64,000 nucleotides of DNA, from positions 512,001 to 576,000 of the forward strand of contig CAWGVS010000006.1 of assembly GCA_963826115.1 (NCBI GenBank), in the 5' to 3' direction. How positions within the stretch are numbered: position 1 is the first letter of the stretch; every line of letters starts with the position of its first letter. This document shows positions 1-64,000 of this stretch, in pieces. The stretch comes from an uncultured Candidatus Rokubacteria bacterium (GTDB taxonomy: Bacteria > Methylomirabilota > Methylomirabilia > Rokubacteriales > DASRDR01). Under the pieces are notes generated by a model. That model did no database searches and had not been told where the DNA came from. It worked only from the letters and a program-made list of their open reading frames with translations. The translations under genes were made by a program, and so were the position numbers.

Positions 1-1373
<1,373 letters not shown>

Positions 1374-1383
1374 GAGGCGCGCC

Positions 1384-2235
1384 GTGGCGGCATCCGGTCA
1401 TCAGGCGCAGTCGGCGGCCGTGGAGGCCGCGGGGATCACCGCCCGTCGCCTCCCGGCGGGGCGGGGGATCCGCATCGAGGGCCCGACCCGGTGGGACCAG
1501 TGGTGGATCGAGCCGGCGCTGGTCGTGCTGGTCCTCGGAGCCTTCATCGTGTACTCGACGTGGGCCGCCTTCCAGAACGCCCACTACTACGCGGCGCCGT
1601 ACCTGTCGCCCTTCTACTCGCCGTGCCTCTCGACGGACTGCCAGCACGTCACCGTGCCGCTCTTCGGCAAGCTGCCGGCGCTCCCGATCATCGGCGTCGT
1701 GTCCCCGGCGTTCCTGATCCTGTGGGGACCGGGCCTGTTCCGCCTGACCTGCTACTACTACCGCAAGGCCTACTACCGCTCCTTCTGGGCCGCGCCGCCG
1801 GCGTGCGCGGTGGGCGACATCCGCCCGACCTACACGGGGGAGACCCGCTTCCCGCTGATCTTCCAGAACCTCCACCGCTACATGTTCTACGTGGCGGTGC
1901 TGTTCATCGTGGTGCTCGCCTACGACGCGCTCCTCGCGTTCCGGTTCCCGGGCGGGCGGTTCGGGATCGGCGTCGGCACCCTCGTGATGTGCCTGAACGT
2001 CGTCTTCCTCGCCGGCTACACCTTCTCGTGCCACAGCTGCCGGCACCTGTGCGGCGGCGCGGTGAACCAGTTCTCGAAGGCGCCGACCCGCTATGCCCTG
2101 TGGAAGTACGTCACCCGGCTGAACGAGCGACACCCGACCTTCGCGTGGCTGTCACTGTTCAGCGTCGGGCTGACGGACCTCTACATCCGGCTGGTGTCGA
2201 TGGGGGTCATCCGGGACCTCCGCATCGTCTTCTGA
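1384..2235 (+). CDS. Succinate dehydrogenase membrane anchor, mycobacterial Sdh1 (Rv0249c/SdhF-like) type
   Basis: Multi-TM protein with YLSPFYSP, FRLTCYYYRKAYYRSFW..PPAC, YTGETRFP, QNLHRY and SCHSCRH motifs, directly upstream of sdhA. Confidence 0.85.
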   Translation: MAASGHQAQSAAVEAAGITARRLPAGRGIRIEGPTRWDQWWIEPALVVLVLGAFIVYSTWAAFQNAHYYAAPYLSPFYSPCLSTDCQHVTVPLFGKLPALPIIGVVSPAFLILWGPGLFRLTCYYYRKAYYRSFWAAPPACAVGDIRPTYTGETRFPLIFQNLHRYMFYVAVLFIVVLAYDALLAFRFPGGRFGIGVGTLVMCLNVVFLAGYTFSCHSCRHLCGGAVNQFSKAPTRYALWKYVTRLNERHPTFAWLSLFSVGLTDLYIRLVSMGVIRDLRIVF

Positions 2236-2290
2236 CAGGGGCCACAGGCCGAAGGCCGTCCAATCAACAGTCAGGAGTGAGGGGAGCCCA

Positions 2291-4099
2291 GTGAGCGCGC
2301 TGACGCAGCACGAGGTCCACGAGTACGACGTCGTCGTGATCGGCGCCGGCGGGGCCGGCCTCCGCGCCGCGATCGAGGCCGCCTCCCAGGGCGCGCGCGC
2401 CGCCATCGTCTGCAAGTCGCTGCTCGGGAAGGCGCACACGGTCATGGCCGAGGGCGGTATCGCCGCCGCGCTCCGCAACGTGTGGCCGGAGGACAGCTGG
2501 CAGGTCCACTTCCGGGACACCATGCGCGGCGGCAAGATGCTGAACCACTGGCGGATGGCGCAGCTCCACGCCCAGGAGGCGCCGGACCGCGTCCTCGAGC
2601 TCGAGCGCTGGGGCGCCCTGTTCGATCGGACCAAGGACGGCCGGATCCTCCAGCGGGACTTCGGCGGCCACCGCTACGCGCGGCTCGCGCACGTCGGGGA
2701 CCGGACCGGCCTCGAGATGATCCGGACGCTCCAGCAGCACGCCGTGCACCTCGGCATCGACGTGTTCATGGAGTGCACCGTCAACCGGCTCCTCAAGGAC
2801 GGCGAGCGCGTGACGGGGGCGGTCGCGTACTGGCGCCAGAGCGGGAAGTTCATCGTGTTCAAGGCGCCGGCGGTCGTGCTCGCCACCGGAGGCATCGGCA
2901 AGTCGTACTCGATCACGTCGAACTCCTGGGAGTACACCGGGGACGGCCACGCGATGGCGCTCCACGCGGGCGCCGACCTCATCGACATGGAGTTCGTCCA
3001 GTTCCACCCGACCGGCATGGTCTGGCCCAAGAGCGTGGCCGGGATCCTGGTCACGGAGGGCGTCCGGGGCGACGGCGGGACGCTCCGGAACAGCAAGGGC
3101 GAGCGCTTCATGTTCCGCTACATCCCGGACTTCTTCAAGGCGGAGACGGCGGACAACGAGGCCGAGGCCGACCGGTGGTACGAGGACAAGAAGAACAACC
3201 GGCGGACCCCGGACCTCCTCCCGCGCGACGAGGTGGCCCGCGCCATCAACGCCGAGGTCAAGGCGGGCCGCGGCAGCCCCCGCGGCGGCGTCTTCCTCGA
3301 CATCTCCACGCGCCGCTCGCCCGACTACATCCGGCGCCGCCTGCCCTCGATGTACCACCAGTTCAAGGAGCTGGCGGGCGTCGACATCACGAAGGAGCCG
3401 ATGGAGGTCGGTCCGACCTGCCACTACGTGATGGGCGGCGTCCGCGTCGATCCCGACACGACGGCGGCGGTCGGGCTTTCGGGGCTCTTCGCGGCCGGCG
3501 AGGTTGCCGGCGGCATGCACGGCTCGAACCGGCTGGGCGGGAACTCGCTCTCGGACCTGCTCGTCTTCGGCCGGCGGGCCGGCCACTACGCCGCCGAGCA
3601 CGCGCGGGCCGCCAAGGGGACGCTGGCCCTCGATGGCCGCCAGGTCGAGGCCGCGGTGCGGGACGTGATGGCGCCCGTCGAGCGGACGGGCGGCGAGAAC
3701 CCCTACGAGATCCAGAAGGACCTTCAGGAGCTCATGCAGCGCCTGGTCGGCATCATCCGGACCGAGTCGGAGCTGAAGGAGGCGGTGGTGCAGATCGGTC
3801 GCCTCGAGGAGCGCGCGGCGCGGGTCGGCGTGCACGGCAGCCTCACCTACAATCCCGGCTGGCACCTGGCCCTCGATCTCCAGCACCTCCTCGCGGTCTC
3901 CGGCGCCATCGCGCTGGCCGCGCTCGAGCGGAAGGAGAGCCGTGGCGGCCACACGCGCGACGACTACCCGGGCCCGGATCCCCACTTCGGCAAGGTCAAC
4001 GTGGTCGTGCGGATGCGGGACGGGCAGCTCCAGGTGACCCAGGAGCCGCTTCCCGGGATGCCCTCCGAGCTCGCCACGCTGTTCGAGGAGAAGAAATGA
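2291..4099 (+). CDS. sdhA: Succinate dehydrogenase/fumarate reductase flavoprotein subunit
   Basis: GAGGAG FAD motif, AHTVMAEGG (covalent FAD His), QFHPTG, HYVMGG, HGSNRLGGNSL, ESRGGH. Confidence 0.96.
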   Translation: MSALTQHEVHEYDVVVIGAGGAGLRAAIEAASQGARAAIVCKSLLGKAHTVMAEGGIAAALRNVWPEDSWQVHFRDTMRGGKMLNHWRMAQLHAQEAPDRVLELERWGALFDRTKDGRILQRDFGGHRYARLAHVGDRTGLEMIRTLQQHAVHLGIDVFMECTVNRLLKDGERVTGAVAYWRQSGKFIVFKAPAVVLATGGIGKSYSITSNSWEYTGDGHAMALHAGADLIDMEFVQFHPTGMVWPKSVAGILVTEGVRGDGGTLRNSKGERFMFRYIPDFFKAETADNEAEADRWYEDKKNNRRTPDLLPRDEVARAINAEVKAGRGSPRGGVFLDISTRRSPDYIRRRLPSMYHQFKELAGVDITKEPMEVGPTCHYVMGGVRVDPDTTAAVGLSGLFAAGEVAGGMHGSNRLGGNSLSDLLVFGRRAGHYAAEHARAAKGTLALDGRQVEAAVRDVMAPVERTGGENPYEIQKDLQELMQRLVGIIRTESELKEAVVQIGRLEERAARVGVHGSLTYNPGWHLALDLQHLLAVSGAIALAALERKESRGGHTRDDYPGPDPHFGKVNVVVRMRDGQLQVTQEPLPGMPSELATLFEEKK

Positions 4100-4860
4100 C
4101 GACGGCCGCGCGCCCCACGCGAGAGGTCTCGATGCACGTCTTCCGCGGCGACGCGGAGGGCGGGGAGTTCCGCGAGTACCGGGTCCCGGTCGAGGAGGGC
4201 CTGGTCGTCCTCGACGTCATCCACCGCATCCAGGGCACCCAGGCCAACGACCTGGCCGTCCGCTGGAACTGCAAGGCCGGCAAGTGCGGGTCCTGCAGCG
4301 CCGAGGTGAACGGCAAGCCGCGGCTCATGTGCATGACCCGGATGGAGATCTTCCCGGAGGGGGAGCCCATCACGGTGGCGCCGCTCAAGACGTTCCCGCT
4401 GGTCAAGGACCTGGTCACCGACGTGTCGTTCAACTACGAGGCGGCGAAGCAGATCCCGGCGTTCCGGCCGCGGCCGCCCGAGGCGGACGGCACCTACCGG
4501 ATGATGCAGGAGGACATCGACCGCGGGCAGGAGTTCCGGAAGTGCATCGAGTGCTTCCTCTGCCAGAACGTTTGCCACGTGATCCGGGACCACGAGGAGA
4601 ACAAGCCGCAGTTCTTCGGGCCTCGCTTCTTCGTGCGCCTGGCCGAGCTCGACATGCACCCGCTCGACACGGTCGACCGCCGGGAGCTCGTCCGGGCGCG
4701 CGGGGGCATCGGCCTCTGCAACATCACGAAGTGCTGCACCGAGGTCTGCCCCGAGCACATCAAGATCACGGACAACGCGATCATTCCGCTGAAGGAGCGC
4801 GTGGTCGACGACCACTACGACCCCGTGATGTGGGTCCTCCGGAAACTGGGCGGCAAGTAG
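4096..4860 (+). CDS. sdhB: Succinate dehydrogenase iron-sulfur subunit
   Basis: C-terminal part of track ORF 2482..4860; ATG overlaps sdhA stop (ATGA); CKAGKCGSC..C, CIECFLCQNVC and CNITKCCTEVCP cluster motifs. Confidence 0.95.
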   Translation: MTTAARPTREVSMHVFRGDAEGGEFREYRVPVEEGLVVLDVIHRIQGTQANDLAVRWNCKAGKCGSCSAEVNGKPRLMCMTRMEIFPEGEPITVAPLKTFPLVKDLVTDVSFNYEAAKQIPAFRPRPPEADGTYRMMQEDIDRGQEFRKCIECFLCQNVCHVIRDHEENKPQFFGPRFFVRLAELDMHPLDTVDRRELVRARGGIGLCNITKCCTEVCPEHIKITDNAIIPLKERVVDDHYDPVMWVLRKLGGK

Positions 4861-4900
4861 GCCCCCGGCGCTCGCGGGTCACCGCGCCCCGACCCCCCTC

Positions 4901-6070
4901 ATGAAGATCCACGAGTACCAGGCGAAGGACATCCTCCGGGAGTTCGGCGTGCCCGTGCCGCGCGGCGAGGTCGCCGCCACCGCGGCCGAGGCCCGCGCGA
5001 TTGCCGAGCGCCTGGGCGGCCGCGTCGTCGTGAAGGCCCAGGTCCACGCGGGCGGTCGGGGAAAGGCCGGCGGCGTGAAGGTCGCCGACGACCCGACGGG
5101 CGCCGAGGCGGCCGCCCGGCAGATCCTCGGGATGCGGCTCCGCACGCCCCAGACGCCGCCCGAGGGCATCACCGTCCTGAAGGTCCTGGTGGAGGAAGCC
5201 TCCGCGATCGCGCAGGAGCTGTACCTGGCCGTCACGCTCGACCGGGGCCGAGGCGGCCACGTGGTCATGGCGAGCCAGGCCGGCGGCATGGACATCGAGG
5301 AGGTCGCGGCCTCTCATCCCGAGCGGATCGTCCGCGAGTGGGCGGATCCCGCGCTCGGGCTCCAGGGGTTCCAGGCGCGCGCGCTCGCCTTCGGTCTCGG
5401 CCTGTCCGGGGACCAACTCAAAGCGGGCGTGGGCCTGATCCAGGGGCTCTTCCGCGCATACCTCGCCAAGGACTGCTCGCTCGCCGAGATCAACCCGCTG
5501 GTCGTCACGCGCGACGGCCGGGTGCTCGCCCTCGACGCCAAGCTCAATTTCGACGACAACGCGCTCTTCCGGCACCCGGAGGTGGCGGCCCTCCGCGACG
5601 CCAACGAGGAGGATCCGCTCGACGTCGAGGCCTCGAAGCACGGGCTCAACTACATCAAGCTCGACGGCAACGTCGGCTGCATGGTCAACGGGGCCGGGCT
5701 CGCGATGGCGACAATGGACATCGTGAAGCTGGCCGGCGGGGCGCCCGCGAACTTCCTCGACGTCGGGGGCGGAGCGTCGCCCGAGCAGATCGAGAGCGCG
5801 TTCCGGATCCTATCCTCGGATGGGAGCGTCAAGGCGGTGTTCATCAACGTGTTCGGCGGGATCCTCCGCTGCGACCGCCTGGCCGCGGGGCTGATCGCCG
5901 CCGTGCAGAAGCTCGGGGTCCGGATGCCCATCGTCGTCCGCATGGAAGGCACCAACGTCGAGCTCGGCCGGAAGATGCTCGCCGAGTCCGGCCTCAACTT
6001 CACGACGGCGGCCGACATGGGCGACGGCGCCGACAAGGCCGTCGCCCTCGCCGCCGGGCCCCGCCCATGA
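4901..6070 (+). CDS. sucC: Succinyl-CoA synthetase beta subunit
   Basis: MKIHEYQAK, KAQVHAGGRGKAGGV, EINPL, NGAGLAMAT, NFLDVGGG. Confidence 0.98.
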   Translation: MKIHEYQAKDILREFGVPVPRGEVAATAAEARAIAERLGGRVVVKAQVHAGGRGKAGGVKVADDPTGAEAAARQILGMRLRTPQTPPEGITVLKVLVEEASAIAQELYLAVTLDRGRGGHVVMASQAGGMDIEEVAASHPERIVREWADPALGLQGFQARALAFGLGLSGDQLKAGVGLIQGLFRAYLAKDCSLAEINPLVVTRDGRVLALDAKLNFDDNALFRHPEVAALRDANEEDPLDVEASKHGLNYIKLDGNVGCMVNGAGLAMATMDIVKLAGGAPANFLDVGGGASPEQIESAFRILSSDGSVKAVFINVFGGILRCDRLAAGLIAAVQKLGVRMPIVVRMEGTNVELGRKMLAESGLNFTTAADMGDGADKAVALAAGPRP

Positions 6071-6168
6071 ATCAAAATCGGGGTCAGGCCTTATTTTGAT
6101 TTCGGCTGGCTCGGCCGACGCTCTGCCTCGGAAAGCGTCAAAGTTAGGGCCTGACCCCGGAGTTTGAT
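6071..6168. repeat. REP/REPIN- or MITE-like inverted-repeat element (~98 bp) between sucC and sucD
   Basis: Left arm ATCAAAATCGGGGTCAGGCCTTATTTTGA pairs with right arm TCAAAGTTAGGGCCTGACCCCGGAGTTTGAT; AT-rich relative to flanks. Confidence 0.7.
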
Positions 6169-6174
6169 GAGCGC

Positions 6175-7053
6175 ATGAGCGTGCTGGTGGGGCGGGAGAC
6201 GCGGGTGGTGGTCCAGGGGATCACCGGCAAGGAGGGCACGTTCCACGCGCTCCGCTGCAAGGAGTACGGCACGCAGGTCGTGGGCGGCGTGACGCCGGGG
6301 AAGGGCGGCACGGTCCACGAGGGGTTTCCGGTGTGGAACACCGTCGCGGACGCCGTGCGGGAGGCGGGCGCCGACTGCGCCCTGATCTTCGTGCCGCCCC
6401 CGGCCGCCGCCGACGCGATCATGGAGGCGACCGCGGCCGGCGTGCCCCTGGTCGTGTGCATCACCGAGGGCATCCCGGTGGGCGACATGGTCCGGGTGAA
6501 GGCGTTCCTGGCCGGCCGCCCGACGCGGCTCCTCGGCCCGAACTGCCCGGGCCTGATCACCCCCGGCCAGGCCAAGATCGGCATCATGCCGGGCCACATC
6601 CACAAGGAGGGCGGGGTCGGCGTGGTGTCGCGGAGCGGCACGCTGACCTACGAGGTCGTTCACCAGCTGACCCAGCGCGGCCTCGGCCAGTCCACGTGCG
6701 TCGGGATCGGCGGCGACCCCGTGAACGGCACGAGCTTCGTCGACGTGCTCCGTCTCTTCCAGGACGATCCCGGGACCGAGGCCATCATGCTGATCGGCGA
6801 GATCGGGGGCACCGCGGAGGAAGAGGCGGCGGCCTTCGTCCGGGCCCACGTCCGGAAGCCCGTCGTCGGCTTCATCTGTGGCCAGACCGCGCCCCCGGGG
6901 CGCCGGATGGGCCACGCCGGCGCCATCATTTCCGGTGGCAAGGGCACCGCCGCCGAGAAGATGCGCGCGATGGAAGCGGCCGGCATCACGACCGTGAAGA
7001 GCCCCGCCGACATGGGCGCCACCGTCGCCCGCGTGCTCGGGCGCGGGCGCTGA
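6175..7053 (+). CDS. sucD: Succinyl-CoA synthetase alpha subunit
   Basis: [40 protein letters not shown] (phospho-His). Confidence 0.98.
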
Positions 7054-7081
7054 ACCGCTAGCCCAGGGAGAGAGGCGACTG

Positions 7082-7507
7082 ATGGCGCTCGAGCGCACCC
7101 TCACCATCATCAAGCCGGACGCGGTCCAGAAGGGCGTCGCCGGCCGGGTGATCGCCAAGATCGAGGAGGCGGGCTTCCGGATCCTGGCCGCCAAGCTCGT
7201 CCACCTGACGCCGGCCCAGGCCGGGGGGTTCTACATCGTCCACAAGGACCGGCCCTTCTTCCGGAGCCTGGCCGACTTCATGACGTCCGGACCGTGCATT
7301 CCCATGGTCCTCGAGGCCGACCACGCCATCCAGCGCCTCCGGGACCTGATGGGCGCGACGGACCCGGCGAAGGCCGCGCCCGGCACGATCCGGCGCGAGT
7401 TCGCGTCCTCGATCGAGGCGAACGTCATCCACGGCTCGGACTCGCCGCAGTCGGCCGCGTTCGAGATCCCGTACTTCTTCCCGGCGCTGGAGATCCATGC
7501 GCGCTAG
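7082..7507 (+). CDS. ndk: Nucleoside diphosphate kinase
   Basis: [25 protein letters not shown] active site. Confidence 0.98.
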
Positions 7508-8507
7508 CGGTCGGCGCGCCGGCCGGCTCGCCCTCGTCGCGGCCGTCGTGATCCTGCTGGCATGGATCCCGGGGCCGGCGGGGGCGCAGGGCAAGAAGGT
7601 CAAGGTCGGTGTCCTCAAGCTGAGCTCGTCGGCGCCGATCTTCCTGGGCGTGGAGCGGGGGACATTCCGGGAGTTCGGCATCGAGCCCGAGCTCGTCTAC
7701 TTCCAGGCCGCCCAGCCGGTGGCGGTGGCGATCGCGGCGGGCGAGATCGAGGTGGGGGCCACGGGCCTCACCGCGGGCCTCTACAACGTCGTCGCCGGCG
7801 GCGAGAAGCTCTGGGTCGTCGCCGACAAGGGCCGCGAGTGGCCCGGGTACCCGCTGACGGCTTTAGTGGTCCAGAAGGACGGGCCCGTTCGATCGGTCCG
7901 CGACCTCAAGGGCCGGAAGGTCGGCATCACCCAGCTCGGGTCGACGTTCCACTACATGCTGGGCAACCTCCTCGAGCAGGAGGGGCTCTCGCTCGGGGAC
8001 GTGGAGCCGGCTCCGCTCCGCACGCTCGGCGCGATGGCCGAGGCGCTCCAGGCGCGCCGGGTCGACGCGATCCTGATCCCGCAGCCGTTTGCCGGCACCG
8101 CGGTCGAGAGCGGCTCCGGGCGGATCCTGTTCTGGGTGGGGGACAAGCTGCCCTACCAGGTCGCGGCGATCTTCTACTCGAAGGCCTTCGCCCAGGACCG
8201 CGAGCGGGCCGTCGCGTTCATGAAGGGGTACGTGAAGGCGGCGCGCCTCTTCTACGACGCGACATCCTCGAAGAAGGGCGGCTGGGAGGAGGTCGTCCAG
8301 GTGACGGCCCGCTACACGGGCGCCACGCCCGAGGTCATCCGGGTCGGGTTCCCGTACCAGGACCGGGACGGCCGGCTGGACGTGGCCGACATCGGCCGCC
8401 AGCTCGCGTGGTACCACAAGGCCGGCATGGTCACCGCGCCGCTCCAGGCGGGCGATCTCGTGGACACGTCGTTCCTCGAGGAGGCCCTGCGCGCGCTCCC
8501 CCGCTGA
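7497..8507 (+). CDS. ABC substrate-binding protein, SsuA/NMT1/THI5 family
   Basis: Signal peptide ending [12 protein letters not shown] motif, class II PBP pattern. Confidence 0.85.
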
Positions 8508-8532
8508 TCGCGGCCGGACGACGCGCAAGGCC

Positions 8533-10035
8533 ATGTTCAAGAAGCTCCTGATCGCCAACCGCGGCGAGATCGCGGTGCGCGTGATACGCGCGTGCCGGGA
8601 CGCCGGGATCCGCACCGTGGCCGTCTTCTCGGAGGCGGATCGGGACGCGCTCCACGTCCGGCTCGCCGACGAGGCGCTGCCGATCGGCCCGCCCGCGGCC
8701 GCCGAGAGCTACCTCGTGATCGATCGTCTGGTCGACGCGGCGCGCCGGAGCGGCGCGGAGGCGGTCCATCCGGGCTACGGGTTTCTGGCCGAGAACGCCC
8801 GCTTCGCCGAGGCGTGCCGCGCGGCCGGTCTCGTGTTCGTGGGGCCCCCCCCGGCGGCGATCGCGCGCATGGGCGACAAGACCGCGGCGCGCCGGGCCGC
8901 GCAGGAGGCGGGGGTGCCGGTCGTGCCCGGCACGCCGGATCCGGTCGCCTCCGACGCGGAGGCGCGCCGGGCGGCGGCGGACCTGGGTTTCCCGGTGATG
9001 ATCAAGGCGGCCCGGGGCGGGGGCGGGAAGGGCATGCGGCTCGTCGCGCACCCCGGGGAGCTCGGGTCGGCGCTCCGGCTGGCGCGCTCGGAGGCGACCG
9101 CGGCGTTCGGGGACGGCGCGGTCTACCTCGAGAAGGCGATCGTCGAGCCCCGCCACGTCGAGATCCAGGTCCTCGCCGACGCGCACGGCGCGGTCGTCTC
9201 TCTGGGCGAGCGGGAGTGCTCGATCCAGCGGCGGCACCAGAAGCTGATCGAGGAGTCGCCGTCGCCGGCCGTCGGCGTGGCCCTCCGCGCGGAGATGGGC
9301 GCGGCCGCCTGCCGGCTCCTGGCGGCGGCGGGCTACCAGAACGCCGGGACGGTCGAGTTCCTCGTCGACGCCGACGGGCGCTTCTACTTCCTCGAGGTCA
9401 ACACCCGGCTCCAGGTCGAGCATCCGGTGACCGAGCTGGTGACGGGGATCGATCTCGTCCGGGAGCAGCTCCGGCTGGCCGCGGGCGAGCCGCTCGGCTA
9501 CGGCCAGGACGCCATCGCGCCGCGCGGCTCGGCGATCGAGTGCCGGATCTCGGCGGAGGATCCCGACGCGGGATTCGTCCCGTCCCCGGGACGCATCGCG
9601 ACGTGGCGGCCGCCCGCCGGGCCGTGGGTGCGCGTCGACGCGGGCGTCTACGAGGGCGCCGAGGTGCCACTCCACTACGATCCGCTGATGGCGAAGCTCA
9701 TCGTGTGGGGCGGGGACCGCGCCGACGCGATCCGGCGGATGCGCCGCGCGCTCGACGAGTTCGGCGTCGCCGGAGTCCGGACCACCATCCCGTTCCACCG
9801 GGCCGTGATGCGCGATCCGGACTTTCTCGCCGGCCGCCTGTCGACGGGGTTCGTCGCGCGGGCCTTCGGGGACGGCCGCGGCCTCGCCGCGCCGTCGCCA
9901 GAGCGCGCCCGGGCGGCCGCGGTGGCGGCCGCGCTCCGGACGCGGGCCCGCGTGCCCGAGGCCGCGCCCCCTCCGCCCGCGCCGTCACGCTGGGCGATGG
10001 CCGGCCGGCCTGGTCCCGGCGCGCCCCGGCGATGA
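8533..10035 (+). CDS. accC: Biotin carboxylase subunit of an acyl-CoA carboxylase
   Basis: IANRGEIA, HPGYGFLAEN, GGGGKGMR, ERECSIQRRHQK, FLEVNTRLQVEHPVTE; substrate specificity not determinable. Confidence 0.9.
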   Translation: MFKKLLIANRGEIAVRVIRACRDAGIRTVAVFSEADRDALHVRLADEALPIGPPAAAESYLVIDRLVDAARRSGAEAVHPGYGFLAENARFAEACRAAGLVFVGPPPAAIARMGDKTAARRAAQEAGVPVVPGTPDPVASDAEARRAAADLGFPVMIKAARGGGGKGMRLVAHPGELGSALRLARSEATAAFGDGAVYLEKAIVEPRHVEIQVLADAHGAVVSLGERECSIQRRHQKLIEESPSPAVGVALRAEMGAAACRLLAAAGYQNAGTVEFLVDADGRFYFLEVNTRLQVEHPVTELVTGIDLVREQLRLAAGEPLGYGQDAIAPRGSAIECRISAEDPDAGFVPSPGRIATWRPPAGPWVRVDAGVYEGAEVPLHYDPLMAKLIVWGGDRADAIRRMRRALDEFGVAGVRTTIPFHRAVMRDPDFLAGRLSTGFVARAFGDGRGLAAPSPERARAAAVAAALRTRARVPEAAPPPPAPSRWAMAGRPGPGAPRR

Positions 10036-10553
10036 CGGGCGCCGGCCGCGGCCGGTCGCGGCTCGCCGTGCGGGTCGGCGGCACGACCTTCCTCGTCGAG
10101 GTGGACGACCTCCCGGGGGGCGGCGTGGAGGTGCGCGTCGACGGGCAGCCCGTCCGGATCGACGCCCGGCTCCCGGCTTCCGGTCCGGGCTCCCTCCTGC
10201 TGGACGGGGTTTCGTACCTCGTCGAGGGAGGGAACGGGCTCGGGGAGACGGACGTGGTGGTGGACGGCGAGGTGCTGCGCGTCCAGGTCGAGGATCTCGC
10301 CACCCGCCGTCCCGGTGCCGCAGCCGCGGCCGCAGCCGCCGGCCGGCGCCTGATCGCCCCGATGCCCGGGAAGGTCGTCGCGGTGCTGGTCGAGGTGGGG
10401 CAGTCGGTGGAGCGCGGCGCGGGGCTCGTCGTCCTCGAGGCGATGAAGATGGAGAACGAGTTCCGGGCGACCGGGCCGGGCGTGGTCAAGGAGGTCCTGG
10501 TCGCGCCGGGGCAGGCGGTGAACGCCGGGGACCTCCTCGTGGTGATCGGCTGA
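10032..10553 (+). CDS. Biotin carboxyl carrier protein
   Basis: C-terminal part of track ORF 8592..10553; ATGA overlap with accC; APMPGKV and EAMKMENE biotinylation motif. Confidence 0.9.
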   Translation: MTGAGRGRSRLAVRVGGTTFLVEVDDLPGGGVEVRVDGQPVRIDARLPASGPGSLLLDGVSYLVEGGNGLGETDVVVDGEVLRVQVEDLATRRPGAAAAAAAAGRRLIAPMPGKVVAVLVEVGQSVERGAGLVVLEAMKMENEFRATGPGVVKEVLVAPGQAVNAGDLLVVIG

Positions 10554-10568
10554 TCCCGGGGGGTTCGC

Positions 10569-10598
10569 TTGACCCCCGCGGGGCGCCCAGCATAATAT
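10569..10598 (+). promoter_or_regulatory. sigma70-type promoter of the ABC-SBP cluster
   Basis: TTGACC at 10569 with CATAAT (16 nt spacer) or TAATAT (18 nt spacer); AT-rich patch in GC-rich DNA. Confidence 0.65.
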
Positions 10599-10699
10599 CT
10601 GGCCACGTCCGAGGAGCCTTTCCGCGCGCTGTCGACCGGCCCGCCAGCGTGAAGCGCGTGGAATCACAGCGAATTCCGAGAATCGGGAGGACAGTCAGC

Positions 10700-12496
10700 A
10701 TGGAGGAGCGGGAGCTTCGGCACTGGATCGATCGGGTGAAGGACGGCACCATCACCCGTCGTAACTTTACCCGGATGATGGTCGGGCTCGGCCTGACGGC
10801 GCCGCTGGCCGCGCAGATGCTCGCCTCGGCCGGCGTGGCGCAGGCGCAGACGAAGTCGTCCTTCACGCCGACGAAGCGGGGCGGCGGCGGCACCGTGAAG
10901 GTGCTGTGGTGGCAGTCACCGACCCTCCTGAACCCGCACTTCGCGAACGGCACCAAGGACCAGGACGGCTCCCGGATCTTCTACGAGCCGCTCGCGTCCT
11001 TCGATCCCGACGGGAACCTCGCGGTGAACCTGGCGGCCGAGATCCCCACGGTCCAGAACGGCGGCATCGCCAAGGACGGGACCTCGATCACGTGGAAGCT
11101 GAAGCGCGGCGTCCAGTGGCACGACGGGAAGCCCTTCACGGCCGACGACGTCGTGTTCAACTGGGAGTACGCGACGGATCCCGCGACGGCGGCGGTGACC
11201 TCCGGCGCCTTCCCGAACGTGACGAAGGTCGAGAAGGTCGACGCCAACACGGTCAAGGTCACCTTCAACAAGCCCCAGCCGTTTCCCTACACGGCCCTCT
11301 GCGGGCCGACCGGCCAGATCATCCCGAAGCACGTCTTCGAGCAGTTCAAGGGCGCGACCTCCCGCGAGGCGCCGGCGAACCTCAAGCCCGTGGGCACGGG
11401 CGCGTACAAGTACGTCGACTTCAAGCCGGGTGACATGGTCCGGGCGGAGGCGAACCCGAACTACCACGTGCCGAACCGGCCGTTCTTCGATGCCATCGAG
11501 CTGAAGGGCGGCGGTGACGCGGCGTCGGCGGCGCGGGCGGTCATCCAGACCGGCGAGTACGACTACGCCTGGAACATGCAGGTCGAGGACGACATCCTGA
11601 AGCGCCTGGAGCAGGGCGGCAAGGGACGCGTCAACATCTCCCTCGCCGGCGACATCGAGCACATCCAGCTCAACACCACGGATCCCTGGACCGAGGTGGA
11701 CGGGGAGCGCTCGAGCGCGAAGACGAAGCACCCGTTCCTGTCGGACCCCGCCGTCCGCCAGGCGCTCGCCCTCCTGGTCGACCGGGGCTCGGTGCAGGAG
11801 CAGCTCTACGGTCGCCAGGGCCAGGCGACGTCCAACTTCCTGAACGCCCCGTCCAAGTTCAGCTCCAAGAACAACAAGTGGGAGCTGAACGTCGACAAGG
11901 CGAACCAGATCCTGGAGGCTGCGGGCTGGAAGAAGGGCGCGGACGGCATCCGCGCCAAGGACGGCAAGAAGCTCAAGATGGTGTACCAGACCTCGATCAA
12001 CGCCGTCCGCCAGAAGACGCAGGCGATCGTGAAGCAGGCCGCGGCCAAGGCGGGGATCGAGATCGAGATCAAGTCCGTGGTGGCGTCGGTGTTCTTCGCG
12101 TCCGACCCCGCGAACTGGGACACGTACCCCCACTTCGCGACGGACCTCCAGATGTACACGACGACGATGACGCATCCCGATCCGCAGCGGCTCATGGACC
12201 AGTTCACCTCCTGGGAGGTGTCGTCCAAGGAGAACAAGTGGCTCGGGCGCAACCCGACGCGGTGGCGCAACGCGGATTACGACGCCGCCTTCAAGGCGAG
12301 CGAGGCGGAGATGGACGCCGTGAAGCGCGCGGCCCTGTTCATCCGGATGAACGACCTGGTCATCCAGAACCAGGTCGTGATCCCGGTGATCTGGCGCGCC
12401 AAGGTGTCCGCGATCTCGAACCAGCTGAAGGACACCGACATCAGCGCGTGGGACTCGGACCTGGCCAACCTGGCCTTCTGGCGCCGGGAGGCGTAG
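10700..12496 (+). CDS. Peptide/nickel ABC substrate-binding protein (family 5), paralog 1, Tat-like signal
   Basis: GGGAGG RBS before ATG 10700; TRRNF twin-arginine; WHDGKPFTADDV, PVGTGAY, VRQAL. Confidence 0.92.
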   Translation: MEERELRHWIDRVKDGTITRRNFTRMMVGLGLTAPLAAQMLASAGVAQAQTKSSFTPTKRGGGGTVKVLWWQSPTLLNPHFANGTKDQDGSRIFYEPLASFDPDGNLAVNLAAEIPTVQNGGIAKDGTSITWKLKRGVQWHDGKPFTADDVVFNWEYATDPATAAVTSGAFPNVTKVEKVDANTVKVTFNKPQPFPYTALCGPTGQIIPKHVFEQFKGATSREAPANLKPVGTGAYKYVDFKPGDMVRAEANPNYHVPNRPFFDAIELKGGGDAASAARAVIQTGEYDYAWNMQVEDDILKRLEQGGKGRVNISLAGDIEHIQLNTTDPWTEVDGERSSAKTKHPFLSDPAVRQALALLVDRGSVQEQLYGRQGQATSNFLNAPSKFSSKNNKWELNVDKANQILEAAGWKKGADGIRAKDGKKLKMVYQTSINAVRQKTQAIVKQAAAKAGIEIEIKSVVASVFFASDPANWDTYPHFATDLQMYTTTMTHPDPQRLMDQFTSWEVSSKENKWLGRNPTRWRNADYDAAFKASEAEMDAVKRAALFIRMNDLVIQNQVVIPVIWRAKVSAISNQLKDTDISAWDSDLANLAFWRREA

Positions 12497-12504
12497 GCCA
12501 TACG

Positions 12505-12540
12505 GGGGCCTGGCCCGGCACCCCGCCGCGGCCAGGCCCC
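12505..12540. repeat. GC-rich intergenic hairpin (terminator, mRNA stabiliser or REP-like)
   Basis: GGGGCCTGGCC ... GGCCAGGCCCC inverted repeat just after the stop; no U-tract. Confidence 0.45.
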
Positions 12541-12658
12541 CGAGACGTCGTTCGGAAGGAGCTGTCCCAGTCGCACGGGTGGGACGCTCGGGTCACCATG
12601 GGCGTGCCGTCCCACCCATTCACGTGAACGTCGGCGGCACGCGACGGGAGGGGGAGCC

Positions 12659-14455
12659 ATGGATGAGCGCGAGCTGAGGCACTTGATCCGGCGAGTGAAG
12701 GCGGGGACGCTGACCCGCCGGCAGTTCACGCGGACCATGGTGGGCCTGGGTCTCACGGCCCCGCTGGCCGCGCAGATGCTGGCGGCGTCCGGCGTCGCCC
12801 ACGCCCAGGCGAAGCCGGCGTTCAACCCGACCAAGCGGGGCGGCGGCGGCCCCGTGAAGACCCTGTGGTGGCAGGCCCCGGTGCTCCTGAACCCGCACCT
12901 CTCGCCGGGGACGAAGGACGTCGACGCCTCCCGCATCTTCTACGAGCCCCTCTGCTCGTTCGACCCCGACGGGAACCTGCTCCCGGTGCTCGCGGCCGAG
13001 GTGCCGACCGTCCAGAACGGAGGGATCTCGAAGGACGGCACGTCGGTGACGTGGCGGCTCAAGAAGGACGTCGCCTGGCACGACGGGAAGCCGTTCACGG
13101 CCGACGACCTCGTCTTCAACTGGGAGTATGCCGCCGACCCCGCGTCGGCCGCGGTCACCTCGGGCGCCTACAAGGACATCGCCCGGATCGACAAGCTGGA
13201 CAGCCTCACCGCCAAGATCACGTTCAGCCGGCCGGCGCCGTTCCCGTTCGAGCCGTTCTGCGGGCCCACCGGCCAGGTCATGCCGAGGCACGTCTTCGAG
13301 CCGTTCAAGGGCGCGAAGTCCCGCGAGGCGCCGGGGAACCTCAAGCCGGTTGGCACCGGGCCCTACCGGATCGTCGACTTCAAGCCGGGGGACACGGTCC
13401 GGGCCGAGCTGAACCCGAACTACCACGTGGCGAACCGGCCGTTCTTCGACACCCTCGAGATGAAGGGCGGGGGCGACGCCGCCTCGGCGGCGCGGGCGGT
13501 CATCCAGACCGGCGAGTACGACTATGCCTGGAACATGCAGGTCGAGGACGACATCCTGCTCCGCCTCGAGCAGGGCGGTCGCGGGAAGGTCGAGATCGTC
13601 TACGGCGGCAACATCGAGTACATCGGGGTCAACTTCTCCGACCCCAACACCGAGGTGGACGGGGAGTGGTCGAGCCCGAAGTCGAAGCACCCGTTCTTCT
13701 CCGACCCTGCGGTGCGGCAGGCCCTGAACCTCCTGGTTGACCGGTCGGCGGTCCAGGAGCAGATCTACGGTCGTCAGGGCCGGACGAGCGCGAACTTTCT
13801 GAACGCGCCGTCCAAGTTCCGCTCGGGCAACATGAAGTGGGAGTTCAACGTCGACAAGGCCAACGCGCTCCTCGAGCAGGCGGGGTGGAAGCGGGGCGCC
13901 GACGGCATCCGGGCCAAGGAGGGCAAGCGCCTCAAGGTGGTGTTCCAGACGTCCACCAACGCGCCGCGCCAGAAGACGCAGGCGATCATCAAGCAGGCCG
14001 CCGCCAAGGCGGGGATCGAGGTCGAGATCAAGGCGGTCGTCGCGTCGGTCTTCTTCGGGTCGGATCCGGCGAACTGGGACACCTTCCCGCACTTCAAGGC
14101 CGACATCCAGATGTACACGACGACGATGACGCACCCCGACCCGCAGCGGTTCATGAACCAGTTCCTGTCCGACGAGGTGTCCTCGAAGGCCAACAAATGG
14201 TCGGGCCGCAACCCCACGCGATGGACCAACGAGGAGTACGATCGGACCTACAAGGCCGCCGAGAGCGAGATGGACCCGGTGAAGCGGGCCGCCCTGTTCG
14301 TCCGGATGAACGATCTGTTGATCCAGAACGTGGTCGTGATCCCGGTGCTCTGGCGCGCGCGGGTGGCGGCCGTGTCGAACAAGGTCCGGAACACCGAGCA
14401 GAGCCCGTGGGAGTCCGACTTCTGGAATCACGCGAACTGGTACCGGGAGGCGTAG
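12659..14455 (+). CDS. Peptide/nickel ABC substrate-binding protein (family 5), paralog 2
   Basis: TRRQF Tat motif; colinear and highly similar to paralog 1. Confidence 0.93.
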   Translation: MDERELRHLIRRVKAGTLTRRQFTRTMVGLGLTAPLAAQMLAASGVAHAQAKPAFNPTKRGGGGPVKTLWWQAPVLLNPHLSPGTKDVDASRIFYEPLCSFDPDGNLLPVLAAEVPTVQNGGISKDGTSVTWRLKKDVAWHDGKPFTADDLVFNWEYAADPASAAVTSGAYKDIARIDKLDSLTAKITFSRPAPFPFEPFCGPTGQVMPRHVFEPFKGAKSREAPGNLKPVGTGPYRIVDFKPGDTVRAELNPNYHVANRPFFDTLEMKGGGDAASAARAVIQTGEYDYAWNMQVEDDILLRLEQGGRGKVEIVYGGNIEYIGVNFSDPNTEVDGEWSSPKSKHPFFSDPAVRQALNLLVDRSAVQEQIYGRQGRTSANFLNAPSKFRSGNMKWEFNVDKANALLEQAGWKRGADGIRAKEGKRLKVVFQTSTNAPRQKTQAIIKQAAAKAGIEVEIKAVVASVFFGSDPANWDTFPHFKADIQMYTTTMTHPDPQRFMNQFLSDEVSSKANKWSGRNPTRWTNEEYDRTYKAAESEMDPVKRAALFVRMNDLLIQNVVVIPVLWRARVAAVSNKVRNTEQSPWESDFWNHANWYREA

Positions 14456-14559
14456 CGAGCGGCCCCGTTCCGGGGCGGACGCCGGGCCGCGACTCGCGGC
14501 CGACCGGCAGGATACCCGGGGAGCCCGGTGGCGGGCTCCCGGAATCGGGAGGCATGACC

Positions 14560-16356
14560 ATGGATGAGCGCGACCTTCGGGCGTGGATCGGCCGGGTCAA
14601 GGACGGCACCGTCAGCCGTCGTGAGTTCACGCGGCTCATGGCGGGTGTCGGGCTGACCGCGCCGATGGCCGCCCAGCTCCTGGCGAGCGCGGGGATTCCC
14701 CGGCCGGCGGCGGCCCAGGCGAAGTTCACCCCGACCAAGCGGGGCGGGGGCGGCGAGCTGAAGACCCTCTGGTGGCAGGCGGTGAGCATCCTGAACTGCC
14801 ACCTCGCGGTCGGCGTGAAGGACAACGACGGCTCGCGACTGTTCGGCGAGCCGCTGGCGGCGTTCGATCCCGACGGCAACCTGGTCCCGGTCCTCGCGGC
14901 CGAGGTCCCGACCCTCGAGAACGGCGGCGTGGCCAAGGACGGCCTCTCCGTCACCTGGAAGCTCAAGCGGAACGTCCAGTGGCACGACGGGAAGCCGTTC
15001 ACCGCCGACGACGTGGTGTTCACCTGGGAGTTTGCCGCCGATCCGGCGACCGCCGCGACGACGGCCGGCAACTACAAGGACATCCAGCGGATCGACAAGA
15101 TCGACAGCCACACGGTCAAGATCGGGTTCAAGAACCCGACGCCGTTCTGGGCGATCTCCTTCTGCGGCCCGACGGGTCTCCTCATCCCCAAGCACGTGTT
15201 CGAGCCGTTCAAGGGCGCCAAGTCCCGGGAGGCGCCGGCCAACATGAAACCGGTCGGGACCGGCCCGTATCGCTACGCGGACTTCAAGGCCAACGACGTC
15301 GTCCGGGCCGAGCTCAACCCGAACTACCACGTGCCCAACTGGCCGTTCTTCGATCGGGTCGAGGTGAAGGGCGGCGGGGACGCGACCTCGGCGGCGCGCG
15401 CGGTCATCCAGACCGGGGAGTACGACTTCGCCTGGAACCTCCAGGTCGAGGACGACATCCTGAAGCGGATGGAGCAGGGCGGGAAGGGCCGCGTGGACTT
15501 CACCGTCTCCGGCAACATCGAGCACGTGAACGTGAACCAGACCGACCCGTGGACCGAGGTCGACGGCGAGCGCTCCAGTCCGAAGACGAAGCATCCGCTG
15601 CTCTCGGACCCGGCCGTCCGCCAGGCGCTGTCCCTCGTGATCGACCGCGGGTCCATGCAGGAGCAGCTCTACGGGCGGGCGGGCCAGGCGACCGCGAACT
15701 ACGTCAACGCCCCGAGCCGCTTCCAGTCGAAGAACATGAAGTGGGAGTTCAACGTCGACAAGGCCAACACCCTGCTGGATCAGGCGGGTTGGAAGCGCGG
15801 CGCCGACGGGATCCGGGTGAAGGACGGCAAGCGCCTGAAGCTCCTCCTCCAGACGTCGATCAACCCGCTCCGCCAGAAGGAGCAGGCGATCATCAAGCAG
15901 GGCGCAAGCAAGGCGGGGATGGACATGGAGCTGAAGACGGTGGTCGCGTCCGTCTTCTTCGGATCGGACGAGGCCAACCCGGACAACATCGGCCACTTCA
16001 GCGCCGACCTGCAGATGTACGCGTGGCAGTTCGACGTCGATCCGTACCCCTCCATGCGCGTCTTCCCGTCGTGGGAGGTCGCGACCAAGGAGAACAAGTT
16101 CTCGGGGCGCAACACGACGCGCTGGCACAACGAGGAGTTCGACCGTCTCTACAAGGCGGCCGAGACCGAGATGGACCCGGTGAAGCGGGCGGCCCACTTC
16201 ATCCGGATGAACGACCTCGTCGTGCAGAACATGGTCGTCATCCCGCTCGTCTGGCGGAACTGGGTGTCGGGGGTCGGGAACAAGCTGAAGGGCACCGAGA
16301 TCAGCGGCTGGGACTCGAGTTTCTGGAACCTGGCGCGCTGGTACCGGGAGGCGTAG
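14560..16356 (+). CDS. Peptide/nickel ABC substrate-binding protein (family 5), paralog 3
   Basis: C-terminal part of track ORF 13837..16356; GGGAGG RBS, ATG at 14554 or 14560; SRREF Tat motif. Confidence 0.92.
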   Translation: MDERDLRAWIGRVKDGTVSRREFTRLMAGVGLTAPMAAQLLASAGIPRPAAAQAKFTPTKRGGGGELKTLWWQAVSILNCHLAVGVKDNDGSRLFGEPLAAFDPDGNLVPVLAAEVPTLENGGVAKDGLSVTWKLKRNVQWHDGKPFTADDVVFTWEFAADPATAATTAGNYKDIQRIDKIDSHTVKIGFKNPTPFWAISFCGPTGLLIPKHVFEPFKGAKSREAPANMKPVGTGPYRYADFKANDVVRAELNPNYHVPNWPFFDRVEVKGGGDATSAARAVIQTGEYDFAWNLQVEDDILKRMEQGGKGRVDFTVSGNIEHVNVNQTDPWTEVDGERSSPKTKHPLLSDPAVRQALSLVIDRGSMQEQLYGRAGQATANYVNAPSRFQSKNMKWEFNVDKANTLLDQAGWKRGADGIRVKDGKRLKLLLQTSINPLRQKEQAIIKQGASKAGMDMELKTVVASVFFGSDEANPDNIGHFSADLQMYAWQFDVDPYPSMRVFPSWEVATKENKFSGRNTTRWHNEEFDRLYKAAETEMDPVKRAAHFIRMNDLVVQNMVVIPLVWRNWVSGVGNKLKGTEISGWDSSFWNLARWYREA

Positions 16357-16448
16357 CCCCCGGCCGGTCGCTCCGGGAGAACATGCCAGGACGAAGGTCG
16401 GTCGGCGCGAGCGACGGCTGAGGCGCGGGAGGCGACCGCCTAGTTCCG

Positions 16449-17408
16449 ATGGGCACGTACGTCCTCCGGCGGATCCTCACCGCGGTCCCGGTGCTCCTCG
16501 GGATCAGCCTCGTGCTGTTCACGATCCTCGCGCTGGCGCCGGGCGATCCCTTCGGCGAGCTCGCGACCAACCCCAACGTCCCGCCCGAGGTGCGGATGAA
16601 CCTCCGCAAGCAGTTCGGGCTCGACGACCCCATCGCGGTCCGGTACGGCAAGTGGTTCACCCAGATGGTCCAGGGGAACTGGGGCTTCTCGTTCGTGAGC
16701 CGGGTGGACGTCGACGTCCTGATCCGCCAGCGCCTGCCGACCACGCTGTTCGTGCTGGGCTCCGCGCAGGTGCTGGCTCTCCTGATCGCCCTGCCCGTGG
16801 GGATCCTCTCCGCCCGGCGCCCCTACTCGTTCTTCGACCAGATAGCCACGACGCTCGCGTTCATCGGGTTCTCCCTGCCGACCTTCTTCACCGGGCTGCT
16901 GTTCATCCTCCTGTTCAGCCTTTACCTGGACTGGCTGCCATTCATCTACCGGGCGGACATCCAGGCGACCGGATTCCACTGGCTCTGGGAGAACCTGAAA
17001 CAGGGCGTCATGCCGATCACGGTCCTCGGCCTGTTCCAGGGCGCGCAGCTGACGCGGTTCGTCCGGGCGTCGGTGCTGGACGTGGTCCAGCTCGACTACA
17101 TCCGGACGGCCCGATCCAAGGGGCTGGCCGAGCGCATCACGCTGATGAAGCACGGCGTCCGTAACGCGCTGATTCCGGTCGTGACGCTGCTCGCCATCCA
17201 GGTGCCCCAGATCTTCACCGGCGCCGTCGTGACGGAGCAGATCTTCCGGGTGCCCGGAATCGGCTCGCTCCTGATCAGCTCGATCCTGTCCAACGACACG
17301 CCGGTGATCATGGGGGTGACCTTCGTCTTCGCGGCGCTCGTGCTGGTCTTCGGATTGATCGCCGACATGCTCTACGGCTGGCTGGATCCGCGGATCTCGT
17401 TCCGGTGA
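16449..17408 (+). CDS. Peptide ABC permease (OppB/DppB-like)
   Basis: GLDDPI..RY, DYIRTARSKGL EAA loop, RNALIP, LDPRI. Confidence 0.93.
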   Translation: MGTYVLRRILTAVPVLLGISLVLFTILALAPGDPFGELATNPNVPPEVRMNLRKQFGLDDPIAVRYGKWFTQMVQGNWGFSFVSRVDVDVLIRQRLPTTLFVLGSAQVLALLIALPVGILSARRPYSFFDQIATTLAFIGFSLPTFFTGLLFILLFSLYLDWLPFIYRADIQATGFHWLWENLKQGVMPITVLGLFQGAQLTRFVRASVLDVVQLDYIRTARSKGLAERITLMKHGVRNALIPVVTLLAIQVPQIFTGAVVTEQIFRVPGIGSLLISSILSNDTPVIMGVTFVFAALVLVFGLIADMLYGWLDPRISFR

Positions 17409-17412
17409 GGTC

Positions 17413-18357
17413 GTGATGGCGGCGAACGGCGCGACTTCAGAGGCGGTGGCGGGCCGGCTCGTGCGTGTTCGCGCCCGGAAGTCCGACTCGCTGTGGGTGG
17501 AGGCCGCGCGCCGATTCCGGCGGCACCGTCTGGCGATGGTGGGAGTCCTGATCCTCGCCGTCATGGTCGCGGCGGTGCTGGTCGGCCCGATCGTGTACCG
17601 GGTGCCGATCGACGAGATCGATTTCAAAGCCAAGCTGAAGGCGCCGTTGTGGGCCCATCCGTTCGGGACCGACGATCTCGGTCAGGACCTCCTCGCCCGG
17701 ATGCTCTACGGCGGGCGGATCTCGCTGTCCGTCGGCGTCGTCGCGATGCTCATCGGGGTCTGCGTGGGCACCGCGGTGGGGTCTATTTCCGGGCAGCTCG
17801 GCGGCTTCGTGGACAGCGCGCTGATGCGTGTGACCGACCTCTTCCTGGCGCTCCCGCAGCTGCCGATCTTCCTGCTGGTCGTTTACCTGTTCCGCGACAC
17901 CGCGAGGCGGTTTCTGGGCGTGGAGATGGGGGCCTTCGTTCTCATCGTCGCGGTGATCGGCTTCCTGCGCTGGATGCCGGTCGCCCGTCTGGTCCGGGCG
18001 CAGTTCCTGTCGCTCCGCGAGAAGGAGTTCGTCGAGGCGGCCCGGGCCCTCGGGGTGCCGACGGGCAGGCAGATCGTTCGCCACGTCCTGCCGAACGCCC
18101 TCGGGCCCGTGATCGTGGCCGGGTCGCTGGAGGTGGCGGCCGCGATCATTCTCGAGTCGACGCTCTCCTTCCTCGGCCTGGGCTTCCCGCCGGACATCCC
18201 GACGTGGGGGCGGATCCTCTTCGACGCGAAGGACAACCTCGACTTCGCGCCGCACTGGGCGATCTTCCCGGGCACGGCGATCTTCCTGGCCGTCCTGTCG
18301 ATCAACTTCATCGGTGATGGCCTGCGGGACGCCCTCGACCCGCGGAAGGTCTTCTGA
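17413..18357 (+). CDS. Peptide ABC permease (OppC/DppC-like)
   Basis: HPFGTDDLGQD, GGRISL, EFVEAARALG, GDGLRDALDPR. Confidence 0.93.
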   Translation: MMAANGATSEAVAGRLVRVRARKSDSLWVEAARRFRRHRLAMVGVLILAVMVAAVLVGPIVYRVPIDEIDFKAKLKAPLWAHPFGTDDLGQDLLARMLYGGRISLSVGVVAMLIGVCVGTAVGSISGQLGGFVDSALMRVTDLFLALPQLPIFLLVVYLFRDTARRFLGVEMGAFVLIVAVIGFLRWMPVARLVRAQFLSLREKEFVEAARALGVPTGRQIVRHVLPNALGPVIVAGSLEVAAAIILESTLSFLGLGFPPDIPTWGRILFDAKDNLDFAPHWAIFPGTAIFLAVLSINFIGDGLRDALDPRKVF

Positions 18358-18513
18358 GCGGCCGTTGGCGCTGACGGTTGACGCACCGGGCCGGGGGCGA
18401 GGCGCCCCGACCTCATCGAGGTGACGGCCTCCGCGACGCGCTCGACGCGCGGAAGGCGCTGCAGGCGGCCGCTCGCTGACTCCAGCGCGTGATCGAGCCT
18501 CAGCCCGGCCCTC

Positions 18514-18745
18514 TCGATCGAAGGAGTAGCCCACGAAGACCAGGCTGTCGGGGACGCCTCCGGCGTGCGCGACACGTAGCGGGCCTGGCCTCGCTCGAGG
18601 TTCTGCCAGAGGGCATCGCACTCTTCGACCGCCCCGCACCGTGGGCGGCGGGGCTCCGAAGTACCTCGACACCTCCTCGTCGGTGAGGGGCGCCGCGCGG
18701 CGCATTGCCGGCGCCGCGCTCGCGCGCTCGATGTCGACTCGATGC
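18514..18745 (-). pseudogene. Decayed remnant of a hypothetical gene ending ...VFVGYSFD
   Basis: Stitching two frames gives VDIERASAAPAMRRAAPLTDEEVSRYFGAPPPT / AVEECDALWQNLERGQARYV / AHAGGVPDSLVFVGYSFD followed by CGA; family recognition is from memory. Confidence 0.45.
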
Positions 18746-18770
18746 GGGGCAGGAGGCGACCGCGGGGCGG

Positions 18771-18971
18771 TCAGGTCGCCGGCAGGTCGAGCCGGATGCC
18801 GGCTCTCCGCGGTAGGAGCGCCGCCTCACGCCGACGGTTCTCGATCACCCGCACCCGCGGATCGTGCCGGAACATCGCCTCGAGCTCCGCGAGGAGCCGG
18901 CCGTCACCCCGGGCGACGACCAGGATCCAGGGGTTCTCCGCCCGCGCGCTCGCGGCCATCGACTCGGCCAC
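18771..18971 (-). CDS. Small hypothetical protein (WILVV...VRVIENRRR family)
   Basis: 66 aa; starts 6 nt after the upstream stop; similar to the N-terminus of 40184..40684. Confidence 0.6.
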   Translation of the reverse strand: MAESMAASARAENPWILVVARGDGRLLAELEAMFRHDPRVRVIENRRREAALLPRRAGIRLDLPAT

Positions 18972-18977
18972 GGCTCG

Positions 18978-19484
18978 TCACGCCGATCCGGCGGCGCTCG
19001 TCGGCGCGCCGTCACGCCGCACCCCGAGACGCCCGACGACGGCGGCCACGTGGCGGCGCGTGTCGGCGCCGTCCTGCTCGAGCTGAACGAGGCCGATGCA
19101 CTCCTCCACGATGTCGCGGTCCCCGAGATCGGCAAAGGCCTCCGCGATGCGCATGATGCCCTCGAACGAGTTCTCCTGGCACGCGCGGTAGAGGGCGGCG
19201 AAGTAGGCGCGCCGCGCTTCCGGTTCCGCGGACGGGCGCGCGCCGACGGCGCCGCCGATCCGGAGGCAGGCCTGCCCCGCGGCGATCAGGCCTTCCCAGC
19301 TCGAGCTCGCGATCGCGGCCGTGTGCGCGCTCTCCCAGGCGTTCCGCGCGCGGTCCACGTCGTGCTGCCCGAGAGCCCGGTCGACGCTCCGGAGGTACCC
19401 GCGCCACGACGCGGGAAGGTCCGCGCCCCGCTCCGAGCTCACCTCGAGCTCCGACACCTGGCCGGCGGCCTGCCCCGCGGCCAC
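18978..19484 (-). CDS. Alpha-helical TPR-like hypothetical protein, paralog B (no signal peptide)
   Basis: C-terminal part of track ORF 18978..19901; GTG overlaps upstream TAG (TAGTG) with GGGGAG RBS; aligns with 19484..20005. Confidence 0.75.
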   Translation of the reverse strand: MAAGQAAGQVSELEVSSERGADLPASWRGYLRSVDRALGQHDVDRARNAWESAHTAAIASSSWEGLIAAGQACLRIGGAVGARPSAEPEARRAYFAALYRACQENSFEGIMRIAEAFADLGDRDIVEECIGLVQLEQDGADTRRHVAAVVGRLGVRRDGAPTSAAGSA

Positions 19485-20005
19485 TACCGGAGCTCCCCGA
19501 CCGGGAGCGTGTCGCTGAGGCGCGCGCGGAACGTGCGGATGTCGGCCTGCGCCTCGGGGTCGCCCGCGGCCAGCCGCTCGGCGACGCGGAGCCCGAGCCC
19601 CACCATCTGCGTGTCTCCGAGGAGCGCGTACCCCTCGGTCGCCTTCAGGATGCCCTCGACCGACGCCTGCTGGCGGGCGCGGAAGAACGCCTTCTGATAC
19701 GCCTCGCGGGCCTTGCCCTCGAACGAGCGCCGGAGGCCCGTGGCCTCGCCGATCCGGCGGTAGAGATCGCCGGCGCAGACCATGCCGTCCCAGCGGGTCG
19801 TGCCGAGGGCGAGCGTGTAGGCGTCGTTGGCCGCGCGCAGGGCCGCGCTGTACTCCTTCCGCGCGAGCGCCTTGTCGACCTGCTGGATGGCCGGCGCCCA
19901 CGGATTGTCGGCGATGCCCACGGCGCCGGCCGTCCCGGCCAACGCGACCCCCAGCATGACGACCGAAGCGACCACACCCGCTCGAAGGTACCGTGCCTTA
20001 GTCAT
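19484..20005 (-). CDS. Secreted alpha-helical TPR-like hypothetical protein, paralog A
   Basis: AGGAGGA RBS; Sec-pathway signal peptide (MTKARYLR-hydrophobic-AGA); helical repeats. Confidence 0.82.
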   Translation of the reverse strand: MTKARYLRAGVVASVVMLGVALAGTAGAVGIADNPWAPAIQQVDKALARKEYSAALRAANDAYTLALGTTRWDGMVCAGDLYRRIGEATGLRRSFEGKAREAYQKAFFRARQQASVEGILKATEGYALLGDTQMVGLGLRVAERLAAGDPEAQADIRTFRARLSDTLPVGELR

Positions 20006-20059
20006 TGCCTTGCGTCCTCCTGTCCTGGTTCACCACCTGTGCAACCGCTTGGATACATC

Positions 20060-20074
20060 GCAACCGATGTGCCA
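20060..20074 (-). promoter_or_regulatory. sigma54 -24/-12 promoter of the 20005->18771 operon
   Basis: TGGCAC-ATCGG-TTGC (GG-N10-GC) on minus strand, about 55 nt upstream of ATG 20005. Confidence 0.85.
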
Positions 20075-20090
20075 GAGTGAAACTCAATAG

Positions 20091-20103
20091 AAACAACTAG
20101 TTA
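20091..20103 (+). promoter_or_regulatory. Putative IHF site
   Basis: AAACAACTAGTTA vs WATCAANNNNTTR (one mismatch), located between the sigma54 promoter and the enhancer. Confidence 0.5.
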
Positions 20104-20134
20104 TGGATATACGACTACTGGTGGTTGTCAGTGG

Positions 20135-20176
20135 TGGTGGTGTAATCTTGACCACCAACCCGGGCGAGGGCAGGAT
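20135..20176 (+). promoter_or_regulatory. Palindromic enhancer TGGTGGT-N9-ACCACCA overlapping the sigma70 promoter of the activator gene
   Basis: Inverted repeat 20135-20157; TTGACC(20148)-N17-CAGGAT(20171), 9 nt before ATG 20186. Confidence 0.6.
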
Positions 20177-20185
20177 GGGCGCGCC

Positions 20186-23100
20186 ATGACCCTCCTGCCC
20201 GAGATGGTGGGGGAGAGCCCGGGAATCGCGGCCATCCGAGACCGGATCGCCCGACTCGTGGCTCGGGCGTCGGACGTCCGGCGCCTGCCCCCTGTCCTGA
20301 TCCAGGGCGAGACCGGCAGCGGCAAGGGGCTGGTGGCGCGCGCGCTCCACCGCGCCGGGCCCCGGTCGGGCGGGCCCTTCGTCGACGTCAACTGCGCGGC
20401 GATTCCCGAGACGCTGCTCGAGGCGGAGATGTTCGGCTTCGAGCGGGGCGCCTTCACGGACGCCCGCCAGGCGAAGCGCGGCCTGTTCCAGACCGCGCAC
20501 CGCGGGACGCTCTTCCTCGACGAGATCGGGCTCCTGCCCGACGGGCTTCAGGCGAAGCTTCTCACGGTGCTCGAGGAGCGGACGGTCCGGCGCCTCGGTG
20601 CGACGCAGAGCGAGCCGGTCGACGTGTGGATCATTGCCGCGACCAACCTCGATCTCCTGGCCGCGACGCGGGCCGGCCGGTTCCGTGAGGACCTCTACCA
20701 CCGACTGGCCGTGCTGACGCTGGCCCTGCCTCCGCTCCGGGAGCGTCAGCAGGACGTCGTCCTCCTTGCCGAGCACTTCCTGGCGCGCGCGTGCGCCGAC
20801 TACGGCCTGTCGCCCAAGACCCTCGCGCCCGATGCCCGGGCGGCGCTCGTCTCCTACCGGTGGCCTGGCAACGTCCGGGAGCTGATCAACACCATGGAGC
20901 GGGTCACGCTGCTGGCCGAGGCGTCAGTCGTGACCGCCGATCTCCTGGGGCTCTCCGACGGCGGTCCGGCCGCCGCGGGTCCCGTGGCGGTGTCGCCCCC
21001 ACCCCCACCCGCGCCCGCGTCGCTGGCGGCCGTGGTGGACGGGGCCGAGCGGGCCCACCTCCAGGAGGCGCTCGAGGCGACCAGCTGGAACGTCACGCGC
21101 GCCGCCGCGCGCCTTGGGATCTCCCGGAACACCATCCGGTACCGCATGGAGAAGCACGGGCTCCGCCACGGGGCGCCCGCGCCGCCGCGCCGGACCCGGC
21201 AGCCCGCGCCCGCGCCGTCGGCGCCCGTGGTGCCCGCCCCGTCCGTCGAGACGGCCGCGCGGACCGGCATCCGGTGGGAGCGCCGGCACCTTGCGATTCT
21301 CCTCGCTCGGCTGGCCTCCGACCCCGACGCGGGCCCGCTCGACACGGGCCGCGTCATCGAAGCGCTCGTCGAGAAGGCCCGGTCCTTCGGGGGTCGCGTC
21401 GACGAGCTGGGTGCCAGCGGCTTCGTCGCCCTGTTCGGCCTCGAGCCGATCGAGGATCCCGTGCGGCGCGCCGCGCTGGCCGCTCTCGCCATGCAGCGCG
21501 CTGCCGGCCGGACGTCGGACGGCGGGCCGGCTCCCGTCCTCCGGTTCGGCGTCGACCGGGGCTCCTTCCTGATCGGCCGCCTGTCCGACGCCTCGCTGGT
21601 CGACGCGGAGGACAAGCGCACGGCGCTGAGTGCCATGGGGGCGCTCGTCGAGAGTGCCGAGCCCGGCACGGTCGTCGTCAGCGCCGCAGGCGCGTCGCTC
21701 CTCGCCCGTGGCTTCGACCTCGCGCCGCTCGGCGCCGCGGCGGGGCGGCGGGCCGCGTTCCGGCTCGGGGGGCTCGAGCGCGCGGAGGCGGCGAGCGGCC
21801 GCCGCACGCGCTTCGTCGGGCGCGATCACGAGCTCGAGCTCCTCCGTGGGCGCCTCGCCGCCGCGGTGCGCGGCCAGGGTCAGGTGGTGGCGATCGCGGG
21901 AGACGCTGGCATCGGCAAGTCCCGGCTCGTCGGCGAGCTCCGCCGCGACCTGACCGGCGACGGCATCCTCTGCCTCGAAGGGCACTGCCTGCCCTACGCG
22001 ACGCCCATCCCGTGCCTGCCGCTGGTCGAGCTCCTGCGCGCCGCGTGCGCCATCGTCGAGACCGACGGACCCGAGGGCGTCCGCGACAAGCTACGGGCGA
22101 GCCTCGACCGCGCCGGCATGGACGCGATCGCCTCGGCCCCGTACCTGCTCCATCTCCTCGACCCCGGCGAGGGCGGGGAGGCGCTGGCGCGCCTCAGCCC
22201 CGACGTCGTGAAGGCGAGGACGTTCGAGACCCTGCGGGAGCTCAGCCGGCGGCTCGCCGGCCGGACGCCGCTCGTGATCGTGGTGGAGGACCTTCACTGG
22301 GTCGACCGGACGTCGGAGGAATACCTCGGGACGCTGGTCGACGTCGTCGCCGGGGCTCGCATCCTCCTCGTCACCACGCACCGGCCGGGGTACCGGCCGC
22401 CGTGGATGGACCGGTCCTACGCGACCCAGGTCGCGCTTCAGCCGCTGTCGCCGCACGAGAGCCAGAGCCTGGTCCGCGACGTGATCGGCCCGGCCGACGT
22501 CGACGAGCCCACGGTCGAGATGATCGTGTCCAAGGCGGAGGGGAACCCGTTCTTCGCCGAGGAGCTGGCGCGGGCCGTTACCGAAGGGGGCCGCCCCACG
22601 CCCGGGTCGCCGGTCCCCGACACCGTCGAGGGCGTCCTGATGGCGCGCATCGACCGCCTCGCCGCCGAGGACAAGCGGGTTCTCCAGGCCGCGGCGGTCA
22701 TCGGGCGGACGCTGCCCTTCCTCCTGCTCCAGGCGATCCTGGAGCCGGCCGACGAGGCGCTCCGCGAGCGGCTCGCGCGGCTCCAGGGCGCCGAGTTCCT
22801 CTACGAGACCCGCGCGGCCTCGGAGCTCGAGTACACGTTCAAGCATGCCCTCACGCACGAGGTGGCGTACGCGAGTCTCCTGCCCGCCCAGCGGCGGGCG
22901 CTTCACGCCCGCATCGTCGACGTGCTCGAGAGCTGGCAGCGGGAGGGGCGGGAGGAGCTCGTCGAGCGTCTCGCGCACCACGCCATCCAGGCCGAGGCCT
23001 GGGAGAAGGCCGTCGACTACGCGCGGCGCGCCGGGCGGCAGGCGCTCACCCGGTCCGCGCACCGGGATGCGGCGGCATGGTTCGACCAGGCGCTGTCAGC

Positions 23101-24289
23101 GGTGAGCCATCTGCCCGAGCGCCGCGAGCGCCTCGAGCAAGCGATCGACCTCCAGTTCGACCTGCGGAACGCCCTCTGGCCCCTGGCCGAGTTCCGCCGG
23201 GTCTTCGAGTGCCTCAAGCGGGCCGAGCAGCTGGCCACGACCCTGGGCGACCAGAAGCGGCTCGCGATGACGTTCGCGCTCCTGACGCCGATGTTCTCGA
23301 CGCAGGAGGAGCAGGCCAAGGGGATCGAGTACGGCCGGCGGGCGCTGGACCTCGGCGTCGCGCTCGGCGACACCACGGTGCAGGTGGTCGCGACCCTCTA
23401 CCTGGCCATGGCGTACCTGACGCTGGGCAACTACTCGCGGGCCACGAAGTTCGCGCGGAAGAACGTGGCGCTCCTCCAGGGGAACGTGCGGCTCGAGCAG
23501 TTCGGGCCGCACGGCCTGCACGCCGAGCCGGCCATCCTGCCGCGGGCCCTGCTCCTCTGGAGCTTCGGGGAGCTGGGCGCGTTCGCCGAGGCGCAGCCGG
23601 TCCTGGAGGAGAGCCTGCGCATCGCCGAAACCATCGACCATCCGTGGTCCCAGACCTTCCTGGCGCTCGGGGAGGGCATCCTGCGCGTGCGCCAGGGTGA
23701 TCTGCCGCGGGCGGTCCGGACGCTCGAGCGCAGCCTCGCCCTCTGCCGCCAGTGGCAGCTCGCGGCGCTGTTCGAGGTGATCACCGGGCATCTCGGCCAC
23801 GCGTACACGCTGGCGGGGCGCACCGGTGAGGCGATCCCCCTCCTGGAGGAGGGCCTGGCGGAGCGCCGGCACTGGCTCGAGCCGTTCCCGCTGCTCGCGC
23901 TGGCGGAGGCCTACCTGCGCGTGGGGCGGACGCGCGAGGCGAGCCAGACGGCCGAGCGGGCGCTCGGTCTCGCCCGCCAGCGCGGCCAGCGCGGGCACGA
24001 GGCGTGGCTGCGCTGGCTTCTCGGCGAGATCGCGCGGCTGGACCCCGCGGGGTCAGCGGCCGACGTCGAGGCGCACTACGGGCAGGCGCTCGACCTGGCG
24101 ACGGAGCTCGACATGCGCCCGCTCGCCGCCCACTGCCACCTGGGTCTCGGCCAGTGGCACCGCCAGCGCGGCGACGCGGCCCGGGAGCAGGAGCACATGA
24201 CGACGGCCCGGTCGCTCTACCGGGAGATGGGCATGACGCTCTGGCTTGCCAAGGTCGAGGCCGAGCAGCCGGCCGTGTCGGGCGCCTAG
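20186..24289 (+). CDS. sigma54 activator AAA+ / Fis-HTH / degenerate cyclase-like / STAND-type ATPase / TPR fusion
   Basis: GETGSGKG, GAFTDA loop, LFLDEIG, FREDLYHRL, WPGNVREL, HTH NVTRAAARLGISRNTIRYR; second ATPase GDAGIGKS + IVVEDLHW, GNPFF, YTFKHALT; C-terminal TPRs. Confidence 0.9.
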   Translation: MTLLPEMVGESPGIAAIRDRIARLVARASDVRRLPPVLIQGETGSGKGLVARALHRAGPRSGGPFVDVNCAAIPETLLEAEMFGFERGAFTDARQAKRGLFQTAHRGTLFLDEIGLLPDGLQAKLLTVLEERTVRRLGATQSEPVDVWIIAATNLDLLAATRAGRFREDLYHRLAVLTLALPPLRERQQDVVLLAEHFLARACADYGLSPKTLAPDARAALVSYRWPGNVRELINTMERVTLLAEASVVTADLLGLSDGGPAAAGPVAVSPPPPPAPASLAAVVDGAERAHLQEALEATSWNVTRAAARLGISRNTIRYRMEKHGLRHGAPAPPRRTRQPAPAPSAPVVPAPSVETAARTGIRWERRHLAILLARLASDPDAGPLDTGRVIEALVEKARSFGGRVDELGASGFVALFGLEPIEDPVRRAALAALAMQRAAGRTSDGGPAPVLRFGVDRGSFLIGRLSDASLVDAEDKRTALSAMGALVESAEPGTVVVSAAGASLLARGFDLAPLGAAAGRRAAFRLGGLERAEAASGRRTRFVGRDHELELLRGRLAAAVRGQGQVVAIAGDAGIGKSRLVGELRRDLTGDGILCLEGHCLPYATPIPCLPLVELLRAACAIVETDGPEGVRDKLRASLDRAGMDAIASAPYLLHLLDPGEGGEALARLSPDVVKARTFETLRELSRRLAGRTPLVIVVEDLHWVDRTSEEYLGTLVDVVAGARILLVTTHRPGYRPPWMDRSYATQVALQPLSPHESQSLVRDVIGPADVDEPTVEMIVSKAEGNPFFAEELARAVTEGGRPTPGSPVPDTVEGVLMARIDRLAAEDKRVLQAAAVIGRTLPFLLLQAILEPADEALRERLARLQGAEFLYETRAASELEYTFKHALTHEVAYASLLPAQRRALHARIVDVLESWQREGREELVERLAHHAIQAEAWEKAVDYARRAGRQALTRSAHRDAAAWFDQALSAVSHLPERRERLEQAIDLQFDLRNALWPLAEFRRVFECLKRAEQLATTLGDQKRLAMTFALLTPMFSTQEEQAKGIEYGRRALDLGVALGDTTVQVVATLYLAMAYLTLGNYSRATKFARKNVALLQGNVRLEQFGPHGLHAEPAILPRALLLWSFGELGAFAEAQPVLEESLRIAETIDHPWSQTFLALGEGILRVRQGDLPRAVRTLERSLALCRQWQLAALFEVITGHLGHAYTLAGRTGEAIPLLEEGLAERRHWLEPFPLLALAEAYLRVGRTREASQTAERALGLARQRGQRGHEAWLRWLLGEIARLDPAGSAADVEAHYGQALDLATELDMRPLAAHCHLGLGQWHRQRGDAAREQEHMTTARSLYREMGMTLWLAKVEAEQPAVSGA

Positions 24290-24296
24290 CGCCCGC

Positions 24297-24842
24297 TCAG
24301 GGATTCGCGCCGAGGAGCGCCAGGAGCAGCTGGCGCGCGGCCGGCTGGGCCCAGTCCTTGGCCCCCACGGAGCGGGCGACGAGCCGCCCGCTCCGGTCCA
24401 CCACGTAGACGGTCGGCGGTCCCCACACGCCGTAGAGCCGCCCGGCCACGTCGCCGGTCCGGTCGAGCAGGACCGGGGCGACGTAGTCCCGCTCCTGCGC
24501 GACCTTCGCCACGTGGGCCGCATCCTCGCGGAAGTTGACGAGCAGCACCTCGAGACCACGGCCCCGGAGCTCCGTGTAGAGCCGGTTGAGGGGAGGCAAC
24601 TCCTCCCGGCAGTCCGGTCACCACGTCGCCCAGAAGAAGAGCAGGACGACCTTGCCCTTGAGCTCGCCGAGGGTCCAGGTCCGCCCGGTCAGATCGGGGA
24701 GGCTGAACGCCGGCGCGGGCTTCGGCGGCTCGTAGGCCTGGAAGTCCATGGCGGTCAGGTCGGGGCCCGCGGCGTGCGCCGTGCCGGTGACGCAGACGAG
24801 CAGGAGCGCGCCGACGACGGCCGCGCCGCGGCGGCGGCTCAC
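24297..24842 (-). CDS. Exported TlpA/ResA-family thioredoxin with selenocysteine (WATW-U-PDC)
   Basis: Track ORFs 24618..24842 and 24297..24599 are one frame joined across TGA at 24620-24618; FWATW*PDCREELP equals the WCxxC motif; C-terminal PPTVYVVD..G..GAKDW. Confidence 0.88.
24591..24607 (-). promoter_or_regulatory. SECIS-like hairpin (TlpA-like gene)
   Basis: GGGAGG-AGUUG-CCUCCC starting 10 nt 3' of the in-frame UGA. Confidence 0.6.
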
Positions 24843-25390
24843 GACGCCCCGCTCTCGCGAACGGCCTTGAGCACGTCCTCGGGCTCGAGGAGGTCCAGGG
24901 GGTTGTCCTGGATCTTCAGGTAGCGGACGACGCCCGCCCGGTCGATGACGAAGTACGCGCGCTTCGCGTAGCGATAGATGGGGCTCTTCTCGTCCGTGAC
25001 CATCGCGCCGTACGCGGGCAGCATCGTCCGCCGCTGGTCCGAGAGGAGCGGGTGCTTGATGCCCTGCTGCTTCTGGAAGGCGTCGAGGGCGGAGACGAAG
25101 TCCACGCTGATCCCGATCAGCTGCGCGTTCAGGGCCTGGAAGTCGGCCAGCCGGGCGTCCAGCCCGGTGATCTCCTTGATTCAGGGGCCGTTGAACGCGC
25201 CGATGAACGTGTAGAGCACGATCGGCCCCTTGCCGAGCAGGTCCGCGAGCTTGACCTGCTTGCCGCCCGGGGCGTTGAGGGTGAAGTCGGGGGCCTTGTC
25301 TCCGACGTCGAGCGCCTGCGCGGGGCCGGCGAGCGCCAGGACGGCGAGAACGGTGAGCGAGACCGCGAGTGCGACACCGCGTCGGAGCAT
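24839..25390 (-). CDS. Exported AhpC/TSA peroxiredoxin-like protein with selenocysteine (GAFNGP-U-IKE)
   Basis: GGAGGAGG RBS, ATG 25390, signal peptide, VGDKAPDFTL, in-frame TGA 25183-25181 at the peroxidatic position, then LIGISVD, PLLSD, AKRAYFVID. Confidence 0.87.
25151..25167 (-). promoter_or_regulatory. SECIS-like hairpin (peroxiredoxin-like gene)
   Basis: CCGGGC-UGGAC-GCCCGG starting 13 nt 3' of the in-frame UGA. Confidence 0.62.
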
Positions 25391-25503
25391 GGCGACCTCC
25401 TCCTGGTCCAGGGAATACCGAACCCGGGACGCGTGTCGTCGTCGAGGGCTCCTGCCGGAGAGAACGCCACCCGGGAGGTCCAGGGTTCCCGGGCGCTCCC
25501 GGC

Positions 25504-28224
25504 TCACTCCAGACATTCTAGCTCCGTGATGGTCCAGGGGTCTCGGAGGGGTCCGGCCGGGCTCACGCGCAGGTAGCGGAGGCTCACTGGGCCGAACGCG
25601 GCGGCCCACCGGGGCCCGCCGTTCCGCAGGAGCTCGGAGCCGGTCCAGAAGAGCGCGCCGGACCAGGTCAGCGGCTCGATGGCGGTCCACGTCGTCCCGT
25701 CGAGGGAGCCCGCGAGCCGGAGGGCGCGGCCGGGGAGCCCGGGGCGGATCTCCACGCCACGCAGCGCGCGAGGCCGTCCGAGATCCACCGTGAGCGCGTG
25801 CTCGGGCCCTCCGGGGCCGCGCGTGGCCCACGGCGTCGCGCGGTTCCCGTCGATGGCCCGCCCCGCCAGCTCCGGGTTCTCGCTGGCCGTCGCCCGCCAT
25901 CCGGCCTTGTCGAGGCGACGCGGGGGTGGCGTCGGCGTGAGCACCAGGAGGCGGTAGGGACCCGCGACGGCCTCCCGCACGGTCACCGGCTGGCCCTCGA
26001 GCGCCGCGCGCACCGCCACGGGGTCGGCGTCGGCGCCGAGGAGGATACCGGTACCTGGCTCGATGTGGAGCGGAACCAGCTCCGTCGGATCGGGGTCGGT
26101 GCGCGACGAGTCGCTCACGTTGATGTTCGCTTCTTGCGCGGCGATGGCGCCCCGCGACTCGACGCGCACCCACGCGGAGAGCCAGTGGCTCGCGTAGACG
26201 AAGTCGATGCCCTCGCGCCGGAGGGCGGCGGTGATCTCGCCGGGCGCGGGCACCGGGGGCCGGGGCCCGCCGGGCCCGTACACGGAGAGCTCCCGCGCCG
26301 ACCAGATGTGGTATCGCACCGCCGCGGTCTGGACGATCCGCACGTGCCGCGCGCGAACGGGGGCGAAGATGGCCTGCACGCGCCCGCGCCGGACCTTGAG
26401 GAACGGATGATGCTCGGAGAAAAAGAGCGGGCCCCAGTATCCGGACACGGTGACGACCGTGTCCCACCGCTGACCGTCCATCGACACCTCGACGCGGAAG
26501 CCGCCCGGCAGGTCCTGCCAGTCGATCGCGAGGAGGTCCACGCGGGCGACGAGCTCGGGCGCGCCCAGGTCGACCTCGAGCCACTGGTCCGGCATCAGCT
26601 CGAGGGCCGTGGTCCACGACGACGCGGCGTCCCCGTCGAGGAGGTCCGCGGCCCGGTCGGAGCGGTGGCTGGCCCGGATCGTCCAGCGCTCGCGCGGGAG
26701 CGGCACGAACGTCGTGCTGAAGCGCGGCGAGAGCTCGAGGACGTGAAGCTCGCCCAGCACGGTCTCCCGGAAGTCGACACCGAGCCCCTGGAGAGTGTCA
26801 CGCAGCGGGCGCACCTCCGTCGGGGCCGCGATGATCGGCGGGTTCACCGCGGCGTCGACGAGCCGTCCGTGGTCCACGATCTGCTCCCGCCAGAGATCGG
26901 CGATCACGACTCGCCCGCCAGTCAGGTACGTCATGCCGTAGGCCGAGAGGTGAAACGCCCCGGCCAGATAGGCGCCCCGGACGCCGCGGTCCTCGAGCCA
27001 GTGGAGCACGGGGTCGAACCGACGGGTGAGGGTCGTCCACCGGGGCGCTCCCGGGTCCGTGGTGAGCACGCTGTCCTGCCAGTTTGGCCACGCGTTGAGC
27101 GCGAGCAGCGCGGCCAGCGCGGCGCCGGCGGCGAGCGGTCGCCGACGCCGGAGTCGGTCGAGGCCCTCGCCCATCCAGCAGGGAAGGACGGAGTACAGCG
27201 GGAGCAGGTAGTAGTGGTCGATCGCGCGCTTCGAGCCGAGGACGAGTCCGAGGTTCGTGATGGCGACGATCCACAGGACGACCTGCCCGCGCCCGATCGA
27301 CCCTCGCCCTCCGACGAGCCACGCGAGCTGGGCGCGGTGCCGGACCGCGGCCCCCACGACCGCGGCGATCCAGAGGGGCACCGCGATCGCGAGGAACGCG
27401 ACGATCCAGGCCCGCCCCGCCGGTAGATGCAGGCCGAGGAGGCGGGGGAGAAAGTCTCCCACGACCGCCGCCAGCCGGTCGCCGAACGGCGCCGGGGTGA
27501 CACCGCCCGCCTGGTGCAGGGCAAACTTCGCCGACGGGAAGTTCCTCGTTTCGTACAGCCATTGCGGGACGCCGCCGAGGAGGAGCCCGCCGGCGAACCA
27601 GGCGATGCGCCATCGCCACACGAGGCCGGTCCGGAGCGCCAGGATCCCGAACGGCGCGAGGTAGACCACGATCAGCGGATTCAGCCACCAGCCGAGCCCG
27701 GCGAGCAGACCGAGCCCGAGGAGCGCCCGGGGCCGGCCCGGATCGGCGACGAAGATCGTGTGGGTCGCCAGGATGCAGAGGTTGCCCACGGCCAGTGCTG
27801 CGGGGTGGTTGGGGGTCGCCGTGAAGCTCCACTGGGCGAGGAACAGCGGTGGGACCGCGAGCACCGCGAGACCGAGGAGCGCGGCGGGCCGTTCGAGGAA
27901 GCGGCGCAGGACCAGCCAGCCGGTCCAGAGAATGAAGAGGCCGATGAAATACGCGAACCAGTCGAGCGCCCGCGGGGCTGGGCCGACCATCTCGAACCAC
28001 GCGGCCAAGGGATAGGCCGAGGCCGCGCCCCAATACTCCGGACCGGCGACGTTCGCCGGGAAGTGGCCGCCGAGGATCCGGAGGGCGGGCATCGCGACCA
28101 TGCTCTCGTCCCAGTGGAACGGCCAGTGGAAGGGCGCGACGAACCGGAGCGCCCGGACGCAGGCCCCGACCACGAGCAGGCCGGGGACGAGAAGCCGCAC
28201 CACTCGGTCGCCCCCGGATCTCAT
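25504..28224 (-). CDS. GT-C (ArnT/PMT-like) membrane glycosyltransferase with two C-terminal F5/8-type-C (discoidin) domains
   Basis: HWDES motif after first TM, many TMs; two DG....W.T...WLEVDLG / LTVDLG discoidin-like repeats. Confidence 0.75.
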   Translation of the reverse strand: MRSGGDRVVRLLVPGLLVVGACVRALRFVAPFHWPFHWDESMVAMPALRILGGHFPANVAGPEYWGAASAYPLAAWFEMVGPAPRALDWFAYFIGLFILWTGWLVLRRFLERPAALLGLAVLAVPPLFLAQWSFTATPNHPAALAVGNLCILATHTIFVADPGRPRALLGLGLLAGLGWWLNPLIVVYLAPFGILALRTGLVWRWRIAWFAGGLLLGGVPQWLYETRNFPSAKFALHQAGGVTPAPFGDRLAAVVGDFLPRLLGLHLPAGRAWIVAFLAIAVPLWIAAVVGAAVRHRAQLAWLVGGRGSIGRGQVVLWIVAITNLGLVLGSKRAIDHYYLLPLYSVLPCWMGEGLDRLRRRRPLAAGAALAALLALNAWPNWQDSVLTTDPGAPRWTTLTRRFDPVLHWLEDRGVRGAYLAGAFHLSAYGMTYLTGGRVVIADLWREQIVDHGRLVDAAVNPPIIAAPTEVRPLRDTLQGLGVDFRETVLGELHVLELSPRFSTTFVPLPRERWTIRASHRSDRAADLLDGDAASSWTTALELMPDQWLEVDLGAPELVARVDLLAIDWQDLPGGFRVEVSMDGQRWDTVVTVSGYWGPLFFSEHHPFLKVRRGRVQAIFAPVRARHVRIVQTAAVRYHIWSARELSVYGPGGPRPPVPAPGEITAALRREGIDFVYASHWLSAWVRVESRGAIAAQEANINVSDSSRTDPDPTELVPLHIEPGTGILLGADADPVAVRAALEGQPVTVREAVAGPYRLLVLTPTPPPRRLDKAGWRATASENPELAGRAIDGNRATPWATRGPGGPEHALTVDLGRPRALRGVEIRPGLPGRALRLAGSLDGTTWTAIEPLTWSGALFWTGSELLRNGGPRWAAAFGPVSLRYLRVSPAGPLRDPWTITELECLE

Positions 28225-28467
28225 GCGCCGGGCATCATGCGGCCGGCCGCCGATCAGGATGGTCGCCGTCGCCCGTCAGAGGATCTTCCGCCGCCTGGTC
28301 ATCGGTCGGGCGACCCCCAAGGGCGCGCGGGGACGGGTCAGCATTCTCTCGGCATGTCGGCGTGTCGGGCGTCGGACCGGGTACACGGTATCACACGGCG
28401 CCGCACGCGGCCGCCCGCGGCCGCCCGTCCGACCACGTATGCTGTGGGCGCGCAGGAGGGATGGCCG

Positions 28468-28845
28468 ATGCCCCACGGGAACACGATCACGCTCGAGCCG
28501 TACCGCGGCCACTGGCCGCCGGACGACCCCGACGCCGGCTTCCGGCAGCTGGTCGCCGAGTACTCCGCGATCGACCCGCTGCCGACCCTCGCGGAGCTCG
28601 GCCGCCGGAAGGGCATCCCGCTTGGCGCGCTCGTCGCCTTCGTCCTGGCGCGGTATGCCGCCTCGGGCAGCGAGGCGCTCCTCTACACCGGGCCGGTCGT
28701 GGTCCGTCAGATGGCGGAGATGGTCGAGAAGGCGGAGGCGGCGGGCACCGACGCCGCGCGGCTCGAGGCGTACCGCGGGCTCGCCGCGATCGTGTCGTGG
28801 CTCCGCGTCCCGCTGGAGGACCCCGCGTGGCGGCCCGGAGCGTGA
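28468..28845 (+). CDS. Hypothetical protein (DUF6027-like)
   Basis: AGGAGGG RBS before ATG 28468; W.PDDPDA.F, DPLPTL, ARYAASGSEALL..GP, SWLR. Confidence 0.7.
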   Translation: MPHGNTITLEPYRGHWPPDDPDAGFRQLVAEYSAIDPLPTLAELGRRKGIPLGALVAFVLARYAASGSEALLYTGPVVVRQMAEMVEKAEAAGTDAARLEAYRGLAAIVSWLRVPLEDPAWRPGA

Positions 28846-28875
28846 GCCGTCCGGCGCGCGAGCCCGGCGCGCGGG

Positions 28876-28904
28876 TTGCGCCCGGCGGGACCGGATACTA
28901 GGAT
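28876..28904 (+). promoter_or_regulatory. sigma70-type promoter with very short leader
   Basis: TTGCGC-N17-TAGGAT, 9 nt before ATG 28914. Confidence 0.55.
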
Positions 28905-28913
28905 ACGGCCGCG

Positions 28914-31010
28914 ATGGAGAGCCGCCACCAGGACGAGGCGCTGCGCGGGCTCGATCTCGTCGACCAGCTCGTGCAGGTCTCGCGATGGGTCGGCGCCGAG
29001 ACCTCGCTCGCGGTGTGGGGCGGAGGCAACACGTCGGTCAAGCTCACGGAGCCCGACCTCCTCGGCCGGCCCGTGCGGGTCCTGAGGGTCAAGGGGAGCG
29101 GCTCGGACCTCAAGAGCGTGACCCGACGGGACTTTCCCGGCGTGCGCCTGCCCGAGGTGCTGGCGCTCCTCGACCGCGACGACATGGGCGACCAGGAGAT
29201 GGTCGACTACCTCGCGCGCTGCCTCCAGGAGCCGGGCTCCCCCCGGCCGTCGATCGAGACGCTCCTCCACGGCTTCCTCGACGCGGAGGCCGTCATCCAC
29301 ACCCACGCGGACGCGATCGTCGGTCTGACGAACACGGAGCGCGGCCAGGACGTCGTCCAGGACCTCTTCGGGAAGGACGTCGTCTGGGTGCCGTACCGCC
29401 GGCCCGGGTTCCGGCTGTCGAAGGACGTCTGGGCGGCCATCCGCGCGCATCCCGAGACGCGGGCCATCGTGCTCGAGAAGCATGGGCTCAGCACGTGGGC
29501 GCGGACGCTCAAGGACGCGTACATGGCCACGATCGAGCTGGTGACGCGTGCCGAGGAGCGTCTCCGCGATGCCGCGCGGGCCCGGCGGGCCTTCGGGCCG
29601 CCCACCGTGGCCGCGCCCGACGCGGAGACCCGCCGGCGCGTCGCCCGCGAGGTGGCGCCGGCGCTCCGAGGCATGCTCGGCCGCGATCGGCGCGTGGTGC
29701 TCCGCTTCGACGACGGGGACGCCGTCCGCGAGCTGGCCAGCGCGCCCGAGGCGCCGCGGCTCGCCCAGGTCGGCCCCGCGACGCCCGATCACACGATCTA
29801 CTCGAAGCGCGTGCCCTGTTACGTGCCGCTCGCCGATCCCGGGTCGCCGGCGGCGGTGATCGACGCGCTCCGCGCCGCGGTCGCGCGCTTCGTCCAGGAG
29901 TACACGGCCTACTTCGAGGCTCACCGGCACGGCGAGCTGATGAAGCCCGGCGCCGGCGGACCGGCGGCGCCCCCGACGCTGACGGACCCGTATCCGCGCG
30001 TCGTGCTCCTCCCCGGCCTCGGCATGTTCACGAGCGGGAAGGACGCGCGCACGGCGGGGATCGTCGCCGACATCTACCACCACACGGCCGGGGTCATGCG
30101 GGCGGCGTCGGCGCTCGGCACGTACACCTCGCTGTCGGCGCAGGACGCGTTCAACGTCGAGTTCTGGCCGCTCGAGCTCTACAAGCTCCAGATGGCGCCG
30201 CCCGAGAAGGAGCTGGCGCGGCGAGTCGCGCTGGTCACCGGGGCCGCCAGCGGGATCGGGCGCGCGGTGGCGCGGCGGCTCGCCCGCGAGGGCGCCCACG
30301 TCGTCGTGACCGACGTCGACGAGGCGGGCGCCCGCCGGGTCGCCGACGAGGCCGCGGCGGAGGCCGGGCCGGCGCGCCCGCTCGGCGTCCGGATGGACGT
30401 GACCTCGGAGGCCTCGGTGGAGGCGGCCGTGGCGGCGGCGGTCGACGCGTATGGCGGACTCGACATCGTCGTCTCGAACGCCGGCATCGCCCACGGTGCG
30501 GCGATCGACCGCATGGCGCTGGCCGACTGGGAGCGGAGCTTCGCGGTCAACGCCACGGGCCACTTCCTCGTGGCGCGGGCGGCGCTCCGGGTGATGAAGA
30601 CCCAGGGGCTGGGCGGCAGCTTCGTGTTCGTCGCCACGAAAAACGTGATGTCTCCAGGGAAGGACTTCGCGGCCTACAGCGCGTCGAAGGCCGCCGAGGC
30701 GCAGCTCGCCAAGGTGGCGGCGCTCGAGGGCGGCCCGCACGGGATCCGCGTCAACATCGTCAACCCGGACGCCGTCTTCCGGGACTCGGGCCTCTGGTCG
30801 CCCGAGGTGCGCCACGAGCGGGCGCGCGCCCAGGGCATCGCCGTCGACGAGATCGAGGACTTCTACCGGAAGCGCAACCTCCTCGGTGTCTCCGTCCTCC
30901 CGGAGGACGTCGCCGAGGCGGTCCTGTTCCTGGCGTCCGACCGGTCCGCCAAGACGACCGGCTGCACGCTGACCGTCGACGGCGGCGTTCGCGACGCGTT
31001 CCCCCGGTAG
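28914..31010 (+). CDS. Bifunctional class II aldolase / short-chain dehydrogenase (RhaD-SDR, RhaEW/YuxG-like)
   Basis: GGGNTSVK, KGSGSDL, RPSIETLLH, HTHAD, TPDH; SDR TGAASGIG, NAG, YSASK. Confidence 0.88.
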   Translation: MESRHQDEALRGLDLVDQLVQVSRWVGAETSLAVWGGGNTSVKLTEPDLLGRPVRVLRVKGSGSDLKSVTRRDFPGVRLPEVLALLDRDDMGDQEMVDYLARCLQEPGSPRPSIETLLHGFLDAEAVIHTHADAIVGLTNTERGQDVVQDLFGKDVVWVPYRRPGFRLSKDVWAAIRAHPETRAIVLEKHGLSTWARTLKDAYMATIELVTRAEERLRDAARARRAFGPPTVAAPDAETRRRVAREVAPALRGMLGRDRRVVLRFDDGDAVRELASAPEAPRLAQVGPATPDHTIYSKRVPCYVPLADPGSPAAVIDALRAAVARFVQEYTAYFEAHRHGELMKPGAGGPAAPPTLTDPYPRVVLLPGLGMFTSGKDARTAGIVADIYHHTAGVMRAASALGTYTSLSAQDAFNVEFWPLELYKLQMAPPEKELARRVALVTGAASGIGRAVARRLAREGAHVVVTDVDEAGARRVADEAAAEAGPARPLGVRMDVTSEASVEAAVAAAVDAYGGLDIVVSNAGIAHGAAIDRMALADWERSFAVNATGHFLVARAALRVMKTQGLGGSFVFVATKNVMSPGKDFAAYSASKAAEAQLAKVAALEGGPHGIRVNIVNPDAVFRDSGLWSPEVRHERARAQGIAVDEIEDFYRKRNLLGVSVLPEDVAEAVLFLASDRSAKTTGCTLTVDGGVRDAFPR

Positions 31011-31063
31011 CGCGCAAGCTCTCTGAGAGACGTAAATGCTCGTTAAAGTTACTCGATTACCTG

Positions 31064-31103
31064 TTGGTTTGACCTAACATGTACAGTATTATGTGAATGT
31101 ACG
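31064..31103 (+). promoter_or_regulatory. TA promoter/operator
   Basis: TTGGTT-N17-TATTAT in AT-rich DNA with TGTACA (31080) and TGTACG (31098) boxes of the YefM/Phd operator type. Confidence 0.55.
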
Positions 31104-31147
31104 TTTATGAGGTCCAGAGAGCGGAACACTAAGGACGAGGAAAGCCC

Positions 31148-31396
31148 ATGACGACTCTGAACGCGGTCAGACTTCGGGCGACGCTGGCCGAAACCCTCAA
31201 CCAGGTTGCCTATGCCCATGAACGGGTCATCGTCGAGAAGCACGGCAAGCCCGTCGCCGCGCTGGTACCGATCGAGGATCTGAAGACGCTCGAGGCCCTC
31301 GAGGACCGGATCGACCTGGAAGCTGCGCGCGAAGCGCTCGCGGCACCTGTCGCTCGCCGACCCTGGGCGGAGGTCAAGGCCGAGCTCGGTCTGTAG
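31148..31396 (+). CDS. Type II antitoxin, Phd/YefM family
   Basis: LRATLAETLNQVAYAHERVIVEKHGKPVAALVP, acidic C-terminus; GAGGA RBS. Confidence 0.9.
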   Translation: MTTLNAVRLRATLAETLNQVAYAHERVIVEKHGKPVAALVPIEDLKTLEALEDRIDLEAAREALAAPVARRPWAEVKAELGL

Positions 31397-31425
31397 GCCA
31401 ACGCCAACGCGATCAACTCCACGGC

Positions 31426-31683
31426 ATGCCGTACGCTGTCGAGATCACGGATGCGGCTGCGAGGGTGCTCGGCTCCATCGGCAAGAAGCAGCAGCGTCAG
31501 GTCGCGGCGCGGATCGATGGTCTGGCTGAGAACCCCCGCCCGCGTGGCTGCCAGAAGCTCCAGGGCGCCGACGATCTCTATCGCGTCCGGTCCGGTGACT
31601 ACCGGATCATCTACCAGATCGCCGACGAGCGACTCCGGGTGCTCGTGATCCGAATCGGGCATCGCCGAGAGGTCTATCGCTGA
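31426..31683 (+). CDS. Type II toxin, RelE/ParE family
   Basis: LAENPRPRGCQKL, YRVRSGDYRIIY, IGHRREVYR. Confidence 0.92.
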   Translation: MPYAVEITDAAARVLGSIGKKQQRQVAARIDGLAENPRPRGCQKLQGADDLYRVRSGDYRIIYQIADERLRVLVIRIGHRREVYR

Positions 31684-32630
31684 TGTCGATCCGCTTCGGG
31701 GTGGAGCTCCAGCACCGCGCGGAGCTCCTCGCGCCGACCGCGACGCGGGCGGAGGCGCTCGGGTTCGACTCGGTGTGGATCGGGGACCACGTCGCGATCC
31801 ACCGGCCGACCTTCGACGCGCTGGCGGCCCTGAGCTATCTCGCGGCCGTGACCCGCCGCGTGCGGATCGGCCCCTGCGTCTACCTGCTCCCCCTCCGGCA
31901 TCCCGCGGTGGCCGCGAAGCTGGTTGCGTCGCTCGACGTCCTCTCGGGCGGCCGCGTGATCTTCGGGGTCGGCGTGGGTGGCGAGTTCCCGAAGGAGTTC
32001 GAGGTCTCCGGCGTCCCGCACCGGGAGCGCGGCGCGCGGACGGACGAGGGGATCCGCGTCTGCCGGGCGCTCTGGGGGCCGTCGCCGGTCTCCTTCGAGG
32101 GCCGGTTCACGCGGTTCGCCGACGTCGTCTTCGAGCCGAAGCCCGTCCAGCCGGGCGGGCCCCCGATCTGGATCGGCGGCCGCTCGGACGCCGCCCTCCG
32201 CCGGGCGGCGCGGCTCGGCGACGGCTGGATCGCGTACCTGGTCACGCCGGAGCGGTTCCGCGCGAGCCTCGAGAAGATCGAGGGCTTCGCGCGGGAGGCC
32301 GGGAGGCCGCTCGGGCCGGGGCGTCCCTTCGAGGCCGCCCACGTGCTCTTCACCGTCGTCGACGCGGACTACGAGGCGGCGCGGGCGACCGCCGCGCGCT
32401 ACCTCGAGCACCAGTACAACCAGCCGTTCGACGATCTGGCGCGGAAGTACTGCCTGCTGGGTCCCCCCGACGCGTGCCTCGCGAAGCTCGCCGAGTTCGC
32501 CGCCGCGGGCGTCCGCACCTTCGTCGTCTACTTCGCGGTGCCCGCGGAGCGGGTCCCGGAGCAGCTCGAGCGCTTCGGGGCCGAGGTCATGCCGCGGATG
32601 CCGGGCTGGGCGGGGCCGGGCGCAGCGTAG
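31683..32630 (+). CDS. LLM-class flavin (possibly F420)-dependent oxidoreductase
   Basis: AEALGFDSVWIGDH, LDVLSGGRV.FGVGVG, PPIWIGG.S.AALRRAARLGDGW. Confidence 0.88.
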   Translation: MSIRFGVELQHRAELLAPTATRAEALGFDSVWIGDHVAIHRPTFDALAALSYLAAVTRRVRIGPCVYLLPLRHPAVAAKLVASLDVLSGGRVIFGVGVGGEFPKEFEVSGVPHRERGARTDEGIRVCRALWGPSPVSFEGRFTRFADVVFEPKPVQPGGPPIWIGGRSDAALRRAARLGDGWIAYLVTPERFRASLEKIEGFAREAGRPLGPGRPFEAAHVLFTVVDADYEAARATAARYLEHQYNQPFDDLARKYCLLGPPDACLAKLAEFAAAGVRTFVVYFAVPAERVPEQLERFGAEVMPRMPGWAGPGAA

Positions 32631-32631
32631 C

Positions 32632-34281
32632 ATGGCGGACGCAACCGGAGGCGAGCTGGTCGCGCGCGTCCTCGCGCGCGAGGGCGTGCCGGTCATCTTC
32701 ACGCTCTGCGGTGGCCACGTCCTGCCGATCTACGATGGCTGCCTCCGTCACGGGATCCGCATCGTCGACGTGCGGCACGAGCAGGCTGCGGCGCACGCCG
32801 CGGACGCGTGGGCGCGGCTGACCCGCGGGCTCGGCGTCGCGGTGGTCGTGCCCGGGCCCGGCGTGACGGACGCCGTCACCGGCGTGGCCAACGCCCACGC
32901 CGCGCGGAGCCCGCTGCTCCTGATCGGGGGTGGCTCGCCGCTCGGGCTCAAAGGGCAGGGCGCCCTCCAGGAGATGGACCAGGTCTCGCTGATGCGGCCG
33001 ATCACGAAGGGCGCGTGGGCGGTGCCGGAGCCGCGCCTCATCCCCGAGTACCTGGGGCGCGCGATCGACGTCGCGCTCTCCGGCCAGCCGGGACCGGTCT
33101 TCATCGAGATCGCGGTCGACCTCCTGATGTCGACGGTCGACGAGCGGGACGCGGTCCTGCCGGCCGCCGGTCCGCGCGGCCGCCCGGCGCCCGATCCGGA
33201 GGCGGTCGACCGCGTGGGAGCGCTCCTTCGCGACGCGGAGCGGCCGGCGGTGGTGGCGGGGAGCGGCGTGTACTGGGACGGCGCCTGGGACGCCCTCGCC
33301 CGGCTGGCCGAGCGCGCGGGCGTGCCGGTGTTCACGAACGGCATGGGGCGGGGATGCCTTCCGCACGACCACCCGATGGCGTTCCAGCTGGCGCGAGGTG
33401 TGGCGCTCCGCGAGGCCGACGTGGTGCTCGTGCTCGGGACGCCCCTCGACTTCCGGCTCGGCTACGGCCAGGCGCCGGTGTTCGGCGAGGGCGCCCGCGT
33501 CGTGATGGTCGACGCCGCCGGCGGCGACTTCGGCAAGAATCGCACGCTCGCCGCCGGCCTCGCCGCGGACGTCCGGCTGACCCTCGAGGCCCTCGCCTCC
33601 GCCGTCCCGCCAGGGCTCGCCGCGCGAAGCGAGGGCTGGCGCCGCCGCCTCCGCGAGAAGGAGGACGCCGAGCGCGGGAAGCAGGCGGTCCTCGCCGCGT
33701 CGGACCGGACGCCCATCACCCACTACCGGCTGGCCGCCGAGCTCGCCGCCGTCGTGAGCGACGAGACGTGCCTCGTCGCGGACGGCGGCGACGTGGTGAC
33801 GTGCGCGTCGAAGGTCGTGCCGCTGTCGCGCCCCGCGCAGTGGCTCGACCCGGGGCCGCTCGGAGTCCTCGGGGTCGGCCCGCCGTTCGCGATCGCGGCT
33901 AAGGCGCTCCATCCCGAGTGGCGCGTGCTCCTCCTGTCGGGGGACGGTGCGTTCGGGCTGAACGGCATGGAGCTCGAGACCGCGGTGCGCTTCGACCTGC
34001 CCCTCGTCTGCGTCGTCGGGAACGACGGCGGGTGGGGCATGATCCGGTCGGTCCAGCAGAATTTCTACGGGCGCGAGCGGACCGTCGCGACGTCCTTGCC
34101 CTTCACCCGCTACGACCGGCTCGTCGAGGCGCTGGGCGGGGTGGGAGAGACGATCGAGGACCCGCGCCGGCTCCGGCCCGCGCTCGAGCGCGCGCTCGAC
34201 TCCGGCCGGGTCGCGTGCCTGAATGTTATCCTGGACCCCGACGCCTACCGCCGCGAGGGCGGCGGCAGTCTGGCCATCTGA
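32632..34281 (+). CDS. ThDP-dependent enzyme (acetolactate synthase/2-hydroxyacyl-CoA lyase-like)
   Basis: C-terminal part of track ORF 31978..34281; [32 protein letters not shown]...GNDGGWG. Confidence 0.88.
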
Positions 34282-34313
34282 TCGCCGGGCCCGAGGGCCG
34301 CGGGGGAGCGCCG

Positions 34314-35735
<1,422 letters not shown>

Positions 35736-35768
35736 ACCGACGCGCCTCGCGCCGGCCGGCGGGGCGCG

Positions 35769-36629
35769 TCAGAGCGCCGTGATCAGGTACACGCCGAGGA
35801 CGATGAGCAGCGTGCCCACGATCAACCGCGCGCTGAGCCGCTCGACGTCGCGGAGGAACACGGCGGAGAGGGCGAGCACGAAGAGGGGCATGGCCCCGAC
35901 GAGCGGCGCCACCACCGTGACCGTGCCCACCTGGAGCGCGATCACGCCGAGGAGCACCCCCGCGTTCTCGGCGATCCCGGCCGCGATCAGGTAGCCGAGG
36001 CTCGGCGCGTCGCAGCGCGCGCGGCGCCGGTGGCCGGTCGCCGCGAGAAACGCGGTCACCGCGACGAGGGCCGTGGTCACGTTCACGGCGAAGCCGGTCA
36101 TGGGGCCCGCGCCGCCGAGGCCGAGCTTCCTCAGGATCGCGACCGCGCCGAAGGCCAGCGCGGAGAGGAACGGGAACAGGAGCTCCGCGGGCCGGAAGCC
36201 CTGGATCCGGCCGCTGGCCGAGAGCAGCCCCGTGCCCGCCACGATCACCACCGTGCCGGCGACGACGCGCGACGTCACGGTCTCGCCGAGGAGCAGGATC
36301 GCGAGGCCGGCGGAGATGAACGGGTGGAGGTTGATGAGCGCCGCCGCCACCGACGCCCCGACCCGGTCGATGCTCACGAAGCGGAGGAGCCGCCCCGCCG
36401 TCGTCCCCACCAGGCCCGCGAGGACGAAGTAGAGGACCCCGCGGCGGTTGACGGACTCCCCGGACGCGAGGAGCAGGACGGCGGCCCAGAGGCCGGCCGT
36501 GCCGACGACGAGGTTGATCCAGTAGCTGGTGAGCGCGTCGGCGCCGCGAAGGCCCTGCCGGATCAGGATCGTGGCGACGGCCGTGAGCGCGCCGCTCCCG
36601 AGCGCGAAGACGTAGACGGGCTCCGGCAG
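35769..36629 (-). CDS. EamA/DMT family transporter, probable CTG start
   Basis: Frame of track ORF 35769..36410 stays open and hydrophobic for 73 more codons to CTG 36629 (GAGGA 8 nt upstream); in-frame TGA at 36674; full length gives two EamA repeats. Confidence 0.8.
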   Translation of the reverse strand: MPEPVYVFALGSGALTAVATILIRQGLRGADALTSYWINLVVGTAGLWAAVLLLASGESVNRRGVLYFVLAGLVGTTAGRLLRFVSIDRVGASVAAALINLHPFISAGLAILLLGETVTSRVVAGTVVIVAGTGLLSASGRIQGFRPAELLFPFLSALAFGAVAILRKLGLGGAGPMTGFAVNVTTALVAVTAFLAATGHRRRARCDAPSLGYLIAAGIAENAGVLLGVIALQVGTVTVVAPLVGAMPLFVLALSAVFLRDVERLSARLIVGTLLIVLGVYLITAL

Positions 36630-36947
36630 GGGCGTCGTCCTCGAGCCCCGGTCAGGCGTCCCTGCGTCGTGTCATGCCGTCGTCTCGCCGTCGAGCCAGC
36701 GTCGCGGGCGGGGGAGGCTCGACTGCGAGTGGCCCGAGCGCCCCGTGGCCCCGGCAAGAATACAGCGGGGTGGGCGCACGCGACAGGTGGCGGGTCATGT
36801 GACGGTTTCTGACCGGGTGTGCTCAGGGTGGGTCCGATGCTGCGCCGTTCCATCGGGACCACCCGCTGGCCGTAGCCGTTCCGTAACCTAGCGCGGGATT
36901 TCACGGTATGCGCCATGGAGCCCGCTTCGCGCACCTGTCCGCTGCCC

Positions 36948-36963
36948 TGGCATGGCGGTTGCT
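36948..36963 (+). promoter_or_regulatory. sigma54 -24/-12 promoter
   Basis: TGGCAT-GGCGG-TTGCT upstream of the small gene at 37035. Confidence 0.8.
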
Positions 36964-37034
36964 CATCCTGATGAGGCATGGCCGAGTCCCGGGACGAGGC
37001 ACCGAGCCTCAACCGGCAGGAGGAGGTGGCGGCC

Positions 37035-37229
37035 ATGGGCGGTCCCTGGAGAGAGCGGGGGTTCGATGCGGCGGTGCTGCAATCACCCCGACCCGCTGGC
37101 GCGCGCCGCGCCGTGCTGGTGACGCGGGAGTCCGCGCACGAGCGGCTTGGGAAGGTCGTCCTCGTCTACATCGCGGCGGTGGTGATGTCGTTCGGGCTGA
37201 TGCTGAGCCTCATGCAGCTCGGCTGGTGA
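37035..37229 (+). CDS. Small single-pass membrane protein (64 aa)
   Basis: AGGAGGAGGT RBS before ATG 37035; C-terminal TM helix; own sigma54 promoter. Confidence 0.65.
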   Translation: MGGPWRERGFDAAVLQSPRPAGARRAVLVTRESAHERLGKVVLVYIAAVVMSFGLMLSLMQLGW

Positions 37230-37339
37230 GGCGCGGCCCCGCGCCCGGCCTCGTCCGCCCGCATCCCGGGCGCTGAGCACCCGCCGCCCGTCCGGGCGTC
37301 TGGTCCGGCGGTAGTGACGGTCGTCGTCCGGGCGTTGCC

Positions 37340-37368
37340 TTGACCCCTCCGGGGCCGGCTCTTAGAAT
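37340..37368 (+). promoter_or_regulatory. sigma70 promoter with very short leader
   Basis: TTGACC-N17-TAGAAT, 10 nt before ATG 37379. Confidence 0.72.
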
Positions 37369-37378
37369 TTCCCTTGGC

Positions 37379-37744
37379 ATGCCCATCTACGAGTACCACT
37401 GCGCCGACTGCCGGCGGGCGGTCAGTCTCCTCGTCATGCGGATCTCCGATCCGACCCCGCCCAGTTGCCCGCGCTGCGGGGGCAGCCAGCTCCGCCGCTT
37501 GATGTCGCGGTTCGCGACCATCCGCTCCGAGGAGGACCGTCTCGAGTCTCTGGCCGATCCCTCGAGCCTCGGCGACCTGAACGAGGACGACCCGAAGAGC
37601 GTGGCGCGGTGGATGAAGAAGATGGGCACCGAGATGGGGGAGGACCTCGGCGACGACGTCGACGAGGCCCTGGAGGACGAGGCCGCGGCGGGGTCCGACC
37701 TGGAGGGGTCCTCGGAAACGTCCGGAGGTGGGGACGACCTCTGA
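37379..37744 (+). CDS. FmdB-family zinc-ribbon protein
   Basis: MPIYEYHCADC...CPRCG..LRRLMSRF, acidic tail. Confidence 0.88.
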   Translation: MPIYEYHCADCRRAVSLLVMRISDPTPPSCPRCGGSQLRRLMSRFATIRSEEDRLESLADPSSLGDLNEDDPKSVARWMKKMGTEMGEDLGDDVDEALEDEAAAGSDLEGSSETSGGGDDL

Positions 37745-37864
37745 CGGGGCCCCGAACCCCCCCGGAGGTCCCGCCCGTCTCAACATCGGACAAATGAGCG
37801 CTCCGAGGATGCGGCACCGGCGGCGGGGCTGCCGGAGTCCGTTCGTCGACGTGGCGTAATCCCC

Positions 37865-38860
37865 ATGAGAATCGAGCATTTCTCCGACTGGGACGGCCTC
37901 GGGATCGGCGAGGCGGGCTGGAACCGTCTCGTCGAGCGGTGTCGAGCGCCGGTGCCGTTCGCGACCTGGCAGTTCCAGACGACGTGGTTCCGCGCCTTTG
38001 CCCCCGGGCCCCTTCACCTCTTCGCCGCCCAGGATGGGGCGGGCGAATGGGTGGGCCTCCTGCCCCTCTACGAGACGACGACGCCCGACGGCCCCGTCCT
38101 GCGCCTCGTCGGCGGGACGGACGTCACCGACTACCTCGACCTGATCGCGGTGGCCGGCCGCGAGGAGGAAGTCTGGAAGGCGATGCTGCCCGCCCTCGGC
38201 GACGTCGCCTGGCGGGCCGTCGACCTCCGCCCCGTTCCCGCCGCCTCGCCGACGCCGGGCCTCCTGCGGGGCCTGGCGGCCTCGTCGAGCCTCGAGGTCC
38301 GCGTCGACGTGGAGGACCGGTGCCCGGTGATCGAGCTCGCCGACACGTGGGACGGCTACCTCGGGCGCCTTTCCGGGAAGGACCGTCACGAGCTCCGGCG
38401 GAAGATCCGGCGGGCCGAGGCGGGACGCCCCCGGGTCGAGGTTGCGCGAGACCCGGCGGCGATGGACGCGCTGATGGACGGCTTCGTCGCGCTCCACCGG
38501 CTCTCCAAGGTCGGCAAGGCGCGCTTCATGGACGAGCCGATGGAGGCCTTCTTCCGCGACCTCGGGCGCTTGCTGTCCCGCGCGGGCCTCGCGTCCCTCT
38601 GGATGCTCTGGCTCGAGGATCGGCCGGCAGCGGCGCTCTTCTGCCTCGAGCAGGCCGGCAGCGTGGGCCTCTACAACTCCGGCTTCGACCCGGAGGCCCG
38701 TGCGATGTCCCCGGGCGTCGTCCTCATCGCGCGCACGATCGAGGACGCGATCGCGCGCGGCTTCCGGCGCTACGATTTCCTCCGGGGCGAGGAGCCCTAC
38801 AAGTACGGCTTCGGCGCCGTGCCGACGGAAGTCCTGCGCGTGACGCTGGAGCGGTCGTGA
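37865..38860 (+). CDS. GNAT-fold acyltransferase, CelD/BcsL family
   Basis: TDYLD, WDGYL.RLS.K.R.ELRRK, YNSGFD, SPGVVL, YDFLRGEEPYKY. Confidence 0.85.
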   Translation: MRIEHFSDWDGLGIGEAGWNRLVERCRAPVPFATWQFQTTWFRAFAPGPLHLFAAQDGAGEWVGLLPLYETTTPDGPVLRLVGGTDVTDYLDLIAVAGREEEVWKAMLPALGDVAWRAVDLRPVPAASPTPGLLRGLAASSSLEVRVDVEDRCPVIELADTWDGYLGRLSGKDRHELRRKIRRAEAGRPRVEVARDPAAMDALMDGFVALHRLSKVGKARFMDEPMEAFFRDLGRLLSRAGLASLWMLWLEDRPAAALFCLEQAGSVGLYNSGFDPEARAMSPGVVLIARTIEDAIARGFRRYDFLRGEEPYKYGFGAVPTEVLRVTLERS

Positions 38861-40152
38861 CCCCGGTGCTCTCCGTCCGAGCTGTCCGCCCCTCGCGGAT
38901 CGCCATGCTGTCGGTGCACACGTGCCCGCTCGCGGCGCTCGGCGGCAAGGAGACGGGCGGCATGAACGTCTACGTGCGCGAGGTCGCGCGCGCCCTCGGC
39001 CGCCTCGGCTTCGAGATCGACGTGTTCACGCGCAGCCAGGATCCCGCGATTCCGGAGGTGGTGCGGCTCGGGCCGGGCGCGCAGGTGGTCCACGTGCCCG
39101 CCGGCCCCGCCCGCCCGATCGCCCGCGCCGACGTGGCGGGCCACCTCGACGAGTTCGCCGACGGCGTGGAGGCGTTCCGCGCGCGCAAGGCCGCCCGCTA
39201 CGGCCTGGTTCACAGCCACTACTGGCTGTCGGGGCTCGCGGGGCTCGAGCTCGCGCGCCGCTGGGAGGCGCCGCTCGTCCACATGTTCCACACGCTCGGG
39301 GCCATCAAGAACGCGGTCGCGCGCGGGTCAGGCGACACCGAGCCCGCGGAGCGCCTGGCCGCCGAGGTGCGCATCGCGGCCGGCGCGGACCGGATCGTGG
39401 CCTCGAACCTGGTCGAGCGCGCCGACCTCGCCTGGCACGTCGGCGCCGACCCGGGCCGGGTGACCGTCATCCCGTGCGGGGTGGACGTCGAGCTCTTCCG
39501 GCCCCGCCCGGCCGCGGCCGCCCGCGGTCGCCTCGGGCTCGACGCCGAGCACGTCCTGCTCTTCGTGGGGCGGCTCACGCCGATCAAGGGTCTGGAGACG
39601 CTCCTCCGGGCGCTCTCGGCGCTTCGGTCCGACGGGCTCGCCGCGGCGCGGCTCAAGCTCCTGGTCGTCGGGGGCACGAAGGGCGACGAGGCCGGGAGCG
39701 AGCACCTGCGCCGGCTCGCGCACGATCTGGGGATCGGCGCCTGGGTCGACTTCCGGGGTCCTCAGCCGCAGGACGCGCTCCCGGACTACTACGCCGCGGC
39801 CGACGTGTGCCTGATCCCGTCGCGCTACGAGTCCTTCGGGATGGTCGCGCTCGAGGCGATGGCGTCCGGCGTGCCCGTCGTCGCGTCGCGCGCGGGCGGG
39901 CTCGCCGTCACCGTCCAGGACGGGGCGACGGGCCGCCTGGTGCCGGAGGGCGACGTGAGCGCCCTCGCGCGGGTCGTGGCGGAGCTGCTCGCCGACGAGC
40001 CGGGCCGGCGCGCGCTGGGCATCCGGGCGGTCGAGTGGGCCCGCCGCTTCGCGTGGCCGTCCGTCGGTCGGAGCGTCGTCGACCTCTACGCGGAGCTCTT
40101 GCCCGCGTCCGAGGGAGCGGTCGGCGCCTTGGCTTGCCGCTCCGTCCTCTAG
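38857..40152 (+). CDS. GT4 glycosyltransferase, MshA-like
   Basis: SVHTCPL...GGKETGGMNVYV, HSHYWLSG, HTLG.IKN, VGRL.PIKG, ESFGMVALEA; GTGA overlap with the GNAT gene. Confidence 0.85.
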   Translation: MTPVLSVRAVRPSRIAMLSVHTCPLAALGGKETGGMNVYVREVARALGRLGFEIDVFTRSQDPAIPEVVRLGPGAQVVHVPAGPARPIARADVAGHLDEFADGVEAFRARKAARYGLVHSHYWLSGLAGLELARRWEAPLVHMFHTLGAIKNAVARGSGDTEPAERLAAEVRIAAGADRIVASNLVERADLAWHVGADPGRVTVIPCGVDVELFRPRPAAAARGRLGLDAEHVLLFVGRLTPIKGLETLLRALSALRSDGLAAARLKLLVVGGTKGDEAGSEHLRRLAHDLGIGAWVDFRGPQPQDALPDYYAAADVCLIPSRYESFGMVALEAMASGVPVVASRAGGLAVTVQDGATGRLVPEGDVSALARVVAELLADEPGRRALGIRAVEWARRFAWPSVGRSVVDLYAELLPASEGAVGALACRSVL

Positions 40153-40183
40153 CGCCCGCCGTCGGGCGGGGACGAGCTTCGGA

Positions 40184-40684
40184 CTAGCCGGGCCGGCGCG
40201 CGGGAACGCGCTGCGACATGATCAGCCGGCCGGACACCGTGAACGCCTCGATCTCGACGTAGTGCTGCGTCTCGCGGCCGGCGCCGTTCGCGTGGCCGAC
40301 TTCCATCTCGACGCGCGCGGGGGGATGGGGGAACCGCGGTAGCTCGAGCTCGACCGATTCGGAGCAGGTCGGGCAGCGGTGCGTGACGGCGCCGTTCCGC
40401 GCGCTGACTGCCGGGGTTGCCGCCCGGGCGGGCTGGGCGACCGCGGAGGCGTCCTCGGACACGGCCGCCACCGAGAGGAGCGCGATGGGGCGCGGGCGCC
40501 GCCGGTCGTTCGTGCGACGGTCCATGGCGGGGCCGAGGCTCCCGCGTCGCCGCTCGCGGCTCCGCCGGTCCAGGAGCACCTCGACCCCCGAGCCCTCGAG
40601 TCGCTGGCGCAGGACCTCGTAGAGGGCGTGCTCGTTCGGCTTGACCACCAGGAACCAGTGAGGCTTCGATCCGTTGGTGCCCAT
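40184..40684 (-). CDS. Hypothetical protein with DRR..ERR repeats and a CxxC module
   Basis: VEVLLDRRSRERRR..MDRRTNDRRR, HRCPTC; consensus sigma54 promoter immediately upstream. Confidence 0.72.
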   Translation of the reverse strand: MGTNGSKPHWFLVVKPNEHALYEVLRQRLEGSGVEVLLDRRSRERRRGSLGPAMDRRTNDRRRPRPIALLSVAAVSEDASAVAQPARAATPAVSARNGAVTHRCPTCSESVELELPRFPHPPARVEMEVGHANGAGRETQHYVEIEAFTVSGRLIMSQRVPARRPG

Positions 40685-40698
40685 CGCGGTAAAACCGA

Positions 40699-40714
40699 AG
40701 CAACGTACATGCCA
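40699..40714 (-). promoter_or_regulatory. sigma54 -24/-12 promoter
   Basis: TGGCAT-GTACG-TTGCT on minus strand, about 15 nt upstream of ATG 40684. Confidence 0.8.
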
Positions 40715-40829
40715 CGGTGAAAGTGCCCGTAAACAGGAGGGAAGGCTGACTTCAGGCGCCCGGTCGGCGCGCCTGGAGCGGGAGGACTTCCACGGGCCGG
40801 GAACTTCACCGCACCCCGGGACGGGGTGC

Positions 40830-41729
40830 CTACTGCGTGCGCAGTCGAGGATCGAGCGCGTCGCGGAGCGAATCGCCGAACAGATTGAAGGCGAAGACCG
40901 CGAGGCTGATCGCCAGGCCCGGGAAGATGCCCATCCACGGCGCGGTCTCGGCGAACTCCACCGCCGCGCCCCGCAGCATGAGGCCCCACGCGGCCGTCGG
41001 CTCCTGCACGCCGAGACCGAGGAACGAGAGCGACGCCTCGAGGAGGACCGCCTGGCCCACGAAGGCGGTCAGCATGATCAAGAACGGCGCCATCACGTTC
41101 GGGAGCATGTGCCGGAAGATGATCCGCCCGTGGCCGTAGCCGGCCGCGCGCGCGGCGTCGACGTACGGCATCTCGCGGACGGCGAGGGCACTCGAGCGGA
41201 CCACCAGGGCGCAGCGCGGGATCATCGGGATCGTGATCGCCAGGATGACGTTGAAAGCGCCGGTCCCGAGGATCACCACCACCGCGAGCGCCAGGATGAT
41301 GATCGGCAGCGACAGGAACACGTCCATGATCCGCTGGAGGATCAGGTCGAACCGCCCGCCGAAGTACGCGCTGGCCACGCCGATGACGGCGCCCAGCGTC
41401 GCGCCGATGGTGGAGGCGCCGAACCCGACGAGGAGCGCGGTGCGCGAGCCGAAGAGGAGGCGCGAGTAGACGTCCCGCCCGTGCGCGTCGGTGCCGAGCC
41501 AGTGCTGCGCGCCCGGCGGCGAGAGCATGGCCCCGTAGTCGTTCGCCAGGGGGTTGTGCGTGGCGAGGACCGGCGCGAAGACGGCGACCAGCACGGTCAG
41601 CACGATGAAGGCCGCGCCGAGGGTGCCCAGCGGGCGGTGACGGACGAACTGCCGGACCGCGTCGAACCGCGGGGCCGCCGCCTCGGCGGCGGGGATGTCG
41701 GCCAGCACCGCGGGCGGATTGACGGCCAT
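40830..41729 (-). CDS. Peptide ABC permease (DppC-like)
   Basis: HWLGTDAHGRD, YVDAARAAG, GDSLRDALDPR. Confidence 0.93.
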   Translation of the reverse strand: MAVNPPAVLADIPAAEAAAPRFDAVRQFVRHRPLGTLGAAFIVLTVLVAVFAPVLATHNPLANDYGAMLSPPGAQHWLGTDAHGRDVYSRLLFGSRTALLVGFGASTIGATLGAVIGVASAYFGGRFDLILQRIMDVFLSLPIIILALAVVVILGTGAFNVILAITIPMIPRCALVVRSSALAVREMPYVDAARAAGYGHGRIIFRHMLPNVMAPFLIMLTAFVGQAVLLEASLSFLGLGVQEPTAAWGLMLRGAAVEFAETAPWMGIFPGLAISLAVFAFNLFGDSLRDALDPRLRTQ

Positions 41730-41775
41730 CAGGCGTCGCGGGGGGCGCGGAGACGGGTCGCGCGGCCGGCGGCCG

Positions 41776-42732
41776 TCACCGGTACCGGATCCGCGGGTCG
41801 ATCCAGGCGAAGGCCAGGTCGACCAGGAAGTTCACGAAGATGAACGTCGCCGCCACGATGAGCACGAGCGCCTGCGTCAGCGTGTAGTCCCGGTGCGCGA
41901 TCGCCTGGACGAACAGGAGGCCAAGGCCGTTCAGGTTGAAGACCTGCTCGGTCACGACCAGGCCCCCGAGGAGGAAGGCGAATTCGAGCGCGATCACCGT
42001 CAGGACCGGGAGCATGGCGTTCTTGAGCGCGTGGCGGCTCAGGATGAGCCGCTGCCAGAGCCCCTTGGCCCGCGCGGTGCGGATGTAGTCCTCGCGGAGC
42101 ACCTCGAGCATGGCCGAGCGGGTCATCCGGGTCGCGACCGCCGAGTACCGGTAGCCGACGGCGAGCGCCGGCCACACCAGCTGCTCGAGGTTCTGCCAGG
42201 GGTTCACCCAGAACGGCGTGTACACCATCGGTGGGAGCCACCGGAAGATCACCAGGAGCCCGAGGATCATGAGGATGCCCAGCCAGAACGACGGCATCGC
42301 CAGCCCGGCGATCGAGAAGATGCGCACCGCGTAGTCCACCCAGGTGTCCTGGCGGAGGGCGGCCAGGATGCCGAGCGGGACCGCGAGCACGGTGGCCACG
42401 ACGGTGGCCATCAGCGCGAGCTGGAGCGACAGCGCGAAGCGGAGCTTGACCTCCTCCGTGATCGGCGAGCCCGTCCACATCGAGCGCCCGAGGTCGAGCC
42501 TGAGGAGCCCCCCGAGGTAGGCGGCGAACTGGCGCCAGATGGGCTTGTCGAGGCCGAGCTTCGCCCGCTCTTCGTCGAGCATCTTCTGGTCGACGAACTG
42601 GTTCTGGCCGCTGGCGAAGCGCATCTCGACGACGTCGCCCGGCAGGACCCGCAGGAGGACGAAGATGAGCACCGCCACCCCCAGGAGGGTGGGGAACATC
42701 AGGACGACACGCGTGAGGACGTAGCGCGTCAT
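41776..42732 (-). CDS. Peptide ABC permease (DppB-like)
   Basis: LGLDKP, DYIRTARAKGL, HALKNA, DPRIRY. Confidence 0.93.
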   Translation of the reverse strand: MTRYVLTRVVLMFPTLLGVAVLIFVLLRVLPGDVVEMRFASGQNQFVDQKMLDEERAKLGLDKPIWRQFAAYLGGLLRLDLGRSMWTGSPITEEVKLRFALSLQLALMATVVATVLAVPLGILAALRQDTWVDYAVRIFSIAGLAMPSFWLGILMILGLLVIFRWLPPMVYTPFWVNPWQNLEQLVWPALAVGYRYSAVATRMTRSAMLEVLREDYIRTARAKGLWQRLILSRHALKNAMLPVLTVIALEFAFLLGGLVVTEQVFNLNGLGLLFVQAIAHRDYTLTQALVLIVAATFIFVNFLVDLAFAWIDPRIRYR

Positions 42733-42872
42733 GGGGTCAGCCTCGACCTCCCGGCACCTCGGTCGCCATCCTCGGGCGCCGCGCCCTCCCGGAGCGCCCC
42801 GCGCGAGGGACGTGGCCGCCGCCCCCGGGGGCGGCGGCCGGTCTGAACCTTACCGCTCCGTCCCGGCGCGCG

Positions 42873-44489
42873 CTACTCGGTGAGCCACACCGTGTCGAGC
42901 TGGTTGTTCAGGTAGTGGCTCGGCGTGATCTGCCATCCCTTGACCTTCGAGCTGTGCGGCACGATCCGGTGCCACTGGAGCGTCAGGATGTAGTGCGCTT
43001 CCTCGTCGAGGAGCCGCTTCTCGAACTGCTTGATCAGCGTCTTCCGCTCGTCGGGGGACGACGCCCGCGCCTGCTTGTCGTAGAGGTCGTCCAGCACCCG
43101 GTCCGTGTACCGCCCGTAGTTGGCCGGGTTCTTGTCCGTCGAGATGAACTTGTACATGTCGAGGTCGGGCTCGACGATGTAGCCGCACTGGAAGTCCATC
43201 GCGACCTGGAAGTCGCCCGCCCGGAGCGGCGTGTAGTACGCGGCCGCCTCGATGACCTCCTGGTTCACGTTCACGCCGATCTGGCGCCACTGGTCGATCA
43301 TCCAGATGGCCAGCGGCTCGTAGGGCATGGGGATGCCGCGGTTCTTGAACGTAAAGGTGAGATTCTCGGCGCCGGCCTCCTTCAGGAGGCGGCGCGCCTC
43401 GGCGCGCGCAGCGTTGATGTCGTGCCCGTAGCCGGCCAGCTTGTCCAGCTCCGCGGGGGGCGTGGCGTACGGCGTCCCGGGGACCTGCACGCCGGCGACG
43501 TCCTTCACGATCGCGATGCGCGACAGGGCCTTCGAGCCCTCGTAGCGGTCCAGGGCCAGGGTGAGCGCCTTGCGGACGCGCTTGTCGTCGAAGGGCTTCT
43601 TCTCGTGGTTGATGACGCCCATGAGGATGCAGTCCCACGGGCTTTCCTGGACCGTGATCTTGTTCCCCAGCGCCTGCACCAGGCTGTCGCGCTCGGCGGG
43701 GCTGAAGCCGCGGAACTGGATGTGGCCCCGCTCGCCGCGGATCATCGCGACCTGCGCGGCCGACGACGCGACGAAGACCGCGCGGAAACCGTCCAGGTAG
43801 GGCTTCCCCTTGTCCCAGTAGTCGGGGTTCTTCTTGCCCACGACGTGGGAGCCCTTCACGTGCTCCACGAACTTGAAGGGCCCGGTGCCCATGACGTTCT
43901 TCTCGTACCAGTGGATGTCCTTGGCCAGGATCTCCGCCCGGTAGATGAAGTTGTAGGGCGACGAGAGGGCCAGCATGAACGAGCTCTCCGGGTACTTGAG
44001 GCGGAAGCGCACCGTGGAGGGGTCCGGCGCCTCGATCGCCTCGACCGAGCGGTACTGGCCCTTCCGGCTCGACCCGACGCCGGCCGGCGGGAAGACGATC
44101 TTGTCGTAGGACGCCTTGACGTCCGCCGACGTCATCACGGCCCCGTCGTGGAACTTGACGCCCGGACGGAGCTTGAACGTGTAGGTGAGCCCGTCCTTCG
44201 AGACGGTCCAGCTCTCGGCCAGGTCACCGACGGGCTTGGTCCCGGTCGGGTCGGTCGGGTCGACCCGGAGCAGCGTGCTGTAGAAGGGCGCGAACGGGTG
44301 GATCAGTCCGAAGGTCTCCTCGCGGTGGCCGTCATAGGACGGGGGCTCCGACGGCACCGGGAAGACCAGCTCGCCCCCGGAGCGGGGCTGCTGCTGCGCC
44401 CCGGCCGGAAGCCCGGTCAGGACCAGGGCCAGGGCCAGGAGCGCGGACAGGGTCGTGTTGGCGAGGAACCTCGATCGCGTCATCGCCAT
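42873..44489 (-). CDS. Peptide/nickel ABC substrate-binding protein (family 5)
   Basis: Signal peptide, GDLAESW, VKFHDG, GTGPFK, PFDDKRVRKAL. Confidence 0.92.
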   Translation of the reverse strand: MAMTRSRFLANTTLSALLALALVLTGLPAGAQQQPRSGGELVFPVPSEPPSYDGHREETFGLIHPFAPFYSTLLRVDPTDPTGTKPVGDLAESWTVSKDGLTYTFKLRPGVKFHDGAVMTSADVKASYDKIVFPPAGVGSSRKGQYRSVEAIEAPDPSTVRFRLKYPESSFMLALSSPYNFIYRAEILAKDIHWYEKNVMGTGPFKFVEHVKGSHVVGKKNPDYWDKGKPYLDGFRAVFVASSAAQVAMIRGERGHIQFRGFSPAERDSLVQALGNKITVQESPWDCILMGVINHEKKPFDDKRVRKALTLALDRYEGSKALSRIAIVKDVAGVQVPGTPYATPPAELDKLAGYGHDINAARAEARRLLKEAGAENLTFTFKNRGIPMPYEPLAIWMIDQWRQIGVNVNQEVIEAAAYYTPLRAGDFQVAMDFQCGYIVEPDLDMYKFISTDKNPANYGRYTDRVLDDLYDKQARASSPDERKTLIKQFEKRLLDEEAHYILTLQWHRIVPHSSKVKGWQITPSHYLNNQLDTVWLTE

Positions 44490-44654
44490 GGGCAGACCTC
44501 CTCAGACTGGGTTCGCGTGGGCCGGCCGGTAGCGTTCGACGCGCCCGGCGCGGTGCCAGCCGAGACCGTTTGACGACGTTCCGCTGCTCTCGGGGCCGTC
44601 TCACAGCCGCCCTCGCGGCGATGCTCGCGGCCACCTTTCGGGAAGGATGGATTC

Positions 44655-44684
44655 AGGCTAGCCGCCCCCCCGCGGCCCTGTCAA
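44655..44684 (-). promoter_or_regulatory. sigma70-type promoter for the SBP gene
   Basis: TTGACA-N18-TAGCCT on minus strand. Confidence 0.5.
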
Positions 44685-44750
44685 GGTCCGACCACCGGAC
44701 CAGAAGACCGAGAACGGGGTCCGGGCGCGCCGGTGGCGGGGCGGCCACCC

Positions 44751-45740
44751 TCAGACGAGGTGGCACGCCGCCCGGTGCCCCGGGCGGACCTCGCGGAGCT
44801 CGGGCCGCGCCTGCCGGCACTGGTCCACGGCGATCGGGCAGCGTGGGTGGAAGGCGCAGCCGGACGGGGGGCGGAGGGGGCTCGGCACCTCGCCGTGGAG
44901 GACCAGGCGCTCCCGGCCCGCCTCGACTTCGGGATCCGGGATCGGGACGGCCGACAGGAGCGCCTTCGTGTACGGGTGGAGCGGCGACTCGTAGAGCGCC
45001 TGGCGGTCCGCCAGCTCGACGACCCGGCCCAAGTACATGACCGCGACCCGGTCCGAGATGTGGCGGACCACCGAGAGGTCATGGGCGATGAACAGGTAGG
45101 TGAGGCCGAACTCCCGTCCGAGGTCCTCGAGCAGGTTGATGATCTGCGCCTGGATCGAGACGTCCAGCGCCGACACTGGCTCGTCGCAGATGATCAGCGA
45201 CGGCTCGAGGGCGAGGGCCCGGGCGATGCCGACCCGCTGGCGCTGGCCGCCCGACAGCTGGTGGGGATAGCGGCGCTCGTGCTGCGGGAGGAGCCCCACG
45301 TGCTCGAGGAGCGCGCGGACGCGCGCGGCCCGGGCGGTCGCGTCCGGGACGATCCCGTGGACGTGGAGCGGCTCGGCGACGATCTGCCCGATGGTCATCC
45401 GCGGGTTGAGCGAGCTGTACGGGTCCTGGAAGATGACCTGCATCTTCCGCCGGACCGGGCGGAGCGCCTCGGGGCGGAGCGTGGTCAGCTCCTGGCCCTC
45501 GAAGCGGATCGACCCGCTCGTCGGCCGCTCGAGCTGGAGGATGCAGCGCCCCGTCGTCGTCTTGCCGCACCCCGACTCCCCGACCAGCCCGAGCGTCTCG
45601 CCCCGCCGAATCTCGAAGCTCACGCCGTCGACCGCGCGCACGGCGCCGACCTGGCGGCCGAGGAACCCCGCCGTGACCGGGTAGTGCTTGACGAGGTCCC
45701 GGACCTCGAGGAGGGCGCCGTTCCCCGCCGCGGCGCTCAT
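44751..45740 (-). CDS. Oligopeptide ABC ATP-binding protein (OppF/DppF-like)
   Basis: C-terminal part of track ORF 44751..46661; [26 protein letters not shown]-terminal C.FHPRC...ACH. Confidence 0.93.
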
Positions 45741-46744
45741 GGCGCGGCCCCCGCGACCAGCTCGCCCACCAGCCGCTCCGCCTCCCAGCAGGCGCTCACG
45801 TGCCCGTCCTGGCCCACCGGGCGCAGGACCGGCCGCTCCGCGTCGCACCGGGCGACGCGGAACGCGCAGCGGGGCGCGAACGCGCAGCCGCCGGGGAGGC
45901 GCGAGAGGTCGGGCGGCTGACCGTCGATCGGGTCGAGCCGCTCCCGGCGGGGGGCGTCGAGCCGCGGCACCGAGCGGAGGAGACCGAGCGTGTAGGGGTG
46001 CCGCGGGCGGGCGTAGAGTGCGCGCGCCGTGCCCTGCTCCACGATGCGCCCGGCGTACATCACGTTCACGCGGTCGGCGTAGCGGGCGACCACCCCGAGG
46101 TTGTGGGTGATGATGAGCATCGCCGCCCCGAACCGCCGCGACAGCGACTTCATCAGCTCCAGGATCTGCGCCTGGATCGTCACGTCGAGTGCGGTCGTGG
46201 GCTCGTCCGCCAGCACGAGCGCCGGCTCGCAGGCGAGCGCCATCGCGATCATCATGCGCTGGCGCATCCCGCCGCTGAACTGGTGGGGATACTGGCGGAG
46301 CCGCCGCGCGGGGTCGGAGATGCCCACCATCTGGAGGAGCTCCTCGGCCCGCGCCCGCGACCGCGCGGCGTCGGCCCCGAGATGGATCTCGAGCCCCTCG
46401 GTGAGCTGGCGCCCGACGGTGAGCACCGGGTTGAGCGACGTCATGGGCTCCTGGAAGACCATGGCGATCTCGCGCCCGCGCACCCGGCGCATCTCCTCCT
46501 CGGAGAGCCGCAGGAGGTCGCGGTCCCGGAACCAGACCTCGCCGCCGACGACCCGGCCGGCCGGGGGGCTCACCAGGCGCATGACGGAGAGGGCGCTGAC
46601 GCTCTTGCCGCACCCCGACTCGCCGACGAGGGCCACGGTCTCGCCCTCGCGGACGTCCCACGACACGTCGTCGACGGCTCGGACGACGCCGCCCCGCGTC
46701 GCGAACTGGGTGCTCAGATGGCGTACGTCCAGGAGGGGCGCCAC
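45737..46744 (-). CDS. Oligopeptide ABC ATP-binding protein (OppD/DppD-like)
   Basis: [32 protein letters not shown]. Confidence 0.94.
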
Positions 46745-46836
46745 GGCAGGCGCCAGTCTAGCAAAATCGGGAGGGGGCTGCGATCATCGCGGGTGAGTGG
46801 GAAGGGGCCGGGCCGCGCGCCCGGCGGGAGGCTCTC

Positions 46837-48429
46837 GTGACCGGTGCCCAGCTCCTGATCCGCTGCCTCGAGCGGGAAGGCGTGCGCTACGTCTTCGGCG
46901 TGCCCGGCGAGGAGACGCTCGATCTGAACGACGCGCTCCTCGACTCGTCGATCCGCTTCGTCCCGGTCCGGCACGAGCAGGCGGCGGCCTTCATGGCCGA
47001 CGTCTGGGGGCGCCTCACGGGCCAGGCGGGGGTGTGTCTGGCGACCCTCGGCCCGGGCGCGACCAACCTCACCACCGGGCTCGCGGACGCCGACCTCGAC
47101 CGGGCGCCGGTCGTGGCCATCACCGGGCAGCTCGCGCGGGGCCTCCTCCACAAGGAGTCCCACCAGTACGTCGACATCGTCGAGGCGTTCCGGCCCTTCA
47201 CGAAGTGGAACGCCCGGATCGAGATGGGCGAGGTCATCCCCGAGGTCGTCCGGAAGGCCTTCAAGCTCGCCCAGGAGGAGAAGCCGGGCGCCTGCCACCT
47301 GGAGCTCCCCGAGGACGTGGCCGAGGAGCCGGTCGACGGGGAGCCCCTCCGGGTCGACAAGCCCCGCCGGCCGTCGCCTGACCGCCCGTCCCTCGCGCGG
47401 GCGGCCGACATCGTGAACCGGGCGGCCCACCCGCTGATCCTGGCGGGCAACGGCGTGATCCGCGGGCGCGCCGCGCGGGAGCTCCGCCACCTGGCCGAGC
47501 GCGCCCAGATCCCGGTGGTGACCACGTTCATGGCCAAGGGCGCGCTCCCGGCCGACCACCCGCTCATGGTCGCCACGGTCGGGCTCGCCGCCGAGGACAT
47601 CGAGCGCGCCGGGTTCACGAAGGCCGACGTGGTGATCGCCGTGGGCTACGATCCCGTCGAGTACGGCCCCGCGCGCTGGAACCCGTCGGGCCACCTCCGC
47701 GTCGTCCACGTCGACTTCACGGCCGCGGAGGTCGACGCGCGCTACCAGCCGGACGTCGAGGTCGTGGCCGACGTCCGTGAGGCGCTCGAGCTCCTGGCGC
47801 CGCTCGTCGGCGTCCGTCCCGAGGCGCGGCCCCCGGCGCCCCGCGCCGCCGACCCGCGCCGGCGGTCGGACGCCTTCCCGGTGCTCCCCCAGCGCGTGAT
47901 GGACGACCTCGAGGCCGTCCTCCGGCCGGAGGACCTGGTCGTCTCGGACGTCGGCGCCCACAAGCTCTGGGTCGCCAAGGCGTACGGCGCGCGGCTCCCC
48001 AACACGGTGATCATCTCGAACGGCTTCGCCGCCATGGGGATCGGGCTGCCGGGGGCGATCGCCGCGAAGCTCGCCGAGCCCCAGCGCCGGGTCGTCACCG
48101 TCACGGGCGACGGCGGCCTCCTCATGAACGTCCAGGAGCTCGAGACCGCGCGGCGCCTCGGTCTCGCGTTCGTGGTCCTGGTCATGCGCGACGACGGCTA
48201 CGGCGTCATCCGCTGGAAGCAGCTGAAGCGCTTCGGGCGCACCGCGGGCGTGGACCTCGGCAACCCCGACCTGGTCGCGCTGGCCGAGGCGTTCGGCTGC
48301 CGCGGCTTCCGTGTCGAGTCGGCCGGCGCGCTCCGGCCGGCCCTCGAGGCCGCGCTCGCCTCGCCGGTGCCAGCCCTGGTCGACTGCCCGGTCGACTACG
48401 CCGAGAACGACCGCCTGGCGGAGCTGTAA
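46837..48429 (+). CDS. Acetolactate synthase large subunit-like ThDP enzyme
   Basis: FGVPGEE, RHEQAAAF, TLGPGATN, HKESHQ, SNGFAAMG, GDGG. Confidence 0.9.
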   Translation: MTGAQLLIRCLEREGVRYVFGVPGEETLDLNDALLDSSIRFVPVRHEQAAAFMADVWGRLTGQAGVCLATLGPGATNLTTGLADADLDRAPVVAITGQLARGLLHKESHQYVDIVEAFRPFTKWNARIEMGEVIPEVVRKAFKLAQEEKPGACHLELPEDVAEEPVDGEPLRVDKPRRPSPDRPSLARAADIVNRAAHPLILAGNGVIRGRAARELRHLAERAQIPVVTTFMAKGALPADHPLMVATVGLAAEDIERAGFTKADVVIAVGYDPVEYGPARWNPSGHLRVVHVDFTAAEVDARYQPDVEVVADVREALELLAPLVGVRPEARPPAPRAADPRRRSDAFPVLPQRVMDDLEAVLRPEDLVVSDVGAHKLWVAKAYGARLPNTVIISNGFAAMGIGLPGAIAAKLAEPQRRVVTVTGDGGLLMNVQELETARRLGLAFVVLVMRDDGYGVIRWKQLKRFGRTAGVDLGNPDLVALAEAFGCRGFRVESAGALRPALEAALASPVPALVDCPVDYAENDRLAEL

Positions 48430-48446
48430 GGGCCGCTCCGAGCCCG

Positions 48447-49097
48447 ATGGCCTTCCGCCTGCCGCGCGGCGCGCGCCTGATCCGCTTCCCGTCGACCGAC
48501 GGCCTCCAGCTCGAGGGCCGCCTGACGCCGGGGAGCGCCGAGCAGGGCGTCGTCCTCTGTCATCCGCACCCCCTGTACGGCGGGTCGATGCTCACGCCGG
48601 TGATCCTGACGGTCGAGTCGGCGTTCCACGCGGCGGGGTGGACGACGCTCGCGTTCAACTTCCGCGGTGTCGGCGCGAGCGAGGGAAGCCACGGGGACGG
48701 GAAGACCGAGGTCGCGGACGTCGCGGGCGCGCTGGCCCACCTGCGCGGCGCGCTCGGCGGCGCGCCGCGGACGGTCGCGGTCGCGGGCTACTCGTTCGGG
48801 AGCCACGTGGGCGGCCGGGCCGCCGCGGCCGATCCCGGGGTCGGCTTCTACCTGGGCGTGGCGCCCGTGGTCCTCCGCTACGACTACGGATTTCTCCGTG
48901 AGGTCCGGGGACGCATCGGGCTGGTCGCGGGGGCGCGCGACGAGTACTCGGACGCGGCGCGCCTCGAGGCGCTGGCGGCGAGCCTGCCGGCGCGGCCATG
49001 GCTCCGCGTCCTCGACGCCGACCACTTCTTCGGGGATGTCCTCGACGACCTCGCCGCGGCGTGCGGCGAGGCCATCGCCTGGGCGACCGCGCCGTAG
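48447..49097 (+). CDS. Alpha/beta hydrolase
   Basis: HPHPLYGGSM, FNFRGVG.SEG, GYSFG nucleophile elbow, ADHFF. Confidence 0.88.
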   Translation: MAFRLPRGARLIRFPSTDGLQLEGRLTPGSAEQGVVLCHPHPLYGGSMLTPVILTVESAFHAAGWTTLAFNFRGVGASEGSHGDGKTEVADVAGALAHLRGALGGAPRTVAVAGYSFGSHVGGRAAAADPGVGFYLGVAPVVLRYDYGFLREVRGRIGLVAGARDEYSDAARLEALAASLPARPWLRVLDADHFFGDVLDDLAAACGEAIAWATAP

Positions 49098-49255
49098 CGC
49101 GCTCACAACGCCGGGCTGGTATCCTGGGGGTTGGACGCACCTGGGCTCGGGGAAGTGTCCGGTAGCCGACAGTCCAGGGCGTCGCGACGCTCTGGGGGCC
49201 GACCCGAGAATCGCCGGCCCGATGGGTCGTCAAACAGAGCAGGGAGGGCCGAGAC

Positions 49256-49831
49256 GTGAAGAAGCTGGTGGCCGTGGTGCTCGCGGCGTTGCTCCTCGTT
49301 CCGATGCTGGCCGGGCCGGCGCTGGCGGGGGGCGGGGGATGGCACGGTGGCGGCGGCTGGCATGGTGGCGGCGGGGGGCACGGCGGAGGCTGGCACGGCC
49401 ACGGCGGCGGCGGTTGCTGCTGGGGCTGGGGATGGGGCGGCTTCGCCGCTGGCGTCGGGATCGGCGCGCTCGCGACCGCGCCCCTCTGGTACCCGCCGGC
49501 CTACGCGTACCCGTATCCCGCGTACCCGGCCTACTCCTACCCGGCGTATCCCGCGTACTCGTACCCGGCCTACAGCTACCCGACGACTCCGCCGCCGGCC
49601 TACCCGCCGCCCCCGGAGTCGGGAGTCGCGCCCCAGACCGGCCAGTCGGCCACCGTGAACTACGGCGGCGCGCCGGCGCCTCCGACGCCCGCGGCTCAGC
49701 AGGCGCCGCCCGGCGGCGGTCAGAACTGCCAGACGCTGACGGTTGACGGGCACAACGAGACGCGGACCCTCCAGAACGGCCAGACGCTGACGGCGTGGAT
49801 CCCGACCTACACGCAGCAGCTCTGTCAGTAG
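49256..49831 (+). CDS. Secreted Gly/His- and Pro/Tyr-rich low-complexity protein
   Basis: GGGAGGG RBS, MKK signal peptide, GGGWH repeats, YPAY(S) repeats, short C-terminal Cys-bounded domain. Confidence 0.78.
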   Translation: MKKLVAVVLAALLLVPMLAGPALAGGGGWHGGGGWHGGGGGHGGGWHGHGGGGCCWGWGWGGFAAGVGIGALATAPLWYPPAYAYPYPAYPAYSYPAYPAYSYPAYSYPTTPPPAYPPPPESGVAPQTGQSATVNYGGAPAPPTPAAQQAPPGGGQNCQTLTVDGHNETRTLQNGQTLTAWIPTYTQQLCQ

Positions 49832-49833
49832 CC

Positions 49834-50163
49834 ATGAGCCGGGTCCCGCACGTGCGGCGATCGTTCCGCGGCGGGCGTCTCCTTGCGCTCGCGGGTCTCC
49901 TCGCGATCGGCGTCGGCATGGCTGGCTGCTACTACGTCGTGCCGGCTCCGCCCCCCGGCGCCATGCCCGCGCCCGGGCCGCCGCCCGCGGGCTGGGTGTA
50001 CGTCCCCGGCCAGTGGGTCTGGAACGGCGCGGCGTACGTCTGGCGCGCGCCCTACTGGGCCGCGACGCCTCCGTACGGCTCGGCTCCGATGCCGCCGCCC
50101 GGCGCCATGCCCGCGCCTCGTCCGCCGCCCGCCGGCGCCCCGCCCCCCGCGCCCAGGCCGTAG
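49834..50163 (+). CDS. Pro-rich lipoprotein with a YXWGXW-like repeat
   Basis: Lipobox MAG-C; WVYVPGQWVWNGAAYVWRAPYW; PPPGAMPAP twice. Confidence 0.72.
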   Translation: MSRVPHVRRSFRGGRLLALAGLLAIGVGMAGCYYVVPAPPPGAMPAPGPPPAGWVYVPGQWVWNGAAYVWRAPYWAATPPYGSAPMPPPGAMPAPRPPPAGAPPPAPRP

Positions 50164-50203
50164 GCGATCCGGCTCGTCAGCTCCGGCCCTCGCTCGTACT
50201 TCC

Positions 50204-51947
50204 TCAGAACGGGTGCTGCCCCACCGTGCCAGCTGGCATTTCGGGCAGCGCCATGACCACGAGCGAGCATGTCGCCGAACCGAGCGACGATGCGAGATAG
50301 AGAGTCGGCATCGGTTGCCCGTCCATTGCCAGCGGCGGCTCGGCAGTCGCGTACCGGTACCGGATGATGGTGGGGTCGCCGTAGAGACCGTAGATGCAGG
50401 AGTACACCACCCACGGGTTGTGTACGGGCGGTGGTGGCGGGGGCGACGGACACGCGACCTGGGATCCGACCACGGCGTCGGACTCGGTTCCGAGCTGACC
50501 TCGGAAGATGAGCCAGCACGGCGCACCCGGTGCCGCGTCCGCCGGGAGCTGTGGCGTCGGGAGGGCCTGGCTCGACTGGTCGGGGTCAATTCGAAGCGCG
50601 GACCACGTGGCAAGGTCGCGTCGGGCCCCGTCGGAAGTGTCGTAGAGAAGTCTGAAGTCCCCAATCATGGTCTCGCGTGAGCCCCAGATCGTGAGATTGA
50701 GCCCTTCGTAGGTCGCGTCTAGGGAGCCACGGAAGAACGTGTCGAGGAAGCCTGCAGCATAGCCGACCGCCCGCGGGAGCAGAATGTCCGCCATCGCGTC
50801 GTAGTTGTAGCGGTTCAGGGTGAACTTCTTCCTCTTGCCGACGCTCTCAAGGTGCTCGTCCCAGAGTGAGCGGCTCGTCAATCGTACCGTTGGAATCACG
50901 TCGTTCGAGAGCCTGTCGATCACATCGCGCGCGTAGAACGTCAAGGGGGCCGTCACGGTGCCCTTCAGTGTCGGGACCGAGTACATCATCGACCCCTCGA
51001 CGTACGCTGTCTGCTCGCAAGGCGGCTCGAGCAGACTCGTGCATGGCGCCGAGCCCCCTCCAAGATTCGTTCCAGCCGACAGGAAGTTGCGGCTGCTGAA
51101 GTCAGCGAGTCCGCCGCAGGCCGCCGTCGCTGAAGAAGTCCTGGTAGGGCCGGGTTAGAACTGCCCCGTAACCACCAAGCACCAGTTCTGGTGGAACGCT
51201 CACCCGTCGGAAAGTGCGCCCCAGGACCCGTGCTTCGATGTACTCCTCGTACCAGCTATGGCCTCCGACAAGCCAGTTCACCCCATCCGCGCAGTCGGCG
51301 TGTGGATCGTTTCGCGTGTGCTGGGGCTGAGCCATGTCCTCGAGGACATGCAACACCTGCCCGAGAGCACGGAACATGAGAGCAGTGTGCTTCTCTCGAA
51401 CTGGGCGTGAGGACGCAACCAGTGACTGGTACTGGTAGCTCGCGTGCGTCGAGCAGGGAGAACTGGTTCTGGCTGGAGTCCCGTACCGCGTCCCTGACGA
51501 CCCAGGGCCCAATCCGGCGCCGGCTTACCCGTGAACGGGCCGACTGTGAGCCCGCGGCCGTTTCGCTGAACGTCGAGAAAGTGATTGAAGACCCGATCTA
51601 TCGCCGATGGGGGATTCTTGGGCTTCACGCATCCGGCGACGGCACCCGACGGCGCTATCTGTGAAGTCATCCTCGCGAATGGCGCCCTCGATCGTCCAAT
51701 CCTGGGCCGTTCCGGTGTTCACGAATTGAGCGAGACGGTCTGCACCGGTCCGACTTGCCACATCGAAGGTGTCGTCGTCGGCCATGCCGATGCTCTGGCG
51801 GTACGCCGATACTCCGACGGAGGACTTGTACGCCTGGCGCGTAATCTCAGCATGCGTACGCAGTTCGTAGGCGTGGGCAGGGTACCGGCCAGCGCAAGTT
51901 GCCGACAGGAACGACAGAAGCAGGGCGAAACGCCGAGTCGAAGTCAA
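50204..51947 (-). pseudogene. Secreted Zn-dependent phospholipase C/P1-nuclease-like protein with four +1 frameshifts
   Basis: Stitched frames: signal-AHA/YELRTH...GAIREDD / RVFNHF..DWALG / QNQFSLLDAR / FRALGQVLHVLEDMAQPQHTRNDPH..YEEY / GLADFSSRNFLS...LLPRAVGYAAGFLDTFFRG. Confidence 0.7.
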
Positions 51948-52660
51948 TTGCCGCCTCCAAAATCCAGGAAGTCGATGCCGGTTCTCAATCTCCAGAGGAG
52001 AGTGTCGAGATCCCTGGATTGGCCTGCTATCCGATCGGCCTCAGCCTTTATGAGACGCAACCTGTTTGCATAGGCTCGTCGGAAGGGAAGTGGGTCCTGG
52101 TCGGACAAGCTCGTCCCCTCGAGAGGATCGGCTGCCTTTTGAAGTTCCACGATCGTTTCCGAAGGGGTGCCCCGAAATAGGGAAAGCTCGAAGGTGCTGC
52201 CGGCCTGATTGAATGCGTGTACGCGAGCTGCATCAGGCTGTCCGACTGGGGTCGCATTGTGGATCAGTCTGGCGCGGTAACCGGGTCGGAAGAGACTGAT
52301 GAGCGGGTCCCGCCCGGCAATCATCCCTTCGACGCCGCTCTTTACAGGGCCCCAGGCGGGAAAGGAGAGCTGTCCGTCGGGGCCGCTGACGGCTTCGAGG
52401 GCCATCAGGACGCCTCGGCGTCGGTCGTAGACCAGCCAGGCGGCGATGGCGTGGACGTCGGCGAGGGGCTGGCCCGTCTGCTGGTCGACGACACGGATCG
52501 AGAATCCGGGCGCCTCGTACAGACACGCGACGATGTGGGGGCAGAGCGGATCGGACTTGTCGTTCTGCCCCAGCGCGGAGGCGGTCAGGCCGAGCACCGA
52601 GGCGACGAGGAGCGTCACGCTCCAGGCTTTGCGTCCCGCGAGTCCCGTGAATGCCCGCAC
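51944..52660 (-). CDS. Exported protein with carboxypeptidase-regulatory-like beta-sandwich
   Basis: Signal peptide; RVVDQQTGQPL, EAVSGPDGQLSFPAW, LFRPGY; overlaps both neighbours. Confidence 0.72.
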   Translation of the reverse strand: MRAFTGLAGRKAWSVTLLVASVLGLTASALGQNDKSDPLCPHIVACLYEAPGFSIRVVDQQTGQPLADVHAIAAWLVYDRRRGVLMALEAVSGPDGQLSFPAWGPVKSGVEGMIAGRDPLISLFRPGYRARLIHNATPVGQPDAARVHAFNQAGSTFELSLFRGTPSETIVELQKAADPLEGTSLSDQDPLPFRRAYANRLRLIKAEADRIAGQSRDLDTLLWRLRTGIDFLDFGGGN

Positions 52661-53904
52661 TACATCTCCTCGATGAGCCAGCGGCCGAGGGCGTCGCGCC
52701 GGAACTGGATGAAGTAGAGCTGCGGGCCTGAGGGCTCGTCACGCACGACGACGGCCTCCGCCAGGTCCCCGAGCTGGTCGGTCACGTTGAGATCGCCGAG
52801 GGCTGTCGCGGCGGCGGGAAGACTGGATCCGAGATCATCGAACACTTGCTCCATGCGTGCGCGGAGCGTAGGGGCGATGAACGACAGCGCGCCCGTCACG
52901 TCCCCGGCCTGGAGCCGGGACTTGAGACCACTCCAGAGAGCGTCGAAGCGAGCGCTCACGGCTGCCGGGTCGCTGGCGACGAGGGTGGTGGAGGCCGTGT
53001 AGATGACCCCTTGGTCGTCCACCACGCGGAGAGTCGGGAACCAGAGGCCTGCGGTGGAGTAGATGGTCTGACTGTCCTCCAGGCTCTCCATCGGCGGACC
53101 AAAAGCCCCACCCCCCGTTGGATCCAGCTCGTATTGTATGAGGGCGCGTCCGCTGTTGTTCACAACTTTCCAGGTGACAGTGAGCGGAGCGACGCCGTCT
53201 GCGGGCGCGCCCACGAGCTCGACGGCGGACGGTGACGCCGCACTGACCGTGACCGCCTCCGACCTGGTCACCGAGTCACCGCCGACCACGCTTGCGGTGG
53301 CCGTGAGAAGTGTCACGCTCGGATCCACCGGGATCTCGACGGCCCACTGGCTGCCGTGAATCAAGGCCGGGACGCCGTTGACGCTGACGCCCGCCGGCGC
53401 CGGCGCGCGCACGGTGCCGCGGACTAGCAGGGCGCCCTGAGGCACCGACGCTCCCGCCGGGGGGCTGGCGATGGCCACGTCCAGGCAGGCCCCCGCGCTG
53501 GTGACCGACACGCCGAGCGCCGCGCCCGGCGGCCCGATCATCCAGACGAGCAGGGTGTTGTCGCCCGCGAGCCGGACCGACTGCTCCACGACCCGCCGCT
53601 GACCCGGGGCCTCCAGCATGACGATCGTCTCCCGCTGGTTCAGAACCACCACGGCCAGGGCGACCCTCGGGCGCCCGTTGGGGCCGTTCTCCACCCGGAG
53701 CTGACCACCCTTCTCCGGCTGGCAGGCGGGAAAGCGCTCGATCGCCGGGAGGGGGAGCGCCGGTTTGACCACGTACTCCTTCGGCCCGAAGGCGGGCGCC
53801 GCGTGGGCCGTGGCGGCGAGCGCGGCGACCAGGGCGCCGACGAGGGCGAGAGCGTGTGCCCGGCGAGCGGGCCGGGGTGCGACGCGGGCCAGGAGAGTGG
53901 TCAC
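52660..53904 (-). CDS. Secreted Ig-like/PKD-like multidomain protein
   Basis: GAGGAGG RBS before GTG 53904, signal peptide ending AHA; VRGTV..VSVNGVPA, GVAPLTVT, Y..AGLWFPTLRVVD; C-terminal W..LK..L..GD...AL...YFIQF..D..G.W.I. Confidence 0.75.
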   Translation of the reverse strand: MTTLLARVAPRPARRAHALALVGALVAALAATAHAAPAFGPKEYVVKPALPLPAIERFPACQPEKGGQLRVENGPNGRPRVALAVVVLNQRETIVMLEAPGQRRVVEQSVRLAGDNTLLVWMIGPPGAALGVSVTSAGACLDVAIASPPAGASVPQGALLVRGTVRAPAPAGVSVNGVPALIHGSQWAVEIPVDPSVTLLTATASVVGGDSVTRSEAVTVSAASPSAVELVGAPADGVAPLTVTWKVVNNSGRALIQYELDPTGGGAFGPPMESLEDSQTIYSTAGLWFPTLRVVDDQGVIYTASTTLVASDPAAVSARFDALWSGLKSRLQAGDVTGALSFIAPTLRARMEQVFDDLGSSLPAAATALGDLNVTDQLGDLAEAVVVRDEPSGPQLYFIQFRRDALGRWLIEEM

Positions 53905-53966
53905 GGAATCATCCTCCTCGTCTCGGATGCCATACACCCCGCGGAGGTGTGACGGCCGACTCGGAG

Positions 53967-53981
53967 GCAAGAAGAGGGCCA
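53967..53981 (-). promoter_or_regulatory. sigma54 -24/-12 promoter of the secreted-protein cassette
   Basis: TGGCCC-TCTTC-TTGC (GG-N10-GC), about 60 nt upstream of GTG 53904. Confidence 0.68.
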
Positions 53982-54083
53982 GGCGCGCGCTGACTTCGGG
54001 ATCGTGATCCTGAAAGCATCGTCCCGGCGAGCCGTTTCGCCGCGGAGAGGCACGGAGCTCGGCGCGCCGATGGCGGGGCCGGC

Positions 54084-54319
54084 TGCACTGATTCCTGTGC
54101 ACCGCTCGAGGGTGGTCCTCGCGTGCACGCACACCATCTGCGATCAACCGCGCACTCGGGACATCGACGAGCGCGCGTCGCATCGTCCCGTGGAGACGGG
54201 CAAAGTCTGTTGTGGCCGCCGCTCCGGTCTCACGAGTCCGCGCGCCCAGCCGGTCGGCGATCTCGTTCCGCGCGGGGGGTGCACCGAAAACAGTGCAGTG
54301 GTGCACATGAACGTGTGCA
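54084..54319. promoter_or_regulatory. Three TGCAC-N8-GTGCA palindromes (enhancer sites)
   Basis: TGCACTGATTCCTGTGCA 54084-54101, TGCACCGAAAACAGTGCA 54280-54297, TGCACATGAACGTGTGCA 54302-54319. Confidence 0.75.
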
Positions 54320-54381
54320 GTGCAGCAGGCTGCACACGCAGAGATTCGCTGTATCCATTCGGAAACTCAGCAGGCGCGTCG

Positions 54382-54397
54382 TGGCATTCCCGTTGCA
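54382..54397 (+). promoter_or_regulatory. sigma54 -24/-12 promoter
   Basis: TGGCAT-TCCCG-TTGCA, about 60 nt downstream of the tandem palindromes. Confidence 0.82.
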
Positions 54398-54653
54398 CCT
54401 CTCTGAGCGCGTCTGCCGTGAAGGTCCGCCGGATCGTCCCCGCCGTCGCGGGACCGTCGGCCGGAACGGCGAACGACGGGGGGACATCGGGGTGAGGTGG
54501 AAAGGGGCAGTCGGATCGCGGGGTTGCGCCCTGCCGTGCTTGACACGGGGTCTGGCGCATAGTAGAAGATGACCGATCCGACGCAGGTCGTTCCGCGGCC
54601 ACGGGTGGCGGAACGAAACCGACGCACCGAACACCACCTCGGGGGAGGACTCG

Positions 54654-54920
54654 ATGCCCTACATCATTGCCGAGCCGTGCATCGGCGTGAAGGACAAGGC
54701 CTGCGTGGAGGTCTGTCCGGTTGACTGCATCTACGAGGGTGACACGATGCTGTTCATCCACCCTGAGGAGTGCATCGACTGCGGCGCCTGCGAGCCGGTG
54801 TGTCCGGTCAAGGCGATCTTCGCCGAGGACGAGACCCCCGATCAGTGGAAGCAGTACATCGAGCTCAACAAGCAGTTCTTCAAGGACCACCCGGGAGTCA
54901 AGCCCGCGACCAAGACCTAG
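54654..54920 (+). CDS. 7Fe-type ([3Fe-4S]/[4Fe-4S]) ferredoxin, FdxA-like
   Basis: MPYIIAEPCIGVKDKACVEVCPVDCI, CIDCGACEPVCPV; GGGGAGG RBS. Confidence 0.93.
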   Translation: MPYIIAEPCIGVKDKACVEVCPVDCIYEGDTMLFIHPEECIDCGACEPVCPVKAIFAEDETPDQWKQYIELNKQFFKDHPGVKPATKT

Positions 54921-55031
54921 CGCTCGGCTCCGGTCGGCGAGGCCGCGAGGGGCGTCTCCGCGAGGTGACGCCCCTCGCGCGTTCGGACGCCCGCTAGCGC
55001 CCCGGGCCGGGCTTCGCGCCCAGGACGGGTC

Positions 55032-56390
55032 GTGAGCCGCGTGACGGCAGTCATCGGCGCGGCCCGCCAGCTCCTGCGGCCCCGCCGGAGCTATCGAGAA
55101 CTCGAGGGCCTCGAGGAGATCTCGCGGGCCTTCGAGGCGATGACCGACATCCGCGAGACCTACGGCCGCCTCACCAGCCGGCTCGCCGAGCTCGTGGGCT
55201 GCGAGAAGTGCGTGATCTCGCTCTACGAGCCCGAGACCCGCGAGTTCGTCTGCCAGTGGCCGGGTTACAACGTCTCGGACGAGCTGCTCAAGAAGGTCCG
55301 TTACCCGGCCGACGCGCTCCGCCCGGCGTGGAACTTCCGGCACCGGGGACCGATGGTCAACAAGCGGCCCGAGGAGTTCAACGAGGAGCAGCGGGCCTTC
55401 CTCCGGCCGTTCGGCGTCTACAACCTCAGCGAGTTCCCGCTCCTCCACGAGGGCCGCTTCGTCGGCAAGATCTCCATCGCCAACAAGCCGGGCGGACTGT
55501 CCCAGAACGACATCCGACTGGTGACGGTCTTCGCAGCCCAGGTCGCGGTGGTGATCCAGAACGCGCACCTCTATCGCCGGCTCCAGGAGTCGGCGGCCCA
55601 GCTCGAGGTCAAGGTCCAGGCGCGGACTGCGGAGCTGGAGGCGACGTACCGTCAGCTCGAGGCTTCTCACGCCCGCCTCCGCGAGGTCGACCAGCTCAAG
55701 TCCGACTTCCTCGGCAACGTGTCGCACGAGCTCCGGACGCCGCTCGCCGCGATCAAGGGCTACGTGGACAACCTCCTGGACGGCGTGGCCGGGCCCGTCG
55801 TCGACAAGCCGCGTCACTACCTGGGCCGCGTCCGTGACAACGCCGACCGGCTTGGGCGCATGGTGTCCGACCTCCTCGACTTGACGCGGATCGAGGCGGG
55901 GAAGATCGAGCTGCTGCCGGAGGCCCTGTCCGTCGCCGACATCGTCGGCGACGCCGTCGACGGGCTGCGTCACCTCTCGGTCGGGCGGCACGTCCGCGTG
56001 ACCGACGACGTGGTCGCGTGCCCTCCGGTCTGCGCCGATCCGGACAAGGTCCACCAGGTCGTGACCAACCTCCTCGCGAACGCGATCAAGTTCAGTCCGC
56101 CGGGCGGCGAGGTGGTCGTTACCGGCGGCCCGGCCGCCGATGGGCTGGTGCGGCTCGCGGTGGAGGACGCGGGGCCCGGCATCCCGCTCACGGAGCGGGA
56201 GCGGGTCTTCGACAAGTTCTACCAGGTGGGCCGCCTCGAGGGGGAGCGGCCGCCCGGTACGGGCCTCGGCCTCACGATCGCGCGCCACCTGGTCGAGCTC
56301 CACGGCGGGCGGATCTGGGTGGAGGACGCGCCGGGCGGCGGCGCGGCCTTCGTCGTCCTGCTGCCCGCCGCGGGGGGTCGGACGCCATGA
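55032..56390 (+). CDS. Cytoplasmic GAF-domain sensor histidine kinase
   Basis: GAF region, SHELRTPL H-box, NLLANAIKF, D.GPGI, FDKFYQ, GTGLGL; no TM. Confidence 0.93.
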   Translation: MSRVTAVIGAARQLLRPRRSYRELEGLEEISRAFEAMTDIRETYGRLTSRLAELVGCEKCVISLYEPETREFVCQWPGYNVSDELLKKVRYPADALRPAWNFRHRGPMVNKRPEEFNEEQRAFLRPFGVYNLSEFPLLHEGRFVGKISIANKPGGLSQNDIRLVTVFAAQVAVVIQNAHLYRRLQESAAQLEVKVQARTAELEATYRQLEASHARLREVDQLKSDFLGNVSHELRTPLAAIKGYVDNLLDGVAGPVVDKPRHYLGRVRDNADRLGRMVSDLLDLTRIEAGKIELLPEALSVADIVGDAVDGLRHLSVGRHVRVTDDVVACPPVCADPDKVHQVVTNLLANAIKFSPPGGEVVVTGGPAADGLVRLAVEDAGPGIPLTERERVFDKFYQVGRLEGERPPGTGLGLTIARHLVELHGGRIWVEDAPGGGAAFVVLLPAAGGRTP

Positions 56391-56780
56391 CGGTGGGCGA
56401 CATGCGCGCGCCGGTGCCGGCCGAGGACCGCCTGGTCCTGGTCGTCGACGACGAGGCCGACCTCCTCCAGATCGTCTCCGACCGGCTGGCCGCCGCGGGT
56501 TACCGTGTCCTCACGGCGCGCGACGGTGTCGAGGCGCTGGCCTCCGCCCGCGAGGCCCGCCCCGGCTGCATCATCCTCGACCTCAAGATGCCGCGGCTCG
56601 GGGGCTTCGAAGCGCTGCCGGCGATCCGGCAGGCGGCCCCCGCCGCCCGCGTGATCGTGCTGACCGGCTCCCCCAACCGTCCGCTCCGCGAGGCGTGCCG
56701 CGCCCGCGGCGCGGACGAGTTCGTGCTGAAGCCCTTCGACCCCGGCGAGCTCCTGCGCCTGACGGCGCAGGCGTTCCGCC

Positions 56781-56788
<8 letters not shown>
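56387..56788 (+). CDS. Single-domain response regulator
   Basis: VLVVDDE, ILDLKMP, LTG, KPF; ATGA overlap with the kinase. Confidence 0.9.
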
Positions 56789-58220
<1,432 letters not shown>

Positions 58221-58421
58221 ACCGGATCTGCCGATACGATCAGCGTCGCGGTTCTGGACGCGAGCCGCGGCCGGGACGCGCTGACGTGTGACCGGGACTT
58301 CGCCGTCGCTGGCTTCCGCGCATGGCCAAGCCACGCCTGACGGGGCACCGCGCGCGCCCCACAGCCCTCGTGCCGGGCAGGGTGGTGAGCCGACTGGAGC
58401 TCCGAGGACGGCGATGCGCGC

Positions 58422-59642
58422 TCAGCCCGGGAACGCCAGGTCGAAGAACAGGGCCTGCGTGTCGTCGAGCGTCGTCTGGAGCGTGCAGCGCGACGTGAGC
58501 CGCGTGTTCGTCGGCGGGTGAGGGATGCCCGCATAGGTCTCGGTCCAGGTCGAGATCGCGGCCCGGCGACCCCGCTGGTCCGGCGCCTGGCTGGGCAGGA
58601 TGGCGTCGAAGACGTCGCCGTCCGGCGTGCCGTTGTGGCTCCCGTGGTGCGAGACCTTGAGGAAGTGCACGGGGCCGAGCACGCCCTCGCGCTGCATCGT
58701 CCGCCAGCTCCGGGTCTCGGCGTCCCCCGCGAACAGGAGCCGCCACCCGCGCCATTTCAGGAGCAGCACGACGCTCGTGTTGTTCGCCGCCTTGTCGATG
58801 GCGAGGAGGTTGTCGGAGAGGCCGCGCCGCCGGGCCTCCACCATGTTGTAGAAGGCTCCCGCGTCGACGCCGGCGGGCGGCACCGGATCCGCGGCCGCGG
58901 GCACGGCGCCGAGCGCCCCGTCGTCGTCGCCGAGCCAGAGGGGCTGGAAGCGCCCGTAGTACTCGGTCGTGTCCTCTTCCGGCGCCCAGATCTCGAGCTG
59001 AGCCTCCTTGAAGGGGTGCTTGCCCGCCGGATCGAAGAGCGGCGCGCCCCCGGCGGGGTTGCCCACGCTCCGGTGGACGTAGTGGGTCTTCTGCTGCGGC
59101 GCGAGCTTCCGCAGGAAGTCGACGCACGCCGTCGTGCTCGCCGGATTGTTGATGGCGAGGAAGCGGAGGAAGGGCGCCCGCGCCTCCTCCCCGACCGCGA
59201 GGAGGTACCGCTCGATCCTGGCGAGCATGGCGCGGTGGGCCAGGAGCTCCTTCTTGGCGGCGGGATGGGTGTCGTAGTAGGTCGGGTGGGCGGAGGCGGT
59301 CAGCCACGCGTAGTCCACCGTGAGCTTCGCCGCGAACTGGTTGCCGGGGTAGGTCTTCCAGGCGGCGTGCGGCAGCCCTTGCACGTGGTCCAGGTGCTCG
59401 TGGGTCATCACGTACAGGTCGACCGGGCGGCCGGCGAGCTCCGTGACGATGTCGTCGAACACGGGCTTGAACACGGAGTCGTCGCCGCCCTCGGGGCTGG
59501 CCACGAGGGGCGCGTTCCCCACGTCGATCAGGATGTGGCGGGTCGTGACCGCGTTCGTCTGCGGGTCCCGGTCGGGAACCGTGACGAGGATCCCGTCCCC
59601 GAACCGCACGTTGTAGAAGCGGACGCGGAGCGTGTCGGTCAC
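58422..59642 (-). CDS. Metallo-beta-lactamase-fold hydrolase (ComEC-like)
   Basis: NVRFGDG, LIDVG, THEHLDHVQG, NNTSVV, LFAGDAE, LKVSHHGSHN; no signal peptide. Confidence 0.88.
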   Translation of the reverse strand: MTDTLRVRFYNVRFGDGILVTVPDRDPQTNAVTTRHILIDVGNAPLVASPEGGDDSVFKPVFDDIVTELAGRPVDLYVMTHEHLDHVQGLPHAAWKTYPGNQFAAKLTVDYAWLTASAHPTYYDTHPAAKKELLAHRAMLARIERYLLAVGEEARAPFLRFLAINNPASTTACVDFLRKLAPQQKTHYVHRSVGNPAGGAPLFDPAGKHPFKEAQLEIWAPEEDTTEYYGRFQPLWLGDDDGALGAVPAAADPVPPAGVDAGAFYNMVEARRRGLSDNLLAIDKAANNTSVVLLLKWRGWRLLFAGDAETRSWRTMQREGVLGPVHFLKVSHHGSHNGTPDGDVFDAILPSQAPDQRGRRAAISTWTETYAGIPHPPTNTRLTSRCTLQTTLDDTQALFFDLAFPG

Positions 59643-61411
59643 GCGCCGGCCGCCGGCGTGATGTGGAGCATGCGGACCGCGCTCTGGACTCGCAGGACGT
59701 CCAGGATCACGTCCCCGCGGACGACGCCCTGGAGGGGCCGCCCGTCCAGCCCGAGCGCCTCGTCACCGAGCCGCAGCATGTCGGCCGCGAGCAGGCCCGC
59801 GAGGAAGCGATCGCGGTCCGCCCGCTGCTGCCGGCCCTGGTCCGACGGGAGGATCGCGCGGACCGTGCGCGTCTTCCAGTCGATGGCGAGCGTGGTGCCC
59901 GCAACGGTGCGCCGCTGGCGGGGGAGCCCGGGCCCGACCGGGTTCGGCTCCACCTGGCTCCACGAGACCTTGAAGAGGCACTCGCGCACCTCGTGCTTGC
60001 CGTCGCGGTGCCAGTAGAGCTTGGTCACGTCGAGGCGCGGCCGCACCTCGAACGGGACGCTCCGCGGGATGCCGAGCAGCTTCCGGTTGGCGTTGGCGAA
60101 CGCGTAGGCCGCCCAGTCGCTGGTCACCAGGGCGTCGAGATCGAGCTCGGCGACCGCGGGGTGCTCGAAGTTCGTGCGGACGTCGAGCTCCGCGCGCGCC
60201 TTGACGATGCCGCGTGCCACGAACTCCTCGCGGATCCAGTCCCGCTGCTCGCTGCTGTCGGGGTGCGACGCCTCGTCGGCGGCCAGGATCGCGCGGCCGA
60301 GGTCCGCGAACGAGACGTCGCCCGGCGGGAGATAGTCGAGCCCGCGGTAGAGCGTCCGCTTGAAGCGCTCCGCGCCGACGAAGAGCGCCTTGAAGGCCGT
60401 CGCCGCCCCGCCGGCCGCCGGCGGCGCGGGGTCCGCGGCGGCCTGCTTCGCCTGCTGGTAGTGGGTCTCCGCGGCCTCGACCAGCGTCGTCCGCGGCTCG
60501 CCCGCGCCCGCGAACTCGGCCTTCAGCGACTCGTGGAGCTTGACCATGACGCCGTAGAGCGCGCCCGAGAGGACCTGGCTCAGGTCGTGCGGCTCGCTCC
60601 GGTCCACCCGATCCGCGCGCTTCGCCCGGGGCTTGAGCGACTTCGTGTTGGCGAGGTCGCGGAGGTACGGGCGGTTCTCCTGGAGCGCGCCGGCGAACTG
60701 CTCGGCGATGCCCGTGAAGGCCGTAGAGCGCGCGATGGAGCCGTTCGTGTCGCGCAGGACCTGTTCCGCGAGGGTCTTCGAGCGGAAGGCCGAGAGGAGC
60801 GCGGTCAGGTCGGCGACGGCCTCGTGGATCGCCAGCGCCTGGGGGGAGTAGGCGTGGTAGAGGTCGGGCGCGATGCCGTCCAGGATCGCGTGCGCGGTCT
60901 CGTGGGCGACGATGTCCTGCGAGTGCGCGGTGTGGACGCGGCCGCGACCGGCCGCGGTGAAATAGAAGAACTGGAGGCCGTGCGACTCGCGCTCGTAGAA
61001 GGCGTTGGCCCACTCCCCGGCGCGCGGGACGACCAGGAGCTGGGGCGCGTCGAACGCCCACACGATGCGCCGCCCGAGCGCGTCCGGCTCCTCGAACATG
61101 GCGAGCGTCTTCAGCACGGTCCCGAAGACGCTGACGTTGCCTTCCTGGCGGCCGACGGCCTCGCCGGCCTCGCCCGCGGCCCGGGTGGCCGTGTACGCGC
61201 CGGGCTTGTCGGGGGCGGCGGGCGGGGCGAACGGCACCGGCGGCTCGAGCCTGCCGGTCTTCGCGTCGAAGTCGAGGATGGCCACGCGCGGGGTGATCGG
61301 CCCGTCGAGGAAGATGTCCTCGCTCTGGGCCACGAAGGGCTCCGTGGGAGGCACGCCCTTCCACTCCGTGACCTCGGGATCCTTCACGATGATCGGGATC
61401 CGGACGCGCAT
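59639..61411 (-). CDS. Gluzincin (M4/M36-like) zinc metalloprotease
   Basis: GAGGTGG RBS before ATG 61411; ANAFY, DIVAHETAHAILD, AIHEAVADL, LRDL, EPH; no signal peptide. Confidence 0.82.
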   Translation of the reverse strand: MRVRIPIIVKDPEVTEWKGVPPTEPFVAQSEDIFLDGPITPRVAILDFDAKTGRLEPPVPFAPPAAPDKPGAYTATRAAGEAGEAVGRQEGNVSVFGTVLKTLAMFEEPDALGRRIVWAFDAPQLLVVPRAGEWANAFYERESHGLQFFYFTAAGRGRVHTAHSQDIVAHETAHAILDGIAPDLYHAYSPQALAIHEAVADLTALLSAFRSKTLAEQVLRDTNGSIARSTAFTGIAEQFAGALQENRPYLRDLANTKSLKPRAKRADRVDRSEPHDLSQVLSGALYGVMVKLHESLKAEFAGAGEPRTTLVEAAETHYQQAKQAAADPAPPAAGGAATAFKALFVGAERFKRTLYRGLDYLPPGDVSFADLGRAILAADEASHPDSSEQRDWIREEFVARGIVKARAELDVRTNFEHPAVAELDLDALVTSDWAAYAFANANRKLLGIPRSVPFEVRPRLDVTKLYWHRDGKHEVRECLFKVSWSQVEPNPVGPGLPRQRRTVAGTTLAIDWKTRTVRAILPSDQGRQQRADRDRFLAGLLAADMLRLGDEALGLDGRPLQGVVRGDVILDVLRVQSAVRMLHITPAAGA

Positions 61412-61760
61412 GCGTTTCCGCCACCTCGCTCGTCGGTCCGGAGGGCCAGTGCGTGTCCGCCCCAGCATAGCCCACCCGGGGCTTCGCGGGGGGAGCGCCC
61501 CCCGGGCGGTAGGCGCACCCCGGGACATGCCGGGGCCGCCTCGAGGACGCGCGCCATGTGTCGCTGAGCCGAAGGCGCATGAGCCCTGCCCCGCCGCGTT
61601 TGCCCGTCCGACGCCCCCGGGATGCCCGCGCTCACCTGCCGCGACCGGGCCGTCCCGTGGCGTGCCCGCTCTCGTGGCACGGGTCAGCGCGGAGCGCACC
61701 GACCTGGATCTCCGGCCGCGACACGACGAGCCGCGCCCGGCGACGGAGGAGACCGCGCGC

Positions 61761-61789
61761 TTGACACCCTCCGGGACGGTTCCTACACT
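61761..61789 (+). promoter_or_regulatory. sigma70 promoter
   Basis: TTGACA-N17-TACACT. Confidence 0.75.
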
Positions 61790-61842
61790 CGCGCCATCCT
61801 AGCGGCCCGACGTCGGTAGCTCCCAGCGGATCGGAGGCGGCG

Positions 61843-62436
61843 GTGGAATGGCGTGAGCTGATCGTGGACGGCTTCGAGCGGCTTCCGGATCTGGTGGACG
61901 AGGCGCTGGCGGGGGTGCGCGCCGCCGACCTCGACTGGCCGCCGCGGCCGGGCTGCAATCCTCTCGGCTGGACGGTCTGGCACCTCACGCGCGTGCAGGA
62001 CGGTCAGATCGCCGACCTCATGGGCCAGCCGGACCTCTGGACGCGGGACGGCTGGCACGCGAAGTTCAAGCGCCCGGCGGACCACGAGGACTCGGGCTAC
62101 GGTCACACGCCGGAGCAGGTGAGGGCGTTCCACTCGCCGAGCGCGAAGGTCCAGCTCGACTACCTCCGCGCGACCACCGAGCGGACGAAGGCGTGGCTCG
62201 GGTCGGTCACGCCGGCCGCGCTCGATCTCGAGCTCGACGAGCCGTGGTACACGCCGCGGCCGACCGTCGGGGTCCGGCTCCTCAGCATCCTGGCGGACTG
62301 CCACCAGCACGCCGGCGAGGTGTCCTACATCCGCGGGCTGATCCGGGCCCGCGGCCAGACCGCGCGGCCCGCGGCGCGGAAGCGCGCGGCTCGACCGGCG
62401 AAGCCGAGGGCCTCCCGGAAGAAGCGGGCCCGCTGA
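61843..62436 (+). CDS. DinB/DUF664 superfamily protein (mycothiol-transferase-like)
   Basis: N..GW.VWHLTRVQD, GYGHTPEQV, GVRLLSI..DC.QHAG...Y.RG; GGAGG RBS. Confidence 0.85.
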   Translation: MEWRELIVDGFERLPDLVDEALAGVRAADLDWPPRPGCNPLGWTVWHLTRVQDGQIADLMGQPDLWTRDGWHAKFKRPADHEDSGYGHTPEQVRAFHSPSAKVQLDYLRATTERTKAWLGSVTPAALDLELDEPWYTPRPTVGVRLLSILADCHQHAGEVSYIRGLIRARGQTARPAARKRAARPAKPRASRKKRAR

Positions 62437-62512
62437 GCCGAGGCCCGCGCCGGCCCCTTCGGAGACGCGTGGCTGCTCCGTCTGCTCTCCGTCGAGGAGT
62501 AAGCTTCTAGCC

Positions 62513-63652
62513 ATGATCGTCACGATCGACGACCTCCGGGAGGCCGCGCGGCGGCGCTTGCCGCGGCCCCTCTTCGACTACATCGACGGCGGCGCCGAGG
62601 ACGAGACGACCCTCCGCGAGAACCAGGCGGGCTTTCAGCGCTATCGGTTCCGGCCGCGGGCCCTGGTCGACGTGAGCCGGCGCGACCAGTCGACGACCGT
62701 CCTCGGCATCCCGGTCGCGTCGCCGCTGATCCTGGCGCCGACGGGCTTCACCGGGATGTTCTGGCCGCGGGGCGAGGCGGTGGCCGCGCGGGCGGCCGGC
62801 AACAAGGGCGTGATCTACACCGCCAGCACCATGTCGATCTGCCCGATGGAGGAGATCGCGGAGGCCGCGACCGGCCCCATCTGGTACCAGCTCTACGTGT
62901 GGCGGGACCGCGGGATCGTCCAGATGCTGATCGAGCGCGCGAAGGCCGCGGGGTACCGCGCCCTGGTGGTCACGGTCGACACGCCGGTGCTGGGCCAGCG
63001 GGAGCGCGACATCCGCAACGGGCTCGTCCTGCCCCCGCGGATCACGGCGCGGAACGTCCTCGGCACCGTCCGCCGGATCGCGTGGCTCCGGGACTTCCTG
63101 ACTCACCCCCGGCCGACGTTCGGCAACTTCGTGGGGATGCCCGGCGTCGAGCACGACGCCATCTCCCTCGCCGCCTTCACGGCGAAGCAGTTCAGCGCGT
63201 CCATCGGCTGGGCCGACGTCGAGTGGTACCGCTCGCTCTGGCCGGGGCCGATCGCGCTGAAGGGGATCATGTCGGCGGAGGTTGCGCGGGAGGCCGTCGA
63301 TCGCGGGATCGAGGCGGTCATCGTCTCGAACCACGGCGGCCGCCAGCTCGACCACGCGCCGGCGCCGATCGAGGTGCTCCCGGAAATCGTCGACGCGGTC
63401 GGCGGCCGCGCGGAGGTGATCCTCGACGGCGGGGTTCGCCGGGGCGCCGACGTGGTGAAGGCCCTCGCGCTGGGGGCCCGCGCGTGCATGATCGGCAAGG
63501 CCTTCAACTACGGCGTGGCCGCTCGCGGCGGGCCGGGCGTCGAGCTGGCGATCGACATCCTCGTCCGGGAGATCGACCGCGCCCTCGCGCTGGTCGGGCG
63601 CCCGACGCTGGCCCAGCTCGACCGCGCGTCGGTCGCGCGGCGAGAGCCGTGA
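62513..63652 (+). CDS. FMN-dependent alpha-hydroxy-acid dehydrogenase (L-lactate dehydrogenase-like)
   Basis: FDYIDGGAEDE, APTG, VTVDTP..G.RERD, SNHGGRQLD, DGGVRRG.DVVKALALGA. Confidence 0.93.
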   Translation: MIVTIDDLREAARRRLPRPLFDYIDGGAEDETTLRENQAGFQRYRFRPRALVDVSRRDQSTTVLGIPVASPLILAPTGFTGMFWPRGEAVAARAAGNKGVIYTASTMSICPMEEIAEAATGPIWYQLYVWRDRGIVQMLIERAKAAGYRALVVTVDTPVLGQRERDIRNGLVLPPRITARNVLGTVRRIAWLRDFLTHPRPTFGNFVGMPGVEHDAISLAAFTAKQFSASIGWADVEWYRSLWPGPIALKGIMSAEVAREAVDRGIEAVIVSNHGGRQLDHAPAPIEVLPEIVDAVGGRAEVILDGGVRRGADVVKALALGARACMIGKAFNYGVAARGGPGVELAIDILVREIDRALALVGRPTLAQLDRASVARREP

Positions 63653-63713
63653 CCGTGCGGCCCGGAGCGTGGTCGCGCCGGGCGGTATGATGGAGATGGA
63701 TGGGAGCCACGGC

Positions 63714-64000
63714 ATGAACGCGAGCGGGATCGGCCTCCGGCGTCTCCAGCATCTCGTCCTCTGGGTGTCCGACGTCGAGCGGAGCGTGCGCTTCTACCGG
63801 GACGTCCTCGGCTTCGAGGTCAAGGTCCGATACCCGAACGCGGCGTTCCTCCGCATCCCGGGGAGCGCCGACGACCACCACCTCGGGCTGTTCGAGCAGC
63901 GCGGCGTGCCGCCGCCCCACGAGGGCGTCGCGCGGATGTACCACTCCGCGTGGGAGGTGGCCGAGCTCACCGACCTCGCGCGCGCCCGGCAGCGGCTCAC
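63714..64000 (+). CDS. VOC/glyoxalase family protein (3'-truncated; absent from the ORF track)
   Basis: MNASGIGLRRLQHLVLWVSDVERSVRFYRDVLGF...DDHHLGLFE...MYHSAWEV; GGGAG RBS. Confidence 0.88.
   Translation, partial: MNASGIGLRRLQHLVLWVSDVERSVRFYRDVLGFEVKVRYPNAAFLRIPGSADDHHLGLFEQRGVPPPHEGVARMYHSAWEVAELTDLARARQRL

Follow-up and report, generated by a model that had tools for sequence, protein, structure and literature searches.

Two adjoining minus-strand reading frames in the genome of an uncultured Candidatus Rokubacteria bacterium are each interrupted by a TGA codon at the position of a catalytic cysteine, which raises the question of whether they are broken genes or selenoprotein genes, and what process the two products might serve. 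The frames, here called genes A and B (Table 1), are located in a stretch of 64,000 nucleotides, which we refer to as the window.

Table 1. Features of the gene A-gene B locus, with positions numbered along the window
Feature	Position	Strand	Description
Gene A	24839..25390	minus	183 aa, ATG start, TGA stop; 1-Sec peroxiredoxin, candidate for export
Gene B	24297..24842	minus	181 aa, GTG start, TGA stop; TlpA/ResA-like thiol:disulfide oxidoreductase, UxxC centre, candidate for export
Sec codon of gene A, U70	25181..25183	minus	In-frame TGA, context FIGAFNGP-U-IKEI
Sec codon of gene B, U75	24618..24620	minus	In-frame TGA, context FWATW-U-PDCREE
GTGA overlap	24839..24842	minus	GTG start of gene B within the TGA stop of gene A
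Shine-Dalgarno-like sequence AGGAGGAGG	25396..25404	minus	5 nt 5' of the gene A ATG; read directly from the sequence
SECIS of gene B	24591..24607	minus	GGGAGG/AGUUG/CCUCCC
Short hairpin of gene A, candidate SECIS	25151..25167	minus	CCGGGC/GCCCGG 6-bp stem, loop UGGAC
Alternative lineage-wide stem of gene A	25132..25166	minus	Outer helix 25166-25158 with 25140-25132; RNAalifold consensus
Signal-peptide-like N-terminus of protein A	25313..25390	minus	Residues 1-26, ...AQA then LDVG; rule-based
Signal-peptide-like N-terminus of protein B	24771..24842	minus	Residues 1-24, ...AHA then AGPD; rule-based

Organization and Annotation of the Locus

The first-pass annotation had described two minus-strand genes joined by a GTGA overlap, each split in two in the open reading frame track by a single in-frame TGA at the column of the catalytic cysteine. 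The coordinates and the overlap were re-read from the sequence and were correct. Under translation table 11, gene A is broken into 24839..25105 and the end of the open reading frame 25181..26617, and gene B into 24297..24599 and 24618..24842, while each gene contains one in-frame TGA, at the cysteine column. As judged from the GTGA overlap, gene B is translationally coupled to gene A. A scan of positions 24000-25800 gave no promoter-like sites and one terminator-like site, which was located inside gene B (24658-24643) and was at chance level (0.3 expected).

Public protein predictions show the same breaks, in agreement with the claim that standard annotation would fragment the genes. About 110 of the 120 best database matches to gene A, and about 100 of the 120 best to gene B, were C-terminal pieces of 100-113 amino acids that begin directly after the TGA. 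The catalytic halves of these proteins are therefore missing from annotation and metaproteomic databases for the phylum.

The upstream neighbor encodes a PMT_2 glycosyltransferase with F5/8 type C domains and the convergent downstream neighbor a sigma-54/AAA_16/TPR regulator. Both flanking genes were considered as parts of the system and rejected, because they are conserved only in close relatives, within the genus. Further along, ARAGORN called a 98-nt tRNA-Arg(CCG) at positions 28713-28810, for which there was no Rfam match at E values up to 1 and a fold z of -0.37; this is probably a false call.

Conservation of the TGA Codons and Selenocysteine Decoding

The TGA column of gene A was retained in all 22 extracted orthologues and in 80 of 80 related loci, and that of gene B in 25 of the 26 extracted orthologues, the 26th being frameshifted, and in 74 of 74 related loci. 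No further stops were found in either gene among these 80 and 74 loci, and conservation of the proteins extended to either side of the TGA, the mean column identity being 78% in A and 73% in B; the homologues do not terminate at these sites. Of 151 genomes sampled from the phylum, 84 had an orthologue of gene A, and a TGA was present in 99 of the 100 matches listed for this sample, the exception being a match that spans only residues 80-182.

The same genome, which is 99.09% complete, contains all of the selenocysteine machinery that was searched for: selA (576 bits), selB (348 bits), selD (393 bits) and a tRNA-Sec (76.9 bits), all four above their curated cut-offs. ARAGORN classified the tRNA-Sec as SeC with the anticodon tca, and it is the sole tRNA with a UCA anticodon among the 64 tRNAs of the genome. 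The selD gene carries an in-frame TGA of its own. The pairing of TGA with cysteine codons was direct for gene B, with homologues of 53% to 61% identity that read WATWCPDC or WATWCPPC. U70 of protein A aligned with the peroxidatic cysteine of solved BCP peroxiredoxins (the ...AAFTQVC/AAFSPVC motif), and one close homologue (P0005) had a cysteine at this column.

Contigs from other sequencing runs also spanned both sites. One of them, 151 nt long and from an RNA library, was identical to the window across the TGA of gene A, and a 990-nt DNA contig spanned the TGA of gene B, with no change at the sites among the rows listed. The RNA-library contigs over the gene A site may reflect DNA present in the libraries, and since all four runs were compared as contigs, transcription, levels and ends are not readable from them. 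Most runs with matches covered small shares of the query and came from relatives rather than from the same strain; uncovered parts are uninformative.

Suppression by a tRNA or a change in the genetic code could in principle place another residue, such as Trp, Gly or Cys, at the TGA, and in some public predictions of relatives the column does hold W or G (P0003, P0004, P0007, P0008, P0123, P0126), for which the simplest cause is that gene callers used another code on short contigs. We consider this reading very improbable, given that the only UCA-anticodon tRNA is the tRNA-Sec, in a genome with selA, selB and selD, that TGA also terminates both genes, and that the combination of redox-active cysteine columns and conserved stem-loops is the signature of selenocysteine decoding. 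That the TGA codons are nonsense mutations or sequencing errors in two pseudogenes or four fragments is less probable still, and sequence comparison, within the limits of such evidence, refutes it: the frames are interrupted under table 11 and public annotation calls only the post-TGA pieces, but the TGA is at an identical column in every related locus without any other stops, the protein is conserved to either side, and the contigs from other runs were unchanged at the sites among the rows listed. The comparative data thus identify A and B as selenoprotein genes rather than pseudogenes, and all of the conditions that the first-pass annotation had set for its own refutation were decided in its favor.

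Taken together, the selenocysteine machinery, the conservation of the TGA columns, the covarying hairpin of gene B described below and the cysteine forms of gene B make it almost certain that both are genuine selenoprotein genes. SelB and tRNA-Sec would be directed to each UGA by a stem-loop located directly downstream.

Stem-loops Downstream of the UGA Codons

The model of the bacterial SECIS, as set out in the relevant passages of PMC13188914, has a stem of 4-16 bp and a loop of 3-9 nt with a G in the first two loop positions, at 16-37 nt from the UGA and with an energy of at most -7.5 kcal/mol. A 6-bp hairpin had been proposed 10-13 nt past each UGA. Both hairpins are present and both agree with the published model, but the one in gene A is kept only within the genus.

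The gene B hairpin begins 10 nt after the UGA, with 16 nt from the UGA to the loop, and has 6 bp and an energy of -10.0 kcal/mol. All 150 cells were paired over the 25 orthologues, with a G-C to G-U to A-U series at one pair, and all six pairs were standard in 73 of 74 loci. Double changes among the 74 loci gave GGUCGG/CCGACC, GGAGGG/CCCUCC and GAGAGG/CCUCUC, and compensatory changes were found at three pair positions. Furthermore, identity at third codon positions in the 12 codons after U75 was 0.94, as compared to 0.70 gene-wide, the highest value of 141 such stretches.

The situation after the UGA of gene A was more complex. The short hairpin is located 13 nt after the UGA, with a UGA-to-loop spacing of 19 nt and an energy of -11.4 kcal/mol, and contained one compensatory C-G to U-A change within the genus. 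It was paired in 69.8% of the cells over 21 distinct sequences, and, in a further comparison, in 182 of 438 cells. A longer stem, which shares bases with the short hairpin so that the two are mutually exclusive, had an outer helix that was paired in 87.3% of the cells, and in 617 of 657 cells over 73 distinct sequences, with exchanges among G-C, C-G and U-A at several pairs. Seven of the nine pairs of the outer helix form in the window's own sequence, which has two mismatches. Synonymous sites gave no signal in the 12 codons after U70 (0.65 versus 0.72 elsewhere, with 130 of 143 such stretches at least as high). From the covariation, the conserved element after the UGA of gene A is the longer stem and not the short hairpin; the latter is specific to the genus and perhaps not the SECIS of the family.

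Folding of the single sequences gave z values of -1.5 and -0.8 for the 57-nt and 59-nt stretches that contain the hairpins, which is at chance level in this G+C-rich DNA; it is by their conservation, and not by the single-sequence fold, that the hairpins stand above chance. An Rfam scan of positions 24200-25500 at E values up to 10 gave no SECIS family and one chance match of 16 bits to a viral pseudoknot.

Protein A Is a BCP/PrxQ-like Peroxiredoxin by Sequence

Protein A matched the Pfam family AhpC-TSA with 104.7 bits, against a gathering cut-off of 26, and its closest solved relatives were the archaeal BCP peroxiredoxins 2ywn (E 4e-20) and 2cx3 (E 9e-20), aligned over residues 27-177. The NCBIfam BCP equivalog model gave 52.9 bits, under its cut-off of 140. 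The protein is placed outside the PrxU family because the score of this selenocysteine-peroxiredoxin model was 42 bits against a cut-off of 270; none of the curated NCBIfam cut-offs was reached by either protein A or protein B. These matches classify protein A as an AhpC/TSA peroxiredoxin of BCP/PrxQ-like type, and the full-domain matches of A and B to solved BCP and TlpA/ResA structures fix the predicted folds of the two proteins.

The active-site motif of peroxiredoxins, PxxxTxxC, consists of a Pro, a Thr and the peroxidatic Cys, according to the passage on it in PMC3322552. Protein A departs from it, with I63...N67..U70. The Ile in place of the canonical Pro was invariant in the 20 aligned orthologues, whereas the Thr is retained in most other genera and is replaced by Asn or Ala in the window's genus: the sequence there is FN-G-P-U and, in part of its members, FA-G-T-U, and most gene A orthologues read FT-x-x-U. 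The catalytic Arg144, in the stretch KRAYF(V/I)ID, was invariant in 20 of 20 orthologues and aligned with the akrAvFvid stretch of solved BCPs. Protein A contains no Cys at all, and Sec70 is its sole redox residue. We regard it as reasonably likely that protein A is a peroxidase.

Protein B Is a TlpA/ResA-like Protein by Sequence

Protein B matched the Pfam families AhpC-TSA (90.8 bits), Redoxin (76.9 bits) and Thioredoxin_8 (44.8 bits), and its closest solved relatives, with full-domain matches, were 3kcm, ResA, DsbE and TlpA 1jfu. ResA, TlpA, StoA and DsbE were also its best NCBIfam matches, with bit scores below the cut-offs of all four curated equivalogs (91.1/170, 67/230, 63.4/210 and 59.4/123, respectively), and the scores were similarly low for WAxxUGC_long (62/300 bits) and the TUGYCR redoxin (22.6/100 bits). 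By these scores, gene B belongs to the broad TlpA/ResA-like family only, outside the curated equivalogs. The center of the protein is Sec75-Pro-Asp-Cys78, and W71, W74, U75, C78 and P143 were invariant in 23 of 23 orthologues, the last of these being located in the GxPT loop and presumably the cis-Pro.

Signal peptides had been proposed at both N-termini, and both are signal-peptide-like by simple rules, which ask for positive charge in the n-region, a core of 12 or more residues without charge, and small side chains at positions -3 and -1. All three features were found in 21 of 21 gene A orthologues, which start with K/R, continue with an uncharged core of 16-25 residues and have the small residues directly before a conserved L[DEQ]VG. 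The n-region and hydrophobic core were found in 24 of 24 gene B orthologues, and the small residues in 23 of 24, which thus display all three. The catalytic domain of the solved homologues begins at residue 27 of protein A, and the homologous domain at about residue 41 of protein B. Both proteins are probably exported, to judge from these N-termini, and we infer that the route is by cleavable Sec-type signal peptides.

A Possible Peroxide Relay in the Cell Envelope

Gene B was located directly downstream of gene A in all 20 loci around the best gene A matches, and it adjoined gene A in 73 of 74 loci. With the start codon taken as the one closest to the aligned start, 19 of 20 orthologous loci had an NTGA overlap. 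No gene B was found within 1.5 kb of gene A in 6 of the 80 loci, one of which ends at a contig end, and the best A and B matches were on different contigs in four genomes of two genera. The pair is distributed over two families and one sister family of Methylomirabilota. A paralogous pair in the same genome (G000:C5:1679022-1680076) combines a Sec-type peroxiredoxin-like protein with a Cys-type TlpA-like protein, both with signal-peptide-like N-termini, and such pairs were also found at 11 places in 9 other genomes. Further Cys-type TlpA/ResA paralogues are encoded elsewhere in the genome.

We propose a relay function, with gene adjacency and translational coupling as the evidence for electron transfer from protein B to protein A. 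In the proposed mechanism, the selenolate of protein A, A-Se(-), would reduce hydrogen peroxide or an organic hydroperoxide in the envelope and thereby be converted to a selenenic acid. Sec75 of protein B would attack the selenenic acid to form an A-Se-Se-B intermediate, which Cys78 would resolve, leaving an internal Se-S bond in B and setting A free. Oxidized B would then be reduced by the single CcdA-type membrane transporter of the genome, with electrons from cytoplasmic thioredoxin. This CcdA (246 aa, with both conserved Cys) is the sole DsbD_TM match in the genome (G000:C5:140811-141461), and its gene is not linked to the A-B pair. All three components, the transporter, the TlpA-like protein and the peroxiredoxin, are thus encoded, with the export of A and B assigned by rules.

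It is also conceivable, although rather unlikely, that A and B are genuine exported selenoproteins that form no peroxide-reducing relay, and that their adjacency reflects co-regulation or some other shared substrate. Protein A would then be a peroxiredoxin-like redox protein for protein sulfenic acids, disulfides, a metal or a metalloid, and protein B would act mainly like TlpA, ResA or CcmG in the maturation of cytochrome c or copper centers; maturation of cytochromes or copper proteins is the usual role of these relatives. The loss from protein A of the motif Pro, and in the window's genus of the Thr, is consistent with such functions, as are the best NCBIfam matches of gene B and the genomes in which A and B are apart. 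According to the passage on it in PMC3322552, no peroxidase activity could be detected for PrxL, a Prx-like protein of Caulobacter in which the conserved residues are missing. On the other hand, T-x-x-U is found in most genera and the catalytic Arg in all, protein A has a full-domain match to true BCP peroxidases at an E value of about 1e-20, and the A-B pairing with the NTGA overlap persists throughout the lineage and is repeated in the paralogous pair, while the other Cys-type TlpA/ResA paralogues in the genome could handle cytochrome maturation.

On balance, the sequence data favor the relay: the locus is probably a two-gene operon for two secreted thioredoxin-fold selenoproteins that form an envelope peroxide relay from CcdA through the Sec-containing TlpA-like protein to a 1-Sec peroxiredoxin, and protein B is a fairly good candidate for the reductant of protein A. 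More tentatively, and with the balance somewhat against it, the pair may constitute an all-selenium relay kept coupled across the lineage, in which a peroxiredoxin with Sec as its only redox residue is recycled by a Sec-x-x-Cys TlpA-like protein through an Se-Se intermediate.

Comparison with Known Systems

The proposed relay may be likened to the ScsB-TlpA-PprX pathway. The exported PrxQ-type peroxiredoxin PprX of Caulobacter crescentus is reduced by an exported TlpA, which is in turn reduced by a DsbD-family membrane protein, as stated in passages of PMC3322552 (Cho et al. 2012, mBio). Common to both would be a BCP/PrxQ-type peroxiredoxin with a signal sequence (here a candidate one), an exported TlpA-type protein as the proposed direct reductant, and a membrane protein of the DsbD family from which the electrons come, in the present case by proposal. 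The window locus differs in that both nucleophiles are, by sequence, selenocysteines, that A and B overlap in one operon, whereas the Caulobacter genes have separate locus numbers (CC1673 and CC2210), that protein A has no resolving Cys, whereas PprX has two redox-active cysteines (PMC3322552), that protein A has a degenerate form of the PxxxT portion of the motif, and that the sole DsbD-family gene is a plain CcdA and not ScsB.

Both selenoprotein families have counterparts in print. The catalogue passages in PMC2398784 and PMC13188914 describe peroxiredoxin (Prx; TxxU) and Prx-like or TlpA-like (UxxC) selenoproteins as well as neighboring selenoprotein genes, and report a very large selenoproteome for the Methylomirabilota (Rokubacteria). 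Protein A shares with the catalogued Prx selenoproteins (pfam00578, TxxU) an AhpC/TSA domain in which Sec takes the peroxidatic position, and differs in the FN-G-P-U/FA-G-T-U of the window's genus, the signal-peptide-like N-terminus and the lack of any other Cys. The catalogued UxxC types, which in these passages include Prx-like 1, a "thiol:disulfide interchange protein" and a UGC-containing TlpA family, share with protein B the TlpA/ResA-like fold and a Sec at the first position of CxxC, but gene B has the motif W-A-T-W-U-P-D-C, which is not of the UGC type, and is fixed beside a Sec-peroxiredoxin gene. Neighboring selenoprotein genes taken to serve one redox process are likewise known; a Prx (TxxU) paired with a TlpA-like UxxC protein is absent from the pairs named in the catalogue passages, and the pairing here extends over 73 loci, with a paralogous Sec/Cys counterpart elsewhere in the genome. 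With both families and a selenoprotein-rich lineage already known, the novelty is smaller than the first-pass annotation had implied.

Implications

To our knowledge, few systems for peroxide defense in the bacterial envelope are known, the TlpA-PprX system of Caulobacter being the described model. If the relay is real, selenium would be used outside the cytoplasm by both partners, in an abundant uncultured soil phylum. There would be no NADPH-driven repair in this compartment, and an enzyme that resists irreversible over-oxidation should be at an advantage. The Pro and Thr of the peroxiredoxin active site are otherwise near-universal, and a selenocysteine in the active site may have made them less necessary, with the Thr being replaced by Asn or Ala in one genus. 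With a Sec/Sec and a paralogous Sec/Cys pair encoded by a single genome, the old question of why some proteins contain Sec in place of Cys would become directly testable on four small proteins, and the pair of a Sec-type peroxiredoxin and a Cys-type TlpA would provide a natural comparison for the benefit of the second selenium.

Gene layout and reading frames

Genes A and B encode an AhpC/TSA peroxiredoxin-like and a TlpA/ResA-like protein (see table), and are coupled by the GTGA overlap that the first-pass annotation had claimed, with the GTG start codon of B located inside the TGA stop codon of A (24842-24839). Each gene also contained the single in-frame TGA reported for it, at 25183-25181 in A (U70 in FIGAFNGP-U-IKEI) and at 24620-24618 in B (U75 in FWATW-U-PDCREE), and was otherwise in one frame; translation table 11 indeed splits both genes into two pieces each. 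A Shine-Dalgarno-like sequence with a good match, AGGAGGAGG, was located 5 nt upstream of the ATG of A. A palindrome between the convergent gene ends downstream of B could form a bidirectional stem.

Coordinates of the genes and features described (window positions unless a contig of the window's own genome, G000, is given)
Feature	Position	Strand	Description
Gene A	25390..24839	minus	183 aa with TGA read as U; ATG start
Gene B	24842..24297	minus	181 aa with TGA read as U; GTG start
Palindrome	24280-24294		GGGCGC-UAG-GCGCCC, G+C, without T run; between convergent gene ends
Regulator gene	20186-24289	plus	1367-aa fusion of, in this order, sigma-54 interaction domain, Fis-type HTH, AAA_16 ATPase and TPR repeats
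PMT_2 glycosyltransferase gene	25504-28224	minus	906-aa membrane protein, two F5/8 type C (discoidin) domains
Paralogous pair	G000:C5:1679022-1680076		Sec-Prx-like (FFGAAFAPT-U), then Cys-TlpA-like (WATWCPPC)
selB, selA and tRNA-Sec	G000:C8:81424-86039		cluster
selD	G000:C5:561687-562604		itself a selenoprotein gene

Selenocysteine decoding machinery

The first-pass annotation had proposed a search for selA, selB, selD and tRNA-Sec, and all four were found in the window's own genome (6.24 Mb, 12 contigs, rated 99.09% complete). The selA gene (576 bits) adjoins selB (348 bits) on contig 8, and the tRNA-Sec gene, 1.2 kb away, scored 76.9 bits on the Rfam tRNA-Sec model, was typed by ARAGORN as SeC with anticodon tca, and was the only one of 64 tRNAs in the genome with a UCA anticodon. 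The selD gene (393 bits) contains one in-frame TGA.

Two additional matches to the Rfam model on contig 12 (C12:734246-734339 and C12:732490-732574; 49.7 and 49.1 bits versus a gathering score of 47) may be long-arm tRNAs, since 5 of 14 control genomes also exceeded the cut-off. ARAGORN further predicted a tRNA-Pyl with anticodon cta (C12:686301-686373) and 3 tRNAs without a determined type and with odd anticodon loops (C6:901762-901855, C11:128991-129083 and C12:873296-873382). In the window, its call of a 98-nt tRNA-Arg(CCG) at 28713-28810 (+), with the anticodon at position 36, is probably false, in G+C-rich DNA; Rfam gave no match to it at E up to 1, and its fold was no better than that of shuffled sequences (z -0.37).

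Conservation of the TGA codons and of the gene pair

Both proteins were matched in every one of 40 relatives of the same order, and the close orthologues contained exactly one TGA, which in this search is known to fall inside the match, the column being unspecified. Among the genes extracted from 26 fetched loci, U was found at the same column in 22/22 A and 25/26 B sequences; the lone exception had a frameshift before the motif and came from a genome that is 68% complete, and one A gene was frameshifted near its end. In a sample of 151 genomes of the phylum, an orthologue of A was detected in 84 at an E-value of 1e-35 or lower (9/10, 69/94 and 5/7 genomes per family, and 0 in eight other families). 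The TGA fell inside 99 of the 100 matches listed, again with the column unspecified, and the hundredth match spans residues 80-182 only. Three unpublished genomes (G038, G080 and G119), used for no other claim, are counted in these tallies; without them, the numbers are 81/148 genomes and 96 of the 97 matches listed.

When a single genome per species was scanned, 127 relatives were identified, and the codon columns were read in the best 80 loci. This set shares genomes with the searches described above, so the counts are not independent. The A column was TGA in 80/80 of these loci, and B carried TGA at its column in 74/80, adjoining A in 73 of the 74. No B gene was present within 1.5 kb of A in the other 6 loci, one of which is cut by a contig end. 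Mean column identity was 78% (A) and 73% (B), with high protein conservation on either side of the TGA. The record titles were nearly all Methylomirabilota, Rokubacteria, Rokuibacteriota or NC10. Close relatives of A (58% to 65% identity) were also found on contigs of genome bins whose titles name Solibacteraceae, Verrucomicrobiia, Nitrosocosmicus, Dormiibacterota, Binatia and Acidoferrum (loci L086, L094, L113, L123, L125, L132 and L134), which points to mis-binned Methylomirabilota contigs or gene transfer.

Some relatives contained two or three whole A-B pairs (G008 on contigs C86, C4 and C3; G016 on C140 and C270; G029 on C81 and C79), with gene B split in one of the copies in G008. These genomes are rated 92% to 100% complete with 2% to 7% contamination, so the copies possibly derive from co-assembled strains.

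SECIS elements

The hairpin claimed downstream of the UGA in B is present, and the case for a SECIS element is strong. The 6-bp stem, with the loop AGUU(G/A) 16 nt past the UGA, was paired in 150/150 alignment cells from 25 sequences, in which one pair varied between G-C (17), G-U (5) and A-U (3). All six standard pairs were present in 73/74 loci, including variants with both sides altered together (GGUCGG/CCGACC, GGAGGG/CCCUCC and GAGAGG/CCUCUC). Third-position identity in the 12 codons after U75 was 0.94 versus 0.70 gene-wide, the highest of 141 windows and equalled by overlapping windows only. This stretch contains TTG-Leu and CCT-Pro codons, which are expected to be rare in such a G+C-rich genome.

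For gene A, the proposed hairpin is present, with a 6-bp stem and the loop UGGAC at 19 nt from the UGA (-11.4 kcal/mol). It is conserved within the genus with one compensatory change and fits the bacterial SECIS model as outlined in PMC13188914, but it is not kept outside the genus (69.8% of the cells paired over 21 distinct sequences, and 182/438 in a larger set). A longer stem is kept lineage-wide, with a 9-bp outer helix paired in 617/657 cells and showing G-C/C-G and U-A/C-G exchanges, and an inner 4-bp helix paired in 222/292 cells. In the window's own sequence, 7/9 outer pairs can form and the longer stem competes with the short hairpin; the stem that SelB recognizes in A may be either one.

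Protein families and export signals

The A protein contains an AhpC/TSA domain (104.7 bits), and its nearest solved relatives are archaeal BCP peroxiredoxins, with whose peroxidatic Cys U70 aligns, in agreement with the catalytic position initially assigned to it. The catalytic R144 is invariant. The Pro of the PxxxTxxC motif is Ile in all A orthologues; the Thr is kept by most genera (FT-x-x-U) and is Asn, or Ala, in the window's genus. With no Cys in its sequence, the A protein is a one-Sec enzyme whose recycling requires a separate partner. In the TlpA/ResA-like B protein, W71, W74, U75, C78 and P143 are invariant, and the suggested search for Cys/TGA pairing recovered public homologues at 53% to 61% identity that read WATWCPDC or WATWCPPC. 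Both proteins scored under every NCBIfam cut-off, including those of the curated Sec families PrxU, WAxxUGC and TUGYCR.

Signal-peptide-like starts, as claimed for both proteins, were recognizable by simple rules: positive charge at the N-terminus, a core of 16 to 29 uncharged residues and, directly ahead of the conserved mature part, small residues at positions -3 and -1. The full set of features was present in 21/21 A orthologues; among those of B, the charged start and core were found in 24/24 and the small residues in 23/24. An Arg-Arg at the N-terminal start was not conserved, and the signals were therefore read as Sec-type rather than Tat-type; by these rules, A and B are predicted to be exported.

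Neighboring genes and other selenoprotein genes

The PMT_2 domain forms the N-terminal part of the 906-aa protein, the gene for which ends 113 nt upstream of A, and the regulator gene is convergent with B, their stop codons being 7 nt apart. Both flanking genes are common to close relatives only, so that the stable unit is the A-B pair. The genome also contains a paralogous pair, with a gap of 24 nt between its genes and signal-peptide-like starts on both proteins; the 40-relative search showed such Sec/Cys pairs at 11 places in 9 genomes besides this one. The sole DsbD-family membrane protein found in the genome is a CcdA of 246 aa.

Six further thioredoxin-fold genes with TGA at the redox column were identified in the genome (C5:868954-869394, C2:160630-161163, C6:242057-242413, C5:2072480-2072890, C11:52739-53149 and C5:917322-917855), with the motifs DWTPG-U (BCP-like), WATW-U-PYC, WASW-U-GC, FFASW-U-GPC (two copies) and FWTYG-U-INC. 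Their presence is in line with the very large selenoproteomes reported for the phylum, with 63 selenoprotein genes predicted in one Methylomirabilota genome (review PMC13188914, citing Deng et al. 2026).

Public contigs and annotation

Contigs from four public runs, which cannot show transcription, were compared with the locus. The TGA of A was covered by a 151-nt RNA-library contig identical to the window and by a 219-nt contig of another RNA library, and a 990-nt DNA contig covered the TGA of B and the A/B junction. Among the differences listed, no change fell on either TGA, a switch to TGC or TGT having been raised at the outset as a refuting outcome. Public protein predictions of relatives cut the genes, as foreseen: most are pieces of 100 to 113 aa in which translation is set to begin at an internal codon directly past the TGA (for A, MGFDAALPQFE...; for B, MPPVNRLY...), and the catalytic motif is missing from them.

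A candidate peroxide-reducing relay

The assignment of the locus as two selenoprotein genes is well supported, and it is a variant of already known kinds, not a new kind. In the literature, we found no description of the A-B pair or of an exported Sec-TlpA/Sec-Prx relay, although supplementary tables or neighborhood surveys may already list the pair. A pathway described in Caulobacter, in which ScsB acts as the reductant of TlpA, and TlpA as that of the exported PrxQ-type PprX (PMC3322552), provides the model; according to the same study, PrxL, without the conserved Prx residues, had no peroxidase activity.

The comparisons establish Sec decoding of both genes, their folds and active-site residues, and their coupling and its conservation. 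A relay is a plausible candidate function for the pair. After export, the selenolate of A would reduce peroxide, Sec75 of B would attack the resulting selenenic acid to form a diselenide, Cys78 of B would resolve this A-B diselenide, and CcdA would re-reduce B.
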